Positions 1 to 64,000 of a stretch of DNA of 64,000 nt are shown in pieces. The notes beneath the pieces are model-generated. The model was not told the DNA's origin and did no database searches. It saw only the letters and a list, made by a program, of their open reading frames with translations. The translations under genes were made by a program, and so were the position numbers. This DNA comes from Dehalococcoidia bacterium (GTDB lineage: Bacteria; Chloroflexota; Dehalococcoidia; GIF9; UBA5629): contig JBEKIW010000002.1 of the NCBI GenBank assembly GCA_050011565.1, forward strand, positions 96,001 to 160,000. The letters are read 5' to 3'. Position 1 is the stretch's first letter, and each line of letters begins with the position of its first letter.

Positions 1-1
1 G

Positions 2-154
2 GTAATCAACGGCATAGGTCTGGAAATAGGCGGCGAGAAGTTTCTAATCAGGGACTTTAAGAAAAAGGACGGCTTCAAGCGGGCGGTGCAGCTAGCCAAA
101 CAGTGGGAGCTCTACCGGCAGGACTATTGCGGCTGTATGTACAGCATTAGATAA
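2..154 (+). CDS. queH: Epoxyqueuosine reductase QueH, 3' end (5'-partial; not in ORF track)
   Basis: Manual translation VINGIGLEIGGEKFLIRDFKKKDGFKRAVQLAKQWELYRQDYCGCMYSIR*; DFKKKDGF..LYRQxYCGC is the QueH C-terminal motif. Confidence 0.85.
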   Translation, partial: VINGIGLEIGGEKFLIRDFKKKDGFKRAVQLAKQWELYRQDYCGCMYSIR

Positions 155-159
155 ATGGG

Positions 160-366
160 TTATCGCCCTTTTCCGCGGAAGGTCTCGATAAATCTCTCGA
201 TGGAGCGGTCGTAAGTCCTCTCGACATCAGCCGGGAAATAACACGCCGGCAGCTCACCCAACTTCTGGTGATAGGTGACACATTCGCAGCAAATGCCTTT
301 CCTGGAACACGGTTCGTAGGTGCAGTTGCACTTTGACTTATTCTGTTCAATTTTGCATTCTCTCAT
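160..366 (-). CDS. Small Cys-rich protein (DUF6485-like)
   Basis: [25 protein letters not shown] pattern; GGAG SD upstream. Confidence 0.7.
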
Positions 367-391
367 AGCAACTCCCTATGTAATCACACTT

Positions 392-1552
392 CTACTTCCT
401 CTGGTCGAATCTCCGGCCTAAGAGAAGTGAAGCAATGGTAATTCTCTGAATTTCGATAGTCCCACCGGCAACACCCCAGCCCCAACCATCGCGCATCATC
501 CGCTCCACGGGGTATTCCTTGGAGTAGCCGTAGCCGCCGTGTATCTGCAGCGCCATACCGGTAACCTCTCTCACCATCTGATTGGCAAAGCACTTGGCCA
601 GGTTAGCTTCCAGCGGGATGGGCAATCCCGTAGCGGCATTTGACGTAGCCCTGTAGATAAGTAGACGGGCGGCCTCGACTTTTATAGCCATTTCTGCCAG
701 CATGAACTGAACTGCCTGGAACTGGCATATCTCTTTGCCCCACTGCTTCCTCTGCTGCGAATAAGCCATGGCTTCCTCCAGCGCTCCCTGGGCTATACCC
801 AAGCACATCGTCGAGTTGCCGCATCGCTCCAGGTCGAAGGCAGTCATCAGCTTTCTAAACTCGCCCTCCTTGACCACGAGGTTTTCCTTGGGAACACGGC
901 AGTCCTCGAAAATCAGGTCGCAGCTGGGAAAGCCTCTCATGCCCATAAACTGCTCCTGCTTGCCGAAAGAGAAACCGGGCATCCCTTTCTCAATGATTAA
1001 CCCACCGATGCCTTTAGCACCTTTCTGCTCGCTCAGCCTGACGTAAACGACATAAACATCAGAGGCGCCGCCGCCGGTAATAAATCTTTTCATGCCGTTA
1101 ACTATATAATGGTCGCCTTTCAATACCGCCCTGGTGGTCAGGTCGGTCAGTGCCGACCCGGCCTCCGGCTCGGTCATGCCGACGGAGATCATCGATTCAC
1201 CGGTGCACACAGGCGGTATATACTTTTGTTTCTGCTCCTCGGTGCCAAATTGCTCGATGACCTTGACCGGACCGACGTTGGATTCGAAAACAGGTGAAGC
1301 GCATAAACAGGACACACGTGCCAGCTCTTCGATGGCCAGAATAGCTTCAAAGGCCGAACGCCCCTGTCCTCCGTAGTTGACGGGAAGACACAAACCTAAA
1401 AGGCCTAAATCCGCCAGTTTTTTAACGTATTCGTGGGGTAAGTGTTCCGCCCCGGCTTCCCATTCCGCCGCCTTCGGTCGAAACTCCTTTTCCGCCACAT
1501 CATGCACCATCTTTTTCAGCATCTTCTGGTCTTCGGTCAATTGAAAGTCCAT
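392..1552 (-). CDS. Acyl-CoA dehydrogenase
   Basis: MTEPEAGS, NGMKRFIT, RKQWG..I, ALQIHGGYGY motifs; AAGGAG SD. Confidence 0.95.
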   Translation of the reverse strand: MDFQLTEDQKMLKKMVHDVAEKEFRPKAAEWEAGAEHLPHEYVKKLADLGLLGLCLPVNYGGQGRSAFEAILAIEELARVSCLCASPVFESNVGPVKVIEQFGTEEQKQKYIPPVCTGESMISVGMTEPEAGSALTDLTTRAVLKGDHYIVNGMKRFITGGGASDVYVVYVRLSEQKGAKGIGGLIIEKGMPGFSFGKQEQFMGMRGFPSCDLIFEDCRVPKENLVVKEGEFRKLMTAFDLERCGNSTMCLGIAQGALEEAMAYSQQRKQWGKEICQFQAVQFMLAEMAIKVEAARLLIYRATSNAATGLPIPLEANLAKCFANQMVREVTGMALQIHGGYGYSKEYPVERMMRDGWGWGVAGGTIEIQRITIASLLLGRRFDQRK

Positions 1553-1650
1553 CTTCTGCTCCTTGTGATTTATGGGCGCCGTCTCGGTATTTTATGCTGC
1601 CACTGAATTTTTTACAATTAGTATCCCTACCTTATGACTATTCGCGCAAA

Positions 1651-1705
1651 TGTAGTGGCGAGGCTTTAGCCTCGCCAAGTTCGATCTTAAAAGGTCGAAC
1701 CTGCA
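1651..1705. repeat. REP-like double hairpin
   Basis: TGGCGAGGCT-TT-AGCCTCGCCA next to GTTCGATCTT-AA-AAGGTCGAAC, closed by TGTAG/CTGCA. Confidence 0.6.
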
Positions 1706-1782
1706 TGTTTTGCTTGGTTGCCATCCGTTGAGGAATTTTGCTAAGCTGAAAAAAGACATGCCAACGCAAAGGAGACCAAACC

Positions 1783-2784
1783 ATGAAACTGGTGACTTCT
1801 GAAATTTCCACCGCTCTAGGGCCGGTGCAGCGCATCGGGGCAATACGCCACGATAGAATCATCGACCTCAACATGGGCTATACGCGCTACCTTGCCGATA
1901 AGCACGACAACGGCCGGCATTATGAACTGGCCGCGGCAGTGCTGCCGTCTGATATGATTTCCTTTTTCCGCAGCGGTAAGGAAGGCAGAGAGGCAGCCCA
2001 GACAACCATAGATTACGTAGCGAAGAAGCAGTCAAAAGCACCCATCATGGGACCCGAGGGTGAAAAAATAGTTTATGAGATGGCCGAGGTCAAGCTCAAG
2101 GCTCCGGTGCCCCGGCCGAATTCCCTTCGGGACTACCTTGCCTTCGAAGGCCATGCCAGCCGGTCCGGGCAAAAGAAACTGGACAAGGCCTGGTATGAGA
2201 TGCCGGTCTGCTACCGGGGTAATCCGGACACGGTTATCGGGCCCGATGAAATTATCCCCTGGCCAAGTTATACGGATTTGCTCGACTACGAGCTGGAGTA
2301 CGGCATCTACATAGGCAAAGAGGGCAAGAACATCCCACGTGAAAAAGCAGAAGAATACATTGCCGGTTACACTATCTTAAACGATATCAGCGCCCGCGAC
2401 ATACAGTTGCGGGAGATGGTAGTCGGCCTCGGTCCGGTCAAAGGTAAGGACTTCTGCAGCGCTATGGGGCCTTGTCTGGTGACACCGGACGAGGTGAACC
2501 CGGCGAACATGCGCATGATAGCACGCATCAACGGTGAGGTCTGGTCGGACAATAACAGCGGCACCAGCTACTGGACCTGGCCTCAGATTATCGAGTTCGC
2601 CTCCATGGAAGAAACGCTCTATCCCGGCGACTTCCTCGGCTCGGGAACTGTGGAGATGGGCTGCGGCGGCGAGTTGAACAGATGGATTCAGCCCGGCGAC
2701 GTCATCGAATTGGAAGTGGAGGGCATCGGCATACTCAGAAATCGGGTCGGCGACAAGCCACCGAAGCGGACTTTCACCCGCTGA
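1783..2784 (+). CDS. Fumarylacetoacetate hydrolase family protein
   Basis: DYELE, NDISARDIQ, KGKDF, GSGT motifs. Confidence 0.93.
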   Translation: MKLVTSEISTALGPVQRIGAIRHDRIIDLNMGYTRYLADKHDNGRHYELAAAVLPSDMISFFRSGKEGREAAQTTIDYVAKKQSKAPIMGPEGEKIVYEMAEVKLKAPVPRPNSLRDYLAFEGHASRSGQKKLDKAWYEMPVCYRGNPDTVIGPDEIIPWPSYTDLLDYELEYGIYIGKEGKNIPREKAEEYIAGYTILNDISARDIQLREMVVGLGPVKGKDFCSAMGPCLVTPDEVNPANMRMIARINGEVWSDNNSGTSYWTWPQIIEFASMEETLYPGDFLGSGTVEMGCGGELNRWIQPGDVIELEVEGIGILRNRVGDKPPKRTFTR

Positions 2785-2862
2785 GGTTTGCCATTTTTAA
2801 CGCAATGGGCCGGGAACAGATGCTCCTGGCTACCCACTCACTTCAATCTGCCGGAAAAAACA

Positions 2863-3726
2863 TTACTTCGTACCAAACAGCGTGTAGAAACCTTTGCCGA
2901 CTTTTCTGCCCAGATAGCCGATTTCCACCATTCTCTTGAGCAACGGCACCGGCTTATATCTTTCCCATCCGGTCTGCTTGTAAATCTCCTCCAGCAGGTC
3001 TACGCCGACATCCACACCAACCAGGTCGCACAACTCGAACGGACCCATAGGCCAGTTGAAAGACAACCTGACAATTTTGTCTATATCCTCCATGGAAGCC
3101 AGCCCCTCTTCCAGTAATCTGGCGCCCTCGTTCATCACCAGCGGTATCAGCCTATTGGTGATAAAACCGGGCGAATCTTTAACCAGCACCGTTTCCTTGC
3201 CTATAGACTTGCCAAAATCGAGGCTGACTTTTATGGTCTCCTCCGAGGTAAGCAGCGACTTGACCACCTCCAGGCCTCTCATCATGGGCACCGGGCTGAA
3301 AAAGTGCATGCCGATGACCTTTTCCGGGCGTTTGGTTGCCGAAGCCAGCAGACCTATAGGTATGCCGGAGGTGTTGGATGCCAGTATGGTCTCCTTGGGG
3401 CATATCTCTTCCAGCTGCTGGAAGATGGGCATCTTGACTTCAGCCCTTTCAAAGACCGCCTCGATAACGTAGTCGGCGTCTTTAGCCGCCTGCTTTAAGT
3501 CTATCGAGGTGTGAATATCTGCCATCGCCTTATCCATATCGGTCTGGCTGACTCTGCCCTTCTCTACAAACCTGCCCAGGCTGGCTTTTATAGCCCCCAT
3601 TCCCCTGTCGATGAATTCCTGCTTAACATCAACCATGGTCGTTTCATAACCGGCTTGAGCTACCACCTGGGTTATGCCATTGCCCATCGTTCCCGAGCCG
3701 ATAATACAAATTTTCTTTATAGCCAT
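2863..3726 (-). CDS. hbd: 3-hydroxyacyl(butyryl)-CoA dehydrogenase
   Basis: GSGTMG Rossmann motif, ASNTSG, GMHFF, PGFITNRL, PMGP; start placed at MAIKK behind a GGAGG SD. Confidence 0.92.
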   Translation of the reverse strand: MAIKKICIIGSGTMGNGITQVVAQAGYETTMVDVKQEFIDRGMGAIKASLGRFVEKGRVSQTDMDKAMADIHTSIDLKQAAKDADYVIEAVFERAEVKMPIFQQLEEICPKETILASNTSGIPIGLLASATKRPEKVIGMHFFSPVPMMRGLEVVKSLLTSEETIKVSLDFGKSIGKETVLVKDSPGFITNRLIPLVMNEGARLLEEGLASMEDIDKIVRLSFNWPMGPFELCDLVGVDVGVDLLEEIYKQTGWERYKPVPLLKRMVEIGYLGRKVGKGFYTLFGTK

Positions 3727-3893
3727 TTTCGTTCCCTCCAATAATTTTGGCTTATTTTATCATGAAATCCTGCACTCGGTAACTCATTAAACACAGAATA
3801 CATGGGCTTAAGAGATATGTGACCTTTGCTGATATCACACTTAAAAGGTTATAATAGCACCTCGCATGCCAGGACCAATTCTCAGCTAATCAA

Positions 3894-6053
3894 ATGAAAA
3901 TACTACATCAAATCGAATATAAACCGGCCAAAGTTGTCGGCGGGTACACAGACCGTATACTCAGAGTCGACCTCGGTAAGCCCGAAATCACCATCCAGAA
4001 GCTACCGCCTGATTTTAAGAACAAGTACATCGGCGGACGCGGCTATGCACTCAAGCTGATTTGGGACGGTACCACGAGGGAAACCCACTATGATAGTCCC
4101 GAGAACATTCTGGTAATGTCCAGTGGCCCACTGGGCAATGAGCCTGCATTTCCGGGAACGGGAAAATTCATAGTCGGCACTATTTCTCCCCTGACAGATA
4201 CGTTTATCGATTCCAATATCGGCGGCCACTTCGGGCCAATATTGAAACGCGCCGGCTTCGATGCACTGGCTGTCTCCGGCGTATCCAAGCAAGACGTGGT
4301 CATTTTGATTGACGGCGATGCGCGGACCATAGCCATTGCCGCTGCGCCTGCCTACGATAAAGAAACCGACGAGGGTGCCCTTTCCTTTGGCGAAAGGCTG
4401 CTGAAAGAGGTTAACGATGGAGAGCTTAACGATTCTATGGCTGCCGTAACCGCCGGCAAAGGCGCCTGCAATGCCAGGTTCGGTATTGTCAATAGCCTGT
4501 TCTTCGATGTCAGGCGGAAGCGCCTCCGCTCCAAACAGGCCGGCAGAGGCGGCACCGGAACCGTCATGCGCTACAAGGGACTACGAGGTATTGTGGTTCG
4601 CTCCAATCTTTCAAAGGTTAATGCTAATAATGCTATAGACAAAGAAGGCGTGCGCCAGGCAGGCTCAAAGCTGAAGGCGGTCGTCTCCAAGTGCGATACT
4701 CAACAGCTCCATCTGTCTACATGGGGCACCACCGGCCTATCCGAATATATGGACAAATTCCACCTGTTCCCCATCAATAACTATCAATACGGGCAGAGCC
4801 CCGAGTCACCCAAGCTCTTTGCGCAGGTCTTCCTAGAAAAGTACTTTGACAAGAAGATACCCGATGGCTGTTACTATGGCTGCAATCTGGCATGTGCCAA
4901 GGGTGCTGAAAATGTTAAGCTGACGCGGGGACCAAAGGCAGGGCGGGTGGTTAACATCGACGGTCCTGAATATGAAACCGTGGGCGCCGTCTCCTCGATG
5001 GGTATTTTCGACCCCCATTTCGTTATGGAATACAACTGGTACTGCGATGAATACGGGCTCGATACCATCTCCACAGGCGTGACCATCAGCTTTTTCATGG
5101 AATGTGTTCAGCGCGGCTTTTTAACAGCCGCTGACACAGGCTATGAGCTGGCATTCGGCAATATTGAGGCTGCGGACAGGCTGCTGCACGAAATCGCCAG
5201 CGGCACAGGTTTCGGTAAAATTGTCGGCCAGGGTGTTGCCAGAGGCAAGAAATGGGTAGCCGAGAGACATGCCACCAGAAATGGCACTTCTCAAGACGCC
5301 GTCATGGCGGAGCTCAACAAGTTCGGCATGGAAATTAAAGGCCTTGAGTTCTCTATGTACATTACCAAAGAGTCGCTCGCCCAGCAGGGCGGCTATGGCT
5401 TTGCCCTCAAGGGACCGCAACATGACGAGGCGTGGCTTATTTTCATCGACCAGGTCCACAAAGAGCTGCCGACCCTGGAGCACAAGGCGAATGCGCTTAA
5501 GTGGTTCCCCCTGATTCGCACTTGGTTTAACGCCACCGGGCTGTGCAAGCTGCCGTGGATAGACGTCCGAAATCCGGAGGCAGCTAGTACTGCCGAGCCA
5601 TCCAAGAATATCCCAACGCTGGAGTATTACGTCGCGTATCTCAATGCCACCACAGGCAGCAATAAAACACTCCAGGACGTCCTGGACGATTCGGAAAGGC
5701 TGTACATACTTCAAAAGCTAATCAATCTGCGTCACGGAAAAGGGACGAGGGCCAGCGACCAGATTCCCCAGAGGGCAATAGGTCCTGCCTATTTCAATGA
5801 GTATGAAGCCCGTGCTGAGTACTACGACGAATGGCTGCAGCAACAGCTGGGTGATAAACTAGTTCCGGCAAGTCCGGAACAAAGGCACAAGCTGCTCATG
5901 GAGAAAAGGGCTGAAGCTTATCAGAATCTGTGCGATATCGTTTACGAAAAGAAAGGCTTCGCCTCCGATGGTATACCCAGGCGCGAGACGGTTGAGAAAT
6001 TCGGCCTTATGGACGAGCAGGCAAAGCAGCTGCTAAGCCGGTTAGGCGTGTAA
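3894..6053 (+). CDS. Aldehyde:ferredoxin oxidoreductase family (W/Mo-pterin)
   Basis: ISPLT..SNIGG, QAGRGG, CYYGCNLAC, GPEYET, CDEYGLDTIS, GLC motifs; MoaD follows. Confidence 0.92.
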   Translation: MKILHQIEYKPAKVVGGYTDRILRVDLGKPEITIQKLPPDFKNKYIGGRGYALKLIWDGTTRETHYDSPENILVMSSGPLGNEPAFPGTGKFIVGTISPLTDTFIDSNIGGHFGPILKRAGFDALAVSGVSKQDVVILIDGDARTIAIAAAPAYDKETDEGALSFGERLLKEVNDGELNDSMAAVTAGKGACNARFGIVNSLFFDVRRKRLRSKQAGRGGTGTVMRYKGLRGIVVRSNLSKVNANNAIDKEGVRQAGSKLKAVVSKCDTQQLHLSTWGTTGLSEYMDKFHLFPINNYQYGQSPESPKLFAQVFLEKYFDKKIPDGCYYGCNLACAKGAENVKLTRGPKAGRVVNIDGPEYETVGAVSSMGIFDPHFVMEYNWYCDEYGLDTISTGVTISFFMECVQRGFLTAADTGYELAFGNIEAADRLLHEIASGTGFGKIVGQGVARGKKWVAERHATRNGTSQDAVMAELNKFGMEIKGLEFSMYITKESLAQQGGYGFALKGPQHDEAWLIFIDQVHKELPTLEHKANALKWFPLIRTWFNATGLCKLPWIDVRNPEAASTAEPSKNIPTLEYYVAYLNATTGSNKTLQDVLDDSERLYILQKLINLRHGKGTRASDQIPQRAIGPAYFNEYEARAEYYDEWLQQQLGDKLVPASPEQRHKLLMEKRAEAYQNLCDIVYEKKGFASDGIPRRETVEKFGLMDEQAKQLLSRLGV

Positions 6054-6058
6054 TTAAG

Positions 6059-6304
6059 ATGGCGGCATCAATTAAGTTCCTGGGAATGCAGCGCACTGTA
6101 ACAAAGACAGATAGCATAGATATGCCCATAACTGAAAAGACCAGGGTCAATGATGCACTGGAATACGTCAGACAACGCTATCCCGAGCTCCCTTTGGAAG
6201 AAGGGATGGTACTGGTAACAGTCAACCTCGAGATAGCCGCTCCGGACAGGATTCTCAGGGACAGGGACACCATCTCATTTCTGCCGCTTATAGCCGGCGG
6301 CTGA
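6059..6304 (+). CDS. moaD: MoaD/ThiS sulfur carrier
   Basis: 81 aa ubiquitin-like, ends PLIAGG; directly after AOR. Confidence 0.88.
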   Translation: MAASIKFLGMQRTVTKTDSIDMPITEKTRVNDALEYVRQRYPELPLEEGMVLVTVNLEIAAPDRILRDRDTISFLPLIAGG

Positions 6305-6373
6305 CTATTGGCTTCTCCCAGGTCATCGTATCTCTATTAATTCTTTTTATTTCGATAAAGGAGGTAAATTAGC

Positions 6374-6661
6374 ATGATAGTTGTAGCTGCGAAACTAAAG
6401 GCAGCGGAAGGCAAAGGAGATGAACTGGAGAAGGAATTCCGGAAGCTGGTACCCAAAGTACTTAAGGACCCGGGCGCCATAAGCTATGCCGTTCACCGCA
6501 AAGTGGATGCCCCGAATGAATTCTTGGTATACGAGAAATACGAAAGCGGAGAGGCTTTAAAATTTCATGGCTCGACTGAGCACTTCAAGGAGTTTTCGAA
6601 AGCTATCGCGTCTCTCTTGGAGGGACGCCCCGAGGTTGGGATATACAATGAGCTTGTCTGA
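6374..6661 (+). CDS. ABM-family (putative quinol monooxygenase) protein
   Basis: DPGAISY..FLVYEKY..ALKFHGSTEHFKEF; AGGAGG SD. Confidence 0.85.
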   Translation: MIVVAAKLKAAEGKGDELEKEFRKLVPKVLKDPGAISYAVHRKVDAPNEFLVYEKYESGEALKFHGSTEHFKEFSKAIASLLEGRPEVGIYNELV

Positions 6662-6693
6662 AGCGCTTTGGTAGTGTTTAAATAATCGAGGTA

Positions 6694-7389
6694 TTACTCC
6701 CAGCCCTCGGCTGCCAGGGCATCGTGCAGTTCATCGGGGTGATGGCGGCACCTATACTCAAGCCGGCTTGACTCCTCATGTGCTTTACTGTAGGGCAATC
6801 CGCCTGCCATGCGGTTGCGTTCATGCAGTTCATGTAACAGGACAAAGCCGCGTTCCGCCTCTTCAATGGCGTCGTCTATCCACACCTCATTTTCAGGTAC
6901 GAATTCATATACATGGTCATGGCCGCCCTCGGTAAAGTCGATATCGAAGACGCTGCGGACCAGGCGACCGTTGACCACCCACACGCTGACGCCTTTCTCC
7001 AACTTTTTCCACAGCCGCTCGTGGACATCTTTAGCGTCTGGTAATTGTTGCCCGTGATGCGTCAACAGGCTGACGTCTCCGGCAAGTCGGCGTTCTCTAC
7101 GCTCCTGCCGGTCGGCCTCAACCAGAGCATTGTCATACGGCACACCTTTGGCCATAAGCCGGTGCTCTACCAGCAGGTGGTCGATGAAAAACAATGTCTC
7201 GTCGTGAGCAGCCTCACGGTCTATCCAGAGCTCGTTCAACGGAATATAGGTAAAGGCGAAATGCTGGCCGAAGTTGGTAAACTCCTCGTCGATGTGGCCG
7301 CGTATATAGCTGCCGTCGACAATCCAGACCGTCAAATCGCCTCGCTGGTCTATCTTCTTGATGTATGGCGGTTTCGGTGCCGTTGACAT
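6694..7389 (-). CDS. Hypothetical protein with two homologous halves; HELHE..Y..AH putative metal-binding motif in the second half
   Basis: Internal duplication VWIVDG..IPLNELWID / VWVVNG..VPENEVWID; start at MSTAPK with AAGGTGA SD. Confidence 0.75.
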   Translation of the reverse strand: MSTAPKPPYIKKIDQRGDLTVWIVDGSYIRGHIDEEFTNFGQHFAFTYIPLNELWIDREAAHDETLFFIDHLLVEHRLMAKGVPYDNALVEADRQERRERRLAGDVSLLTHHGQQLPDAKDVHERLWKKLEKGVSVWVVNGRLVRSVFDIDFTEGGHDHVYEFVPENEVWIDDAIEEAERGFVLLHELHERNRMAGGLPYSKAHEESSRLEYRCRHHPDELHDALAAEGWE

Positions 7390-7585
7390 AGTCACCTTAA
7401 ATTTATTATAGACGGTAACATTAGTCAAGGCATAGATATATATTTGCTACCATATTTTCATAGAACCTGGGCTGAAAAGCAAGTGAGACGAGGCACAATC
7501 ATCACGCCTTGAACAGGTGGCTGCGGAATTAATGACGCACGCAAAAACCAACAAAGCAGGCTACTGTGCAGCGGGATGTGACCTT

Positions 7586-10500
7586 CTACCGGCCTGCGGT
7601 TAAAGTGCGCTGCACCTCTCTGCTCAACTGCTCGGCATCAAAAGGCTTGTCGATATGGGCAACTTTAGTCTCGGAGAGGAACTTTTCGGTATCCGCGCCC
7701 ATAACATCGCCGGTGATGAAGACCACTCTCCGGGCTAGCGATTTGTCTATCTTTTGAATACGCTTGTATAGTGTCACGCCATTTATGCCCGGCATCTTGA
7801 TATCCACCAGGATGAGCTTGTATCTCTTGCTCTCAATTTTCTTCAAAGCATCAACAGCGTTATCTACAGTGTCTACCTTGTGACCTTCACCAGTTAGCAC
7901 CCGATTGACAACGTCCCTCACCACCTGCTCATCATCCACCACCAGTATCCTGGCTTTGACCGCCTTCTTAGGCTTTTTAACAATTGGCTCAGCCGGCTTT
8001 GGCGGTTTGGCTTCGGTGGCTACAGGCAGCTCAACGATAAATGTAGCACCCTTGCCCGGCTTGCTTTCGGCGTATATCTTCCCCTTATGTTCGGTAATTA
8101 TGCCGTAGCAGAGGCTCAAGCCCAGCCCGGTGCCCTGACCTACCTCTCTGGTAGTAAAGAAGGGGTCGAATATCTTATCCATGACCTCTGGCATTATTCC
8201 CGGGCCGTTGTCTTTGACGCATATCTTTATGGTGTTGTCGCTTTTCTCCGTCGTTATGGTGAGCCTGCCTTTGCCGTGAGCCAGCTTCATCTCCATCTCG
8301 GCATTGACGATTAAGTTGAGCAGCACCTGCTGTATTTGACCCGGGTCGACCACGGTTTCGAGCACATCAGGAGCCAGCCGTGTAACAACTTCAATGTTGT
8401 TGACCCTCAGGTGATAAGCTCGCAGGACGAGCGTGCTCTCTATAAGCTCGTTGATATCGGCCAGCTTTCGCTGCGGCTTGGTCTGGCGAGAGAAGGCCAG
8501 CAGCGTCCGTACGATGCCGGCCACGCGTCGAGCACCATCATTGATAGCTTCCAAATCGCTCCTGATGTCCGATGGGATGTCCTCTCGGCCCACAAGCAAC
8601 TGGGCATAGCCGGTGACTGCGGTGAGAGGGTTATTTATCTCGTGGGCAACGCCGGCTGCCATCTCGCCCACAGAAGCCAGGCGGCTGCTAATTTGAGCCT
8701 TTAGCTCCAGCTGCATCCTCTTCTCTTCAGCCATCTTGCGCTCGGTGATATCACGCCCAACTCCCCGAAAACCGATAATTTCTCCCCCCTGGCTGCGCAA
8801 AAGAGAAACCGAGGCATCGGCAAATCCTATACTCCCATCTTTTCTGATGAGTCCCCAGAGAAAGCCTTTATTCGGCTCGCCTGTTCTGTAAACCTCGTTA
8901 AAAGCCTGATACACGTGCTCGATATTCTCTTCAGCCGTGAAGCCTCGATAATTCATCCCCAGTAGCTCTTCTCTGGGGTATCCTAGATGGTGGCATACTG
9001 CATCATTAATGAAGGTTAGGTTGCCGGCAAGGTCTACCTCAAAATAGCTATCTTCTATCTCCTCCAGGATAGTCCGATATCTTTCCTCCGACTGTCTCAG
9101 GGCTTCTTCCGCCCATTTGCGTTCGGTAACATCACGGCCGACTCCACGCCAGCCGATTATCTCGCCACCCTCATTTCGTAGGGGAAAGATCGAGGTTTCG
9201 GTAAATGTTCGACTTCCGTCCTTTCTAATCATTTCCCGGGGAAACAATTCAACTGGCTCACCTGTACGATATACCTGATTGGAGGCCTGAGATACTCTTT
9301 TGACATCCTCAGGGGGTGTGAAAACCAGATAGTTCATCCCCATCATCTCTTCTCTGGAATAGCCCAGGTGGCGACACAGTGCATCGTTGAAAACAGTGAA
9401 GTTGCCGGCGAGGTCTGTCTCATAGTAGGACTCTTCCATATCCTCCAGAATACCCCGATATCTCTCCTCTGATCGTCTCAGGGCTTCTTCGGATTTCCTG
9501 CGTTCGGTGGTCTCCCGCGCCGCCGCTAGAATACCGACAGGCTGACCGTCGGCATCCCGAATTAAAGAAGCCTTGACTTCACACCAGACCGTAGAGCCAT
9601 TCTTGCAGGTAAACTCAAGTTCCAGCGTCTGCACTCTGGATAGGTCCTTTGACTCCAGGCTTTCTATGGCTAGTTCTTCCGTAAAAGCCTTCACCGCCGT
9701 CTCAGCGGATGAGGGGGTGAACAATTCCTCTAGAGACTGGGCCATAGCTTCTTCAACAGTATAGCCTCGGACTTTTGTAACAGACGGGCTCATATAGGTA
9801 CACCGCAGGTTCGTATCCACAATCCCGATGATATCACTCGCGTTCTCCGCAAGGTAGTGGTATTTCTCTTCGCTCTCTTTCAGCGCCTCCTCCATCTGCT
9901 TGCGCTCGGTTATATCTTTAACCGTTGCAAAGTAACTTATTACGTTCCCCTGCCGATCTTTTATCCAGGCGGGGCTCACAATCACTGGAAAGCGCTCGCC
10001 ATTTTTTCTCATGAAAGTCAAATCGAGATCCGCGAAGTCACCTGCCATGGTCTTCTGGAAGGCCCTGTCTATTTCTTCGTATTGTTCTGGTGGCCAATAG
10101 GGATGGGGTGGGCCGACTCCGATAAGCTCCTCTCTTAAAAAGCCGGTCATCTCACACAGGGCGGGGTTAACATCAATGTGAACGCCGTGGTTATCCAGCA
10201 CAGAGATACCGTCTCTCGCCGAAGTGATGAGGCTCTCTGAGAACTCCTTTGCCTCCCGCAGCGCCTCATCCGCCTGCTTGTGTTCGGTGATGTCTGCAAA
10301 AGTGGTATAGCCCTGGTAAGGCTTACTCTTTCCGGGTCTGAATTGTGGTGTGGCATATATGTTTATCCAGTGATACTGCTCATCTCCGGGGTTGAATACA
10401 CCCATAACCACATCTTTGACTTCGTTACCGGTTTTGAGTGCAATTATTGACGGGTGCGTCTCTCCTGGGAAATCGGACCCGTCTTCGTGAATAGCTTTCC

Positions 10501-11233
10501 CTCTGGGGTCCGTAGAAGTCCGACCCAACATCTGGTCAAGAGTCAAGCCAAGTATCCTTTCCGCCGCAGGGTTTGCCGAGAATATTTTGCCATCGGCAGA
10601 CTGATACACAACCCCCTGTGCCATAGTTTCAAAGAGGGTGCGGTATTTTTCTTCGGATTGCCGCAGCGTCTCCTCAGCTTTCCTGCGCTCGGTGATGTCA
10701 ATAACGGCAGTTCTAAATTGGTTTATGTTCCCATCCTTTTCTGGCATGCCCATGCTTATCAGTTGAGCAGGGAATAGGGTGCCATCGGCTTTCAGCATCT
10801 TGAGCTCACAGTTGCCTTTGATGCCGGTTTTGAGCACTTCTCTCCAGTGGAAGTAGAACGCATCCTGAGAATCTGGCGAAATAGACGAAGTGAATTGAGT
10901 CCCTATCAATCTATGTTTTTCACTCCCCAGTAGCTCACTGCCGGCAAGATTCACATCTACGATCAGACTATTGTGGTCAAGAGTGAAATACCCAGTTGGT
11001 GCGAAATCATACAGATTCAGATACCTATCCCGTGCCTCCTGCAGTTCAAGTTGAGTTCGGCGAAGCTCCTCATTCTGCAATTCCAGTTCAATCTGGTATA
11101 CGTTGAGCTCCTGAACTAGCTTCTGAATATCAGCAGGCACCATGGTTAGAATAGCCTGAGGGCCTTCAGCCAGCATTTTTTCTGCTCGTTTGCGTAGTTC
11201 AGCGGCTCTTGCTTTGTCTTTTTCCTTCGCCAT
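7586..11233 (-). CDS. Cytoplasmic hybrid sensor histidine kinase (6 PAS + HisKA + HATPase + REC)
   Basis: Six PAS/PAC units ending DITE-like; AHEINNPL H-box; DNGPG, FDPFFTT, GTGLGL; ILVVDDE..DIKMP..KPF. Confidence 0.95.
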   Translation of the reverse strand: MAKEKDKARAAELRKRAEKMLAEGPQAILTMVPADIQKLVQELNVYQIELELQNEELRRTQLELQEARDRYLNLYDFAPTGYFTLDHNSLIVDVNLAGSELLGSEKHRLIGTQFTSSISPDSQDAFYFHWREVLKTGIKGNCELKMLKADGTLFPAQLISMGMPEKDGNINQFRTAVIDITERRKAEETLRQSEEKYRTLFETMAQGVVYQSADGKIFSANPAAERILGLTLDQMLGRTSTDPRGKAIHEDGSDFPGETHPSIIALKTGNEVKDVVMGVFNPGDEQYHWINIYATPQFRPGKSKPYQGYTTFADITEHKQADEALREAKEFSESLITSARDGISVLDNHGVHIDVNPALCEMTGFLREELIGVGPPHPYWPPEQYEEIDRAFQKTMAGDFADLDLTFMRKNGERFPVIVSPAWIKDRQGNVISYFATVKDITERKQMEEALKESEEKYHYLAENASDIIGIVDTNLRCTYMSPSVTKVRGYTVEEAMAQSLEELFTPSSAETAVKAFTEELAIESLESKDLSRVQTLELEFTCKNGSTVWCEVKASLIRDADGQPVGILAAARETTERRKSEEALRRSEERYRGILEDMEESYYETDLAGNFTVFNDALCRHLGYSREEMMGMNYLVFTPPEDVKRVSQASNQVYRTGEPVELFPREMIRKDGSRTFTETSIFPLRNEGGEIIGWRGVGRDVTERKWAEEALRQSEERYRTILEEIEDSYFEVDLAGNLTFINDAVCHHLGYPREELLGMNYRGFTAEENIEHVYQAFNEVYRTGEPNKGFLWGLIRKDGSIGFADASVSLLRSQGGEIIGFRGVGRDITERKMAEEKRMQLELKAQISSRLASVGEMAAGVAHEINNPLTAVTGYAQLLVGREDIPSDIRSDLEAINDGARRVAGIVRTLLAFSRQTKPQRKLADINELIESTLVLRAYHLRVNNIEVVTRLAPDVLETVVDPGQIQQVLLNLIVNAEMEMKLAHGKGRLTITTEKSDNTIKICVKDNGPGIMPEVMDKIFDPFFTTREVGQGTGLGLSLCYGIITEHKGKIYAESKPGKGATFIVELPVATEAKPPKPAEPIVKKPKKAVKARILVVDDEQVVRDVVNRVLTGEGHKVDTVDNAVDALKKIESKRYKLILVDIKMPGINGVTLYKRIQKIDKSLARRVVFITGDVMGADTEKFLSETKVAHIDKPFDAEQLSREVQRTLTAGR

Positions 11234-11289
11234 TTTACCCCCCGTCCAGACAGAGTATCTTGCGATGTTTTACTGAAAAACTTCTAGCC

Positions 11290-14200
11290 TTATGAAACCC
11301 CCTTTTTATGCTGCTTTTGCTCTGTGATGTCTTCCATGGCAAGTAATATCATCGGCTCGTGCCCCTTAACCGGCTGAATTCTGCGTGCATTGAGCAATAT
11401 CGTCTTGTGCCCGACAGTGGGGAAAAAGTGGTCAACTTCATAGTCATTAAAGTGGGCCTTCTCAGGCAAGATATCTTCCAGAAGCTCCCTTAGCTTGGGA
11501 ATATCCCATTGTCGGTTACCTATCTCGTAGATAAGTTTTTTCTCTGTGTCCTCTTTGCTGACCTGGAACATATTATAGAAGGCATTGTTTGCCGAGATAA
11601 TCCGAAGGCCTCCGCTTAACACTATCAGCGGCTCACGCACCGTATTTGCGATGCTCTCGGCAACCTCCTGGGCAGCTTCGGCTACGGCAAGCTCTTTGGC
11701 GGCTTTGGCTGCGGCAAGCTCTTTGGCGGCTTTGGCTACGGCAAGCTCTTTGGCGGCTTTGGCTGCGGCAACCTCTCGGGCAGCTTTTTTCTCTTCCGTG
11801 ATATCTACCATAGTCAATACGAGACCTTGAATGACATTTCCCACAGTGCGATAGGGCAAAATGTGCAGCGTATATGAGCGTGCGTCCTTGGCTTGCACTT
11901 CTATTGACTTCGGGACCAGCCTATCAAGCACCTTATTCAAATCTTCATCAAGTTTATCGTATAATAGGTTCGATGTTACGTGGTGGATGGGCCGGCCGAT
12001 ATCAGATTCTATAAGATTGAATATAGTGGTTGTTGCCGGGGTAAAACGCCTGATGTGCAGGTTCATGTCCAGGAATATGCTTGCAATTTGTGTGCTATTT
12101 AGCAGGTTATTCAAATCATCATTCGTCTTGGACAATTCAACGGCTTTCTCCTGAAGCTCTGCGTTCACCGTCATCAATTCCTCGTTAGTCGATTGCAATT
12201 CCTCTCTGGATGTCTCTAGCTCCTCGTTGGTGCTTTGGAATTCTTCGTTGGATTTTTCCATCTCTTCCCGGGTGGTAGAGAGGGTTTCTTTGCTCAATGC
12301 CAGTTCCTGATCCAGTTCCACAATACGCTTATGGCTCCTTGTTGACCGAGCGCGCTTCGTTTTGGTTGGTGCTTCCGGCTCAGGAGAAGTCACAGTTTGG
12401 AACATGACGCTACATAACTTTTGCATTCCCGCCAAGCCAGCGATTGGACTTACTTTCAGGTCAACTAACTGGATATTGTCATCCTGCTTCACTTCAATCT
12501 TATAGCAGCTAGTTTCTTGGTCTTTAAGGAACACTGTACGAAGAGCAGACGCTAGTTCCGCCCTTAGACCTTCTCGAGCCATATCCAGGATGTTCATTTT
12601 AAGCGGTCCGGTTGGAAGTTCCAGGTACTTGCCGGTTTGGCCATGAACGTAGAGCACATCGTAGCTTTGGTCGACGACAACACATGCCGGGGTGTATTTC
12701 TGCAGAAGTATTTTGTTGACTATTTCCGCAATGTTGAATGGCTTGGCCGTATCGCTTTTCGGCTCGCCGCCTGTCTCTGCGGGCTCTCTCTGAAAAGCTA
12801 TAGGGCCAATTTGCATCTGCTGCTTCTTTAGAAGAGTCACTTCCCTGCGTTGGTAGATCTTCCATCTTTTATCAAGAACCGAGAAGAGGTCTGAGTGTTT
12901 TCCTATGGTCTCAGCAGAGCCCAGGAAGAGAATTCCATCTTTGTTTAAGGAGTAGTATAGAAGAGGCACTAGCCTCGCCTGCAAATCGCTGTTCAGGTAG
13001 ATCAGCAGATTGCGGCAGCAAATCAAATCCACCTTTGAGAAGGGAGGGTCCTTGATGATGTCTTGAACAGCGAAGATCACCCTTTCTCTGATTTCTCTTT
13101 TAATAATATATGTATCCTCAGTCTGTATAAAGAAGCGGTGTAAACGTTCCGGCGACACATCAGCACAAATACCAATCGGGTAAATGCCACTACGGGCTCT
13201 GTCAATGGCAGCATCATCTATGTCTGTAGCAAAGACCTGTATATCGATGCCTTGATTCAGCTCACCCAGACACTCTATGACAATCATGGTTATAGAGTAT
13301 GCCTCCTCGCCGGTGGCACAACCGGGAACCCATATTCGGAGCGGTGATCTTGAGGACCTCTCGGAAATCAAGGTTTTCACACGGCTCTTAAGAGCCACAA
13401 AAGCTTCTTTGTCCCGGAAAGACTGGGTAACGCTGATTAGTAAATCGCTAAAGAGAGCTTGCGCTTCCGCCGGGTGCTGCTCCAGAAAGCTAACATATCT
13501 TGCAATATTGTCTATCTGGTTAATGGTCATTCGCCTCTCTATCCGCCGGTTCAACGTTGCTGGTTTGTATTGGGAGAAGTCATGCTTGGTGTACTGCCGC
13601 AATAGCAAGAAGACCTTTGCTAAATAATCGGGGAGTGTGACTGTAGCTGTTGGACGTTCTTCAATAAATTCCTTTTTAGAGTATCCGGCAAGCGAAAACA
13701 ACCGAGCCGGCATTTCTGACGGGCGCAAAACAAAGTCGGCAAGACCGCTATCTATCGCTTGTCTCGGCATCCCATCATACTTAGCTGAACTGGGCTCTTG
13801 CACTATAGCCAGACCAGTTTCACCCCTTATTTCTCTTAAGCCCAGGGTACCGTCCGTTCCGCTTCCAGAAAGAATGATGCCAATAGCCGCTCTCCCCCTA
13901 TCTTGAGCCAATGCCCGAAGAAAGAAATTAATGGGGAGCCTTAAGCCATGTGGTTCTGGTATTTCCAACAAAATCAAATTACCGTGTAATATGCCCATGT
14001 TCTTGTTTGGCGGAATGACGTATATATTGTTAGGTTTGACTCCCATCCCATCTTTTGTCTGATAGACAGGCATATCCGTACATTTCTGCAAGAGTTCAGG
14101 CAGTATGCTGACGTGGGACGGGTCTAAATGTGATACCACGACAAATCCCATACCGGTGTCTGACGGCATATTAGTAAATAGTTCTTGCAAAGCCTCCAGC

Positions 14201-14358
14201 CCACCAGCAGAAGCCCCTATACCAACGATAGGAAAATCGGTTTTCCCTTTCTGGCTGAGAGGAGTAGCTTTTCTGACCGGTACAGTTGCAGGGGATTCCT
14301 CTGTTTTGCTAGAGGCCTGCTTGGTTTTTGGCTTCGCCCTGTCTCTTTTTATCGCCAT
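11290..14358 (-). CDS. CheB methylesterase-CheR methyltransferase-PAS fusion
   Basis: GASAGG, SHL, GSGTDG (CheB triad); GCATGEEAYS, ATDID, CRNLLIY (CheR); EELQSTNEEL coiled coil; PAS domains. Confidence 0.95.
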   Translation of the reverse strand: MAIKRDRAKPKTKQASSKTEESPATVPVRKATPLSQKGKTDFPIVGIGASAGGLEALQELFTNMPSDTGMGFVVVSHLDPSHVSILPELLQKCTDMPVYQTKDGMGVKPNNIYVIPPNKNMGILHGNLILLEIPEPHGLRLPINFFLRALAQDRGRAAIGIILSGSGTDGTLGLREIRGETGLAIVQEPSSAKYDGMPRQAIDSGLADFVLRPSEMPARLFSLAGYSKKEFIEERPTATVTLPDYLAKVFLLLRQYTKHDFSQYKPATLNRRIERRMTINQIDNIARYVSFLEQHPAEAQALFSDLLISVTQSFRDKEAFVALKSRVKTLISERSSRSPLRIWVPGCATGEEAYSITMIVIECLGELNQGIDIQVFATDIDDAAIDRARSGIYPIGICADVSPERLHRFFIQTEDTYIIKREIRERVIFAVQDIIKDPPFSKVDLICCRNLLIYLNSDLQARLVPLLYYSLNKDGILFLGSAETIGKHSDLFSVLDKRWKIYQRREVTLLKKQQMQIGPIAFQREPAETGGEPKSDTAKPFNIAEIVNKILLQKYTPACVVVDQSYDVLYVHGQTGKYLELPTGPLKMNILDMAREGLRAELASALRTVFLKDQETSCYKIEVKQDDNIQLVDLKVSPIAGLAGMQKLCSVMFQTVTSPEPEAPTKTKRARSTRSHKRIVELDQELALSKETLSTTREEMEKSNEEFQSTNEELETSREELQSTNEELMTVNAELQEKAVELSKTNDDLNNLLNSTQIASIFLDMNLHIRRFTPATTTIFNLIESDIGRPIHHVTSNLLYDKLDEDLNKVLDRLVPKSIEVQAKDARSYTLHILPYRTVGNVIQGLVLTMVDITEEKKAAREVAAAKAAKELAVAKAAKELAAAKAAKELAVAEAAQEVAESIANTVREPLIVLSGGLRIISANNAFYNMFQVSKEDTEKKLIYEIGNRQWDIPKLRELLEDILPEKAHFNDYEVDHFFPTVGHKTILLNARRIQPVKGHEPMILLAMEDITEQKQHKKGVS
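11653..11787. repeat. In-frame 27-bp tandem repeat (3 near-identical and 2 degenerate units)
   Basis: GGCT(A/G)CGGCAAGCTCTTTGGCGGCTTT at 11680, 11707, 11734; degenerate units at 11653 and 11761; encodes KAAKELA(A/V)A. Confidence 0.9.
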
Positions 14359-14425
14359 TACAAAATCACCTCATACTTGTTCCACAAGCACGTTACCTGA
14401 ATCCTGTCTCAAACTGAAGTACTGA

Positions 14426-14456
14426 CAAGGGCACTAAAGCTACTTTAGTGCCCTTG
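14426..14456. repeat. Perfect 14-bp inverted repeat
   Basis: CAAGGGCACTAAAG-cta-CTTTAGTGCCCTTG. Confidence 0.85.
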
Positions 14457-14814
14457 CTTCACCCCCACATCTCCTTAAACTTGCACTAAGAGGGGGAAAG
14501 AGTTCTGCCAAACCTAAATCGAATTCCGAGGGCGCTACATGGAGGTTTTCCACATCCGTCTCCAGTATCACCCGGGTTATGGAGACCCCTTCATGACCAT
14601 CACACCGGTCCAAGACCGCGTCGTACATTGAGCGTTCTAGTGCCATCAGGTCAATGCCCAAGCCTGATGTTGCATTGGCCTGGGGATCAAAATCTACCAC
14701 CAGCACCTTGTTGCCGCTTTTGGCGAGGTCGCCAGCGACGCTGAGGTACGAAGTGGTCTTTCCACCACCCCCTTTGTGACTAGTGAAAGCTATACATTGC
14801 GCAGTTTTTGACAT
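14440..14814 (-). pseudogene. Truncated ParA/Soj-family ATPase (N-terminal half only)
   Basis: KGGGGKTT deviant Walker A and VLVVDFDPQANATSGLG; similarity ends after APSEFDL; no Walker B (DxPP) region. Confidence 0.75.
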
Positions 14815-14818
14815 TCTC

Positions 14819-15010
14819 TTAGCTTACCTCGGTTTTTGACAGCCACACATCAACGGTATCTTTACGGAAACGTAGCTGCCGGCCTACCTTGCTTACTGGT
14901 ATTTGCTTCTGCCTAACTAAACGATAAACACTTGCCTTTGAAATTCGCAGATATTCGGCAAGCTCGGGGGTAGTCATCAATTCTGACTTTCTTTCGTTTG
15001 AAACTTCCAT
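14819..15010 (-). CDS. Excisionase-like HTH (HTH_17/MerR-type) DNA-binding protein
   Basis: LMTTPELAEYLRISKASVYRLVRQKQIP..KVGRQLRF. Confidence 0.85.
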   Translation of the reverse strand: MEVSNERKSELMTTPELAEYLRISKASVYRLVRQKQIPVSKVGRQLRFRKDTVDVWLSKTEVS

Positions 15011-15430
15011 TGGCTCTATTTTCCCCTTTTTTAGCAGTATTGAACAATATTGCGCTCTACCTAAATTAGAGAATCACTATTGGTTAACAGTATGCATAAT
15101 ATATCAATAGCAAACAGATGCTGGAAAGACCCATTTTGGCTATTTCTTATCAGGACTTTAGTCACACACCCGACGCTCCTATACACTCAAGAGATGTGAG
15201 ATTGCTTGAAAAGCCTCGGTAGCAGGTCAATGTGCACGAGTCGAGACCGCTAGCCACCAAGTGGAACAAGTAAATCAACTTTCGGAATTAACTTAACGCT
15301 TGTTTTTTCAATTTGGAAATTAAGGGCACTTCAATGGTGAACCATGTGCTCCCGTACGTATGATTCATTTCTCGCTTTTCTACAGTCCAGCTGAATATGT
15401 GATTTACCGGGGTAACAAATAGGCTCTGAC

Positions 15431-15596
15431 GAGATTGCCACGCGGAGTTTATCCTGAGGGAGATTCTTCGCGGCGTTTACCCTGAGTGAGATTCTTCAGT
15501 CACTTCGTTCCTTCAGAATGACATTAACGAAGGGCTCAGAATGACAGTGGGGAAAGGGCACAGAGAATGGCAGAAAAGGCGAAGGGCTCGCAATGA
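15431..15596. repeat. Nested REP-like repeat cluster
   Basis: Three GAGATT heads (15431, 15460, 15488) and three AATGA(C) tails (15522, 15545, 15596). Confidence 0.7.
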
Positions 15597-15615
15597 TAGG
15601 AAGGAGTTGCTAAGC

Positions 15616-15646
15616 AAACAGGCTCCGAGGTTATCGGAGCCTGTTT
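15616..15646. terminator. Intrinsic terminator-like hairpin downstream of the glutamate synthase gene
   Basis: AAACAGGCTCCGA-ggtta-TCGGAGCCTGTTT, about 20 bp past the stop. Confidence 0.75.
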
Positions 15647-15665
15647 TATTTGAGCAATGCAAAAT

Positions 15666-17258
15666 CTAGCTGGTGAGAATCTTGACTGCTTCTTTCCTGT
15701 AGGCATCCATGAGATAGGGTATGCCGGTGACCTTGGCACACTCATCGGTCAGAGACATCAGCTCATTGCGCGTAATCGCGGGCACGCTGAAGCACCTGGC
15801 GCCGGCCATCAACTGCTGTAAGCCAACCTTGATTTTGTCGGAGTAGCTGTAGATACCGATGGCGCCCAGTGGGATATTCTTCATTTCATTGGCGCCGACA
15901 ATGCTCTTTACCTGCTCGTAGCAGACGAATATTTCCTCGGGCGTCGAGCCGAACTGACTGACCGTATTCGGCAGCTTGCCATCCTTTATCCACTCGGCGA
16001 TGTTTTTACCGACCATGCCCGGAATCATCAAAGCCCGGCCCATGCACACCGCCTTGACAAAAGGTGCACCCAGAGCAAGTGCCTTGAATACACCGTCTTC
16101 GCTGCTGAAACCGCCGGCAAAGGCCATATCAGGCGGCCGTTGGCCTTTATCAGATAGTATCTTGGCGAACTCGTAAGCCGCCGAATGGAGATAGAGGCTG
16201 GGAATGCCCCACTCCTCCATCATCCGCCACGGGCTCATGCCGGTGCCACCCCCAGAGCCGTCTATGGTGAGCAGGTCTATTTTGGCTTTTGAGCCCCATT
16301 TTATAGCCATGGCCAGCTCACGCAGGCTGTAAGCGCCGGTCTTCAAGGTAACGCGTTTGAATCCCAGATTTCTCAGTCGCTTAACTTCGGCATAAAATCC
16401 TTCCTCATCGATGAAACCGAGGCGGCTGTGCCTTTCAAATTCCTTGAGTGCGCCTTCCCTGAAAGCTGCCTGATTAATGGGGTCCGAGGGGTCGGGGGTG
16501 ATGATATAGCCGCGCTTCTGTAGCTCCAGAGCTCGCTCCAGAGAGTTGACCTTGATTTCGCCGCCGATACATTTGGCGCCCTGCCCCCATTTCAATTCAA
16601 TGGTCTCAATACCGTGCTTTTTGATGATATATTCAGCGGTACCCAATCTGGTATCCTCGACGTTCATCTGCACCAGTATTTCACCGAAGCCCTGATGATA
16701 CCGCCGGTACACCTCTATTCGGCGGTCCATATCCGGCGCTGCAATAACTTTGCCCTTGGCATCGCGCTCCAGACGCGGGTCGATACCGCAAACATTTTCA
16801 CCGCAGACAAGCGTAACACCGCTAATGGCAGCGCCGACGGCAAAATGCTCCCAGTTTTTGCGCGCTATCTCTGTAGAGCCCAGAGCGCCGGTGAAAATAG
16901 GGACCTTCATCTTGACCTTTATGTCCCAGCCGTAATCGGTCTCTGTATTTACTAGCGGGAACAGAGCGGTATCCGGGTCGCCAACAACACCCTTGGGCAG
17001 CCCCCTGGCTCCCAGGGCATAGCCTTGGATGTTCAGATGCGAGTAATCAACGGGGTAGTCCTTATCGGCGCCGGCGGTTATTTCACCAAAGGGTCCAGGA
17101 TAGATTAATTCCCGTCCGCGGAAAGTGGCTTTGAAGACTTCACAGTTCCCCGTGCAGCCGTCGAGGCAGCGGGAGCAGATACCGCTTCCGGGGGCTACAC
17201 TTCTGGAGCGATTGGCGGTCCTGGTGGCTTCGTCTGAATTCGGTCGTTGTAAATTCAT
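15666..17258 (-). CDS. Glutamate synthase FMN-binding-domain family protein (stand-alone, N-terminal Cys cluster)
   Basis: IELKWGQGAK, IDGSGGGTGMSP, FKALALGA, MGRA motifs; CSRCLDGCTGNC; no glutaminase domain. Confidence 0.9.
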   Translation of the reverse strand: MNLQRPNSDEATRTANRSRSVAPGSGICSRCLDGCTGNCEVFKATFRGRELIYPGPFGEITAGADKDYPVDYSHLNIQGYALGARGLPKGVVGDPDTALFPLVNTETDYGWDIKVKMKVPIFTGALGSTEIARKNWEHFAVGAAISGVTLVCGENVCGIDPRLERDAKGKVIAAPDMDRRIEVYRRYHQGFGEILVQMNVEDTRLGTAEYIIKKHGIETIELKWGQGAKCIGGEIKVNSLERALELQKRGYIITPDPSDPINQAAFREGALKEFERHSRLGFIDEEGFYAEVKRLRNLGFKRVTLKTGAYSLRELAMAIKWGSKAKIDLLTIDGSGGGTGMSPWRMMEEWGIPSLYLHSAAYEFAKILSDKGQRPPDMAFAGGFSSEDGVFKALALGAPFVKAVCMGRALMIPGMVGKNIAEWIKDGKLPNTVSQFGSTPEEIFVCYEQVKSIVGANEMKNIPLGAIGIYSYSDKIKVGLQQLMAGARCFSVPAITRNELMSLTDECAKVTGIPYLMDAYRKEAVKILTS

Positions 17259-17301
17259 TTTTCTTTACTCCTTTTTATTTTTGGTTTTTGCTTTTTTATC
17301 T

Positions 17302-18075
17302 TTAATTTATCTTTACCGGTATTCCCCTTTCCTTAAGGTATTTTTTGGCTTCAGGTATGGATATCTCACCGAAGTGAAAGATAGATGCCGCTAAAACTGC
17401 TGAGGCTTTGGCAACGGCTACCGCTTCATAAAGGTGCTCTAATGTACCGGCACCGCCTGAAGCCGTGACCGGTATACCTACGGCTTCGGCTACGGCTTTG
17501 GTCATCTCCAAATCGTACCCTTCCCTGGTACCGTCGGCATCCTTGCTGGTGAGCAGAATTTCGCCGGCACCCATTTTCTCCACCTTTTTTGCCCACTCGA
17601 CTATGTCCAGGCCTGTTGCTTCCGTGCCGCTTTTAACCACCACCTCAAGTCGGGGGCGACCGCTATTCTGCGGATTTTTAATGCCGTCGATGGCGACGAC
17701 AAGCCTCTGCTTGCCGAACTTCTTCGAGGCTTCCTTTATCAGGTCGGGATTTCTCACGGCAGCAGTGTTGATTGAGACCTTATTGACTCCGAGGTCGAAT
17801 AACTCTTTCATGTCTTTGGTGTCTCTGATGCCTCCGCCGACAGCAAAGGGGATGGTGACCTTGTCAGCGACTCTCTTGACCCATTCCAATCTGGTCCCCC
17901 TGTCTTCGGCACTGGCCATAATATCAAGGAATACCAGCTCATCCGCACCCTCCCGGCAATAAGCTTCGGCAGCCTCCACCGGGTCTCGGGCGTCCCTGAG
18001 GTTGACGAACTTTATGCCCTTGACTACCCTCCCCTCCTTGACATCCAGACAGGGTATGACTTTTACCACTTTCAA
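17302..18075 (-). CDS. hisF: Imidazole glycerol phosphate synthase cyclase subunit HisF or divergent paralog
   Basis: IPCLDVK.GRVVKG, DELVFLD, VGGGI, KVSINTAA, GEILLT, ASGGAG, LAASIFH. Confidence 0.85.
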   Translation of the reverse strand: MKVVKVIPCLDVKEGRVVKGIKFVNLRDARDPVEAAEAYCREGADELVFLDIMASAEDRGTRLEWVKRVADKVTIPFAVGGGIRDTKDMKELFDLGVNKVSINTAAVRNPDLIKEASKKFGKQRLVVAIDGIKNPQNSGRPRLEVVVKSGTEATGLDIVEWAKKVEKMGAGEILLTSKDADGTREGYDLEMTKAVAEAVGIPVTASGGAGTLEHLYEAVAVAKASAVLAASIFHFGEISIPEAKKYLKERGIPVKIN

Positions 18076-19076
18076 CTCATAACCTCCTCAAATTTAATTA
18101 ATTTCTGATATTCCGTGACCGTGCTCATGGCGTAGTTGTCGGCTTCTATACCCGCTTCCTCGGCGGCGGCTACGGGATTAAGTCCGCCTATGAAAATCAT
18201 TCCAATTCTGTTGAGCTCGACAGGGATTTCGCAGACCGGTTCGCTGGTGTTACCCATTATCATTAGCCCGCCTAAGCCTGCCTCTTTCAATCTGGAAACA
18301 ACGTCTTGAGCTGTAGGAAGGCACAAAGCAGGTATTTCGCGAAAGTTAGCCAGAATTTTACCGTTACCCGTTTTAGCAGCATCTCTTACCGAGGTCATCC
18401 TGGCTCTGATAAAAACCTCGGAAGGGTCGAGCGAGGAACCGGCATAGTGAATGAGCTCTACGAAGCGAAAAGGCTGGTGGTCTCGAATCTGCAGTATGCC
18501 ACCGAATCGGGAGTCCATGGGAACGCCGGCCTTGAGCAGCGTGCCGTTTATAACGATACTGCATACCGTTGCCAGCCCTATTTTCCCGCGAGGTACGATT
18601 AACTCACCCAACGGCTCTCCAGCACCAGCCACCACCACCAGGTCGCTAACACAAATACCGGCGTCGAAAATTGGCTTCATTGCCTGTAGCGCCTTTTCGA
18701 ACTTGGCTTTTGGAAAAAAGGAAACGTTAACTGGAACCAGACCGGTGCCTTTCTCCCAATCGAAATAAGTGCGGAAGGCGAGTAGTTCGATCCTGGCAAT
18801 GGCGAAGCCAACTTTGTCTCTAACCAGGGCATTGCTCAGTTCCTCAATGCCGAGTTCGGTGATTAACCGGCCGTCCCTGCTGACAAGCCTAGTCAAACCG
18901 CGCTCATCCATCAGTTTCAGGTGGTATCTGACGGCTCTTTCACCCAGGTTAACGCCGCGGTTTTTTAAATGTCTACCGATGACTCTGGCTCCCAACGGTT
19001 GCTGGGAATCGTTCAGTATCTTAAGGATAAGGTGCTCTTTTCGCTTAACTTCTTGAGTTTCGATGCCAATCATCAA
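18072..19076 (-). CDS. nrpR: NrpR-family nitrogen regulator (wHTH + one NRD/DUF128 domain)
   Basis: PLGARVI..LGERAVRYHL..MDERG, TVCS..INGTLLKAGVP, YAGSSLDP, GGLNPVAA. Confidence 0.88.
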   Translation of the reverse strand: MMIGIETQEVKRKEHLILKILNDSQQPLGARVIGRHLKNRGVNLGERAVRYHLKLMDERGLTRLVSRDGRLITELGIEELSNALVRDKVGFAIARIELLAFRTYFDWEKGTGLVPVNVSFFPKAKFEKALQAMKPIFDAGICVSDLVVVAGAGEPLGELIVPRGKIGLATVCSIVINGTLLKAGVPMDSRFGGILQIRDHQPFRFVELIHYAGSSLDPSEVFIRARMTSVRDAAKTGNGKILANFREIPALCLPTAQDVVSRLKEAGLGGLMIMGNTSEPVCEIPVELNRIGMIFIGGLNPVAAAEEAGIEADNYAMSTVTEYQKLIKFEEVMS

Positions 19077-19106
19077 AATAGCTACTGAAGTTGATATTTA
19101 AGGCCG

Positions 19107-19124
19107 TAGGAAACCGTTTGCCTA
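19107..19124. promoter_or_regulatory. Putative NrpR operator
   Basis: TAGGAAACCGTTTGCCTA = GGAA-N6-TGCC, one mismatch to the Methanococcus NrpR operator GGAA-N6-TTCC; directly downstream of the -10 box. Confidence 0.7.
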
Positions 19125-19152
19125 TTATATAGATGGCCGAAAGACCTGTCAA
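19124..19152 (-). promoter_or_regulatory. Sigma70 promoter of the nrpR-hisF-glutamate synthase operon
   Basis: Minus strand TTGACA (19152-19147), 17 bp, TATAAT (19129-19124): perfect consensus. Confidence 0.85.
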
Positions 19153-19165
19153 TCCCTCGCTAACC

Positions 19166-19194
19166 TTGACTGTGAATGCATCAAAAAGTAATAT
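19166..19194 (+). promoter_or_regulatory. Putative divergent promoter for the CoA-transferase gene
   Basis: TTGACT-N17-TAATAT. Confidence 0.55.
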
Positions 19195-19233
19195 TAGTGA
19201 AATTCACGAATCGTTGGTTAGGATGAAAGCAGC

Positions 19234-20451
19234 ATGTTGGCTTTGGAAGGTATAAGAATCCTGGACCTCACCCATTTGGTACCGGGTGCTTTATGCACCA
19301 TGATTCTGGCTGATTTGGGAGCCGATGTAATTAAAGTGGGAACGGCAGCCGGCGCTGGCGGTCGGGGTGCCGGAGTGGGCATGATGCTCACAGCCGACGA
19401 AGAGAAAAAGGTAGCCGCTTTCGATGCCTTGAACCGCAACAAGCGGAGCATCGGGCTTAATCTCAAGTCTGACAAAGGCCGGGAAATATTCTATAAGCTG
19501 GCGCAGACGGCTGACGTCGTTGTTGAAGGTTTCAGGCCGGGCGTGGTGAAGCGGTTAGGTATAGACTACGAAAAGATAAAGGCAATTAATCCCCGCACTG
19601 TCTATTGCTCCCTAAGCGGCTACGGGCAGGACGGCCCCTACAGTAATTTCTCCGGACACGACATAAATTATATTTCGATAGCCGGCGCTCTTAATATCCT
19701 GGGCGCACCGGACCGCCCGCCGGCGGTTCCCCTGAACCTGCTGGCTGATTTTGCCGGTGCCTCACTGCACGGTGTCATCGGCATACTGACTGCATTTGTA
19801 GCCAGAGACAAAACGGGCAAGGGGCAGTACGTGGATATAGCCTATACGGATGGGGCAATGAGCCTCATGAGCTGGTTTATCAGCAGCTATTTCGCCGGCG
19901 GCTGCACGTTCAACAGAGGCGAAACCTGGCTACATGGTGCCTATCCCTACTATGGCGTATACGAAGCTAAAGACGGCAAATATATCAGCATCGGCTGTGT
20001 CGAACCCTGGTTTTGGGAGAACTTGTGCCGTGCCCTGGGCAAAGAAGAATATATCCCTTACTGCATTTCACCGGAACACTTTCTGCACAAGCCGGAGGGC
20101 GAAAAATGGGAAGAAATCTCTTCCTATCTCAAGAAGGCCTTCCTCACCAGGACCAGGGATGAGTGGTTCGAATTCCTGACCGGCAAGGACGTGCCGGTAG
20201 GCAAAGTCTACGGCTTCGATGAAGTGTTTAATGACCCTCAGGTACTGCACCGTAAAATGGTTTTAGAAATAGACCATCCCACGTTGGGGAAAGTGAAACA
20301 CCCGGGCATAGCCGTTAAGCTGTCCGACACTCCAGGCAAGGTGAGAAGCCTGGCACCTATCGCCGGGGAAAATACTGAAGAGATATTGCGTGAGTTAGGC
20401 TATAATAAACGGCAGATCGGAAAGTTGCGTCAGTCCGACGTAATAGGTTAA
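19234..20451 (+). CDS. Family III CoA-transferase (CaiB/BaiF)
   Basis: LADLGADVIK, NRNKRSI, EGFRPGV..RLG, SGYGQDGP, GHDINY. Confidence 0.95.
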   Translation: MLALEGIRILDLTHLVPGALCTMILADLGADVIKVGTAAGAGGRGAGVGMMLTADEEKKVAAFDALNRNKRSIGLNLKSDKGREIFYKLAQTADVVVEGFRPGVVKRLGIDYEKIKAINPRTVYCSLSGYGQDGPYSNFSGHDINYISIAGALNILGAPDRPPAVPLNLLADFAGASLHGVIGILTAFVARDKTGKGQYVDIAYTDGAMSLMSWFISSYFAGGCTFNRGETWLHGAYPYYGVYEAKDGKYISIGCVEPWFWENLCRALGKEEYIPYCISPEHFLHKPEGEKWEEISSYLKKAFLTRTRDEWFEFLTGKDVPVGKVYGFDEVFNDPQVLHRKMVLEIDHPTLGKVKHPGIAVKLSDTPGKVRSLAPIAGENTEEILRELGYNKRQIGKLRQSDVIG

Positions 20452-20475
20452 AATTTCAGTCAAGGGGGTGAAATT

Positions 20476-20721
20476 ATGCCAGCGAAAGCCTTCGTGTTAA
20501 TTGAGACGGAAGTAGGCAGGACCAAGGACGTAGTAGCCACGCTCCAAGCTCACAAAGTCAAGGAGATTAAATCGGTTGACCTGGTAACGGGCCCCTACGA
20601 TGTCATCGCTGTTGTGGAACATGACGATTTTAATGCTGTCGGCAGCCTGGTCACCGAGAAGATACATCCCATACCGGGCATAAAGAGAACGGTTACCTGC
20701 CTCTCAATCCGTGTATCCTAA
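20476..20721 (+). CDS. Lrp/AsnC ligand-binding domain protein
   Basis: AFVLI..VTGPYDVIA..IPGIKRTVTC. Confidence 0.85.
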   Translation: MPAKAFVLIETEVGRTKDVVATLQAHKVKEIKSVDLVTGPYDVIAVVEHDDFNAVGSLVTEKIHPIPGIKRTVTCLSIRVS

Positions 20722-20735
20722 TAAATCCTAAATTC

Positions 20736-21077
20736 ATGGACTGTGTTTTTTGCCGTATCGTAGCCGGAGAGATACCGGCTGAGATTGTTTATCAGGATAA
20801 AGCGCTGCTAGCTTTCCGTGATATAAATCCGCAGGCACCTACACACATTCTTATCATACCCAAATCTCATATCGCCTCACTGGCTGACACTACCGCCAAA
20901 CATCAAGCGCTGATGGGCCGCATCATCTTGCTGGCCAGGGACTTAGCTGAGAAAGAAGGTATTTCAGCCAGCGGTTATCGATTGTCAGTAAGTACCGGTG
21001 CTGACGGCGGTCAGCTCGTACCTCACGTCCACTTTCATCTGCTTGGCGGCCGGAAACTTAGCGACATGCTGGGGTAA
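20736..21077 (+). CDS. Histidine triad (HIT) nucleotide-binding protein
   Basis: DCVFCRIV, AFRDINPQAPTH, HVHFHLLGG. Confidence 0.95.
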   Translation: MDCVFCRIVAGEIPAEIVYQDKALLAFRDINPQAPTHILIIPKSHIASLADTTAKHQALMGRIILLARDLAEKEGISASGYRLSVSTGADGGQLVPHVHFHLLGGRKLSDMLG

Positions 21078-21081
21078 GACT

Positions 21082-21942
21082 CTAATTACCGCCGGAGAGC
21101 GATTCCAACTTCAGCACCACTTCCTCAATGGCTTCGTCAGGCGTGGAAGCACCGGCGGTGACACCGATATTGCGCTTGTTCGAAAGCCAGTCTTTTTCTA
21201 TCTCGGCGGCAGTTTCTATTAGATGCGTCTCGACCAGAGATGAGCATACCTCGGCCAGAAGCTGTGTGTTGGCGCTGTTATGCCCGCCAACCACTATCAT
21301 CAGGTCGCTTTTTCCAGCTAATTCAACAGCCGCCTGTTGACGCTTCTGTGTTTCCTGGCAAAGTGTATTTAGTATACGTATTTCATGGACAGCAGGGAAA
21401 ACAGCTTTAATAACATCGTTACAGAACTCAACAAACCTGGATTGACTCTGTGTAGTCTGCGAGATGATTCCCAGCCGGGGCGGCAGTTCCAAATTGGCTA
21501 CTTCGGCACCATTCAGCGTGGCCACAGCCTGATTTCCTGCCCAGCCGAGCAAGCCTTTGACTTCGGGGTGGGTAGCTTCGCCGAAAATAACGACGCGGAA
21601 GCCGGCGTCGGCCAGTTTTTTGGCGGCTTTTTGGGCACTGCCAACTATGGGACAGGTAGTATCAATAACCTGTAGCTTCCGAGCTTGAATTTGTGAGAGT
21701 AATTGCGGCGGTGCCCCGTGAGAGGCGATAGCCACGACTCTGTCCTGAACCTGGTCAAGCTCATTTACGACCTTGACCCCTGTCTCACTTAGCTTGGTTA
21801 CCACCAGACGATTATGTACTATGGGTCCCAGAGTGGCTATTTCGGGGTATTCCTTAGCCGCCTTATCGATTATTTTAATAGCTCGCCTGACACCGAAGCA
21901 GGAACCAAGCTGGCGAGCTTTTTTAACCTTTATTTTGGCCAT
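21082..21942 (-). CDS. ispH: 4-hydroxy-3-methylbut-2-enyl diphosphate reductase
   Basis: CFGVRRA, GPIVHN, SHG, DTTCP, HPEV, QTT, NTLC, SANT, GVTAGASTP. Confidence 0.95.
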   Translation of the reverse strand: MAKIKVKKARQLGSCFGVRRAIKIIDKAAKEYPEIATLGPIVHNRLVVTKLSETGVKVVNELDQVQDRVVAIASHGAPPQLLSQIQARKLQVIDTTCPIVGSAQKAAKKLADAGFRVVIFGEATHPEVKGLLGWAGNQAVATLNGAEVANLELPPRLGIISQTTQSQSRFVEFCNDVIKAVFPAVHEIRILNTLCQETQKRQQAAVELAGKSDLMIVVGGHNSANTQLLAEVCSSLVETHLIETAAEIEKDWLSNKRNIGVTAGASTPDEAIEEVVLKLESLSGGN

Positions 21943-21965
21943 ATATGTCGGCTCTGGTAATCGGC

Positions 21966-22745
21966 TCAGCGGGGTTCGTATCTACCCCGGTATTTCGGAG
22001 GCAGTACGGCAGCGATTTTGCCCATTATGTATTCGGTGAGCTCTTTAAGTTTCCCTTCAGTTCGCTTTCCCGTAATCGGCGGCAAAGTAAAAGGCTTACC
22101 GAATGTTATGGTTACCGTCGGGCGAGTAAGCCAGCCGATTCCTTTCAACTTTTCCGTCCCCTGGATAGAAACTGGTATAACTGGAACGCCGGTATCTAAA
22201 GCCAAGAGCGCGCAACCAGTATATGCCTCTTTAAGGCAGCCGGACTTACTACGTGTGCCTTCGGGGTATATGCCGAACACGAGACCTTTTGCCAGCACAT
22301 CTTTTGCGTATTTAATTGCCATCCGCCTCTCTTCAGGAGTTCCACGGCGGCGCACAGGATAGGCTTCTGCGGCATCCATTAATATGCGGAATATGGGTAC
22401 GGGCCAATAGTAAAACAGCTCCTCCTTGGCCATAACGATGCTATCGCGGGGCAGAATGCTGATTATATGTAGAGGCGGGTCTATCAAGTTGAGGTGATTG
22501 AATACCGCGATGATAGGGCCGTCTGGCGGCAGGTTTTCCTTATCTTTTATCTCTAAGCGGACAAAAACCCTAAGTACACCTTCGACTAATGCTCTGGCTA
22601 TCTTAAAAGTTATCTTGGAAGTTGGCCTTCTTAATCTTCGTTTGACTATTCCGCCTTTGATTGGGAATTCATATACAGAAGCCTGAGTTCGCTTTTGTTT
22701 AGCAGTGTTGAAATATCCGCGAGTTTTGGTCCGGTCCGCAATCAT
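21966..22745 (-). CDS. plsC: Lysophospholipid acyltransferase (PlsC family)
   Basis: NHLNLID, MAKEEL, YPEGTRS. Confidence 0.88.
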   Translation of the reverse strand: MIADRTKTRGYFNTAKQKRTQASVYEFPIKGGIVKRRLRRPTSKITFKIARALVEGVLRVFVRLEIKDKENLPPDGPIIAVFNHLNLIDPPLHIISILPRDSIVMAKEELFYYWPVPIFRILMDAAEAYPVRRRGTPEERRMAIKYAKDVLAKGLVFGIYPEGTRSKSGCLKEAYTGCALLALDTGVPVIPVSIQGTEKLKGIGWLTRPTVTITFGKPFTLPPITGKRTEGKLKELTEYIMGKIAAVLPPKYRGRYEPR

Positions 22746-22835
22746 GGCCCCCTCCTTTCCTGAGCTGCGTGGTTAATATTATAAATTATAAGCCCCATGT
22801 CAAGCCATTACGAAAAAATGAAACATCTTTTGTGG

Positions 22836-24542
22836 TTACAGAATCAAATTCAGCAGGCAACCGACAATCAACGCTGAAACTATCATGATACCGGTGGCTT
22901 TAAGCATATCTCTGATGCCCAGCTCTCGAGCCAGTATGGCGAAGGTAGCCACACAGGGAAAGGACATAGCCAGAAGTGTACTGCTTATCACTAGCTGCTT
23001 GGCGGTTAACCCCAGCGGGGCCAGCATTCCCATGGCTACGTCTTTGCGTAGAAAGCCGACAGCCAGGGCTACAACCGTCTCCTTGGGCAGTCCCAGAAGC
23101 CCGTTAATCACCGGTGCCGCGATATTAGCTATATAATTAAAGACGTTCAGCATATAAAGGATGTTCACCACAACTACCGCTCCGAGCACTATAGGTAGTG
23201 CTTCTTTTATAAAGCTGGAGACCCTTAGCCAGAGCTTATCTCCGATAACCCGCCACGGCGGGAAACGATATGGTGGAATCTCCATTATGATTTCCGGGCT
23301 GAACCCTTTCACCACACGATTGAGTATGAGCCCTATGATAATCCAGGATACAAATAAGCTGCCGTAGACGATAGCCACATATTGTATGCCCTGTTGCCCC
23401 ACCAGGCCGACAATCATAGCTTGCAATGCCGCGCAGGGAACAGCAATAGAAATCAGGGTAGCCGCAATGAATCTCTCCCGCCGGCTTTCCAGCATTCGGG
23501 TGGCCATAATCGCCGGTACATTACATCCAAAGCCGAGTATGGTAGGTATTATGGCGTAACCATGTAGCCCCAATCTGTGCAACAAGGTGTCCATTAAAAC
23601 CGCCAGGCGCGGCAGATAGCCGATATCTTCAAGTATCCCCAATATGAAGTAAAAGGCAACGATGTAAGGTATCACCACCCCGAACTCGATATAAAGCCCG
23701 GTGCTGAGCAAACCGAGGGACTGAAAATAGTCAATTTGCCCGTTTATAAGCTTGCCTACCAGTATATCGTGCCAAAAACCTCCCGAGCCCAAAGCCAGGC
23801 TCAGCTTCATAAGCAATGGCGTCCACAGCCAGTGGAAAAGAGGGTCTGTTATATAGTTTATAATACCCTCGCCGATAAAGCGGATTATGAAGAAGGTAGC
23901 AATAAGAACTACGAGGGCGATAGCCGCCCCACCTGCCGGATGGCTGCTGGCGTCCTCCAGAACCTCGCGCCAGGTGTGGTGGCGATGAGTCAGTGATTGT
24001 ACCTGGCTCACGATATCGCCGATTTTCGCCCAACGCTCGTCGCTGGTGGAATAAGTCATCTGAGGTGCTGCTGCCTCGGAAAGGCGGCTGACCAGTTCCC
24101 TGATGCCCTGTCCGGTTACACCCACCGTGGGGACAACCGGTACCCCCAGACGTTCTTGAAGCCCGGCAACATTTATGTTTATTCCCCTGTGGCGAGTATC
24201 GTCCCACATATTAAGCGCTACTATCACCGGCACCGGCCTTTCCAGTAATTGCAGGGTTAGGTTAAGATTTCTCTCTAGATTGGTGGCATCAACCACATCG
24301 ATTATCAAGTCCCCTTCCTTCAGCATTTCGGCAGCCACCTCTTCTGCCTTGCTGGTCGGCTCCAGAGTGTAAGTGCCGGGGACGTCTATAATCTCAGCCT
24401 GTTCCTGGCCGAGCCTCAAAGAGCCTTTAGTGAACCCGACAGTGGTGCCGGGATAATTCGAAGCAATAGTGCGCGTGCCGGTAAGCCGGGAAAAGAGAAC
24501 ACTTTTACCCACATTCGGGTTGCCCATTAGTAGAATCTTCAT
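22836..24542 (-). CDS. feoB: Ferrous iron transporter B
   Basis: GNPNVGKS, NYPGTTV, DVPG, NMWD, GYLPRLA, GFGCNVPA, MEIPPY. Confidence 0.95.
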   Translation of the reverse strand: MKILLMGNPNVGKSVLFSRLTGTRTIASNYPGTTVGFTKGSLRLGQEQAEIIDVPGTYTLEPTSKAEEVAAEMLKEGDLIIDVVDATNLERNLNLTLQLLERPVPVIVALNMWDDTRHRGININVAGLQERLGVPVVPTVGVTGQGIRELVSRLSEAAAPQMTYSTSDERWAKIGDIVSQVQSLTHRHHTWREVLEDASSHPAGGAAIALVVLIATFFIIRFIGEGIINYITDPLFHWLWTPLLMKLSLALGSGGFWHDILVGKLINGQIDYFQSLGLLSTGLYIEFGVVIPYIVAFYFILGILEDIGYLPRLAVLMDTLLHRLGLHGYAIIPTILGFGCNVPAIMATRMLESRRERFIAATLISIAVPCAALQAMIVGLVGQQGIQYVAIVYGSLFVSWIIIGLILNRVVKGFSPEIIMEIPPYRFPPWRVIGDKLWLRVSSFIKEALPIVLGAVVVVNILYMLNVFNYIANIAAPVINGLLGLPKETVVALAVGFLRKDVAMGMLAPLGLTAKQLVISSTLLAMSFPCVATFAILARELGIRDMLKATGIMIVSALIVGCLLNLIL

Positions 24543-24560
24543 CGTTACACGCGAGGAGCT

Positions 24561-24812
24561 TTAAGCGGAAGTATCGATTTCAACCAGTATTTTTTTGGCC
24601 ATACCGAAGCCAACTGCTACCTGCGTGTGGTCCGTCCTGAGGGTGACCGGACCATGAAATAGCATGGTGCTTATTTTGGTCACCTTCTTCCCTGGCCTGA
24701 TACCGAGAGCTTCAAGGCGCTGATTCAAGCCCCGACCTCCAAGAATTCGAATTATGGTGCCGGTCTGTCCGGCGCTCATTTGACCTAAAGTTAATTGCAT
24801 GTTTTCAGACAT
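24561..24812 (-). CDS. feoA: Ferrous iron transport protein A
   Basis: RLEALGIRPG..GPV..VAVG; start uncertain (24812 or 24800). Confidence 0.88.
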   Translation of the reverse strand: MSENMQLTLGQMSAGQTGTIIRILGGRGLNQRLEALGIRPGKKVTKISTMLFHGPVTLRTDHTQVAVGFGMAKKILVEIDTSA

Positions 24813-24819
24813 AAAACCG

Positions 24820-25284
24820 TTAATTCCTGCTTGATATTGTTTTGCTTTCATTCTCACGGCAGCCGGAGCATAAGCCCGTCATGTCGATTTCGATGTCGGT
24901 GATATCGAAGCCATATTTCTTGCCGATGTCCTCTTTTAACTTTCCACTAATAGGATAGTCAAACTCAACGACTTTGCCGCAACGAATGCACAGCAGATGC
25001 TGGTGTTCTTCACCTGATTTCACCTCATAATGATGATGCTCCTCATCGAAGTGGCGCTCATCTACCAATTCCAGCTTCTTAAAAAGCTGCAGGTTTCGAT
25101 ATACTGTGGACAGGCTTATCCGCGGGTACTTCTTCCGTGCCCGGCGATACAGTTCATCGGCGTCAACATGCCCGCCGCTGCGACGGAGCAGCTCCAGCAG
25201 AAGAGTACGCTGGGCTGTCACTCGCTGACTTGAATTATTTAATAACTGTCGAACTCCAGCTTTCTGTTTTATCTTTTTAACCAT
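24820..25284 (-). CDS. fur: Fur-family transcriptional repressor
   Basis: RVTAQR, STVYRNL, HQHLLCIRCG, CSGC; heads the feoAB operon. Confidence 0.9.
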   Translation of the reverse strand: MVKKIKQKAGVRQLLNNSSQRVTAQRTLLLELLRRSGGHVDADELYRRARKKYPRISLSTVYRNLQLFKKLELVDERHFDEEHHHYEVKSGEEHQHLLCIRCGKVVEFDYPISGKLKEDIGKKYGFDITDIEIDMTGLCSGCRENESKTISSRN

Positions 25285-25305
25285 AATTCAGCTCCACTTT
25301 AACGC

Positions 25306-25355
25306 TAATGCTAATCATTTGCATTAAGTCTACAGTATTTAAAGTCACATGTCAA
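25306..25355 (-). promoter_or_regulatory. Promoter (TTGACA-N17-TAGACT) with adjacent Fur-box-like palindrome
   Basis: -35 at 25355-25350, -10 at 25332-25327; TAATGCTAATCATTTGCATTA at 25306-25326. Confidence 0.75.
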
Positions 25356-25474
25356 ACCGGGGGAAACAACATCCTGTCGCATTAACCCTGAGAAACCTTT
25401 CCGCTTTTGCAGGCAGGTATGGTATTATCTGATATAGAGAACCACGAATAAGCACAGGTAGTGGAGGAAAAGCC

Positions 25475-26224
25475 ATGCGACGCTATTCGAATCTCATTAT
25501 CCTTGCCGTCATCCTTATTGGCATCTCTGCCCTGTTATATTTTGTTCACTACTTGATTTTTAGAGATGCCCATCACATATTTATCTACATGGTTGGCGAC
25601 CTGGCTTTCCTGCCACTTGAAGTGTTCCTGGTGGTCGTCGTAATCGAGCGTGTGCTGGCCAGCCGGGAGAAGCAAGCCATCATGCAGAAGCTTAATATGG
25701 TCGTGGGCGCTTTTTTCAGCGAGGTGGGAAACGACTTACTTCAAAGGCTACTCGTTTGCTTCGAAAAAAGCGATGACATCAGGCGACACCTTGATGTCAA
25801 ACAGAACTGGAGCCGCGCGGATTTCAATAAAGCACTGGCTTTTGCTAGAACCATGGATAGTGAAGTTGATTTTAGCAGCCTTGCCCTCTATGCGCTTAAA
25901 AAATTCCTGGTTCAGAAGCGGCATTTTTTACTGGCTCTGCTGGAAAACCCAAACCTTCTGGAGCATGAACGCTTTACAGACTTACTGTGGGCGACGTTCC
26001 ACCTGACCGAGGAGCTGGAAGCACGGGAATCACTGACAGGCCTTCCGGCGGCTGACCTTAAGCACATCGCCGGCGACACCCAGCGGGTGTATCGCCTGCT
26101 AATAGTCGAGTGGTTATTCTATGTGGCACACCTGAAATTAAAATATCCTTATCTATTCTCTCTGGTGGCACGCACGCATCCCTTCCAGGAGCGCCCCTCG
26201 CCGGTGGTTACTAACGGCCGGTAA
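25475..26224 (+). CDS. Hypothetical membrane protein (2 N-terminal TM helices)
   Basis: Hydrophobic N-terminus, GGAGG SD, LLENPNLLEHE..YPYLFS. Confidence 0.75.
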   Translation: MRRYSNLIILAVILIGISALLYFVHYLIFRDAHHIFIYMVGDLAFLPLEVFLVVVVIERVLASREKQAIMQKLNMVVGAFFSEVGNDLLQRLLVCFEKSDDIRRHLDVKQNWSRADFNKALAFARTMDSEVDFSSLALYALKKFLVQKRHFLLALLENPNLLEHERFTDLLWATFHLTEELEARESLTGLPAADLKHIAGDTQRVYRLLIVEWLFYVAHLKLKYPYLFSLVARTHPFQERPSPVVTNGR

Positions 26225-26266
26225 GCATTCGGTTTTTGGAACTATAAATATGGTTAAGACGTTATC

Positions 26267-26977
26267 ATGAAGCGGTCTACATTGCTTGTATTTGCGCATC
26301 CGGACGACGAGAGCTTCGGCATGGCTGGCACCATCAAAAAGTATACGCAACAAGGCGTGCCCGCAGACTTGATATGCGCCACCCGTGGTGAAAAAGGCTC
26401 GCGCGTGAATGTGCCAGCTAATATAGACACGGGCACAGCACGCGAAGCCGAAGTACGCGCTGCCGCTGCCATCATAGGCATCAGGGATATCTATTTCCTG
26501 GGTTATATTGATGGCGAGCTGGACAAGGCCGATGTGGAGGAAGTCGTAAACAAGATAAAGGATATAATTCGACGTGTTCAACCGGAAATAGTTATAACCT
26601 TCGGGCCGGATGGCATAACAGGCCATAACGATCACGTAGCTATAGGTAAAGCTGCCACAAAGGCATTCGAAAGGCTATCAGTAGAGGAAAGCGGGCCGCG
26701 GAAGCTGTACTACGTAACAATTGCAGCGAGCGCCGTGCCGAACGCCGACGATTTCGGCGTGGCCACTCGTCCCGACGAAGAGGTCACTATTTCTACCGAT
26801 ATTTCGGACTACCTCGATTCGAAAATTCAGGCTATCGCAGCTCACAGGTCCCAACAGGATGCCCGCGAATTTATCAAGATACTGGAAGAGAGCAGGGAAT
26901 CAGGGTTCGCTGAAAAGGAGTACCTGTATCTGGCTATACCCGGGAGCACTGCCAAGGAGACAGACCTATTTCAGTAA
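26267..26977 (+). CDS. PIG-L/MshB-family deacetylase
   Basis: AHPDDE, TRGEKG, GHNDH, AHRSQ. Confidence 0.92.
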   Translation: MKRSTLLVFAHPDDESFGMAGTIKKYTQQGVPADLICATRGEKGSRVNVPANIDTGTAREAEVRAAAAIIGIRDIYFLGYIDGELDKADVEEVVNKIKDIIRRVQPEIVITFGPDGITGHNDHVAIGKAATKAFERLSVEESGPRKLYYVTIAASAVPNADDFGVATRPDEEVTISTDISDYLDSKIQAIAAHRSQQDAREFIKILEESRESGFAEKEYLYLAIPGSTAKETDLFQ

Positions 26978-26981
26978 GATA

Positions 26982-27539
26982 CTACTGCCTCAACCTTTTG
27001 GACAAAGCAACCAAAGCCTCGAGCAATTGCTTTATTATGTTCCTGGCCGTTTCGTCGGTCAGCTTTCCCTGCTCGTCAATCTTCTGACCGGCGAAGTTTA
27101 CAAAAACCTCAGGTCTGTTTACCGGATACATATCGAGGAAAACGAAAATTTGCCTGAGGTGATATTGAGCTCTGGCACCGCCCAACATGCCCGTTGAGGC
27201 GCTCATTATGGCAGCCGGCTTGCCCTCAAAGGAATTATCCCCGTGGGGTCGTGACGCCCAATCGATAGCGTTCTTGAGAACTCCCGGAACGGAATAGTTA
27301 TGTTCCGGCGTGGCTATCAATATGGCGTTAGCGGCTCTTATCTTGGCCTTGAATTCTTTAACTTTTTCCGGCACGCGGCTTTCCAGTTCCTGGTTAAAGG
27401 GTGGAATTCCTTCGAGGTCGAAGATTTCAAGCTTTGCTTCCTTCGGCAATAGCTCTGCGGCGGCTCGTAGCAAAGCCTTATTGTAAGAGCCCTTTCGCAG
27501 ACTGCCGGCAAAACCCAGAATAAGTAGCTGTTTTTCCAT
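26982..27539 (-). CDS. NAD(P)H-dependent FMN reductase
   Basis: GSLRKGSYN, TPEHNYSVPGVLKNAIDWASR, GGARAQ. Confidence 0.95.
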   Translation of the reverse strand: MEKQLLILGFAGSLRKGSYNKALLRAAAELLPKEAKLEIFDLEGIPPFNQELESRVPEKVKEFKAKIRAANAILIATPEHNYSVPGVLKNAIDWASRPHGDNSFEGKPAAIMSASTGMLGGARAQYHLRQIFVFLDMYPVNRPEVFVNFAGQKIDEQGKLTDETARNIIKQLLEALVALSKRLRQ

Positions 27540-27763
27540 GTCACCCTCCCCTTATACTTCTGTGTTCGTCACACGTGTCACAGCAAGCTCCACTAATTAT
27601 CACTTTAGGCAGCGCCAATGCTTTTGTCAAGAACCTGGCACTCGTGCTGCGAACCAAACTATCTCAATTTTACATTTATTTAATTTTATGTCAGAAGGAT
27701 TTTATGACTTCTTTATATTCTGCTTCATACAATATATAAGAACAAGACTGAGGAGATGAGACT

Positions 27764-28846
27764 ATGAAGAAATTTCTTCCGTTGCTGCTAATATCGCTAT
27801 TTCTTATTATCGGTCCAAGTTGCGTCTCGCTACTGCCTGCCATTGTTACCTTTGAGGCCAATCCGGCTGTTATAACCGCCGGCCAATCGGCAACCCTAGT
27901 TTGGAACGCGTCGGGCACTAGTTCGGTTTCTATCGACCAGGGCCTGGGTGCAGTGCCGGCTGCCTCCAGTCAAATTGTGTTCCCTACTGTCACAACTGTT
28001 TATACCCTGACAGCGAGCAATCTCGCCGGCGCCACGTCAAAATCAATAGTTATCAGCGTTAACCCAGCACCCATTGTTATAAACATCGACGTTAATCCGG
28101 CGGTCATTAATTCCGGCGTTTCAGCAGCTTTGATATGGAGTGTATCGAATGCCAACTCCGTTTCTATCGACCAAGGCATAGGAAGCGTACCTCTAACCGG
28201 GAATAAACTGGTATCACCGACAGATACCACTACGTATACTCTTACAGCCAGTGGTCCTGCCGGTACGGTAACCAAATCAGTCGTTCTCAGTGTTAATGCG
28301 CCTATCGTTGCCGTCTTTAACGTTGATCCAAACATAATCGCTGTGGGTCAGTTGTCGAATCTGCACTGGGATGTAACGGGGGCAAGCTCCGTTACTATAG
28401 ACCAGGGCATAGGCGATGTTCAACCAGTCGGCTCAAAAATAGTATATCCCTACTACAGTACAACATATACTCTGACCGCAAGCAGCAGTTGTTGCAGCGT
28501 CAGCAAGGCGGTGGTGCTTACTGTTGGTAACTATTATCCATATCAACTGCCTTACGGCTATCCTTACGGATTCCCTCCCAACTATCCCTACAGGTATGGC
28601 TATCCTTATATGCACGGTCCTTTCATTGATATTCTTAACATCGGCCCCAGCACCATACCTGCTGGCAATACGGCAATCTTATCCTGGCATGTCACTGGCG
28701 CTAATACAGTTGTAATTACCGGCTTAGGCACGGTACCATCCAGCGGCTCAGCCCCGGTATCACCTGCCAGCACTACTACTTATACTTTAACTGCTATCAA
28801 CGACTTCACCACCACAACCGGTAGTGTTACGGTTACGGTTTACTAA
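27764..28846 (+). CDS. Exported (probable lipo)protein with four Ig/PKD-like repeats
   Basis: Signal peptide ending PSC; 4x P..I..G..A.L.W..SV.IDQG.G.V..YTLTA; Tyr/Pro-rich linker. Confidence 0.8.
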   Translation: MKKFLPLLLISLFLIIGPSCVSLLPAIVTFEANPAVITAGQSATLVWNASGTSSVSIDQGLGAVPAASSQIVFPTVTTVYTLTASNLAGATSKSIVISVNPAPIVINIDVNPAVINSGVSAALIWSVSNANSVSIDQGIGSVPLTGNKLVSPTDTTTYTLTASGPAGTVTKSVVLSVNAPIVAVFNVDPNIIAVGQLSNLHWDVTGASSVTIDQGIGDVQPVGSKIVYPYYSTTYTLTASSSCCSVSKAVVLTVGNYYPYQLPYGYPYGFPPNYPYRYGYPYMHGPFIDILNIGPSTIPAGNTAILSWHVTGANTVVITGLGTVPSSGSAPVSPASTTTYTLTAINDFTTTTGSVTVTVY

Positions 28847-28887
28847 TTAGGACGGAATAATAGCCATGTTGGTATAACTCGACAGCT

Positions 28888-28955
28888 GAACAAGGGCTTC
28901 TTAAGTATCTCGGACTGACCAGTCAGGTGAGAATAAAGAAGCCCTTTGTTCTTTT
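28888..28955 (+). terminator. Long hairpin, possible terminator
   Basis: GAACAAGGGCTTCTT ... AAGAAGCCCTTTGTTC followed by TTTT. Confidence 0.5.
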
Positions 28956-29141
28956 ACTTCTATCCGAGTTTTAGTGTTGTCCATATGGAAATTCCAGAGT
29001 CTCCTTGTCTCACCCCCGGCACGGGAAAACTATCTCCTCTTGTGAACTTTATATTGAGGATGGTAGACTTTGTTATCGGCATATCTAGAAAAACTGCCTG
29101 CCCTGATATCATAACGAGTCGAACTTAGAAGGTGAACAAAC

Positions 29142-30023
29142 ATGTATAAAAAAATATTGGTCCCATTGGATGGCTCCAACGCTGCTGAAATTGTTATACC
29201 ATACGTTGAGGAGTTGGCAGCTAAACTGAGTGCCGAGATTATTATACTAAGTGTTTACGAGTCGCCTGACGATAAGAGCCATCTCCACGGCTATTATCTG
29301 GAGCGCATTGTGGACCAGATACAGCGCCAAATAAAGCAGTTCGAGCCTATAAGGGAGATAAAGGTACACAGCGAGGTTCTTCGGGGTAAACCGGCTCAAC
29401 AATTGCTTCAATATGCCGACAAAATGAATATTAGTCTTATAGCTATGTCAAGTTACGGTTCATCCGGCCGTGAGGCAAAGCTTCTGGGGAATATAGCTAC
29501 CAAAGTCCTTTGGTCGACGAACCGGCCGGTTCTGCTGATCAGGACGCCGGCCAAGGAAAATGCCATCCAACAAAAAAGATTAGTGAAAAAGATTCTGGTG
29601 CCCTTGGATGGCTCTAAAACGGGAGAAACAATAATTGAATGTGCTGAGGTATTAGCCGGAGCACTGGGCGCAGAACTGGTATTGTTCCAGGTCCTGGAAC
29701 GGCTAAGAATCGTGGCCGGCTTTGAAACCGTTGCCCCCTATTCAATCCCAGAGGGTGAAGAAAGTATAAAGGCTTCAGCCAGAGCTTATCTAAATGGGGT
29801 AGAGGAACCACTAAAGAAAAAAGGCATTAAAACTTCAACGGAGATAGTCTGGGGCTCTGCGGCGGAGCGAATCATCGAATATGCAGAGGCAAATAGCGAC
29901 CTGGTAACTATCTCATCTCATGGACGATCGGGAGTCGGTAGGTGGGTACTTGGCAGTGTTACTGAGAAGGTCTTACAAGTTGGAGATAAACCTGTTCTGG
30001 TAGCACGGCCAGTTAAGTCATGA
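29142..30023 (+). CDS. Tandem universal stress protein
   Basis: Two KKILVPLDGS domains; HGRSG..LGSVTEKVL. Confidence 0.93.
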   Translation: MYKKILVPLDGSNAAEIVIPYVEELAAKLSAEIIILSVYESPDDKSHLHGYYLERIVDQIQRQIKQFEPIREIKVHSEVLRGKPAQQLLQYADKMNISLIAMSSYGSSGREAKLLGNIATKVLWSTNRPVLLIRTPAKENAIQQKRLVKKILVPLDGSKTGETIIECAEVLAGALGAELVLFQVLERLRIVAGFETVAPYSIPEGEESIKASARAYLNGVEEPLKKKGIKTSTEIVWGSAAERIIEYAEANSDLVTISSHGRSGVGRWVLGSVTEKVLQVGDKPVLVARPVKS

Positions 30024-30180
30024 TTGTTCGCCAGTTACAATTAGTCTTATACAAAATCTAACATGTAAATAATGCTTAAAATACATAGAAGTAGCTTTCC
30101 CTTTACAGACTCAGAGTTGGCGGAATTCATTTTTGTGAATTAAGTTAAGTAAATTTCGCCGAAAAGAGAATTTAAGAAAC

Positions 30181-31830
30181 ATGAATCCCAATACCGAACC
30201 GCAACAGGTTATCGGCCTGCGTTCTCTACCTCGACGACAGGTGATGGTGACGCTGGCTGGCGTGCTGATGGCTATATTCTTGAGCTCATTAGACCAGACC
30301 ATCGTTAGTACTGCCATGCCGCAAATTATAGCCGACCTCGGCGGATTTGCTCATTACACCTGGCTAGCCACAGCTTATTTGGTCACGTCGACTGTCGTTT
30401 TGCCAATCACCGGCAAGCTGACCGACATGTACGGTCGCAAGCACTTTTATACCGCAGGAATTACGCTTTTTATTCTGGGCTCCCTACTTTGCGGACTCAG
30501 CCAGACTTTAACACAGATTATTATCTTCCGGGGGCTGCAGGGTATCGGTGCCGGCATAATGATGGCCAACGCCTTCACTGTCATCGGCGATCTTTTCCCA
30601 CCGGCTGAACGCGGCAAATATCAGGGTTTTGTAAGCGCCGTTTTCGGCGTATCGGCTGTTATTGGGCCGTCGCTGGGCGGATTCATAACGGATACCTTTT
30701 CCTGGCACTGGATTTTTTATATAAATATCCCTCTAGGCATCGTTGTTATTACACTGTTCGCCTTCTTTTTCCCGAATTTTCGTCTTGACAAATTAAAACA
30801 TCGAATTGACTGGGCGGGCATAGCGGCCCTTGTAGTTGCCGTAATACCACTGCTGCTGGCTCTGTCCTGGGGCGGGACCGAGTATCCCTGGGTTTCAGTT
30901 CCAGTGATTTCCCTGTTCGCCTTATCAGTAGCCGGAATCATAATCTTCCCCATCATAGAACGCAGAAGCGAGGAGCCAATAGTACCACTTGAAATTTTCA
31001 GAAACCCTATTGTGGCAGTATCGACTCCTATTATCTTTCTTACCGGCTTCACTATGTTCGGCAGTATCATAATTATCCCACTATTCTTTCAGGGTGTGCT
31101 GGGATTGTCGGCGACTGAGAGCGGCAGTTTTTTGACGCCAATGGTGCTTGGCCAGGTATTTGGCAGTTTTAGCTCCGGACAGGTGTTGGCCCGCACGGGC
31201 GGGCATTATCGAATTCAAGGCGCTGCCGGGCTGGCACTGATGGTCGCCGGTCTGGCGCTTCTTACTCGAATAAATCCGGAAACAAGCTACGCAATTGCTG
31301 CGGTGGATATAGTCCTGGTAGGATTCGGGCTGGGTATTACCCTGCCTCTTTATACTATCGCTATACAGAATGCGGTTTCCTACAATATACTAGGTGCTGC
31401 TACCTCCGCTGTTCCTTTTTTCCGGTCAATGGGCGGTGCCGTAGGTTTAGCCATACTCGGTTCTGTAATGACCAATCGCTTCACCTCGGATTTTATTGCC
31501 AGGCTTCCGGCAACGATTAAAACGCTAATTCCGCCTCAAGCGTTATCTCTAATGGCTCACAATCCCGAAGTATTAGTCAGCCCGCAGGCACAGGACCAAC
31601 TAAAAACCCTGTTTAGCCAGGCAGGGCCGCAGGGAGCAGCTCTTTATCAACAAACACTCGGGATATTGCGCCAGGCCCTCAATGCCGGCCTGGTCGAAGT
31701 CTTTCTTATAGCACTTGTCATCACAGTTGTCGCCTTTGTCATAAGCTTTTTCCTCAAAGAGATTCCACTTCGTAAGCAACATGTACTTGCCGACGAGGAG
31801 AGCACAACCGATAAGCAAGTAGACAACTAG
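30181..31830 (+). CDS. MFS DHA2-family drug/H+ antiporter
   Basis: LDQTIVSTAMP, GKLTDMYGRK, RGLQGIG, WHWIFYINIP. Confidence 0.93.
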   Translation: MNPNTEPQQVIGLRSLPRRQVMVTLAGVLMAIFLSSLDQTIVSTAMPQIIADLGGFAHYTWLATAYLVTSTVVLPITGKLTDMYGRKHFYTAGITLFILGSLLCGLSQTLTQIIIFRGLQGIGAGIMMANAFTVIGDLFPPAERGKYQGFVSAVFGVSAVIGPSLGGFITDTFSWHWIFYINIPLGIVVITLFAFFFPNFRLDKLKHRIDWAGIAALVVAVIPLLLALSWGGTEYPWVSVPVISLFALSVAGIIIFPIIERRSEEPIVPLEIFRNPIVAVSTPIIFLTGFTMFGSIIIIPLFFQGVLGLSATESGSFLTPMVLGQVFGSFSSGQVLARTGGHYRIQGAAGLALMVAGLALLTRINPETSYAIAAVDIVLVGFGLGITLPLYTIAIQNAVSYNILGAATSAVPFFRSMGGAVGLAILGSVMTNRFTSDFIARLPATIKTLIPPQALSLMAHNPEVLVSPQAQDQLKTLFSQAGPQGAALYQQTLGILRQALNAGLVEVFLIALVITVVAFVISFFLKEIPLRKQHVLADEESTTDKQVDN

Positions 31831-31987
31831 AATTACCTCCGCCTCGGGAAATTGTGATTCTATCTAAATTTTATGAATCTTTAATTATTCCGCCATAATT
31901 TTAATGACTTTTTTACATCCCAAGGACTACAATCTTGCAGAGTGCCTGTCTATTTAAGTCTTTATAAAAAATAAAAGGGAGTAGAAA

Positions 31988-32629
31988 ATGAGAATTAAAG
32001 ACATCATGACCTGGAATGTAGTTACCGTGTCCAGTGACACACCCATTATGGAAGCCAGGAAAGTCATGGATGCGCACAAGATTCGGCGCATGCCTGTGGT
32101 TGATAAAGGAAAACTTGTAGGCATGATAAGCCGGGATGGCATAACTCGCGCCAGTCCTTCACCGGCAACCAGTCTCAGCGTTTGGGAAATCAATTACCTT
32201 CTGGCAAAAATGACTGTTAAAGACATCATGTCAAAGAAGTTGGTTACAGTTACTCCTGATACCACCGTAGAAAGTGCGGTTGCTCTGGCACAAAATAAAG
32301 GAGTAGGTGCTCTGCCCGTGGTAGAAGATGGTACCCTGGTAGGTATAGTGACTACCGATGATTTCTTCTACAAAATTCTGAATCCAGTGTTGGGCATAGG
32401 CAAGCCTGGTACCAGATTACTAATCGGTAACTGCGGCTCACCTAAATGCATACAAGAGATTATGGAGGTTGTGGATAAAAACGGAATAAAGATAATTGGC
32501 GTACACAATATGCCTCCAACAGATGGTGAAGCGACTGAATTGGTATTACATCTTGATAACACTGACCCAACTAAGATTACAAAAGAATTAATGGCTAAGG
32601 GTTATACCGTAGAGGTAAGAGAGCGCTAA
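31988..32629 (+). CDS. CBS-pair + ACT protein (AcuB-like)
   Basis: IRRMPVV..ASPSPATSLSVWEINYLL; C-terminal ACT-like domain. Confidence 0.9.
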   Translation: MRIKDIMTWNVVTVSSDTPIMEARKVMDAHKIRRMPVVDKGKLVGMISRDGITRASPSPATSLSVWEINYLLAKMTVKDIMSKKLVTVTPDTTVESAVALAQNKGVGALPVVEDGTLVGIVTTDDFFYKILNPVLGIGKPGTRLLIGNCGSPKCIQEIMEVVDKNGIKIIGVHNMPPTDGEATELVLHLDNTDPTKITKELMAKGYTVEVRER

Positions 32630-32686
32630 TCTAGAAATCTTTGCAAAGCGCTCACCAAACTGACTTCAGAAAAAGACCGGGAAGGA

Positions 32687-33124
32687 ATGATGGACAAAGC
32701 TATAATAATTTATAGCACGAGAACAGGAAATACAGAAATAATGGCTGTGGCCATACAGGTCGGACTAAAAGAGGCCGCAGTTCAAGTAACATCGAAAAAT
32801 GTAGAAAAAGCGAAGTTAAGCGACCTTAAAAATGCCGATGCCCTAATTCTTGGATGCCCTACCTATTATAATGACTTGCTGCCCGCCATGAAGTCATTGC
32901 TTTTTGAAATTCGAAAGGTGAACTTGAAAGGAAAAGTCGGAGCGGCTTTTGGGCCCTATGCCTGGAGCGGCGAATCGATTCAAATGATAACTGATACCAT
33001 GAAACATATTTTCCAAATGAATGTTATCGAGCCCGGTCTGAAGCTACTACAGAGGCCGGAAGGTAGTGACATCGAAGCCTGCGTGGAATTCGGCAGAAAG
33101 ATTGCCGCGAAAATAAGAGGTTAA
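32687..33124 (+). CDS. Flavodoxin
   Basis: YSTRTGNTE, GCPTY, AFGPYAWSGES. Confidence 0.9.
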   Translation: MMDKAIIIYSTRTGNTEIMAVAIQVGLKEAAVQVTSKNVEKAKLSDLKNADALILGCPTYYNDLLPAMKSLLFEIRKVNLKGKVGAAFGPYAWSGESIQMITDTMKHIFQMNVIEPGLKLLQRPEGSDIEACVEFGRKIAAKIRG

Positions 33125-33168
33125 AAACAGTCCTGAGTTGAAGGTTAATATCAGTTGATGGGCGAATG

Positions 33169-35334
33169 CTACTGTGTGATTTCAAACGTACTTGCCAGCA
33201 GTTCGGCGCTGTGCATTACTTTAATGCGGCTGCAGCGCTTATCCAGGCCGCCTCTGAGTTGCAGTACGCAGGCTAAGCAGTTCGTAATCACTGTTTCCAC
33301 GCCAGCTGCTTCTATATTATCCAGTTTTCTCTTCAAGACCGATTTGGACAACTCGGGATAGCTGAGCACGACATGACCACCAAAGCCGCAGCAGGCGTCT
33401 GAATCCGCCATTTCTATCACCTCAAAGCCTTCCCGTTCCAACAACCGCCTGGGCTCATTAAAGACACCGATGCCGCGCCTTAAATGGCAGGGGTCATGAT
33501 AAGTGACCTTCTGATTTCGTGACGGCTTTTTCGGCATGGAGGGGGTTAGCTCCAGCAGTAGCTGTGAGAAATCACGAATTTTACCGGCCAATGCTCTGGC
33601 TCGCTGGTTCCATCTCGGCTCAGCAGTGGTTAAGTTTAGATATTCCCGCTGCAATACGGCGGCGCAGCCCGGGCATACGGTAACGATATAGTCGGGCTTC
33701 ATTTCTTCAAGCGCAACGATATTTGTCTTAGCCAGATTCAATGCCGTCTCTATATCGCCGGCAAAATATGCCGGAGCGCCACAACACGCCTGCTCCGCCG
33801 GGTAATACGGCTCGGCGCCGCACTCTGTCAAGACCTTCATCACCTGTTCACCGATTTCAGGATAGGCATAAGCGCCAACACAGCCAGAATAAAAAGCCAC
33901 CTTAGGCTTATCTGTCAACTTGGGCGAAGAATAATCCCTGAGCCTGTCACGTAAAAAATTACGCGACAGTGCTGGAAGGCTGATAGTCTGGGTCAGCGCA
34001 TTCAACGGACCCGGAAGCCGTCGTATCATAAGGTCTGCATCAACGAAAGGTTGCTGCAAGTATGAGCCAATTCTTACCACTCTATCCAATCTGGGCTGGT
34101 GTTTCAGAATGCTGCGATAAGCCATACTGTTCAACATGGGCAAGCCTTTTTCTTCTGCCAGACTGGCTCTCAACCGCGTTATCATCCGCGGTATGTCAAT
34201 TCGGGCGGGACAGGCTTCTTTACAGGCCATGCAGCCAAGGCACAGGCTCGCCACCTCTTCAGCTTTATCCATACTGTGTAAAAAGGCGGTTAATATGGCA
34301 CCTATGCCTCCCTGATATACGTAGCCATAAACCTGCCCAGCAACTGAGGCAAAAACCGGGCAGACGTTAAGACACGTGCCGCACTTAATGCAATATAGCG
34401 CTTCCCTGAATTCGTCAGATTCTCTCATCTGCCATCGGCCGTTATCCACCAGTACGATGTGGACTTCACCGGGACCTCCGGCACCGTGAAGCATTGTCCC
34501 GGGAATGGCATCGGTACGACTTGGCCCGGTAATGTGGGAGACATACACCGGCATTTTCATGCCGGCGGTGCATCGACTGAGTAATCTGAAAATGGCAGCA
34601 GCATCTTTCCAGCTGGAAACTATCTTCTCATAGCCGACTACCGCCACATGAACCGGAGGCAAAGTTGTCGCCATACAACCGTTTCCCTCGTTGGTGACAA
34701 CGACCAATGTCCCGGTCTCAGCTATGGCGATATTAGCTCCCGAAATGCCCATGTCGGCATCTATGTAGGTCTGCCTCAAGGCACGACGCGCCGCATCCAG
34801 CAAAGCTTGAGGGTCGGTTCCCAGCTCCTGGCCGGTCGCCTTGGATATAAGCTCAGCCACCTGTTCTATGGTCTTGTGTATCGCGGGGCCAACCAAATGT
34901 GCCGGTCTTTCCCCTGCAAGCTGGACAATCCACTCCCCAATGTCGGTTTCCGTCACACCAATGCCGGCTTTTTGGAGATGCTCTCTTAACTCAATCTCCT
35001 CGCCCAGCATGGACTTCGATTTCACTATATGTTTCACTTTGCGTTCCTGCGCCAGCTTCAGCACATATTTAACGGCATCCTCAGCGTCTTCGGCTTCGTA
35101 TACCACGGCCCCGGCTTTGGTGGCTTGTGACTTAAACTGCTCCACCAGCTGCGGCAGGTTGGCGATGGAATTCTCTTTAACGCGACGAATCTCCTGACTT
35201 AAAGACTCAAAATCGAGTCCCGTAAATGCTAGCTGACGTACGAATTTAATCAGCCCCAGTAGTCTGGTAAGGGCGGTTTGCAAGTTTTCATCCGTTAGTG
35301 CCTTGTGCACGCGCTTTGTCATGGCCCGACTCAT
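33169..35334 (-). CDS. LUD + 2x[4Fe-4S] + 2x CCG fusion (LutB-LutA/LldF-LldE-like oxidoreductase)
   Basis: KSKSM, ETDIGE, TNEGN, ITGPSRT; CIKCGTCLNVCP, CLGCMACKEACP; ACCG, YHDPCHL, DACCGFGG. Confidence 0.9.
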   Translation of the reverse strand: MSRAMTKRVHKALTDENLQTALTRLLGLIKFVRQLAFTGLDFESLSQEIRRVKENSIANLPQLVEQFKSQATKAGAVVYEAEDAEDAVKYVLKLAQERKVKHIVKSKSMLGEEIELREHLQKAGIGVTETDIGEWIVQLAGERPAHLVGPAIHKTIEQVAELISKATGQELGTDPQALLDAARRALRQTYIDADMGISGANIAIAETGTLVVVTNEGNGCMATTLPPVHVAVVGYEKIVSSWKDAAAIFRLLSRCTAGMKMPVYVSHITGPSRTDAIPGTMLHGAGGPGEVHIVLVDNGRWQMRESDEFREALYCIKCGTCLNVCPVFASVAGQVYGYVYQGGIGAILTAFLHSMDKAEEVASLCLGCMACKEACPARIDIPRMITRLRASLAEEKGLPMLNSMAYRSILKHQPRLDRVVRIGSYLQQPFVDADLMIRRLPGPLNALTQTISLPALSRNFLRDRLRDYSSPKLTDKPKVAFYSGCVGAYAYPEIGEQVMKVLTECGAEPYYPAEQACCGAPAYFAGDIETALNLAKTNIVALEEMKPDYIVTVCPGCAAVLQREYLNLTTAEPRWNQRARALAGKIRDFSQLLLELTPSMPKKPSRNQKVTYHDPCHLRRGIGVFNEPRRLLEREGFEVIEMADSDACCGFGGHVVLSYPELSKSVLKRKLDNIEAAGVETVITNCLACVLQLRGGLDKRCSRIKVMHSAELLASTFEITQ

Positions 35335-36071
35335 ACGCTACCCCTCCTGGCAGCCTTATTCATCAGTATTACGTGCTCCTCGGCAGGCCCCTGAGCTCTG
35401 GCCAGTACAGCACCGGGTATATCAGCAGTTGTATTTCTGCCGGTGATATAAGTGACATAACCTGGCACGACCTGACCAGCTATATTTCCCTTGAGCGATT
35501 TAAGCCTGGTAATAACATCTTCCATAAAAGGAACCAGATTTTGACTCTCAACCAGAGTTACATGTATACGAGGTAAAACGGCAACCAGACGGGTGACGCC
35601 TTCATTTCCGACGATGATTAAAGTTCCCGTTTCAGCTATGGCTACGTCAGCTTCCGATATGCCCATGTCGGCATCAATACAGTATTGCCTTATGGTTCTA
35701 TTGGCTGCATTTAACAGAACCCGCGGGTCGGGATTTAGTTTCTTGCCGGTTGCCTTAGAAATAAGCTTCTCCACCTGTCCAATCGTTTTCCGTCCCGTCG
35801 GTTTTTCACCGGCTAACTGAGCCATCCACTCCTTCAAATCGGCCTCGATTACCTCGATGCCAGCCTTCTCCAGATGTTTCCTCAATTTAATTTTATCAGC
35901 GACTTTGGATTTAGATTTAACTGCGTTTTTAACATGGCGTTCCTGGGCCAGTTTCAATATGTAATTACTGGCATCTTCAGCACTTGAGGCCTCGTACACC
36001 ATAGCACCTGCCTTGCCGGCCTCTGCCTTGAACTGGGCTGCTAGCCCTGCAACTTGAGCACCCATTTTCAA
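35331..36071 (-). CDS. LUD-domain protein (LutC/LldG-like)
   Basis: AIAETGT, NEG, ITGRNTTADI..GP; stop overlaps the start of the downstream gene. Confidence 0.85.
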   Translation of the reverse strand: MKMGAQVAGLAAQFKAEAGKAGAMVYEASSAEDASNYILKLAQERHVKNAVKSKSKVADKIKLRKHLEKAGIEVIEADLKEWMAQLAGEKPTGRKTIGQVEKLISKATGKKLNPDPRVLLNAANRTIRQYCIDADMGISEADVAIAETGTLIIVGNEGVTRLVAVLPRIHVTLVESQNLVPFMEDVITRLKSLKGNIAGQVVPGYVTYITGRNTTADIPGAVLARAQGPAEEHVILMNKAARRGSV

Positions 36072-36092
36072 TCCCCGTCTACAAACCCTACA

Positions 36093-37343
36093 TTAAGAGG
36101 CAGATAAATACTGAATGGTACCGTCAGGAACAACCGCTACCCTGGCGCCATCAGGGAAATCTTGCTTTAATATGCCAGTCACCTCAGACCACGACTTTGC
36201 CCATATAGTGTCGGGTATCGCCAGCCAGTCAGTCGTAGACCTCTCGAATTGCGGAGATAATACCATGAATCTTCTTAACCACGGTAGCTGAAAATCAACG
36301 GAGCTGAATAAGCGGCCTCTGGCTTTCCCGCCAAAACTACCCAGCAAATAATGGACTACCTGGCCGGCCGGGCAGTCCATTATCAGTACCAGCTCGCCCC
36401 CCTTTTCCATCAGCATCTGTATGCCTATGATCAAGCCGACTATGGCTTCGCTGCCCTTGCTATAAGTATTCACCACAACCACATCAGCCCCCGGGACTGG
36501 TTTTGTAGCGTAGTGCGACAGAGCAAACTTGACCGCCTCATAGTATTCCGCCTCAGGCTCGCCCACGAATATAGCACAGGGCTCTCCACTCCCATTGATT
36601 ACGGTGTCAATCTTGAGGTCGAGACCTATCATTTTTGCCGCCTCATTAAAATCCTTGACCATAGGATTATCGAGGTAATTGCCCAGCCCAACAGTATTTC
36701 CCCGGCCGCCTTCTCTGGCTTTTATTTCAAGCAAGTGAAAAGCCTCGATTGAGTCGATAGAAGCTATGCCAGGCAGTACAATTTTGCCACCGCCGCCGAA
36801 TCCACTTTGAGGATGAGGAATTACCGAGCCGATGCCGATTTTCAAATCGCAGCTCATTACCTCAGAATTGACAGAAAGCCGTGTCCCCTGCGAAGTCTGC
36901 CCGACATAGGTGCAGTTCTCATAGATATTGTGATTGTAAACCGGGAACCTGTCCATTATCTTCTGGCCCAGCTTCTTCTGGAAATCCTGATAAGTATGAG
37001 CCCCGTGAGCACCGGCAGCACAGATGAATCTGATTGCCTGCTCAGAAATGCCCGCCGCCTCCAACTCCTTAATAACATAGGGTATCAAATCGGCGACTCT
37101 TGTAGGACGCGAGATATCATCAAAGATTACGGCAACTTTATTTTTACCTTTGGCCAGCTCTTTAAGCCTGGTACTGCCGATAGGATTATCAAACGCTGTC
37201 TTTATCTGTTTGGGGGCTATCTGTGGGATGTCATGCCCCTTCATCAGGCAGGGCACCACCTCCCAAGATTCGGGGAAGGTCAGCCGCAATTTCCCCTCTT
37301 CATACCACATCTGCCTGGGAACTGCTATAGCCCTGGTACTCAT
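36093..37343 (-). CDS. LarA-family (nickel-pincer, DUF2088) hydroxy-acid racemase/epimerase
   Basis: FDDISRPT, GAHG, HN, PHPQSGFGGGGKIVLPG..FH. Confidence 0.85.
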   Translation of the reverse strand: MSTRAIAVPRQMWYEEGKLRLTFPESWEVVPCLMKGHDIPQIAPKQIKTAFDNPIGSTRLKELAKGKNKVAVIFDDISRPTRVADLIPYVIKELEAAGISEQAIRFICAAGAHGAHTYQDFQKKLGQKIMDRFPVYNHNIYENCTYVGQTSQGTRLSVNSEVMSCDLKIGIGSVIPHPQSGFGGGGKIVLPGIASIDSIEAFHLLEIKAREGGRGNTVGLGNYLDNPMVKDFNEAAKMIGLDLKIDTVINGSGEPCAIFVGEPEAEYYEAVKFALSHYATKPVPGADVVVVNTYSKGSEAIVGLIIGIQMLMEKGGELVLIMDCPAGQVVHYLLGSFGGKARGRLFSSVDFQLPWLRRFMVLSPQFERSTTDWLAIPDTIWAKSWSEVTGILKQDFPDGARVAVVPDGTIQYLSAS

Positions 37344-37372
37344 TTTTATTCCCTGTTATAAGGTTTATTCCG

Positions 37373-37627
37373 TTAGTGGTTTGCCAGCTCAACCACAGTT
37401 ACGCCGACTCCCCCCTCGCCCCAATCACCGAACCGGAATGACTTGACCAGAGGATGTTCCGCCAGAGTCTCATGTACTGCTTGTCTTAGCACTCCCGTTC
37501 CTTTGCCGTGGACGATGCGCACCGAGGGCAACCCTGCCATGAAGGCAGCGTTAAGGTAATGGTCAAGTTTGGGCAAGGCCTCATCTATCCTGAGCCGGCG
37601 TATACGCAATTCGGAATCCACCGCCAT
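37373..37627 (-). CDS. Stand-alone Smr/MutS2 C-terminal domain protein
   Basis: IVHGKGTGVLR..EGGVGVTVV; TAATG overlap with the tilS stop. Confidence 0.9.
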   Translation of the reverse strand: MAVDSELRIRRLRIDEALPKLDHYLNAAFMAGLPSVRIVHGKGTGVLRQAVHETLAEHPLVKSFRFGDWGEGGVGVTVVELANH

Positions 37628-39054
37628 TAAGTTAACCTTTCAAATTTCAAGCTCAGTATGTTCTTCGTCTTTTCAGTAACCTTAACCCTGTCATCCATTC
37701 TCCAGCCGACGACCCACAGAATTTGCCTGGCTGAGGTAACCAACGGCACCCGGTCTCGCCATGTACGGGGAATTTTGGCATCGACCATAAAGTCCTGGAG
37801 CTTCTTGGTCTGATTCATGCCCAGAGGCTGAAAACGGTCGCCGGGTCTGCGTCGCCGCACCACCAGTTTTTTGCCAACCTTATCCAAGTCAAAGCTGGCG
37901 GTAATACCATTGTCGCTGCCGACTGACTGTTGAACTATATCCGCCCTAACCCGCCAGCCCGATAAATCAGTTTCCCCAGGGATATTAATGCTGGTTGTAC
38001 CCTGGAGAGGAGGCAAGGGACATACTGAAGCTCGAGTCGGTGTTATAACCAGACGGCCATACTCCGTGGACAGCGTCAACCCGTCAGGCAGACAAAATCT
38101 CTTTCCCGCTGGTTTCGATAGAGACTCAATCATGGCTTCAATATGGTCGGCCTCGATGTCCTTCAGGTCTCCTCTTAGTAGCTTAACTACTTTTCTAAAG
38201 ACCTGCCTTTGTACGGCACGCGGCAGAGCACGCATCTTGTTCACGTCAAGGTAAAGTGCATCGCCGTCTTTTTGTACTAAATCCGCCCACAGCAAAGAAG
38301 CTTGTTCCTCAATAAAAGAGATGTCATCTGTAGCAATATCGGCCAGCCTCAGCAGCACCTTGTCAATACCGGAGTTATAGCTTCTAAGTACAGGCAGCAA
38401 CTCGAGGCGGATACGGTTTCTTAAGAAGGAAAGCGATTCATTGGATGAATCGCTCCGCGGGGCCAGTCGGTGCCGCCGGCAATAACTCAACGTTTCCTGC
38501 CGGGTAATTTCAAGCAGCGGCCTGACTACTTCAAGCCGGTCACCTTTGTCACCGTGTGGCAATGCCGAGCGAGACTGCAGACCACGTAGTCCTGCTGTGC
38601 CCGCGCCGCGCAGTAAATGCAGCAGAATAGTCTCGATATGGTCGTCACAGGTGTGTCCTGTTACCACTTTAGAGGCACCGACCTTCTTAGCCACATTAGC
38701 CAGGAAGCCGTAACGGACTTCGCGGGCAGCTTCCTCTAATGAGCCGCCCTTGCGGTTACGATATGCTGCTACATCCCGGCGCCCAATAGCGGCCGGCACG
38801 CCGAGCTTATGCGCCAAATCAGAAACATAACCGGCATCGGCATCGGATTCAGCATTTCGAAGCTGGTGGTTGAGATGGGCGGCATGCAGCTCTACACCCA
38901 GGTCATCCAGGTGATGCGCCAGAATATGAAGCAAACAAACCGAATCGGCACCCCCGGATACAGCCACTACCAGCTTATCGCCGGCTGAGATAAGACTTTG
39001 CTCGCGGATAAAGTCGATTACTCTTCCGTCCAGCGTTTTGTCTTTTCTGGCCAA
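37627..39054 (-). CDS. tilS: tRNA(Ile)-lysidine synthetase
   Basis: AVSGGADS, EEAAREVRY, RPLL, RNRIRLEL, TilS C-terminal domain. Confidence 0.96.
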   Translation of the reverse strand: MARKDKTLDGRVIDFIREQSLISAGDKLVVAVSGGADSVCLLHILAHHLDDLGVELHAAHLNHQLRNAESDADAGYVSDLAHKLGVPAAIGRRDVAAYRNRKGGSLEEAAREVRYGFLANVAKKVGASKVVTGHTCDDHIETILLHLLRGAGTAGLRGLQSRSALPHGDKGDRLEVVRPLLEITRQETLSYCRRHRLAPRSDSSNESLSFLRNRIRLELLPVLRSYNSGIDKVLLRLADIATDDISFIEEQASLLWADLVQKDGDALYLDVNKMRALPRAVQRQVFRKVVKLLRGDLKDIEADHIEAMIESLSKPAGKRFCLPDGLTLSTEYGRLVITPTRASVCPLPPLQGTTSINIPGETDLSGWRVRADIVQQSVGSDNGITASFDLDKVGKKLVVRRRRPGDRFQPLGMNQTKKLQDFMVDAKIPRTWRDRVPLVTSARQILWVVGWRMDDRVKVTEKTKNILSLKFERLT

Positions 39055-39055
39055 C

Positions 39056-39667
39056 TTAGCCCTCTCTTAGATGACAAGTATCGCTCAATGATACCAGGCG
39101 AGTCTGCCCATCTGTGAAGTCAATTATACTGATACTACCGGTCTGCACTCTAATCCGTTCTATAGTGGTCAGCGGCCATCCCAGAGCTTTACAGATGGTC
39201 GCCACGCACGTAAAAAAGTGGCTCACCACCACTACATTTCCGTGGTCATGTCTGTTCTTTATCGATTGAACTATGGTCCAGACCCTGTCAGCCAGCTCAG
39301 CGACACTCTCACCACCGGGTAACTTTTCCGTGCCCAGTCCCTGTCGCCAGTGAAGCAAAAATTGGCCAAAACTAGTCCCCAAATCAGCAATGGAGACGCC
39401 TTCTAGCTCACCGACTTCCATCTCCCGTAAATCGGGCTCTACCTGCACCGTTAAACTATGGTAGCCGGCAATGGCCTGTGCAGTATCCAGAGCGCGCTTT
39501 AAGGGGCTGGAATAAATAGCGCCAATTTCTGTGTCCTTTAGTGCCAGCCCCAGTCTCGCTGCCTGCTCTTTTCCGACCTCGCTTAATTCAATATCGCTGC
39601 TGCCACCCTGAATCCGCCTTTCCTGGTTCCAGGCGGTCTCGCCGTGTCTGACCAGAATAAGTTTAAT
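39056..39667 (-). CDS. Histidine phosphatase (PGM/CobC-like), apparent ATT start
   Basis: Frame continues upstream of the ORF-track start to IKLILVRHGETAWN..YSSPLKRA; AGGAGG lies 6 nt before ATT. Confidence 0.85.
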   Translation of the reverse strand: MKLILVRHGETAWNQERRIQGGSSDIELSEVGKEQAARLGLALKDTEIGAIYSSPLKRALDTAQAIAGYHSLTVQVEPDLREMEVGELEGVSIADLGTSFGQFLLHWRQGLGTEKLPGGESVAELADRVWTIVQSIKNRHDHGNVVVVSHFFTCVATICKALGWPLTTIERIRVQTGSISIIDFTDGQTRLVSLSDTCHLREG

Positions 39668-39670
39668 CGC

Positions 39671-40822
39671 TTACCTCCTTCTAGGAGCTTTCATATTATA
39701 ACGGTTGGCCAAACTAACCCGCTTAGTATACGGTGGATGGTCATAAAATAACAGTTCCTCCCAACGGCTGGGGTCGGCCACACTTAGATTCTGGTTCGTA
39801 AGCCTGGTCATTGCCGTAACAAAAGCTTGGGGATTAGCCGTCAATTCCAGGGCAGCTTTATCGGCGGACGCCTCCACATACCGGCTGCAGGCATTAGTCA
39901 ATGGCGTTATTATTAAGCTCATAGCAGCTATGGACAATAATAGCAGAGGGAACGCCGCCACATCGGCAATTCCATCAAAACCAAATGGGATAATGCTGGC
40001 TCTTAAAACCAGATTGGACAGGTATAAACCCAGCAAAATCATAGCTGCCTGCAGGGCAATAAGCTTGGGAATATCCTTGTGGAGGTGATGCCCCAGTTCA
40101 TGCGCCAGTATCACTTCAATCTCATCCGAACTATATTTCTGGAGCAAAGTATCGGTGAGAATAATACTCCTCGTCCTGCCCAGGCCGGCTAACATAGCAT
40201 TGGCTGTGGTGCCTTTGCTGCTCAAGTCTATGGTGGACACATTGGAAATCGGGGCTCGAGCCCGCTTTGCCAGCTTCATCAATCTTCGTTTAAGCCCCGT
40301 GTCACCCAGAGGCTCTAACTTAAAGAACATGGGCAGCAGTAAAGTCGGCGTCAGCCGCGTTAAAAGTAAGCTGAGCAGGAATAAAAATACGGCAGCCCAC
40401 AACCACCACATGTCCGGGAAGCGGGCCAGCAGCCAGTAAACGAGAATAGCTACTGCCAGGCCCAATAAAAAGCCCAGGGCTGAGGATTTGGCTCTGTCTG
40501 CCAACCAGGCACTAAGCTTTTGATGCGACAAATCGTAGCGTCGCGGCAGGATAAAGCCCTGGTAGTAGTTCAGCGGCATCAAAATTATTCCCAGACCAAC
40601 CGCCAAAATAGTAAAGTACAAAGCGGATGCCCAGGGCTGAGGAAAAGCCAAAAAGTAGCTCAGTTTGACCGAGAGGCCGCCGAAAACGAGCACCAGCAAT
40701 ATAACGCCGACTATAGCCAACTCGATTAAAGACAGTCGCCTCATAAGCCGGGCGAATTTCCTGGCCAGCTTTTGACGCTTAGAATTCAAACGAGGCTGTG
40801 TTGATTGCATCTGATAACCCAA
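39671..40822 (-). CDS. M48-family (Ste24-like) membrane metallopeptidase
   Basis: ANA, AHELGH, EASAD, DHPP; multiple TM helices. Confidence 0.92.
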   Translation of the reverse strand: MGYQMQSTQPRLNSKRQKLARKFARLMRRLSLIELAIVGVILLVLVFGGLSVKLSYFLAFPQPWASALYFTILAVGLGIILMPLNYYQGFILPRRYDLSHQKLSAWLADRAKSSALGFLLGLAVAILVYWLLARFPDMWWLWAAVFLFLLSLLLTRLTPTLLLPMFFKLEPLGDTGLKRRLMKLAKRARAPISNVSTIDLSSKGTTANAMLAGLGRTRSIILTDTLLQKYSSDEIEVILAHELGHHLHKDIPKLIALQAAMILLGLYLSNLVLRASIIPFGFDGIADVAAFPLLLLSIAAMSLIITPLTNACSRYVEASADKAALELTANPQAFVTAMTRLTNQNLSVADPSRWEELLFYDHPPYTKRVSLANRYNMKAPRRR

Positions 40823-40828
40823 TCGGAG

Positions 40829-41470
40829 TCAGTCTAAAATCAGATTGGTGCGATGAATAGATTTGGGACGTTTGGAGAAACCAAGGGCCTTAGTAACCTG
40901 CTCCGGCCTGCCCGCACCCTTTTCATCGCAGCGGAGTCTCATTCCCAAAACACATATTGAATCCTGGCAATCGATAAGCCGAAGGTCATCCACCAGGGCG
41001 CGCAAATCGTAGTAACGGTCGCCGGTATCCCGGTGATGGTGCCACGGCAGTTCCTTCATTGACAGAAAAGATTTCAAAGCTGACTCAACTTCCTGGCATC
41101 CTTTTTCCGTCTCTACTTCAACCCTGTACTCAACGAATTTAACCTGTGATTGAAGCGATGGAACGTTCGGCCCAACCGGCCAGACCTCAAGCAGAGCTAT
41201 GCCGCGAGGTAACTGCTTCTCTATCTGTGCCACAAAAGACTGAGGAGACACCCATCGAGATAGTGAAATATCCATTAGCTCAACGTCACTGGTCACGCCG
41301 ACTAACAGTGGAGCTGCCAGGGCAATCTGTGGATGAGGAGTGAAACCTTCCGAATAAGCTAACGGGAGGCCAGCCCGGCGTAAAGCCCTCTCCCAAAGCC
41401 TCATTAAGTCTAAGTGCGACAGAAACTTGAGCTCTTCACCACGGCCGAACTTAAGGCGCAGGCGCTGCAT
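40829..41470 (-). CDS. Radical-SAM-associated protein (TIGR03936/DUF2344)
   Basis: KFLSHLDLMRLWERALRRAGLPLAYSEGFTPHP. Confidence 0.9.
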   Translation of the reverse strand: MQRLRLKFGRGEELKFLSHLDLMRLWERALRRAGLPLAYSEGFTPHPQIALAAPLLVGVTSDVELMDISLSRWVSPQSFVAQIEKQLPRGIALLEVWPVGPNVPSLQSQVKFVEYRVEVETEKGCQEVESALKSFLSMKELPWHHHRDTGDRYYDLRALVDDLRLIDCQDSICVLGMRLRCDEKGAGRPEQVTKALGFSKRPKSIHRTNLILD

Positions 41471-42728
41471 CCTTTTCCCTGGTTATCTGAATCTTCTCTA
41501 TTTTCCGCCCCTGCATCTCAGCTATAGTTATTTTCAGGTCCTTATATTTTAAGTTCTCACCCTGCTTTGGTATGCGCCCTAAGTGGCTGAGAATGAACCC
41601 GGCCACGGTTTCATAGTCACCTGTAGGCAGGTCCAAATCCAGTTGCTCATTAGCTTCCTCCACCCTGACCCCACCATCGACCTCACAGGTATGAGCGTCG
41701 ATAGCTACGAAGTCTTTTTCCTTTACCGCCAGTTCATCGCCGATAACGCCCATTATCTCTTGAGTCAATTGCTCTAAGGCAGCTATACCGGCCACGCCGC
41801 CATATTCGTCAACAATGGCTACCATATGATAATTGTTATCCCTCATCTCAGCCAGAAGCTCACCCAGACGTTTGGTCTGGGGCACAAAATGCACGGGTCG
41901 AACCAGCTCATCGATAGGGCTATCCGGCTTCAGTAAATTTTTGGCCTGAGCCATAAGCACATCTTTAATCGATAAAACACCGACCACATTATCCGTTGTA
42001 CCCTTATAAACTGGAAAACGAGAGAAGGGATACTGTCTATAAATATCAAGAAAGCCGGCTAAAGTCGTCCCCTGCCTCAACCAGGTAACCTCGGTACGCG
42101 GCTGCATCACTTCACTGACCGGCCGGTCAGCGAATTCGAAGGTATTGTGTAGCATCTCCGCTTCTTCCTCTTCCCAGACCCCCTCCGCCTCACCAACGGT
42201 AATAGCCGTACGGAATTCATCCTGGCTAATCGTCGGCCTCGGCTCGGTACCGTCGGCAGCCATCCTGGTAAATCTGATGCCGATATGGTTAAGTACATAA
42301 ACAAATGGATAAAGTGCCGTCGATATAAATTCTATTGGCCTGGCATACGCCAGCGCTATTTTCTCCCCGTAGCGAGCAGCCAGGCTCTTGGGAATAAGCT
42401 CGGCGAAAATCAAAGTCAATATGGTTATTACGATGGTAGCTATGGCTACACCTAAGTTCTCCTTCCACAAAGATACAGCCATTACCGTACCCAGAGTAGC
42501 TACTGCCGTCTCGAAGAAATTGATGCACAAGAGCACGGTAGCCAGAAATTTCTCAGGTTTATCAAGAATTCGGGCTACGATTGCTGCTCTGGGGTGATTG
42601 ATACGTACCAGGTGTTTGAGGCGGAGTCGCTGCATGCCGATAAAAGCTGTCTCAGCGCTGCAGAAGAAGGCAGCTGCCGCCAGAGAAATCAAGAATAATA
42701 TTAAGAAGAGACCGCTAACGCCGTTCAT
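41451..42728 (-). CDS. CNNM/hemolysin-family CBS protein (DUF21-CBS-CorC)
   Basis: FFCSAETA, FAELIPKSLA, VMQPRT, FSRFPVY, VDEYGG, ETVAGF. Confidence 0.93.
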   Translation of the reverse strand: MNGVSGLFLILFLISLAAAAFFCSAETAFIGMQRLRLKHLVRINHPRAAIVARILDKPEKFLATVLLCINFFETAVATLGTVMAVSLWKENLGVAIATIVITILTLIFAELIPKSLAARYGEKIALAYARPIEFISTALYPFVYVLNHIGIRFTRMAADGTEPRPTISQDEFRTAITVGEAEGVWEEEEAEMLHNTFEFADRPVSEVMQPRTEVTWLRQGTTLAGFLDIYRQYPFSRFPVYKGTTDNVVGVLSIKDVLMAQAKNLLKPDSPIDELVRPVHFVPQTKRLGELLAEMRDNNYHMVAIVDEYGGVAGIAALEQLTQEIMGVIGDELAVKEKDFVAIDAHTCEVDGGVRVEEANEQLDLDLPTGDYETVAGFILSHLGRIPKQGENLKYKDLKITIAEMQGRKIEKIQITREKDAAPAP

Positions 42729-42820
42729 ATGTAGCCCAACCAATCAAGCGGCCGGGCAGTTCGGTACCATGATAGCATCGGACTTTAATAGTGTCAAAGA
42801 ATTATACTCGTTTTGTCGGC

Positions 42821-43003
42821 TTATCTGCCTCTCTTCTCGTAATCCAGGCACCAGATGGCATTAGGCCGCTCGGGGTTATGGCAGGCGCTTCGCCAGTCCC
42901 ATTTGCAGCTATCGCAAAGCAAGATTTTCATGCCCAGCATCTTCTTGATGCGGATTTTAGCTCTGTCCGCCCAGCTGGGCCTTAATTTCCTGCTTTTAGC
43001 CAT
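42821..43003 (-). CDS. Small 4-Cys hypothetical protein
   Basis: 60 aa, CDSC..C..C; GAGG SD; fills an intergenic gap. Confidence 0.6.
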   Translation of the reverse strand: MAKSRKLRPSWADRAKIRIKKMLGMKILLCDSCKWDWRSACHNPERPNAIWCLDYEKRGR

Positions 43004-43063
43004 TCCAACCTCGTTTTAAAGTCTTATTGTTCATATTTCACTAAAAAACATGTCTGGCTTATA

Positions 43064-43573
43064 CTACTTGTTCAACCCGCGCTGAATGCCGCGTATATAG
43101 GCAATCTGTCCCATGTGTAAAGCTATCTCAGTGGTGATGCGACACAATATATCGCCTACGGAGTCAGGCGAACGGTCCGGCCGCGCCAATTCGGATAGTC
43201 TTTCTGGAGAGATGCTGTTAAGCAAAGCCAGAGTCTTTTTTCGAACCGACTCGGAATAGCCGCGTATTATCTCCAACTTCGGCACCGGCCAGGCTCGAAG
43301 CTGCTCAAGTGTATAATCAAAGCCAGTATCTTTGGCTGGCGTGCCCAATTTCTCACGCCAACCTTCCGCCTCGTAAAGTTCTACACCTCGCTGGATAACA
43401 CGGATAACAAAGAAGTCTTCAACCCGGGTGACATGCCATAGTATAAAGGCAATGCTGTTAGACTCCTGTGCCGGGCTCCATGCCGCCTCTTCCTGAGTCA
43501 GACCATCAAGCGCTTTAGTAAGATATCCCTGGCTCTGCTCTAGAGATTTAACCATCGCCTCTGCAAGCTGCAT
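43064..43573 (-). CDS. DinB-family protein
   Basis: NSIAFILWH..ED, HMGQIAY; AGGAGG SD. Confidence 0.88.
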   Translation of the reverse strand: MQLAEAMVKSLEQSQGYLTKALDGLTQEEAAWSPAQESNSIAFILWHVTRVEDFFVIRVIQRGVELYEAEGWREKLGTPAKDTGFDYTLEQLRAWPVPKLEIIRGYSESVRKKTLALLNSISPERLSELARPDRSPDSVGDILCRITTEIALHMGQIAYIRGIQRGLNK

Positions 43574-43744
43574 CTGTCACCTCCTAATATGATGCATCGA
43601 ACAAATTAATAATAGCAAACGACGAATCCGCGAAGCAAAATTGACTGCCCGCGATATTCGATAATGAATCGGGAAAATAGTGCACAGTGCCGGGCTGGAT
43701 TGTTAAAATAAACCCTCAGTATTATAATTGCCCAAATCCGTAAT

Positions 43745-45595
43745 TTGAGGATAACGACATTGACTTATAAGTCCAAAGGTAAATGGCTATTTTTTCCACT
43801 TGCCGGACTTGCGGCTCTAGGCTTATTCCTGAGCAGCTTCGGGACTCTGGGTGCCGCCGACAGGGTTTACCACTACGAGTCTATAAATGTCGACATTAAA
43901 ATTCTGGAAAATTCGGATTTTCAGGTCAGCGAGGTCCAGACATTCGTTTTCACCTCAGGCGATTTCCACTACGCATTTAGATGGATACCCACGGATAGGC
44001 TCGAGTCAATCGATAATGTGGAGGTTTGGGAAGGTGACCGGCAATATCCGCTTAATCCTGTCGTTAAAGAGTGGATAGACATCCGGAAAAAAACGGGCGA
44101 GTCAGCTGGTGGCGACACTTATGGCTATGCCACCTGGATGGAAAAAGACCAATTCTGGGTCGGCTGGTGGTTCCCTGAGACAAGTAACAGCCGCCGGATT
44201 ATAGAACTCAGGTACACGGTTCACGGTGGTCTGCGCCTCAACAGCCCTGCCGACCAGCTATATTGGAAAGCTATCTTCGGAGACCGCGACGCTTATGTCG
44301 ATTCAAGCCAGGTATTCGTTCATCTGCCTGGACCCGTGCCGCCAGAACAGCTTTTGATTTATAGCTACGGGGTATCTGCCACCAAACAAATCATAGATGA
44401 CACAACCATAGAGTTCATAACAGGTAGCATACCTGCTGCCGGAGAACTCGAGATTAATATCTATTTCCCACACGGCATGGTCAGCGGTGTGCCGCCAGCC
44501 TGGCAAAAAAAGCTGGAACAGCGAGAAGCCTATAACGACCATGTTAAGCCGATAGTTAATCTGTCACTTACCCTGTTTGGCTTAGTGGTTGTACCGCTGC
44601 TCGGTGCTCTCTGGATACGTCGCGCCTTCAGGAAAAGAGGTCGCCTGTCGAAAGTCAGCGCGGCGCCACAGTCGCAGTATTCACTACCCAGTGATTTGCC
44701 GCCGGCATTGGTGGCTTTAGTCACCCGTGGCAGAGTAGGTCCTACGGAGCTTACAGCCACTATCTTCGACCTGGCCAATAAGGGCATAGTCGAACTAATA
44801 CAAACGGAAAAACAGCATTGGTCTGGCACGCAAAAAGACATACTGCTCATAAAAGCTAAAGACGAGGAGAAATTCTCCTTCGAGGACCTGATTACGCAGA
44901 CTATGGCTAGCCGCGATGGGAAACTACTTTCCGAGCAGAAAGGACAGCATCCGCAGCTACTTAAGGAATTCACCCGTATGGTGGAACGCGAGGCAGTAAA
45001 GCTGAAACTTTTCGAGGAGGAGCCATCGCGGTCAGTCCAACGTCTGCTAATGCCCGGAATACTTCTTATCTTTCTTCCTATATTTCTCGGCATATTTCTC
45101 TTTGTGCTTCTGTGGCCATACGCTGAGATGATTTTCGTTCCCTTTGCCTTATGCCTCCCTATCGGTATGGCGGCAATCATACTTTCATCCAGGCTGCCAA
45201 AGCTAACAGAAGCAGGCGCTGCTGAGTGTGCTAAATGGAAAGCCTTTGGGAAATATCTCAAGAAAATGGCCAAAGACAAGCAGCTGGCCACCGACAACCT
45301 GAGCTATTGGGACTCCTATTTCGCCTATGCCGTAGTCTTCGGCTTAACCCAGGGCTGGGTAAAGCAGTTCAGTCAGCTTGATGCTCCGACACCGGTATGG
45401 TTTTATACCAGTGGAACAGACGGGGTAAGCGGGAACATATCATCGGTGCCATCGCTAAGCGCCGTAGGCGATGCCTTCAGCAGTATGGTAGACATGGTCA
45501 GCGGGGGCTTTTCCGGTGGTGGCAGTAGCGGAGGCGGCGGTGGCGGAGGAGGTGGTGGCGGAGGCGGTGGTGGAGGTGGCGGCGGCGCCGGCTGA
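43745..45595 (+). CDS. DUF2207-family membrane protein with poly-Gly tail
   Basis: LYW..G, ATIFDLA.KG, W.AF.KYL, YAVVFG, GGFSGGGSSGGGGGG. Confidence 0.88.
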   Translation: MRITTLTYKSKGKWLFFPLAGLAALGLFLSSFGTLGAADRVYHYESINVDIKILENSDFQVSEVQTFVFTSGDFHYAFRWIPTDRLESIDNVEVWEGDRQYPLNPVVKEWIDIRKKTGESAGGDTYGYATWMEKDQFWVGWWFPETSNSRRIIELRYTVHGGLRLNSPADQLYWKAIFGDRDAYVDSSQVFVHLPGPVPPEQLLIYSYGVSATKQIIDDTTIEFITGSIPAAGELEINIYFPHGMVSGVPPAWQKKLEQREAYNDHVKPIVNLSLTLFGLVVVPLLGALWIRRAFRKRGRLSKVSAAPQSQYSLPSDLPPALVALVTRGRVGPTELTATIFDLANKGIVELIQTEKQHWSGTQKDILLIKAKDEEKFSFEDLITQTMASRDGKLLSEQKGQHPQLLKEFTRMVEREAVKLKLFEEEPSRSVQRLLMPGILLIFLPIFLGIFLFVLLWPYAEMIFVPFALCLPIGMAAIILSSRLPKLTEAGAAECAKWKAFGKYLKKMAKDKQLATDNLSYWDSYFAYAVVFGLTQGWVKQFSQLDAPTPVWFYTSGTDGVSGNISSVPSLSAVGDAFSSMVDMVSGGFSGGGSSGGGGGGGGGGGGGGGGGGGAG

Positions 45596-45650
45596 CTTTC
45601 CAGTTGGAACTAACAGGCAACTTCGTTCTTGTGTTACGAAAGATGGGAAA

Positions 45651-46319
45651 ATGACCTGGGATAATATGTATCGAAATCATCAGCGTGTCTGGGGTGACAG
45701 ACCCAGCGCCTTGGCTGCCTTTGCCTGCCATTATTTACAGGGCGTCAAATCTTCCGGTAGTGCTAATGAAATATTAGACCTCGGGTGCGGCTATGGTCGT
45801 GATGCCATATATTTAGCCCGCAGCACTAAATGCCATGTCCTGGGCATTGACAATTCCAGTGAAGCCATTGAAATGGCAGGAAAGGCGCTGGCTGCTGATT
45901 TGGAATCGCGTGTCAGATTCCAGTGTTGTGACTTCAGGCAAATGCCTGAGGGAAAATTCGAAATTGTATTCGCCTCTAACTTTTATCACTTGCTAAAAAT
46001 GGAAGAGAGGCAAGCCTTCAGAAATACAATTAAAAAGAGCCTGAAGCCTGGCGGAATGCTTTTCCTCAGCACGCTTTCCCCGAGTGACCCCGAGCACTTT
46101 GGCAAAGGCAAACCCGTTGAGAACGAGGATAACTCATTCCACGACCAGAGGTTCCTCCACTTTTGCACACGGGAAGAGCTGGAAACAGATTTCAGTTTTT
46201 TAACCATCAAGGAGCTATCTGAGCACGAATACTATGAGCCTCGCTCCAATGGGGAAGTTCACCATCACATTTTATGGATACTTCTGGGTGTGAAACAGCA
46301 AGGGCCTATAAGCATTTAG
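45651..46319 (+). CDS. Class I SAM-dependent methyltransferase
   Basis: ILDLGCGYGRD, GIDNS, LKPGG; start placed at MTWD. Confidence 0.9.
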   Translation: MTWDNMYRNHQRVWGDRPSALAAFACHYLQGVKSSGSANEILDLGCGYGRDAIYLARSTKCHVLGIDNSSEAIEMAGKALAADLESRVRFQCCDFRQMPEGKFEIVFASNFYHLLKMEERQAFRNTIKKSLKPGGMLFLSTLSPSDPEHFGKGKPVENEDNSFHDQRFLHFCTREELETDFSFLTIKELSEHEYYEPRSNGEVHHHILWILLGVKQQGPISI

Positions 46320-46348
46320 CTAACTTTCGCCAAACACGGAGAACTCCA

Positions 46349-47335
46349 ATGATAAAAGAAAATCAATTACAATGGCTACTGGAACCAGGCGATATCGGCG
46401 TGAGATATCTTGCCCTGCGTGACTTAGCCGAAACCGATGCCGATGAATTAATGGCAGCCAGGAAAAGGGCACATACTGAAGGCCCTATTGCCAAAGTGCT
46501 GGAAAAGATGGAGAAGGAAGGCTATTGGGTGCAACCCGGAGCCGGATATTATCCGAAATACAGGGGCACTGTGTGGTCGATTATCTTACTGGCTCAGCTT
46601 GGCGCTTCTATTGAAATGGATAAGCGCTTGGCAATCGCCGGCTCTTATTTATTAGAGCATACGCTGACAAAAGACGGGCATTTCACAATTAACGGAGCCC
46701 CGTCGGGAACAATAGATTGCCTGCAGGGAAACCTCTGCGCCGCCCTACTGGACCTCGGGTTAAAAGACCCGCGCCTGGATAAGGCGTTTGAGTGGATGGC
46801 AAAGAGCGTCACCGGCGACGGCGTAGCCCCCATGGAGGATAAGACAGCTCCGGTGCGTTACTACGCCGGGAAATGCGGGCCCAAATTCGCCTGCGGCGCG
46901 AATAATAAACTGCCCTGCGCCTGGGGAGCCGTAAAAATAATGCTGGCTTTCAGCAAATTGCCGAAAGGAAAAAGAACAAAGTTGATAGATAACGCCATCG
47001 ATACAGGAGTTGATTTCCTGTTCAGCAAAGACCCGGCCAGGGCAGATTATCCCTGTGGCTACAGCGCTAAACCGAGTCAGAATTGGTGGAAATTCGGCTT
47101 TCCGGTGTTTTATGTGACCGATTTATTGCAGAATGTTGAAGCGCTGGTCGGATTAGGCTATGGTCATGACCCTCGGCTGGAAAATGCTTTGACCACAATC
47201 CGTGACAAGCAAGATGCCCAAGGGCGCTGGTTGATGGAATACGATTACACCGGCAAGACATGGATAAACTTCGGTGCCAAAAAGCAACCTAACAAGTGGG
47301 TAACGCTGCGTGCCCTGCGCATCTTGAAAGCATAA
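46349..47335 (+). CDS. Prenyltransferase/squalene-cyclase-like alpha-barrel hypothetical protein
   Basis: WLLE..VRY, YYPKY, Q..DG.W-like repeats, PNKWVTLRAL. Confidence 0.7.
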   Translation: MIKENQLQWLLEPGDIGVRYLALRDLAETDADELMAARKRAHTEGPIAKVLEKMEKEGYWVQPGAGYYPKYRGTVWSIILLAQLGASIEMDKRLAIAGSYLLEHTLTKDGHFTINGAPSGTIDCLQGNLCAALLDLGLKDPRLDKAFEWMAKSVTGDGVAPMEDKTAPVRYYAGKCGPKFACGANNKLPCAWGAVKIMLAFSKLPKGKRTKLIDNAIDTGVDFLFSKDPARADYPCGYSAKPSQNWWKFGFPVFYVTDLLQNVEALVGLGYGHDPRLENALTTIRDKQDAQGRWLMEYDYTGKTWINFGAKKQPNKWVTLRALRILKA

Positions 47336-47339
47336 ACTA

Positions 47340-47978
47340 ATGACCGGACATAAGCAAAGACCAACATTGAAAACTAAAGTTGTGATACTTGATGCCATGG
47401 GAGTAATGTATTCCATCGGGGATGACGTAAAAGACTTGCTCTGCCCGTTTATTGCCGAGAAGGGCGGTATCAACGATATAGATATAATCAACGGCCTCTA
47501 TGCTGCAGCGAGTCTGGGTAATATAAACTCAACTGAACTTTGGCAAGCCGTAGGTATAAACCCCAACCTGGAAGATGAATACCTGCAACGTCATAATCTG
47601 ACCGATGGCTTGATTGAATTCCTCGAGGCAACCAATTCAAGAGGCGGGGAAGTTTGGTGTCTATCGAATGACCTCTCAGAGTGGTCGAGAAAACTGCGAG
47701 ATAGATTTAAGTTTGAGAGATATATCCGTGGCTTTGTCATCAGCGGAGATGTCGGCCTCAGAAAACCAGACCCCGCTATCTTTCAATACCTAATCCGGCA
47801 GCTAAATGTCAACGCCAGTTCTGCGGTATTTGTAGATGACAACCCTAAAAACCTGGACTCGGCAACTGGGCTGGGGCTTCAGACTATTCTTTTCAATGCC
47901 AGTGGTGAAAATCTTGGCCATTCTGTTCATAAATCAGCAAGGAACTTTAATGAACTGCTGCACTGCCTGTCGCAATGA
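47340..47978 (+). CDS. HAD-superfamily hydrolase
   Basis: ILDAMGV, LSN, RKPDPAIF, FVDD. Confidence 0.85.
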   Translation: MTGHKQRPTLKTKVVILDAMGVMYSIGDDVKDLLCPFIAEKGGINDIDIINGLYAAASLGNINSTELWQAVGINPNLEDEYLQRHNLTDGLIEFLEATNSRGGEVWCLSNDLSEWSRKLRDRFKFERYIRGFVISGDVGLRKPDPAIFQYLIRQLNVNASSAVFVDDNPKNLDSATGLGLQTILFNASGENLGHSVHKSARNFNELLHCLSQ

Positions 47979-48096
47979 AATTTAAATAACTGATGTCATA
48001 TATCAAAGCTCCACACCTGACCCAATTATGCCCCACAACTGACATTGATTTATATTTATGAATAACCTTCTCTTCGAATAGCTCACATGGAGGACA

Positions 48097-48906
48097 TGGA
48101 GCTGGGGAATCAATAGGTAGAACCATTTTTGAGGCGATATTTAGGCTAGCAACATAAACCCAGCTAACTCACTTCACATGAGTATCAGTGACTATATACA
48201 AAGCTGGGTCTACTAAAGGATTGTTATAAAAATGGCAACTCACAACGTAATTGGGACAAACCCCGTGAATGTTTGTGACCGCACTTTGAGAATGAAGGAG
48301 CTTTATCGACTTTTTTGACTTAGGAATTACGATAAGCTCCATGCGCAGACACTGTACTTGAGAAGGCAATTTCACTATTTCATGTCTACCCTCTAAATTC
48401 GTCTCCGTTGGCAGTGCAAAGATATTGCCGGTATAGACGCACAGAAGTAGTTGAGGAGTTCTTACTGGAAACCAATCTAGCTCCCATTCATCTACTATGC
48501 GGTTTTGGGCGTCAATCATATGAGCAACCCCATACTTTTGGCTAATTGGCGGCGGGTGAAAAGTAACATGCGGGCTCTCAGCATCTTCGATGTCAACAAT
48601 TCCTTTGGGTAAAGTCTGGATATGATTAGTAAAAGCACCGGATTGAACAACTGCACTACCCCACTCTGTGAATTTTAGAGTTTTCGATAAGAGACCGAAA
48701 GACAAGGAGCCGTCTTCCTGCAAATTAATCCAAGCATAAGAATAATGATGGTTTTTTATTAGAAGGTAGATACGTACTTGCCCAAGCCATTCCTTTCTCA
48801 TGCTCTTGTTCTCCACTTGTGCACTGGTAGTTTGCTGGTGGTGGCTATTAGTTAAACTTTTACGAAACGATTTGCTAGATTTATTTTAAACTTTTGCTAA
48901 ACAAAG
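48097..48906. mobile_element. Degenerate islet at the tRNA-Ala 3' end
   Basis: TGGAGCTG repeat of the tRNA acceptor end at 48097; one AT-rich orphan ORF inside; no integrase. Confidence 0.45.
48169..48816 (-). CDS. Hypothetical protein (AT-rich orphan)
   Basis: 215-aa ORF, no recognised motif. Confidence 0.65.
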   Translation of the reverse strand: MENKSMRKEWLGQVRIYLLIKNHHYSYAWINLQEDGSLSFGLLSKTLKFTEWGSAVVQSGAFTNHIQTLPKGIVDIEDAESPHVTFHPPPISQKYGVAHMIDAQNRIVDEWELDWFPVRTPQLLLCVYTGNIFALPTETNLEGRHEIVKLPSQVQCLRMELIVIPKSKKSIKLLHSQSAVTNIHGVCPNYVVSCHFYNNPLVDPALYIVTDTHVK

Positions 48907-48982
<76 letters not shown>

Positions 48983-49100
48983 ATCCAATGATTGATTATA
49001 CTAGCAGGCAACACTCATTAACAAGCGGTTTCAGCTTGTTGCTACGTGTTCCATAGTGGGACAAAAAGAAGTCTTGCCGGCTACCGGGGGGATATCCGGG

Positions 49101-49346
49101 CTATTTCTTCATCAGTATTCGGCACAGGGCAAATATAACCAGCAGATAACCGATTATCCTGATGACAATGATAAAGGCATCCAGACTTGCTGCCAGCCCC
49201 GCCAGTGTCAGAGCATGAGAAATGGCGAACAAACCAAAGCCAATGCCGATGTAAAGAGCTACGTCAGACTTCCTCTTGACGAACGCCCAGATACCCAAAG
49301 CCAGTATTACGGTAGTCAGGACCAGATTGATAATAGTTACTGCCAT
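49101..49346 (-). CDS. Small 3-TM membrane protein
   Basis: Three hydrophobic segments; G-rich SD. Confidence 0.75.
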   Translation of the reverse strand: MAVTIINLVLTTVILALGIWAFVKRKSDVALYIGIGFGLFAISHALTLAGLAASLDAFIIVIRIIGYLLVIFALCRILMKK

Positions 49347-49518
49347 TTGTGGTAACCCCCTTTTTTTAAATATTCAGCACTTTATGCCAGTCAGTCATCA
49401 TAGCAGCTTTGACCGGCAACGTAAAGCAGTACCATAAACCGCGCCGCGGCACGGCTGGCTTCAATTAGTCGGTGATTTCAATTACAATATAATTGATTGA
49501 CATTTCAGGAGGTGGACT

Positions 49519-50022
49519 ATGAGCCAGACCAGTGACAATCTACAAGTTGCTTTTGCCGGCGAAAGCCAGGCCAGCCGCAAATACCTTTATTTCTCTGAGA
49601 AGGCTGAAGAGGAGGGATACAAGCAGATAGCCCGTTTATTCCGGGCTGCGTCGGACGCGGAAACCGTCCATGCCCGCAATCACTTGAAAGTCATGCAGGG
49701 AGTAAAATCAACCTTGGACAACCTGAAGGCAGCCATCGGCGGTGAGCATTACGAGTTCACGAAAATGTATCCTGATTTCATCAAGCAGGCCGACGCCGAA
49801 GGTGACAAGAAGGCAAATGACACCTTCTACCTGGCGAATAAGGTTGAGCAAATCCACCACAGCCTGTATCAGGCTGCCCTCACCACGCTGGAAAAAGGCC
49901 AGACCATTCCCGAGAAGCCAATCTATGTCTGCCAGCACTGCGGCAACACGGTCGAAGGCGAACCACCTGATAAGTGCCCCATCTGCGGCATGCCGAAAAA
50001 GATGTTCAAGCGCATAGACTAG
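49519..50022 (+). CDS. rbr: Rubrerythrin
   Basis: AFAGESQA, AETVHA, EQIH, CQHCG..CPICG. Confidence 0.95.
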   Translation: MSQTSDNLQVAFAGESQASRKYLYFSEKAEEEGYKQIARLFRAASDAETVHARNHLKVMQGVKSTLDNLKAAIGGEHYEFTKMYPDFIKQADAEGDKKANDTFYLANKVEQIHHSLYQAALTTLEKGQTIPEKPIYVCQHCGNTVEGEPPDKCPICGMPKKMFKRID

Positions 50023-50049
50023 ATAGTAACGAAATTAAGGAGTTGACCT

Positions 50050-50337
50050 ATGTCAAAGAAGATGTCAGATGATGAAATCCGCGAAATAGCCACGCATAGG
50101 GTGAGAAGAAGGAGAAGATTCTACGCCCACCTGACGGCATACATACTCGTCAATTTGATGCTAGTGGCCATCTGGTACTTCACGGGCCACGGCTACTTCT
50201 GGCCCGGGTGGGTAATGCTGTTCTGGGGAATAGGGCTGGTGTTCAATGCCGTGGCTGTCTTCGCCAAAGGTGATATCGGGTCAGAGAGAGCTGCTATAGA
50301 AAAAGAAATAGAGAAAATCAAGAAAAGCGGCTTCTAG
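50050..50337 (+). CDS. 2TM-domain protein
   Basis: FYAHL.AY..VN..FWP.W..WGIGL. Confidence 0.85.
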   Translation: MSKKMSDDEIREIATHRVRRRRRFYAHLTAYILVNLMLVAIWYFTGHGYFWPGWVMLFWGIGLVFNAVAVFAKGDIGSERAAIEKEIEKIKKSGF

Positions 50338-50361
50338 TTCGAGCCTTTGTTGCAGTTGCCG

Positions 50362-51165
50362 TCATTGGCCCATTAAGCTGTTTATATATTCGGGGTCGCT
50401 GTATTTGGCCATTATTTTTTCATAAACCGTTTTATAATCGATATCCTTTTCCTGCTTCAAGGCATCCAACGCGCTCTGCCAGGCGGTTACCGTGCTATCA
50501 GGAACGTCCTTGCTGAACGCTATGTAAAGGTCCGCCTGTATGACAACGGTGGGCATCATGACCAGGTCATCCGGATTTACTCCCGCCTGGGCAGCGGTGA
50601 TGGCCAGGCCGTCTTTATTTCCCAGCCATAATTGTACTGTGCCATCCATTAGTTTTTTCAAAGCCTCGGCATCAGTCAGACTTTCGTCCAGGTTAGTAAA
50701 TCCCTGGGATGCCAGGAACTGGGCCCCGGCATCGCCCTTGTAGATGCCTATCTTATTGACCTTTTTGGCGTCCTCAAGTTCATTAATTGTAATCGTTGTG
50801 CCTTTCTTGGCATAAAACGCCTGCTCGTAGTAGCCAATCGGTCCAACCCATTTGAAAAGGTTTTCCCGCAGGGGAGTCCTGTTCAGCGAATAAATTACCA
50901 CTTCAGGCCCCTTTTCAGCTATGGCCAGACCCTGGCTAAGCGGCATGACCTCTATATTAGCCCGGGTGCCTGTGTTTTCTAAGATAGCCTGTACAATTTC
51001 CGTGCTTTGCCCGGTAACATTGTTATTTTTATCCACAAAATTATAGGGCGGATATATTTCAGTGGTGATGCGCAACCCGCTGCTGGCTGGAGGCACCGTG
51101 CCTGCGGCATTGCAGCCCACCAGCAGCATGGCTGTTGCAAATAAGATAGCTAACCAAACCCTCAT
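50362..51165 (-). CDS. Family 3 substrate-binding lipoprotein
   Basis: LLVGC lipobox; TEIYPPYNF, RTPLRE.LFKWVGP, LYIAFSKD. Confidence 0.88.
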   Translation of the reverse strand: MRVWLAILFATAMLLVGCNAAGTVPPASSGLRITTEIYPPYNFVDKNNNVTGQSTEIVQAILENTGTRANIEVMPLSQGLAIAEKGPEVVIYSLNRTPLRENLFKWVGPIGYYEQAFYAKKGTTITINELEDAKKVNKIGIYKGDAGAQFLASQGFTNLDESLTDAEALKKLMDGTVQLWLGNKDGLAITAAQAGVNPDDLVMMPTVVIQADLYIAFSKDVPDSTVTAWQSALDALKQEKDIDYKTVYEKIMAKYSDPEYINSLMGQ

Positions 51166-51213
51166 TGTATTAGTCTCCTTCTCATCTCAAATTGGATTCC
51201 TGTTCAGTCATCT

Positions 51214-53280
51214 TTATTTATTAAGCAAGGGTAAATCATGGTCAGGTTCAGGTTCGGGGACTGGTGGTGGTAAAGGCTCGGGCTCCGGTCCCGGCACAGG
51301 TCCCGGCATAGGTCCTGGCTCTAATCCCTCGAAGTGGAACATAAGTGTAAAGGTTATGGAGCCACCGGCAGGTAACATCTGCGATGGAGGAGAAACACCA
51401 ATGAAAGAAGATTGTGGCGGACCTCCACCGCTGTACTGGACGCTATAGCTCCCCTGCGGCGCATTGGCAAAGTCGCGAGGTGCCGAATCGCCCGATTCCA
51501 CATATGGACCCTGGAGCACATACCCGACCGAACCCGTCCATTCCTGCCCGTCCAACGTAGCATTAACCGTAACGTATCCCCTGGGCTGTCCGGTGAACTG
51601 CAATACATATTGAATAGAGCCACCCGGCGCCAGATTTTGCGTCGGTGATGGCGAGATGCCGGTCAATGTGGCACCGATAGGCCCGCCTGAATTGTAGCTC
51701 AAAGTGTACATGCCGGATGGCATGCTGCTGAAGGTGCCAGGTATGGTATTCGCGGAATCACTGGCTGGGCCGGTTACCGTATAGCTAATTGGACCGGACC
51801 CGGGTTGCGTCATCCACTGCTGCCCGTCCACCATGGCACTTACCGTAATGGTACCGGTACTGGGCTGCGCCGTGAAGTTCAAATTGAATCCGATGGTACG
51901 GCCGCTTGCCAGCGATTGCGTTGGCGCCGGCGTGATACTGGTCAATATAGCGCCGGCGGGCCCACCTCCCATATACGTAACGGTGTAGTTGCCCACAGGC
52001 ACGTTGTTATACGTACGTGGCACCTGGTTATCATTGCTCTGGAAAGGACCGCTGAGCATATAGCCGACCGCACCAGACCACGGCGAACCATTCAAGTTGG
52101 CGTTGACTACCACATTGCCGGTTTGCTGCTGCGCATAATAATTTAGGATAAACCCGGCCGACCCGCCGCTGGTTAAAACCAGTGACTGACCGGGTGCGAT
52201 ATTTCCCAGTGTTGCTCCCGGCGGCCCGCCCGCTTTGTAGCTTATGTAGTACGTCCCCGGAGGAGCGTTATTTAATTGTAATGGAACCGATGTGTAAATA
52301 TTATTAATCGGCCCGGAGATTGAAAATTGTACCGGCCCTGTCCAGGCAGCCCCATTATACGACGCAGTCACCGACAGGCTCGATGCTGAGACTGCTGAGA
52401 AATTCAATGTATAGACGATATTGCCATTGGGCGCCAGCGTTTGAGTCGGCGACGGGGAAATACTGCTCAGTATAGCGCCGGATGGACCACCCGAATTGTA
52501 CGTTAACGTATACGTCCCCGAAGGCAGGTTACCGAAAGTTTTCGGAACAATGACGTCCGCATCCTTGAATGGACCGGTGATTGAATACCCAACGGTTCCG
52601 GACCACGGTGAGCCATTCAGTGTGGCAATGACATTTATGCTGGAACTGGTTTGGCTCTGGAAATTCAAGACGAAGTGCACCGTGTCGCCTGCCGCCAACT
52701 CCAAGGTCGGTTGTGGAGTTATGCTCGTTAACGAAGCCCCTGTCGGACCACCGTAATTGTAGGTTACGGTATAGGTACCGGCTGGTACAGTCTTAAAATT
52801 CCAAGGGACCGAATTATCTGTATCCGAGAAAGGACCGCTAACCCTGTAATTTACCGAGCCGGTCCACGGCGCACCATCGAGGGTAGCGCTGACTCGAACA
52901 GTTCCAGTACTGGACGGACCAGCCCCTCCTGGTGTATGGAAAGACCACGGGGCCGTCCAAGCCGATACCTGGTTGCCCTGCCGGGCCAGTACCTTCCAAT
53001 AATACCAGGTGTCGCCATTTAGTTTGCCCGAAGGCATAGTGTAGCTGAGGTCGCCTATATTGTTCACATCGAGCGCTAAATTTTGGAAATTGTTGTCCTG
53101 CGCTACCATCAAGCGATAGGTAGCTGCTCCGCTGCCGCCTCCCCAGGTAAAAGTAGGTGTTAGCGATAGCACCGCGCTGCCATCGGCCGGAGACGCCAGG
53201 CTTACAGTTAGCCTGGGCGGCGCCAGGCAACCTGCCAGGAGAAGTACGAATAAGAGTAGGATTTTTAAACAAGTACTCAT
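51214..53280 (-). CDS. Surface lipoprotein: FN3-like domain, six ~88-aa beta repeats, Pro-rich tail
   Basis: LLAGC lipobox; 6x V.ATL(D/N)G.PW.G.V.Y..SGP..P.G.YT..Y.GGP. Confidence 0.85.
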   Translation of the reverse strand: MSTCLKILLLFVLLLAGCLAPPRLTVSLASPADGSAVLSLTPTFTWGGGSGAATYRLMVAQDNNFQNLALDVNNIGDLSYTMPSGKLNGDTWYYWKVLARQGNQVSAWTAPWSFHTPGGAGPSSTGTVRVSATLDGAPWTGSVNYRVSGPFSDTDNSVPWNFKTVPAGTYTVTYNYGGPTGASLTSITPQPTLELAAGDTVHFVLNFQSQTSSSINVIATLNGSPWSGTVGYSITGPFKDADVIVPKTFGNLPSGTYTLTYNSGGPSGAILSSISPSPTQTLAPNGNIVYTLNFSAVSASSLSVTASYNGAAWTGPVQFSISGPINNIYTSVPLQLNNAPPGTYYISYKAGGPPGATLGNIAPGQSLVLTSGGSAGFILNYYAQQQTGNVVVNANLNGSPWSGAVGYMLSGPFQSNDNQVPRTYNNVPVGNYTVTYMGGGPAGAILTSITPAPTQSLASGRTIGFNLNFTAQPSTGTITVSAMVDGQQWMTQPGSGPISYTVTGPASDSANTIPGTFSSMPSGMYTLSYNSGGPIGATLTGISPSPTQNLAPGGSIQYVLQFTGQPRGYVTVNATLDGQEWTGSVGYVLQGPYVESGDSAPRDFANAPQGSYSVQYSGGGPPQSSFIGVSPPSQMLPAGGSITFTLMFHFEGLEPGPMPGPVPGPEPEPLPPPVPEPEPDHDLPLLNK

Positions 53281-53436
53281 CTTTTACCCCGTTTCACGTA
53301 TTTGTACCAATGGTATCCGCATCGTGATGAAACGTCAATAGTCATATAGTCATAGGAGATTAAAATAACGGGGCTGACATAAATACTTTCGCCCGCTATG
53401 TATTAACGGCTCAGGGCTGGAGGTTCACAGGGCTCA

Positions 53437-53868
53437 TTACAGCGTATAGACTTCGATGCCAAAAGTATGAACCCAATTCTTCTCCAGTGCTTCTACCGCC
53501 TCTTTGGTCTTGTCTACGCCGATGATGACTACGGGCTGTCCGCTTTCCCCCTTGCCCAGATAGGTGTAGAAATAGAGAACATTGATTTTGGAATCGCGCA
53601 GAGGCTTCAGCACCGCCTGAAGACCTCCGGGATGGTCGGGGACTTCCACGGCAATGACGTCGGTTTCATGTACGGAATAGCCCGCGCTACGGAGCACGTT
53701 TGCCGTCTTTTCCGGGTTATCGGTGACGAATCTCACCGTACTGAAATCTGATGTATCGGCTACCGAAATTGCCCTGATGTTTATCCCCTCTCTGCCCAGG
53801 CATTCGCTCACCGCCAGGAATTTACCGGGCTCATTTTCCAGGGTTAATGAAATCTGTTTAACGCTCAT
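53437..53868 (-). CDS. Tandem ACT-domain protein
   Basis: QIS.LENEPG, GINIRAIS.ADT, VPDHPGGL. Confidence 0.9.
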   Translation of the reverse strand: MSVKQISLTLENEPGKFLAVSECLGREGINIRAISVADTSDFSTVRFVTDNPEKTANVLRSAGYSVHETDVIAVEVPDHPGGLQAVLKPLRDSKINVLYFYTYLGKGESGQPVVIIGVDKTKEAVEALEKNWVHTFGIEVYTL

Positions 53869-53900
53869 AGTCCACTCCCAAGTCAGATTATTCAGCCGCT

Positions 53901-54431
53901 TTAGAAAAGGTCATATCCTGCCTTTAAAGCTTTTTCGTTAACCGCCAGCAGTTTTTGCTTCGTACCCAGGATAAATTTTAACGCTTCGATTACGCTGGTA
54001 AGCGAGACCAGCCCGCCTTTCTTCGCGAAGGCGCCGAGCATCACCATGTTGGCCGACTTTGGACTGTCCAAATTCTCGGCAATGCTATTTGCCGGCACCT
54101 TAATGACGCTGATATCGCCTCTTGCTATTTCGGATTCCACCAGAGAGGAATTGACAAAAAACAGGCCGCCCGATTGAATCTGATTTTGAAATCTCATAAC
54201 TGAAGGCTGGTTCATAGCAACGACGAACTCGGGCGATGAAGCCACCGGCGACGCAATCTCGTCATCGGATATGACCACCGTGCAATTGGCGGTACCGCCG
54301 CGGACCTCGGCGCCATAAGACGGCAAATAGGTCACGTTTTTGCCTTCGAGCATGGCTGCCTGGGCTAAATTGAGCCCAATGGACATGACACCCTGGCCGC
54401 CAAAGCCGGCGATGACTGTCTTAATCAGCAT
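53901..54431 (-). CDS. 2-oxoacid:ferredoxin oxidoreductase gamma subunit
   Basis: AGFGGQGV, PSYGAEVRGGTA, NMVMLGA. Confidence 0.93.
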   Translation of the reverse strand: MLIKTVIAGFGGQGVMSIGLNLAQAAMLEGKNVTYLPSYGAEVRGGTANCTVVISDDEIASPVASSPEFVVAMNQPSVMRFQNQIQSGGLFFVNSSLVESEIARGDISVIKVPANSIAENLDSPKSANMVMLGAFAKKGGLVSLTSVIEALKFILGTKQKLLAVNEKALKAGYDLF

Positions 54432-55176
54432 CTTTTCCGCCCGTTATGTCTTTTATGAGGCCCAAAGGAAATTCCTTGGCCATGACATTGTCAATCCACT
54501 GCCACGCCTCCAAGGGGCTCATCCTCCAATTGGTGGGGCAAGGAGACAGTATTTCCACCAGAGAGAAACCGAGACCGTCAATTTGCGTCTGGAAAGCTTT
54601 ACGGATAGCCTTCTTCGTTTTTCTGATATTGGCCGGCGAGTTTACAGCACAGCGTTCCACATACACCGCGCCCCTAACCACAGCTATGATATCGCTCATT
54701 TTTAGCGGATATCCTTCCAGATTATCATCCCGCCCATAAGGAGTGGTAGTAGTTTTCTGACCGGAAAGGGTGGTCGGCGCCATCTGGCCGCCGGTCATAC
54801 CGTAAACCGCGTTGTTAACAAAAATGGAGGTTATATTTTCTTTTCTGTTGGCAGCATGTATCGTCTCTGCGGTCCCGATAGCCGCCAGGTCGCCGTCACC
54901 CTGATAAGTAAAGACTATTGCTTCAGGAAAAGCCCGCTTGACTCCCGTGGCCACCGCGGCTCCCCTGCCATGCGCCGATTCTGCCATGTCGACATCAAAA
55001 TAGTAATAAGCAAAGACGGCACATCCCGGCGGTGGTATGCCAATGGCCTTGTCCTGAAGATTCATCTCGTCAATCACTTCACAGATAAGCCTGTGGATAA
55101 TTGAATGACCGCACCCCGGACAATAGTGGAAAACGGCTTTCTTCAATGACTTCGGTCGGGAATATATCTTTTTCAT
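54421..55176 (-). CDS. 2-oxoacid:ferredoxin oxidoreductase beta (TPP) subunit, VOR-type
   Basis: YCPGCGH, YQGDGDLAAIG, NNAVYGMTGGQMAPTT, SPCPTNW. Confidence 0.93.
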   Translation of the reverse strand: MKKIYSRPKSLKKAVFHYCPGCGHSIIHRLICEVIDEMNLQDKAIGIPPPGCAVFAYYYFDVDMAESAHGRGAAVATGVKRAFPEAIVFTYQGDGDLAAIGTAETIHAANRKENITSIFVNNAVYGMTGGQMAPTTLSGQKTTTTPYGRDDNLEGYPLKMSDIIAVVRGAVYVERCAVNSPANIRKTKKAIRKAFQTQIDGLGFSLVEILSPCPTNWRMSPLEAWQWIDNVMAKEFPLGLIKDITGGKDAD

Positions 55177-55180
55177 CGTA

Positions 55181-56248
55181 TTACTTCAAGCCCTTCTGAT
55201 AATAAAGGCGAGAAATCACTCTGGAAACCTCGCTTGGCGTGGGGATTACACCTCCCGGCCTACCATAGAATGAGACTTCCCCCTGGCCTTCCAGCGCCAA
55301 TTGCACATCTTCTATCATCTGTCCCATGTTCATTTCAAAGACGAGATAGTACTTCACCCTCTTGGCCAATTCCTTGACCGCTTCATTAGGAAACGGCCAG
55401 AGCGTAATGGGCCTCAATAATCCCACCTTCAAACCCGATGCACGGACCGTCCTGATAGCTCCTTTGGCGATTCGAGCCGCTATGCCGAAAGCCACAACTA
55501 TTAGCTCAGCATCCTCGGTCAAGAACGTCTCGCAGGCTGTCTCTTCTTTTTTAATTAACTCGTATCTTCGGAACAAGCTCCAGTTAATCTCCTCAAGTTC
55601 GGCCGGATTTGAGGTAAAGGTCTTTATGTATTTGCTGGGCCGTCCCCTGGCTCCCCTGAGCGCATCGCTCCTGACCGGCAATTGCTCCGGAGCTTCGTAT
55701 TTGAATTCCACCGGCTCCATCATCTGGCCCAGTACGCCGTCGCCGAGGATGATGACCGGAATCTTGTATTTGTCGCTGAGGTCGAAGGCTTTATGGGTGA
55801 GGTCTGCCAGCTCCTGTACCGATGACGGACCTAAAACAATGGTCCTGTAATCTCCGTGGCCACCGCCTCTGGTGGCCTGAAAATAGTCCGACTGCGCGGC
55901 GACTATGCTGCCCAACCCCGGACCGCCGCGGGACATATTGACGATAACTGCCGGCAGTTCGCAGGCAGCTAAATAGGAAATTCCTTCCTGCTTCAAACTA
56001 ATGCCGGGGCTGGACGAAGAGGTCATGGCTCTGACACCGACCAGGCTGGCTCCATAGACCATATTTATGGCCGCAATCTCACTTTCTGCCTGAATAAAAG
56101 AGCACCCCTTCTTCCGGCTCAGATTAGCCGCCATATACTCGGTCAGCTCGTTCTGAGGTGTAATCGGATATCCGAAGTAACACTGGCAGCCGGCCCTGAT
56201 GGCCGCCTCTCCGATGGCAGCATTCCCGGTCATGAGAACTCTAGCCAC
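55181..56248 (-). CDS. vorB: 2-oxoacid:ferredoxin oxidoreductase alpha subunit (VorB-type)
   Basis: YFGYPITPQ, QAESE, SSSSPGISLKQEG, RGGGHGD. Confidence 0.9.
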   Translation of the reverse strand: MARVLMTGNAAIGEAAIRAGCQCYFGYPITPQNELTEYMAANLSRKKGCSFIQAESEIAAINMVYGASLVGVRAMTSSSSPGISLKQEGISYLAACELPAVIVNMSRGGPGLGSIVAAQSDYFQATRGGGHGDYRTIVLGPSSVQELADLTHKAFDLSDKYKIPVIILGDGVLGQMMEPVEFKYEAPEQLPVRSDALRGARGRPSKYIKTFTSNPAELEEINWSLFRRYELIKKEETACETFLTEDAELIVVAFGIAARIAKGAIRTVRASGLKVGLLRPITLWPFPNEAVKELAKRVKYYLVFEMNMGQMIEDVQLALEGQGEVSFYGRPGGVIPTPSEVSRVISRLYYQKGLK

Positions 56249-56459
56249 GATACACCTCTATAGCCACTTCGGGGCAGACCAGCGCACAAACAGCGCAGCC
56301 GGTACATTCGCCATTATCGTTGAAGACGGCCGGCAAATAACCGCTGGCATTTAGTTTGCTGGAGGTGGATATCAGTCGCTTGGGGCAGAAAGAGACACAG
56401 AGCTCGCAGCCCTTGCACAGCTCCTGCGAAATTTCAATAGACCCTTTTACATTAGTCAT
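56241..56459 (-). CDS. 2x[4Fe-4S] ferredoxin (delta subunit)
   Basis: CKGCELCVSFCP and CTGCAVCALVCP. Confidence 0.92.
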   Translation of the reverse strand: MTNVKGSIEISQELCKGCELCVSFCPKRLISTSSKLNASGYLPAVFNDNGECTGCAVCALVCPEVAIEVYRG

Positions 56460-56612
56460 TTTTAATAAGTTTTCTATGATTTCACTAAAAACCGTACAGG
56501 CCGATTTTCGCCCACATAATTGTATTTACAAAAGGTTTTAATTACAAGTTTCCGGGCCCGACCAATACATTAATTCCGCACCTGTTTCCATCATTTTGAG
56601 AATCAGCCTATT

Positions 56613-56711
56613 TGTCATCGCGAGGAGCCCTTCTACGGAAGGGCGACATGGCGATCTTAACGGGAGGACATTTAGATTGCCACGTCCTTCAGCGGAAGGA
56701 CTAGCAATGAC
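56613..56711. repeat. REP-like inverted-repeat doublet
   Basis: GTCATCGCGAG..CCCTTC-TACG-GAAGGG..CATGGCGATCT / AGATTGCCACG..TCCTTC-AGCG-GAAGGA..CTAGCAATGAC. Confidence 0.75.
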
Positions 56712-56720
56712 GGGAGACAA

Positions 56721-58160
56721 CTACCTGCTATCGGGTGCCTTCTTTTTGTCACGCAGCGCTAGGTTAAGGACCAGAAGCAGGCCGCCAAGTGCGGCGCCGA
56801 AAAGGAATATGGCGTGAAAACCGATGACGAAAGCTTTCGGCGGTAATGAATGAGCCGCTATATTCGCCGATGAAATGCCCTGTCCGGCAATCACCGAAAG
56901 GAAGATAAGCGTGAACACGGCAATGCCCATCACGGCTCCCACATTCCTTACCGTGTTCACCAGGCTGCTGATCACACCCTCATCTCCCCTGGTACTCATA
57001 GACATAATGAGGTTGAAATTTGCCGGCATAACCAGCCCGATTCCAACTCCCTCGATAGCCAGAGCTATAATTATATAGGGCAGTGTCGTCCTGGTGCCCA
57101 TTACAGCAAATATCATAAAGGCCGCGATAAGGACCGCAGACCCCAATATACAGATGCGGCGAGGGCCTATCCGGTCGGAAAGGAATCCTGCTATTGATCC
57201 GCACACCATCATGAGCAAAGCGGGCACTAACAAAATAAGGCCGGCGATATTTGCGGCAAACCCTTTTTCCAGCTCCAGATAGAACGGAAAAGCGTACCAC
57301 GAACCCTGCCCCATCAGAAGAACAAGCATCGCCACAATAACTGCCATGGCAAAATTCCTGTTTCGGAAAAAGCCGAGGTTGATTAACGGCGATTGAGCCC
57401 TTCTTTCGTTAAATATGAAACCAGCCCAGGCTGCCACCGAGACCACGATGCTTGCCAGGATTCCCCAGGACAGCCACCCTATATTGGTCCCCATGTTCAA
57501 GAAGAAGATAAGACTGACTAAAGCTACCAGAAGCAGGCCGGCTCCCGGCAGGTCAAATCGACCCTTGATGAGTTCGCCGCTGTCACGGGGCAATATGGCA
57601 AAAGCTAATATGATAGCCAGTATGCCCACCGGTATATTCACAAAGAATATCCAGTGCCAGCTGTAGAACTGGGACAGAAAACCACCAAGAGGTGTGCCGG
57701 CGGCGAGGCCGACCGCGGCTGATGTCGTCAGTATGCCGAAGGCGGTTCCGCGGATTTTTTCCGGCAGGTATCTAACCACCATGGCGCCGCCGATTGCCTG
57801 CAGCATGGCGGCTCCAACCCCCTGAAGTACGCGGAAACCTATGAGCAGAAAGATGGTCGAGGACAATCCGCACGACAGCGAACCGATAGTAAAGATAGCA
57901 AAGCCGGCGACATAGATTTTCTTATAGCCGCGAATGTCGGCTACCCTGCCTAAGGTGATAAGTGTACTCGAGACAACCAGCAGATAGGATATCGCCACCC
58001 AGGAAACAGTCGCCACGTCAGACTGAAAATACTTTGAAATCGAAGGCAGCGAGATATTAACGATAGTCGTATCAAGAGCTCCCATAAATGAGGCGAGCGA
58101 AATCAGGAGCAAAATAAGCCACTGAGGGGAACTCTTTTCGGAATGATTAACCGGATTCAT
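56721..58160 (-). CDS. MFS DHA2-family transporter
   Basis: LDTTIVNISLP, GRVADIRG, RVLQGVG, WHWIFFVNIP. Confidence 0.92.
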   Translation of the reverse strand: MNPVNHSEKSSPQWLILLLISLASFMGALDTTIVNISLPSISKYFQSDVATVSWVAISYLLVVSSTLITLGRVADIRGYKKIYVAGFAIFTIGSLSCGLSSTIFLLIGFRVLQGVGAAMLQAIGGAMVVRYLPEKIRGTAFGILTTSAAVGLAAGTPLGGFLSQFYSWHWIFFVNIPVGILAIILAFAILPRDSGELIKGRFDLPGAGLLLVALVSLIFFLNMGTNIGWLSWGILASIVVSVAAWAGFIFNERRAQSPLINLGFFRNRNFAMAVIVAMLVLLMGQGSWYAFPFYLELEKGFAANIAGLILLVPALLMMVCGSIAGFLSDRIGPRRICILGSAVLIAAFMIFAVMGTRTTLPYIIIALAIEGVGIGLVMPANFNLIMSMSTRGDEGVISSLVNTVRNVGAVMGIAVFTLIFLSVIAGQGISSANIAAHSLPPKAFVIGFHAIFLFGAALGGLLLVLNLALRDKKKAPDSR

Positions 58161-58264
58161 AATAAAACCGATATACTTAAACCGCCTCAATATAAACTAC
58201 TCAATCGAATTTTGCAATGCTGCTAATAATTAGCAGGGAATGTCCGTTACCTTATATACGTTTT

Positions 58265-58294
58265 TTGACTGACCTCTAATCCCGAATATATAAT
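58265..58294 (+). promoter_or_regulatory. Putative sigma70 promoter
   Basis: TTGACT-N18-TATAAT upstream of the Fe-S protein gene. Confidence 0.6.
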
Positions 58295-58337
58295 GCAGGC
58301 GCAATTGACCACCAAATACTAAGTGAGGAAAGTGAAT

Positions 58338-59390
58338 ATGACACAAGAGGTCTACAACAAACTGGCTGATGCGCTTAATGCCCGCAGCATGACATATCCG
58401 TCCGTACCTTGCGATGAGTTCTACGTTCTGGCTGAAGAGCTGTTTACCCCGGAGCAGGCGGAAATTGCTTCGAACATGCCCGTTAATCCCATATCAGCCG
58501 AAGAACTCGAAGCCAAGATGAAAGGGTCTAACGCTGCTAAATTAAGAAAGCAACTCGATGAAATGGCAGACAAAGGCTTGGTACGTGTCAAAGAAAAAGC
58601 CGGTAAGCGATTATATGAGCTCATGCCACTGGTTCCGGGCATCATCGAATTGCAGTTCATGCACGGCCGTGTTGACGAACGTACCAAGCGTTTGGCGCAA
58701 CTCTTCAAAAGCTACGCCAGGGCGCTGAAAAACATAATGCTGACGGTGGCTCCGCCACCTCCCGCCGCCGATGCGGCGCCGGTTAGAAAAATCTCCGTAG
58801 AAGAGGAAATCCACGACCGGTCCACGGTCCTGCCTTATGACGAGGTGATGAAGCTGATTGATAAAACGGAGTATATCGCCGCCGGGACTTGCGTTTGCCG
58901 GCATCAGGGCGACTTGCTGGACAGGCCCTGTGACAAGCCAAAAGATAACCTGTGCATGATTTTTGGTCCTTCGGCAAAGTTCGCCCAGAGCCACGGCTTC
59001 GTCCGTCTGATTTCCAGGGAGGAAGCCCGACAGAGAATTGACGAGGCGGAGAAAGCCGGCCTGGTCCATAACTATGCCAACAGCCAGGATAGATACATCG
59101 ACCTGCTGTGCAACTGCTGCGGCTGTCACTGTCTCATACTAAGAGGAGCTAAGCGGGCCCCGGTTCCCAGCCAGGCAGTTGTTGCCAACTGGGTTATAAC
59201 CATAGACGACGATGCCTGCATCGGCTGCGGCGCCTGCATCGACCGGTGCTGGATGGAAGCCTTGAAAATGGATGGTGACCTGGCGGTGCGCGATTTCAAT
59301 CGCTGTATCGGCTGCGGCATTTGCCGCTACGTATGCCCCACCGACGCCATGAAACTGGTGCACAGAGAAAAAGCCGCGGTCAAAAGCTAA
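58338..59390 (+). CDS. wHTH + 4Fe-4S dicluster protein
   Basis: CVCR, GLVH..CNCCGCHC, CIGCGACIDRC, CIGCGICRYVCP. Confidence 0.88.
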   Translation: MTQEVYNKLADALNARSMTYPSVPCDEFYVLAEELFTPEQAEIASNMPVNPISAEELEAKMKGSNAAKLRKQLDEMADKGLVRVKEKAGKRLYELMPLVPGIIELQFMHGRVDERTKRLAQLFKSYARALKNIMLTVAPPPPAADAAPVRKISVEEEIHDRSTVLPYDEVMKLIDKTEYIAAGTCVCRHQGDLLDRPCDKPKDNLCMIFGPSAKFAQSHGFVRLISREEARQRIDEAEKAGLVHNYANSQDRYIDLLCNCCGCHCLILRGAKRAPVPSQAVVANWVITIDDDACIGCGACIDRCWMEALKMDGDLAVRDFNRCIGCGICRYVCPTDAMKLVHREKAAVKS

Positions 59391-59520
59391 AACCAGCTTT
59401 AACCCCGTAACTCCATATTGCTCCAAATACCCGTCTTACCCATAGATTGTTTTTCCACTGTGGCTTATCACGGCAAGGCTCTGATAAAATTAGGCCCTGG
59501 ATGATAGATAGAGGTGACCG

Positions 59521-61128
59521 ATGAATCTGGCAAGGCTGATGGAAGACAATGTGGCAAGGTTCGGCGAATATGACTTTGTCCACTTTGACGGGCAGTGGCA
59601 TACCAATGTCGAAATGAACCGCACGGTTAACTGGTTGGGCAATGCACTGAAAAGCCTAGGCATTAAAAAAGGAGACCGGATAGGTGTTCAGTTATTGAAC
59701 TGTCCCCAGCTAATACAGTCATTTTTCGCAGCCTTCAAAATCGGCGCCACATTGGTTCCGGTGAACCCGTCGCTGCGTGCCGACGAGCTCGCCTACATCT
59801 ATCAGGATGCCGGAATAAAAGCCTTAATCAGCAGCTCGGATGGCATGGACAGGATAAGAGAAGCCCGCCGCGAAGCACCCGAGCTAGAAAACGTAATCCT
59901 GCTTGGCGACGAAACCCCAGATGATGCCATTTCCTACGATAAAATCGTTAAGCAGGCTTCGGATGAACTGGTCATGGAGGACACGGATAACGACGATGTG
60001 GCCGTCATACTCTACACCGCCGGCACCACGGGCAGGCCAAAAGGAGTGATGCTGACCCATTACAACTGGTACACGCACGTTTCCGGATATTATGAGCTGG
60101 TATTACTGGATACCAGAGGCGTGATTGTCAAAGGAACGATTAGGGAGCCGGATGCTCGACAGGGTAAAAGGCGGACTAAGAAACAGGTGGAGGTTTTCGG
60201 TGTAAACCGGGACCGCGTCTCTCTGATTACTCTGCCTTTGTTCCACGGTTACGGAGTATTCGCCGTAAATCTTGAGTTCCTGACGGGCGGAAAGCTGGTC
60301 CTGCTCAGGCGATGGGATACCCAAGAGGCAATGAAGTCTATTGAACAATTCAAGGTCACCGAATTTCGCGGTGTGCCCACCATGTATATCCAGATGCTTA
60401 ATTACGCCGATGCCGGGAAATATGATTTGAGCTCCTTGCAGACCTGCATCTGCGGTTCGGCGCCCATGCCGCTGGAGGTAGCCCGCCGCTGGAAGGAGAG
60501 ATACGGCATCGATATCTGGGAAGGCTACGGGCTGAGTGAAGCCACCACCGTCAACTGCGGCAATGTAGCCGGAAAACGGCCGCCCAAATACGGCTCCATC
60601 GGCAAATGTTACCAGAAATGCAATACCATAAAGATATTCGACCACAATGATAAAGAACTGCCGCCAGGCGAGTTAGGCGAGATAGTTATCAAGGGCCCGG
60701 GGGTTATGAAGGGATACTGGAATAAACCTGAGGAAACCGCAGCTGTGCTTCGTAACGGCTGGCTTCACACCGGTGATATAGGCTATACCGATGAAGACGG
60801 CTATATTTATCTCACCGAGCGAAAGAAGGACCTTATCATCCGCGGCGGCGAAAACGTTTATCCCAAAGAGGTTGAAGATGTTCTTCACAGACACCCGCAG
60901 GTACTGGAAGCCGGAGTCATCGGCGTCCCCGACCCGGTTTACGGCGAGGAAGTAAAAGCGTTTGTCGTCCTAAAGACTTCGGGGGCAGCCTGTGAAGCCG
61001 AGCTAATAGAATTCTGCAAGCAGCACTTGCCTGCTTTCAAGAGACCAAAATCAATCCGGCTCATGGATGCACTACCCAAGAGCGCCGTGGGCAAGATACT
61101 CAGACGAGAGCTTAGAAAAATCGCTTAA
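59521..61128 (+). CDS. Long-chain acyl-CoA synthetase / AMP-binding enzyme
   Basis: YTAGTTGRPKG, LPLFH, EGYGLSE, GWLHTGD, GGENVYP.EVE, GKILRR. Confidence 0.95.
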   Translation: MNLARLMEDNVARFGEYDFVHFDGQWHTNVEMNRTVNWLGNALKSLGIKKGDRIGVQLLNCPQLIQSFFAAFKIGATLVPVNPSLRADELAYIYQDAGIKALISSSDGMDRIREARREAPELENVILLGDETPDDAISYDKIVKQASDELVMEDTDNDDVAVILYTAGTTGRPKGVMLTHYNWYTHVSGYYELVLLDTRGVIVKGTIREPDARQGKRRTKKQVEVFGVNRDRVSLITLPLFHGYGVFAVNLEFLTGGKLVLLRRWDTQEAMKSIEQFKVTEFRGVPTMYIQMLNYADAGKYDLSSLQTCICGSAPMPLEVARRWKERYGIDIWEGYGLSEATTVNCGNVAGKRPPKYGSIGKCYQKCNTIKIFDHNDKELPPGELGEIVIKGPGVMKGYWNKPEETAAVLRNGWLHTGDIGYTDEDGYIYLTERKKDLIIRGGENVYPKEVEDVLHRHPQVLEAGVIGVPDPVYGEEVKAFVVLKTSGAACEAELIEFCKQHLPAFKRPKSIRLMDALPKSAVGKILRRELRKIA

Positions 61129-61167
61129 GTACCATCTCCGATAATCATAAAGTACTAGTGTCATCTA

Positions 61168-61196
61168 TTGACACCTGCTGTCGAAGCCAATACAAT
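61168..61196 (+). promoter_or_regulatory. Sigma70 promoter for the HdeD-family gene
   Basis: TTGACA-N17-TACAAT followed by an AAGGAGG SD. Confidence 0.75.
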
Positions 61197-61219
61197 TTCT
61201 TAGTCAAGGAGGTGGTATT

Positions 61220-61780
61220 ATGAGTGCGAAAGCTAATCCAATCGAGATACTTAACGAAAAACACTGGTGGGCAATAGCCCTGCGAGGGTTTGTGGCGCTG
61301 ATATTCGGCATCGTGGTACTGGCCTGGCCTGCAATCGCCCTGTTCATCTTGGCCATTGCCTTCGGCGCCTACGTTTTTGTGGACGGCATCTTCACCCTGG
61401 TAGCTGCAGTAAACTACAAAGCCGGAGCCGGAAGGCGTACCTGGCTGTTTATCCGGGGCATAGCCGGCATTATCGTCGGTCTCATTACCTTTTTCTGGCC
61501 GGCAATTACAGCCTTAGCCTTAGTCATTATTATAGCCGCCTGGGCACTGGTCACCGGAGTTATGGAGTTGATTTTTGCCTTCAAGGCAAACCAGGACTCC
61601 GCTATCAGGTGGATGTTCGCCATCAGTGGTATCCTCTCTCTAATTCTTGGAGCCCTAATGGTGGCACAGCCTATTTTAGGAGCGCTGGTTATTGTTTGGG
61701 TAATCGGAGCTTACGCTGTGCTGGCCGGTATACTGCTTATCATTCTCGGCTTCAGGCTGCGCAGCGTCAAGGCCAGTTAA
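61220..61780 (+). CDS. HdeD/DUF308 membrane protein
   Basis: WW..LRG..FG..WP repeats; about 6 TM helices. Confidence 0.9.
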   Translation: MSAKANPIEILNEKHWWAIALRGFVALIFGIVVLAWPAIALFILAIAFGAYVFVDGIFTLVAAVNYKAGAGRRTWLFIRGIAGIIVGLITFFWPAITALALVIIIAAWALVTGVMELIFAFKANQDSAIRWMFAISGILSLILGALMVAQPILGALVIVWVIGAYAVLAGILLIILGFRLRSVKAS

Positions 61781-61932
61781 AAGGCGTCGAAACGACAACT
61801 TCCAAAAACGTATACTGCACACCGGCAAGAATTAGCTCATGACCCGGCACCAGAACATCTTGCCGGTGCAGCCGGAAGATTATTTCGTAGGGTCTGCTTG
61901 TCTTTCCGAGTCAAAACAGACTTTTATAGCCG

Positions 61933-62157
61933 TTATTTCCACGCGCCCATGCCGGGCCACAGGAAACGATGCGGCGCCAGACCAAGAGCGGCCACGAGAC
62001 ACCAGATAATCACGCCGATAAAGGCAGCCAGCACTGACCATTTCCCCACCATCGCCAGTTCTTCCTCTCTGCCGGAAAAGACCCAGAACGTAATAAAGCC
62101 GATTGGTGGGAAGAAGAAAGACGCAATGTATACTAAATACTGAACCCAACCTAACAT
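61933..62157 (-). CDS. Small membrane protein
   Basis: SFFFPPIGFI..W; AAGGAGG SD. Confidence 0.75.
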   Translation of the reverse strand: MLGWVQYLVYIASFFFPPIGFITFWVFSGREEELAMVGKWSVLAAFIGVIIWCLVAALGLAPHRFLWPGMGAWK

Positions 62158-62437
62158 GATGAACCTCCTTATGTGTTTGTAAAAAATTATATACAGTCCT
62201 TCATTAAAAAGTTATAAATTAAGCCTGAAGAACCTTGAAAAACTATTACATTTTGAAATGTCTTTATTCCGGCGGACAATTACGAAAATCCATGAAGTAG
62301 CCCTAAGACATCAACCCACCCACACCCATGTCTTTTATGGTGGGCCAGTGTGGACAGTTCCCGAATTAGTATTTGAGAAGAAGCAATTCATTCCAGTTTT
62401 GCAGCAACTGCTTTAACCCCATAAAAAGCCACTAGAC

Positions 62438-63115
62438 TCAGATAACACCTGTCTTTTTTAGATAGCGAAGTAAGGATTTGCTTTGTCTTGCCCTTTGTTC
62501 CATTTGCTCTCTTAGTACAAATCCCTGATTCTGCGTAGCGTAATTCCTATGTAGGACATCAATGATTTTTTCATAGATTTGTGTCAACTTGTTTAATTGT
62601 TGCTTATTTACTGCATGTCCCCGACCAGCAAAGGAAAAAAGTTCGCCCGCAAAATTACCCCAATCCCTTATAGGGGCTATGGGCTCACCACGCTTCTTAT
62701 TTATTGCTCTCTCGTCAATATGTTCAAGGGCATCTCGTAAATCTATGTCCTCACCAAATATCTCCGTGAATTTAGTGTGTATGTTTTTAAGATCAGAGCT
62801 TGGTAGCTCCTTACATAAACGCTTTAGAAGTTTATTGATTTGACCGATACAATCAAAATAGAAATGATAATCACAATAGAGTCTTAACAAGCTGAAGTCC
62901 CGACTCCGGGTTCTGGAAGCATATGCGGCAATTTTTACAGAGCTCATTTCCTCGCGAAGATTCTTGTCTATATTTTTACGGGTTCTTTGGATTCTTGCAG
63001 TTTGCATGATTGCCCCATTTATATAGTGCTCTAAATGATAGAGAATCAAAGAGGCACTTCGGTTATTGGGAGCACTATCGATATGTCCCCAATACTTCCA
63101 AGCTAACTTATACAT
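62438..63115 (-). CDS. Hypothetical protein (possible HEPN-like helical protein)
   Basis: 225-aa ORF with GGGAGG SD; RDALEH motif (R-x4-H). Confidence 0.65.
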   Translation of the reverse strand: MYKLAWKYWGHIDSAPNNRSASLILYHLEHYINGAIMQTARIQRTRKNIDKNLREEMSSVKIAAYASRTRSRDFSLLRLYCDYHFYFDCIGQINKLLKRLCKELPSSDLKNIHTKFTEIFGEDIDLRDALEHIDERAINKKRGEPIAPIRDWGNFAGELFSFAGRGHAVNKQQLNKLTQIYEKIIDVLHRNYATQNQGFVLREQMEQRARQSKSLLRYLKKTGVI

Positions 63116-63393
63116 ATAAAACCTCCCTTAACTTCAATTATAGTTGGCGAATCAGCGGGTAAACAAGTTGGTGAAATGTTTTCTGCGGAGTAATACGTAA
63201 AAGTTTGATTGGGGCAATCTTGTGTAGGGAGAGGAGGCGTGGCTGGATTGTATTATAAAAGAGAATCCTGTGGCGATGTGAAGCTTATAAACATTAGTAA
63301 CTTCTTTTTGGACAACTCATAGGCGTATAATGGTGTTAGTTGAGAGACTCTTAAATGGTATGGGGATAATTTGATTTATGAGGTGGTACAAGG

Positions 63394-64000
63394 ATGAAAG
63401 AGAAGAAGTGCTTCGTCATTATGCCGTTTTCTAAGACTGAGTCGTGTAGTCAGCAAACATGGACAAAGACATATGAAGAGATGATTAAGCCAGCCATTAC
63501 TGGAAGCAAACTAGGTTTTACTTGTGAGAGAGCTAAGCCAAGAACTGGGAGTCTAATAAGAGACATCTTGACCAAGTTGAATGTTGCTGATGTTGTGATA
63601 GCCGACCTCACTGATAGGAATCCCAACGTCTTTTATGAATTGGGTGTCAGGCATACACTGAGAAACCGTACTATTCTTATTGCCCAGGATTTTGAACATG
63701 TCCCATCCGACCTGCAACCATATGGAGTAATTGTGTATGGGAGAGGACAAACTGGACGTGATGACTTCAAAAATAAAATAAGGGGAATACTACGGGAGAT
63801 GATTGAAGCTCCTGACAAACCAGATAGTCCTGTAGCTGATTTCTTAACGGAGACCAATCGGGCACTACTCTCACAAGAGAAATCGGCCAACCTTAGGAAG
63901 TTAACGGCATTTCTTTCTGAATTATCGTATAACGCAGACACAGCCGATAATATCCTCGTCTTGGCAAAGCAAAGCTTAGAGCGAAAGCAGAAGAATAGGC
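63394..64000 (+). CDS. Nucleoside 2-deoxyribosyltransferase/TIR-like domain protein (3'-partial; not in ORF track)
   Basis: Manual translation MKEKKCFVIMPFS..ADVVIADLTDRNPNVFYELGVRH..VPSDL; open to the window end. Confidence 0.8.
   Translation, partial: MKEKKCFVIMPFSKTESCSQQTWTKTYEEMIKPAITGSKLGFTCERAKPRTGSLIRDILTKLNVADVVIADLTDRNPNVFYELGVRHTLRNRTILIAQDFEHVPSDLQPYGVIVYGRGQTGRDDFKNKIRGILREMIEAPDKPDSPVADFLTETNRALLSQEKSANLRKLTAFLSELSYNADTADNILVLAKQSLERKQKNR

Follow-up and report, generated by a model that had tools for sequence, protein, structure and literature searches.

The window analysed here is a stretch of 64,000 nucleotides from a Dehalococcoidia bacterium. The genes nrpR2, hisF2 and FMN530 form a single unit on the minus strand, with the following features.

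19124..19152, minus strand: sigma-70-type promoter TTGACA-17-TATAAT, agreeing with the consensus at 12 of 12 positions, at the head of the nrpR2-hisF2-FMN530 unit
19109..19122, minus strand: NrpR-type operator GGCAAACGGTTTCC, immediately 3' of the -10 box
18072..19076, minus strand: nrpR2, NrpR-family regulator with winged helix and NRD1/2 domains
17302..18075, minus strand: hisF2, paralogous cyclase subunit of IGP synthase, with K5, N98, Q123 and K255
15666..17258, minus strand: FMN530, 530 residues, divergent homolog of the glutamate synthase FMN barrel
15616..15646, minus strand: perfect 13-bp hairpin, probable terminator, about 20 nt past the FMN530 stop

The three open reading frames lie where the earlier note had placed them. 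The stop codon of nrpR2 overlaps the TTG start of hisF2 (TTGA), and the 43-nt gap between hisF2 and FMN530 contains an AAGGAG ribosome-binding site. The true start of nrpR2 is likely the ATG at 19073. According to a promoter scan of the 4.1-kb region, six promoter-like sites are present against 3.6 expected, and the site at 19124..19152 is the only perfect one. The fold of 15560-15680 on the minus strand has an energy of -33.2 kcal/mol (z = -5.17), and none of 200 shuffles equals it, though the U tail is short and the hairpin was not picked up by a simple terminator scan. The frames, the overlap, the short gap and the perfect promoter agree with the previous description of the three genes as one unit closed by a terminator, without hisH or other his genes nearby. 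Besides hisF2, no his gene was found on the whole contig.

The TIGR00735 score of the hisF2 product, 338.4 bits (337.5 bits when the genome was scanned), exceeds the cut-off of 294.55 bits and places it in the HisF family. Scores of 252-303 bits were obtained against solved HisF structures. The genome encodes two HisF proteins above the TIGR00735 cut-off and one HisH. HisH is located 2.5 kb from the other HisF, HisF1, which is 57% identical to HisF2; both lie on contig C3 near 160-164 kb, with hisA at 267 kb and hisD and hisB at 10-12 kb of the same contig. In this canonical set, hisH and hisF1 are within a split GOGAT operon, with nrpR1, amt and glnK after it. The module of the window coexists with this glutamine-dependent set in the same genome. 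In the HisF tree, HisF2 forms a separate clade (support 97). The proposal of a second HisF is thus upheld, as a canonical hisF is found beside the sole hisH elsewhere.

The window HisF2 retains D11, E46, K99, D130 and E172, in agreement with the earlier alignment by eye (E172 corresponds to E167 of Thermotoga maritima, and column 255 of our alignment to R249). Among 109 unique HisF2 sequences, D11, K19, E46, K99, D130, E172, D181, G182, G207 and G208 show no or almost no variation: D11 is found in 107 of them, the remaining two being gaps, and D130, D181, G182, G207 and G208 in all 109. From work on T. maritima, we take D181, G182, G207 and G208 to be phosphate-binding sites. At the HisH-contact columns, the window copy has K5, N98 and K255 and keeps Q123. 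HisF1 of the same genome has R5 and D98, and comparison with it and with the solved HisF structures confirms the replacements R5K and D98N reported previously. As a conserved signature they do not stand: position 5 is K in 53 and R in 51 HisF2 sequences, and position 98 is D in 61 of 109. An unbiased column scan was performed between 86 canonical HisF sequences and HisF2. Only columns 5, 98, 123 and 255 are conserved in at least 90% of the canonical sequences and in less than 75% of HisF2. These columns are fR5, fD98, fQ123 and fR249 in T. maritima numbering; each is documented as a HisH-contact or gate residue, and R5K and D98N are two of these four sites under relaxed constraint. In the excerpts of 10.1101/565457, 10.64898/2026.05.29.728626 and PMC9052757 drawn on here, a salt bridge links fD98 to hK181, fR249 and hW123 form a cation-pi pair, and glutamine bound at the HisH site is recognised by fQ123. 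In the control set of Dehalococcoidia HisF1, R5 and D98 are kept in 42 of 43 sequences, and the lone exception is the only HisF of a HisH-less genome. The changes G30R, T78A, A97V, A131G and L191M are fixed in the HisF2 clade, where K4 is also replaced by V or I. D98 is retained in 12 of 14 HisF2 from HisH-less genomes and missing in 8 of 20 from HisH-positive genomes, the window copy among them. The two losses, of D98 and of HisH, thus do not go together, and the residue may serve a different function or partner.

HisF2-type genes were found in 36 of the 251 Dehalococcoidia genomes sampled. HisH was not found in 12 of these 36, compared with 18 of the 215 others, the counts in both groups being derived by complement of the listed genomes. 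In all 12 HisH-less carriers, the TIGR00735 matches are of HisF2 type only. Six of the twelve were checked for further his genes: HisA and IGP dehydratase are present in 6/6, and HisD is above its cut-off in five, the sixth being a fragment at a contig end. These results suggest that HisF2 acts in histidine biosynthesis. With its four contact columns relaxed and HisH not found in a third of the carriers, HisF2 does not have the profile of an obligate HisH heterodimer. The gene absences are read from MAGs, but five of these are 97-100% complete, and it is the entire seven-gene canonical cluster that these five lack. The Dehalococcoides-type HisF2-like relative scores 239-271 bits against TIGR00735, under the HisF cut-off, and nrpR is its sole companion.

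The gene neighbourhood was compared at 80 hisF2 loci picked by HisF2 similarity alone. The same-strand gene downstream of hisF2 is FMN530 at 45 loci, glutamate dehydrogenase (GDH) at 15, a DAO-type oxidoreductase at 7 and a NuoE-like gene at 6. FMN530 or GDH is directly downstream at 60 loci and within range at 71, and neither is within range at 9. The GDH identity was upheld by Pfam at all six loci tested. On the upstream side, nrpR2 is the same-strand neighbour at 53 loci, and HisH is within range at only one of the 80. The nrpR/hisF/glutamate synthase-like neighbourhood is conserved across many families. Channelling of ammonia between HisF2 and the FMN protein, as suggested earlier, is unsupported: FMN530 is absent from 9 of the 36 HisF2 genomes, GDH occupies its place at 15 of the 80 loci, and HisF does not generate ammonia.

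FMN530 is a homolog of the PF01645 barrel, with a score of 55.9 bits (cut-off 20.4) covering only profile positions 187-309 of 369. Alignment with GltB by hhalign gave a probability of 98.6% over 292 columns; the identity is only about 25%. At the N-terminus, the four cysteines of a CX2CX3CX3C motif (C28, C31, C35 and C39) are invariant. FMN530 contains no amidotransferase, central or GXGXG domain, and the C-terminal Cys motif (Fe-S) of GltB is absent and lies outside the aligned region, so that the Fe-S and partner features of glutamate synthase are not found. No solved relative was detected by sequence. The folds matched by the AF2 model (pLDDT 70, pTM 0.76) are FMN TIM barrels. In the five HisF2-only genomes that are 97-100% complete, neither the canonical GltB FMN domain nor GATase-2 (0/5) was found, in accord with the earlier view of an FMN protein without an amidotransferase; GDH is absent too in four of the five. 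Thus, FMN530 is the only detectable glutamate-forming candidate in these four genomes. GDH in the same slot also implies an equivalent ammonia-glutamate role. Judged by homology, by gene context and by the lack of other candidates, FMN530 would form glutamate from 2-oxoglutarate. Glutamate could instead be supplied by transaminases or uptake.

NrpR2 scores 274.9 bits against PF01995 and 80.5 bits against PF08461 (HTH_12), and shares 57% identity with NrpR1 from the canonical cluster. The operator at 19109..19122 is one mismatch away from GGAA-N6-TTCC, which we take from Methanococcus work to be the NrpR operator consensus. Among 72 related, non-redundant upstream regions, 34 carry a similar operator 25-65 nt ahead of nrpR2, and 13 have a perfect site (background frequency 0.011 per 260 nt). 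The operator of the window is among the two best genome-wide matches to the extended consensus. The winged-helix and NRD1/2 domains and this operator at the promoter identify NrpR2 as an NrpR. In Methanococcus maripaludis, NrpR is a 2-oxoglutarate-sensing repressor of nif and glnA, and methanogen NrpR derepresses under nitrogen limitation. Such derepression would sit awkwardly with a module most useful when ammonia is plentiful. Two NrpR paralogs, probably acquired by lateral transfer, are described for Dehalococcoides in the part of PMC1852104 used here.

We consider it somewhat probable, from sequence comparison, that nrpR2-hisF2-FMN530 is a conserved module of Dehalococcoidia nitrogen metabolism that is fed directly by ammonia, with no glutamine amidotransfer, by combining a HisH-independent cyclase with a glutaminase-less glutamate-forming enzyme under NrpR2 autoregulation. 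HisF2 would be a true IGP-synthase cyclase (PRFAR + NH3 -> IGP + AICAR) that no longer needs the HisH glutaminase. FMN530, in the same genomic slot as GDH, would most likely convert 2-oxoglutarate, ammonia and reducing equivalents to glutamate. Its own Cys4 Fe-S site may be where electrons come in, with neighbouring NuoE/NuoF-like and 2Fe-2S proteins as a further entry in many relatives. NrpR2 would probably repress its own operon from an operator that overlaps the start of transcription, with 2-oxoglutarate as the probable signal. The gene anatomy, the paralogy, the distribution, the residue constraint and the operator conservation are observed; ammonia use, the FMN530 reaction, and the direction and signal of regulation are inferred. 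Of the earlier interpretation, the second HisF and the conserved neighbourhood stand, and the use of free ammonia independently of HisH is favoured by the comparative evidence, 12 HisH-less genomes having no HisF but HisF2; the signature and the channelling are not supported. In the cited sources, HisF by itself uses ammonium in vitro (PMC11350729), and a Corynebacterium glutamicum hisH deletion mutant grows without histidine, whereas canonical HisF of E. coli and Salmonella sustains no growth without HisH (PMC3896937). Therefore, ammonia use in vivo would need adaptation or high ammonium.

Other donors and partners were also considered. It is rather unlikely that a different glutaminase in place of HisH (PdxT, PurQ or some class-I amidotransferase that escaped recognition) feeds ammonia to HisF2, docked on a remodelled bottom face of the barrel. 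The invariant gate residues E46, K99 and E172 are equally compatible with docking of some other ammonia donor, D98 is kept in more than half of the HisF2 sequences, and the clade-fixed K4 to V/I, A97V and T78A lie on or close to the docking face and channel. PdxT, a HisH-like glutaminase, is encoded at most three genes upstream at 8 of 80 loci and PurSL at 5, with purSL and purQ abutting hisF2 at loci L026, L027 and L046. However, none of these candidates is linked as consistently as FMN530/GDH (60/80), and the four documented HisH-contact positions vary freely and are not re-fixed for a new partner. PdxT and PurQ each have their own obligate synthase partner. Also unlikely, and slightly more so, is a nitrogen-regulated isozyme that pairs with the single HisH where present, the HisH-less genomes being assembly artefacts or histidine auxotrophs. 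Although HisF2 passes the HisF equivalog cut-off, HisH is present in 24 of the 36 carriers and Q123 is kept in the window copy, D98 is already gone in eight HisF2 from HisH-positive genomes, this one included. Completeness is 90% or higher in nine of the twelve HisH-less genomes, and the whole seven-gene canonical cluster is missing in the five tested, not hisH alone. The retention of HisA, HisB and HisD argues against auxotrophy.

The channelling idea can be turned in the reverse direction, in which FMN530 (GDH elsewhere) oxidatively deaminates glutamate, binds HisF2 at its remodelled bottom face and supplies it with the ammonia. If such a glutamate-dependent IGP synthase existed, HisH would be functionally replaced by a redox enzyme in a nitrogen-transfer complex of an undescribed type. 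The sharing of one slot by two unrelated enzymes of glutamate/2-oxoglutarate and ammonia, and the conserved gate residues, are consistent with it. The same face, however, would have to accept two unrelated folds, FMN530 is missing in nine HisF2 genomes, neither enzyme is in range at nine loci, and the Dehalococcoides-type gene is accompanied by nrpR only. FMN530 as the sole glutamate-making candidate in four genomes favours the synthetic direction, and deamination is regarded as quite improbable. A role of HisF2 outside histidine biosynthesis on another substrate, like the WbuZ/AglZ 'HisF2' of sugar amidation, appears very improbable. The clade-fixed G30R (loop 1) and A131G (beside D130) near the active-site face and the low score of the Dehalococcoides-type relative point to it. 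Nevertheless, the scores for WbuZ (250.5 against 299.7) and AglZ (222.7 against 310) are both below the cut-offs whereas that for HisF is above, the checked catalytic and phosphate-site residues are invariant, and HisF2 is the sole HisF in genomes that keep HisA, HisB and HisD (six checked).

IGP synthase is a textbook model of ammonia channelling and of allostery between glutaminase and synthase. A HisF clade that shed HisH, with four known contact residues repeatedly mutated, would be a natural experiment in which an obligate heterodimer turns autonomous. Metabolic reconstruction of Dehalococcoidia would change, as missing hisH or GOGAT is otherwise scored as auxotrophy. In some of these genomes FMN530, an uncharacterised and very strongly conserved FMN/Fe-S enzyme, is probably the only step by which glutamate is made. 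Cultivated Dehalococcoides mccartyi has a related gene pair, and thus the proposed ammonia-dependent module is testable.

HisF2 has in common with canonical HisF:HisH of T. maritima and E. coli the fold, the family, D11/D130, the gate E46/K99/E167 and the phosphate sites. It differs in having no linked hisH, in being the sole HisF of HisH-less genomes, in the relaxed R5/D98/Q123/R249 and in the clade-fixed changes. Direct ammonia use in vivo, as suggested for HisF2, is proposed for C. glutamicum HisF, in the sections consulted of PMC3896937 (Kulis-Horn et al.) the only HisF reported to work without an amidotransferase in vivo; that organism has one hisF and still a functional hisH in its his operon. 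HisF2, in contrast, belongs to a separate paralog clade, lies in a nitrogen-regulated operon, and hisH is naturally absent in a third of its carriers. Like WbuZ/AglZ, HisF2 is a HisF paralog encoded outside the his genes, but WbuZ/AglZ are paired with a HisH paralog and act on sugars, and HisF2 fails both NCBIfam cut-offs. FMN530 shares the FMN barrel and the QGAK, DGxxGxTGxxP and (A/S)GG motifs with the FMN domain of glutamate synthase, also with that of the split archaeal-type GltB encoded in the same genome. Unlike GltB, it lacks both a ferredoxin-like N-terminal domain and a C-terminal Cys cluster, and carries its own N-terminal Cys motif. Its flanking genes are not GATase-2/GXGXG partners but often NuoE/NuoF-like, 2Fe-2S and DAO-type genes. 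GDH occurs in the same slot with unrelated fold and cofactor. NrpR2 has the domain architecture and the GGAA-N6-TTCC-type promoter operator in common with M. maripaludis NrpR; unlike the latter, it is bacterial and is encoded by the first gene of the operon that it probably controls.

The region 15666-19076 contains three co-directional genes on the minus strand. The elements of the operon are the following.

18072-19076, minus strand: nrpR2, PF01995 plus a winged-helix domain
17302-18075, minus strand: hisF2, TIGR00735 match of 338.4 bits (cut-off 294.55)
15666-17258, minus strand: FMN530, 530 aa, partial match to PF01645 (glutamate synthase FMN region)
19152-19124, upstream of the operon: perfect promoter, TTGACA-17-TATAAT
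19109-19122, minus strand: putative operator GGCAAACGGTTTCC, directly 3' of the -10 box, one mismatch to GGAA-N6-TTCC
After the last stop codon of the operon: perfect hairpin of 13 bp, z = -5.2

The TTG start codon of hisF2 overlaps the nrpR2 stop codon as TTGA, and the 43-nt spacer between hisF2 and FMN530 carries an AAGGAG ribosome-binding site. Gene order, overlap, spacer, promoter and terminal hairpin were all confirmed. Therefore, the three-gene unit described in the earlier note is correct in all its parts, including the open reading frames. No NCBIfam match was found for FMN530. Just downstream of the operon (14440-15010, minus strand), an excisionase-type HTH_17 protein of 63 aa and a ParA-like P-loop ORF of 124 aa are encoded; the latter covers its Pfam models over their N-terminal portion only, and the two may be a mobile-element remnant. 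A 1022-aa ORF with an AAKELA-type repeat run near residue 870 occupies 11290-14358 of the same strand. The G+C content is 0.405 at 62001-64000 of the window, versus about 0.50 over the rest.

The source genome (2.0 Mb, 99% complete) contains two HisF proteins above the cut-off and one HisH, according to the genome profile search. HisF1 scores 383.5 bits, higher than HisF2, and has R5 and D98 (T. maritima HisF numbering). Its gene is located on contig C3, within a split archaeal-type glutamate synthase operon in the order ferredoxin, hisH, FAD oxidoreductase, GATase-2, hisF1, GltB-FMN, GXGXG; nrpR1, a GlnR-like response regulator, two amt genes and one P-II gene follow. The window copy is thus a second HisF as had been proposed, the canonical hisF1 standing with the only hisH elsewhere. 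HisF2 and HisF1 are 57% identical, as are NrpR2 and NrpR1, and the identity between FMN530 and GltB-FMN is only about 25%. The interleaving of hisH and hisF1 with split GOGAT genes is seen at L013:4384-16104 (the C3 locus) and also at the loci L018, L041 and L166; different families of the class share this gene order. At the tail of these four clusters, nrpR1 or a GlnR-like regulator is followed by amt, P-II and glnA.

The nrpR2-hisF2-FMN530 unit is real and conserved. HisF2 similarity alone was the criterion for picking the 80 best named loci among GTDB species genomes, and all their hosts are Dehalococcoidia or Chloroflexota MAGs. The same-strand gene 3' of hisF2 is FMN530 at 45 loci, glutamate dehydrogenase (GDH) at 15, a DAO-type FAD oxidoreductase at seven and a NuoE-like protein at six; beyond either of the latter two, FMN530 usually follows. 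At the remaining seven loci, NrpR2 (2), GlnA (1), other genes (3) or a contig end (1) was observed. The upstream neighbour is NrpR2 at 53/80 loci, and HisH lies within range at 1/80. The GDH calls were confirmed with Pfam in 6/6 cases tested, and the redox neighbours were also identified with Pfam. At L026, L027 and L046, purSL and purQ (FGAM synthase with its glutaminase) directly adjoin hisF2; AICAR, a by-product of the cyclase, feeds purine synthesis.

A sample of 251 genomes of the class, including the source genome, was searched. HisF2-type proteins, defined by E <= 1e-100 (67-85% identity), are present in 36 genomes, FMN530 in 52 and both in 27. In the 51 FMN530 genomes other than the source genome, the identities of HisF matches to the window copy are bimodal, either 67-85% or 51-61%. 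The 153 rows of a FastTree comprised a random draw of 60 from the 109 unique HisF2 sequences, 43 Dehalococcoidia HisF1 and 50 representatives; the representatives are the single-domain proteins of 245-275 aa out of the best 150 in the representative search, the other 100, fusions or fragments, having been dropped. All HisF2 sequences in the tree form one group together with two representatives (support 97). One of the two (P0142), with I4, K5, V97 and N98, bears the HisF annotation in Dehalococcoides mccartyi, strain 195 included. Three complete genomes of one genus (1.4-1.5 Mb) have a hisF2-like gene followed by an nrpR2-like gene, besides the canonical cluster; neither FMN530 nor GDH was found adjoining the hisF2-like gene in them. 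Their hisF2-like proteins (loci L164 and L165, in G079 and G055, are among those concerned) score 239-271 bits, under the HisF cut-off. The HisF2 clade also includes P0123 (58% identity; V4, V97), a HisF whose MAG is labelled Spirochaetales, which could reflect lateral transfer or a mis-binned contig. Several genomes have two HisF2 copies (L030/L048 in G118, L023/L047 in G135, L049/L050, L054/L057). In G118 and G135 both HisF copies are of this type, and HisF1 and HisH were not found in either. The module seems to be decaying in G169, a genome with the canonical cluster as well: at L033 (G169:C5) an in-frame TAA interrupts HisF2, and both FMN530 and NrpR2 are broken into several ORFs.

HisH was searched for with TIGR01855 (E <= 1e-25) and found in 221 of the 251 genomes, counting the unpublished G244. 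By complement of the genomes listed with a match, HisH is missing from 12 of 36 genomes with HisF2, versus 18 of the 215 others. Ten of these 18 were inspected: six lack a HisF match too, two of one genus have a divergent sole HisF, and two are incomplete or unusual cases. In all 12 genomes with HisF2 and without a HisH match, every TIGR00735 match is HisF2-type, and the completeness is at least 90% in nine. In six of the 12, no HisH-like match above 27 bits was found; HisA and IGP dehydratase are present in 6/6, and HisD is above the cut-off in 5/6, the sixth being interrupted by a contig end. The five best of these genomes (97-100% complete) likewise gave no match to canonical GltB-FMN or GATase-2, although the same queries readily matched relatives at 65-84% identity, so that the whole canonical cluster, not one gene, is missing. 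A sole HisF of the HisF2 type, retained his genes and no detected HisH together argue that these organisms keep a histidine pathway whose only predicted cyclase is HisF2, operating without HisH. Separately, the genomes G219 (L163, G219:C14) and G156 (L168, G156:C18) of one genus lack HisH and have a single divergent HisF each, with altered HisH-contact residues in both. The G156 protein has V4, K5, A98, H99, E123, Q172 and N255, its gate residues being changed too (172 and 255 correspond to T. maritima E167 and R249). It is possible that this genus is a second, independent HisH-free lineage with the same decay. The HisF of G132 is HisF1-like by BLAST. At L170 (G186:C13), an ORF about 540 aa long has a HisF1-like domain as its C-terminal half; no TIGR01855 match was found in G186.

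The window HisF has K5 and N98 and keeps D11, E46, K99, D130 and E172, as had been read from the sequence. As a conserved signature, R5K/D98N did not hold. In the 109 unique HisF2 sequences, position 5 is split between K (53) and R (51), with S in two and Q in one; position 98 is D in 61, S in 17, N in 14, T in six, G in five, A in five and H in one. K5/N98 is thereby ruled out as a marker of the clade. All columns were then scanned for at least 90% conservation in 86 canonical HisF and less than 75% in HisF2; exactly four columns, 5, 98, 123 and 255, were returned. Positions 123 and 255 had already been marked for checking before the scan. In the portions consulted of 10.1101/565457, 10.64898/2026.05.29.728626 and PMC9052757, the fD98-hK181 salt bridge is conserved and critical, a conserved cation-pi pair links fR249 to hW123, glutamine in the HisH site is recognised by fQ123, and fR5 is counted among the conserved allosteric residues. 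As a control, R5 and D98 are both kept in 42 of 43 Dehalococcoidia HisF1, and the sole exception is the only HisF of G219, a genome without HisH. Five columns are re-fixed in HisF2 (G30R, T78A, A97V, A131G, L191M), and T78 is among the conserved allosteric residues listed in the part consulted of 10.1101/565457.

D98 is kept in 12 of 20 HisF2 from HisH-positive genomes versus 12 of 14 from HisH-negative genomes, which rules out that its loss tracks the absence of HisH. This suggests that HisF2 may be independent of HisH even where HisH exists. HisH-independence does not account for the retention of D98. Rival explanations of the module were also weighed: HisF2 could be partnered with another glutaminase, be a mere isozyme, act in a glutamate-fed complex, or have a changed substrate. 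The proposal of the earlier note that HisF2 channels ammonia with the FMN protein found no support. FMN530 was not found in 4/12 HisF2-only genomes, three of which have GDH beside hisF2 instead; FMN530 is thus dispensable for such genomes. A complex prediction for HisF2 and FMN530, with both as alignments and without controls, gave a score of 0.00 and counts neither way.

The FMN530 family is very strongly conserved, the best 120 of at least 7,999 scored relatives being 85-98% identical; in the source annotation they are called 'FMN-binding glutamate synthase family protein'. By hhalign, FMN530 is aligned with GltB (98.6% over 292 columns), including the QGAK, DGxxGxTGxxP and (A/S)GG motifs, and we regard it as a divergent homolog of the GltS FMN barrel on this alignment. 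In contrast to GltB, it has neither the ferredoxin-like N-terminus nor the C-terminal Cys cluster, and instead has an N-terminal set of four invariant cysteines. Searches of solved structures returned 0 matches for the single sequence and, for the profile, only spurious ones, to de novo designed TIM barrels. With the AF2 model (pLDDT 70), Foldseek returned generic FMN-dependent TIM barrels (hydroxy-acid oxidases, IMPDH), and GltS (7mfm_G) was only at rank 42, so the fold match is not discriminating. FMN530 and GDH share the slot after hisF2. The genes flanking FMN530 in relatives encode NuoE/NuoF-like, 2Fe-2S and DAO-type proteins, and at some loci glnA and nadE are close by. GDH was not found in the source genome. 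In four HisF2-only genomes none of GDH, canonical GltB and GATase-2 was found, so that FMN530 is the only detectable glutamate-forming candidate there. We infer that FMN530 may be an ammonia-dependent, glutaminase-free glutamate synthase.

The putative operator was compared with GGAA-N6-TTCC, the NrpR operator consensus from Methanococcus work. Of 72 unique related upstream regions, 34 have a similar site 25-65 nt before nrpR2, and perfect sites occur in 13/72 versus about 0.8 expected from background. The two best genome-wide matches to the extended consensus are the operon site and C3:175234. This conservation and the genome-best match at the operon make it likely that NrpR2 autoregulates its own operon. 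The second-best site, GGAAGCCGTTTTCC, closely precedes a minus-strand ORF of 228 aa and lies a few kb past the amt/P-II genes. Ahead of the canonical fdx-hisH operon, the genome-wide search found no operator with up to two mismatches; it therefore does not show control of both modules through a shared operator type.

The functional claims on the HisF2/FMN530/NrpR2 module have comparative genomics as their sole basis. In the simplest model, there would be two parallel nitrogen regimes. The glutamine-dependent set would comprise hisH and hisF1 within GOGAT, with nrpR1, amt and glnK; the free-ammonia set would comprise nrpR2 and hisF2, plus FMN530 or GDH, and some lineages would have retained this set alone. 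In the literature searched, no paper on this HisF paralog, on HisH-less histidine pathways in Dehalococcoidia or on the FMN530 family was found, and the main text of two D. mccartyi systems papers (PMC3986231, PMC5102406) has no mention of hisF, glutamate synthase or NrpR. Cyclase activity without HisH has precedents in the portions consulted of three papers: PMC11350729 describes it in vitro, PMC5919458 in a hisH mutant of K. pneumoniae when ammonium is high, and PMC3896937 in C. glutamicum. According to the consulted part of that last review, the C. glutamicum enzyme is the only IGP synthase reported to be HisH-free in vivo.
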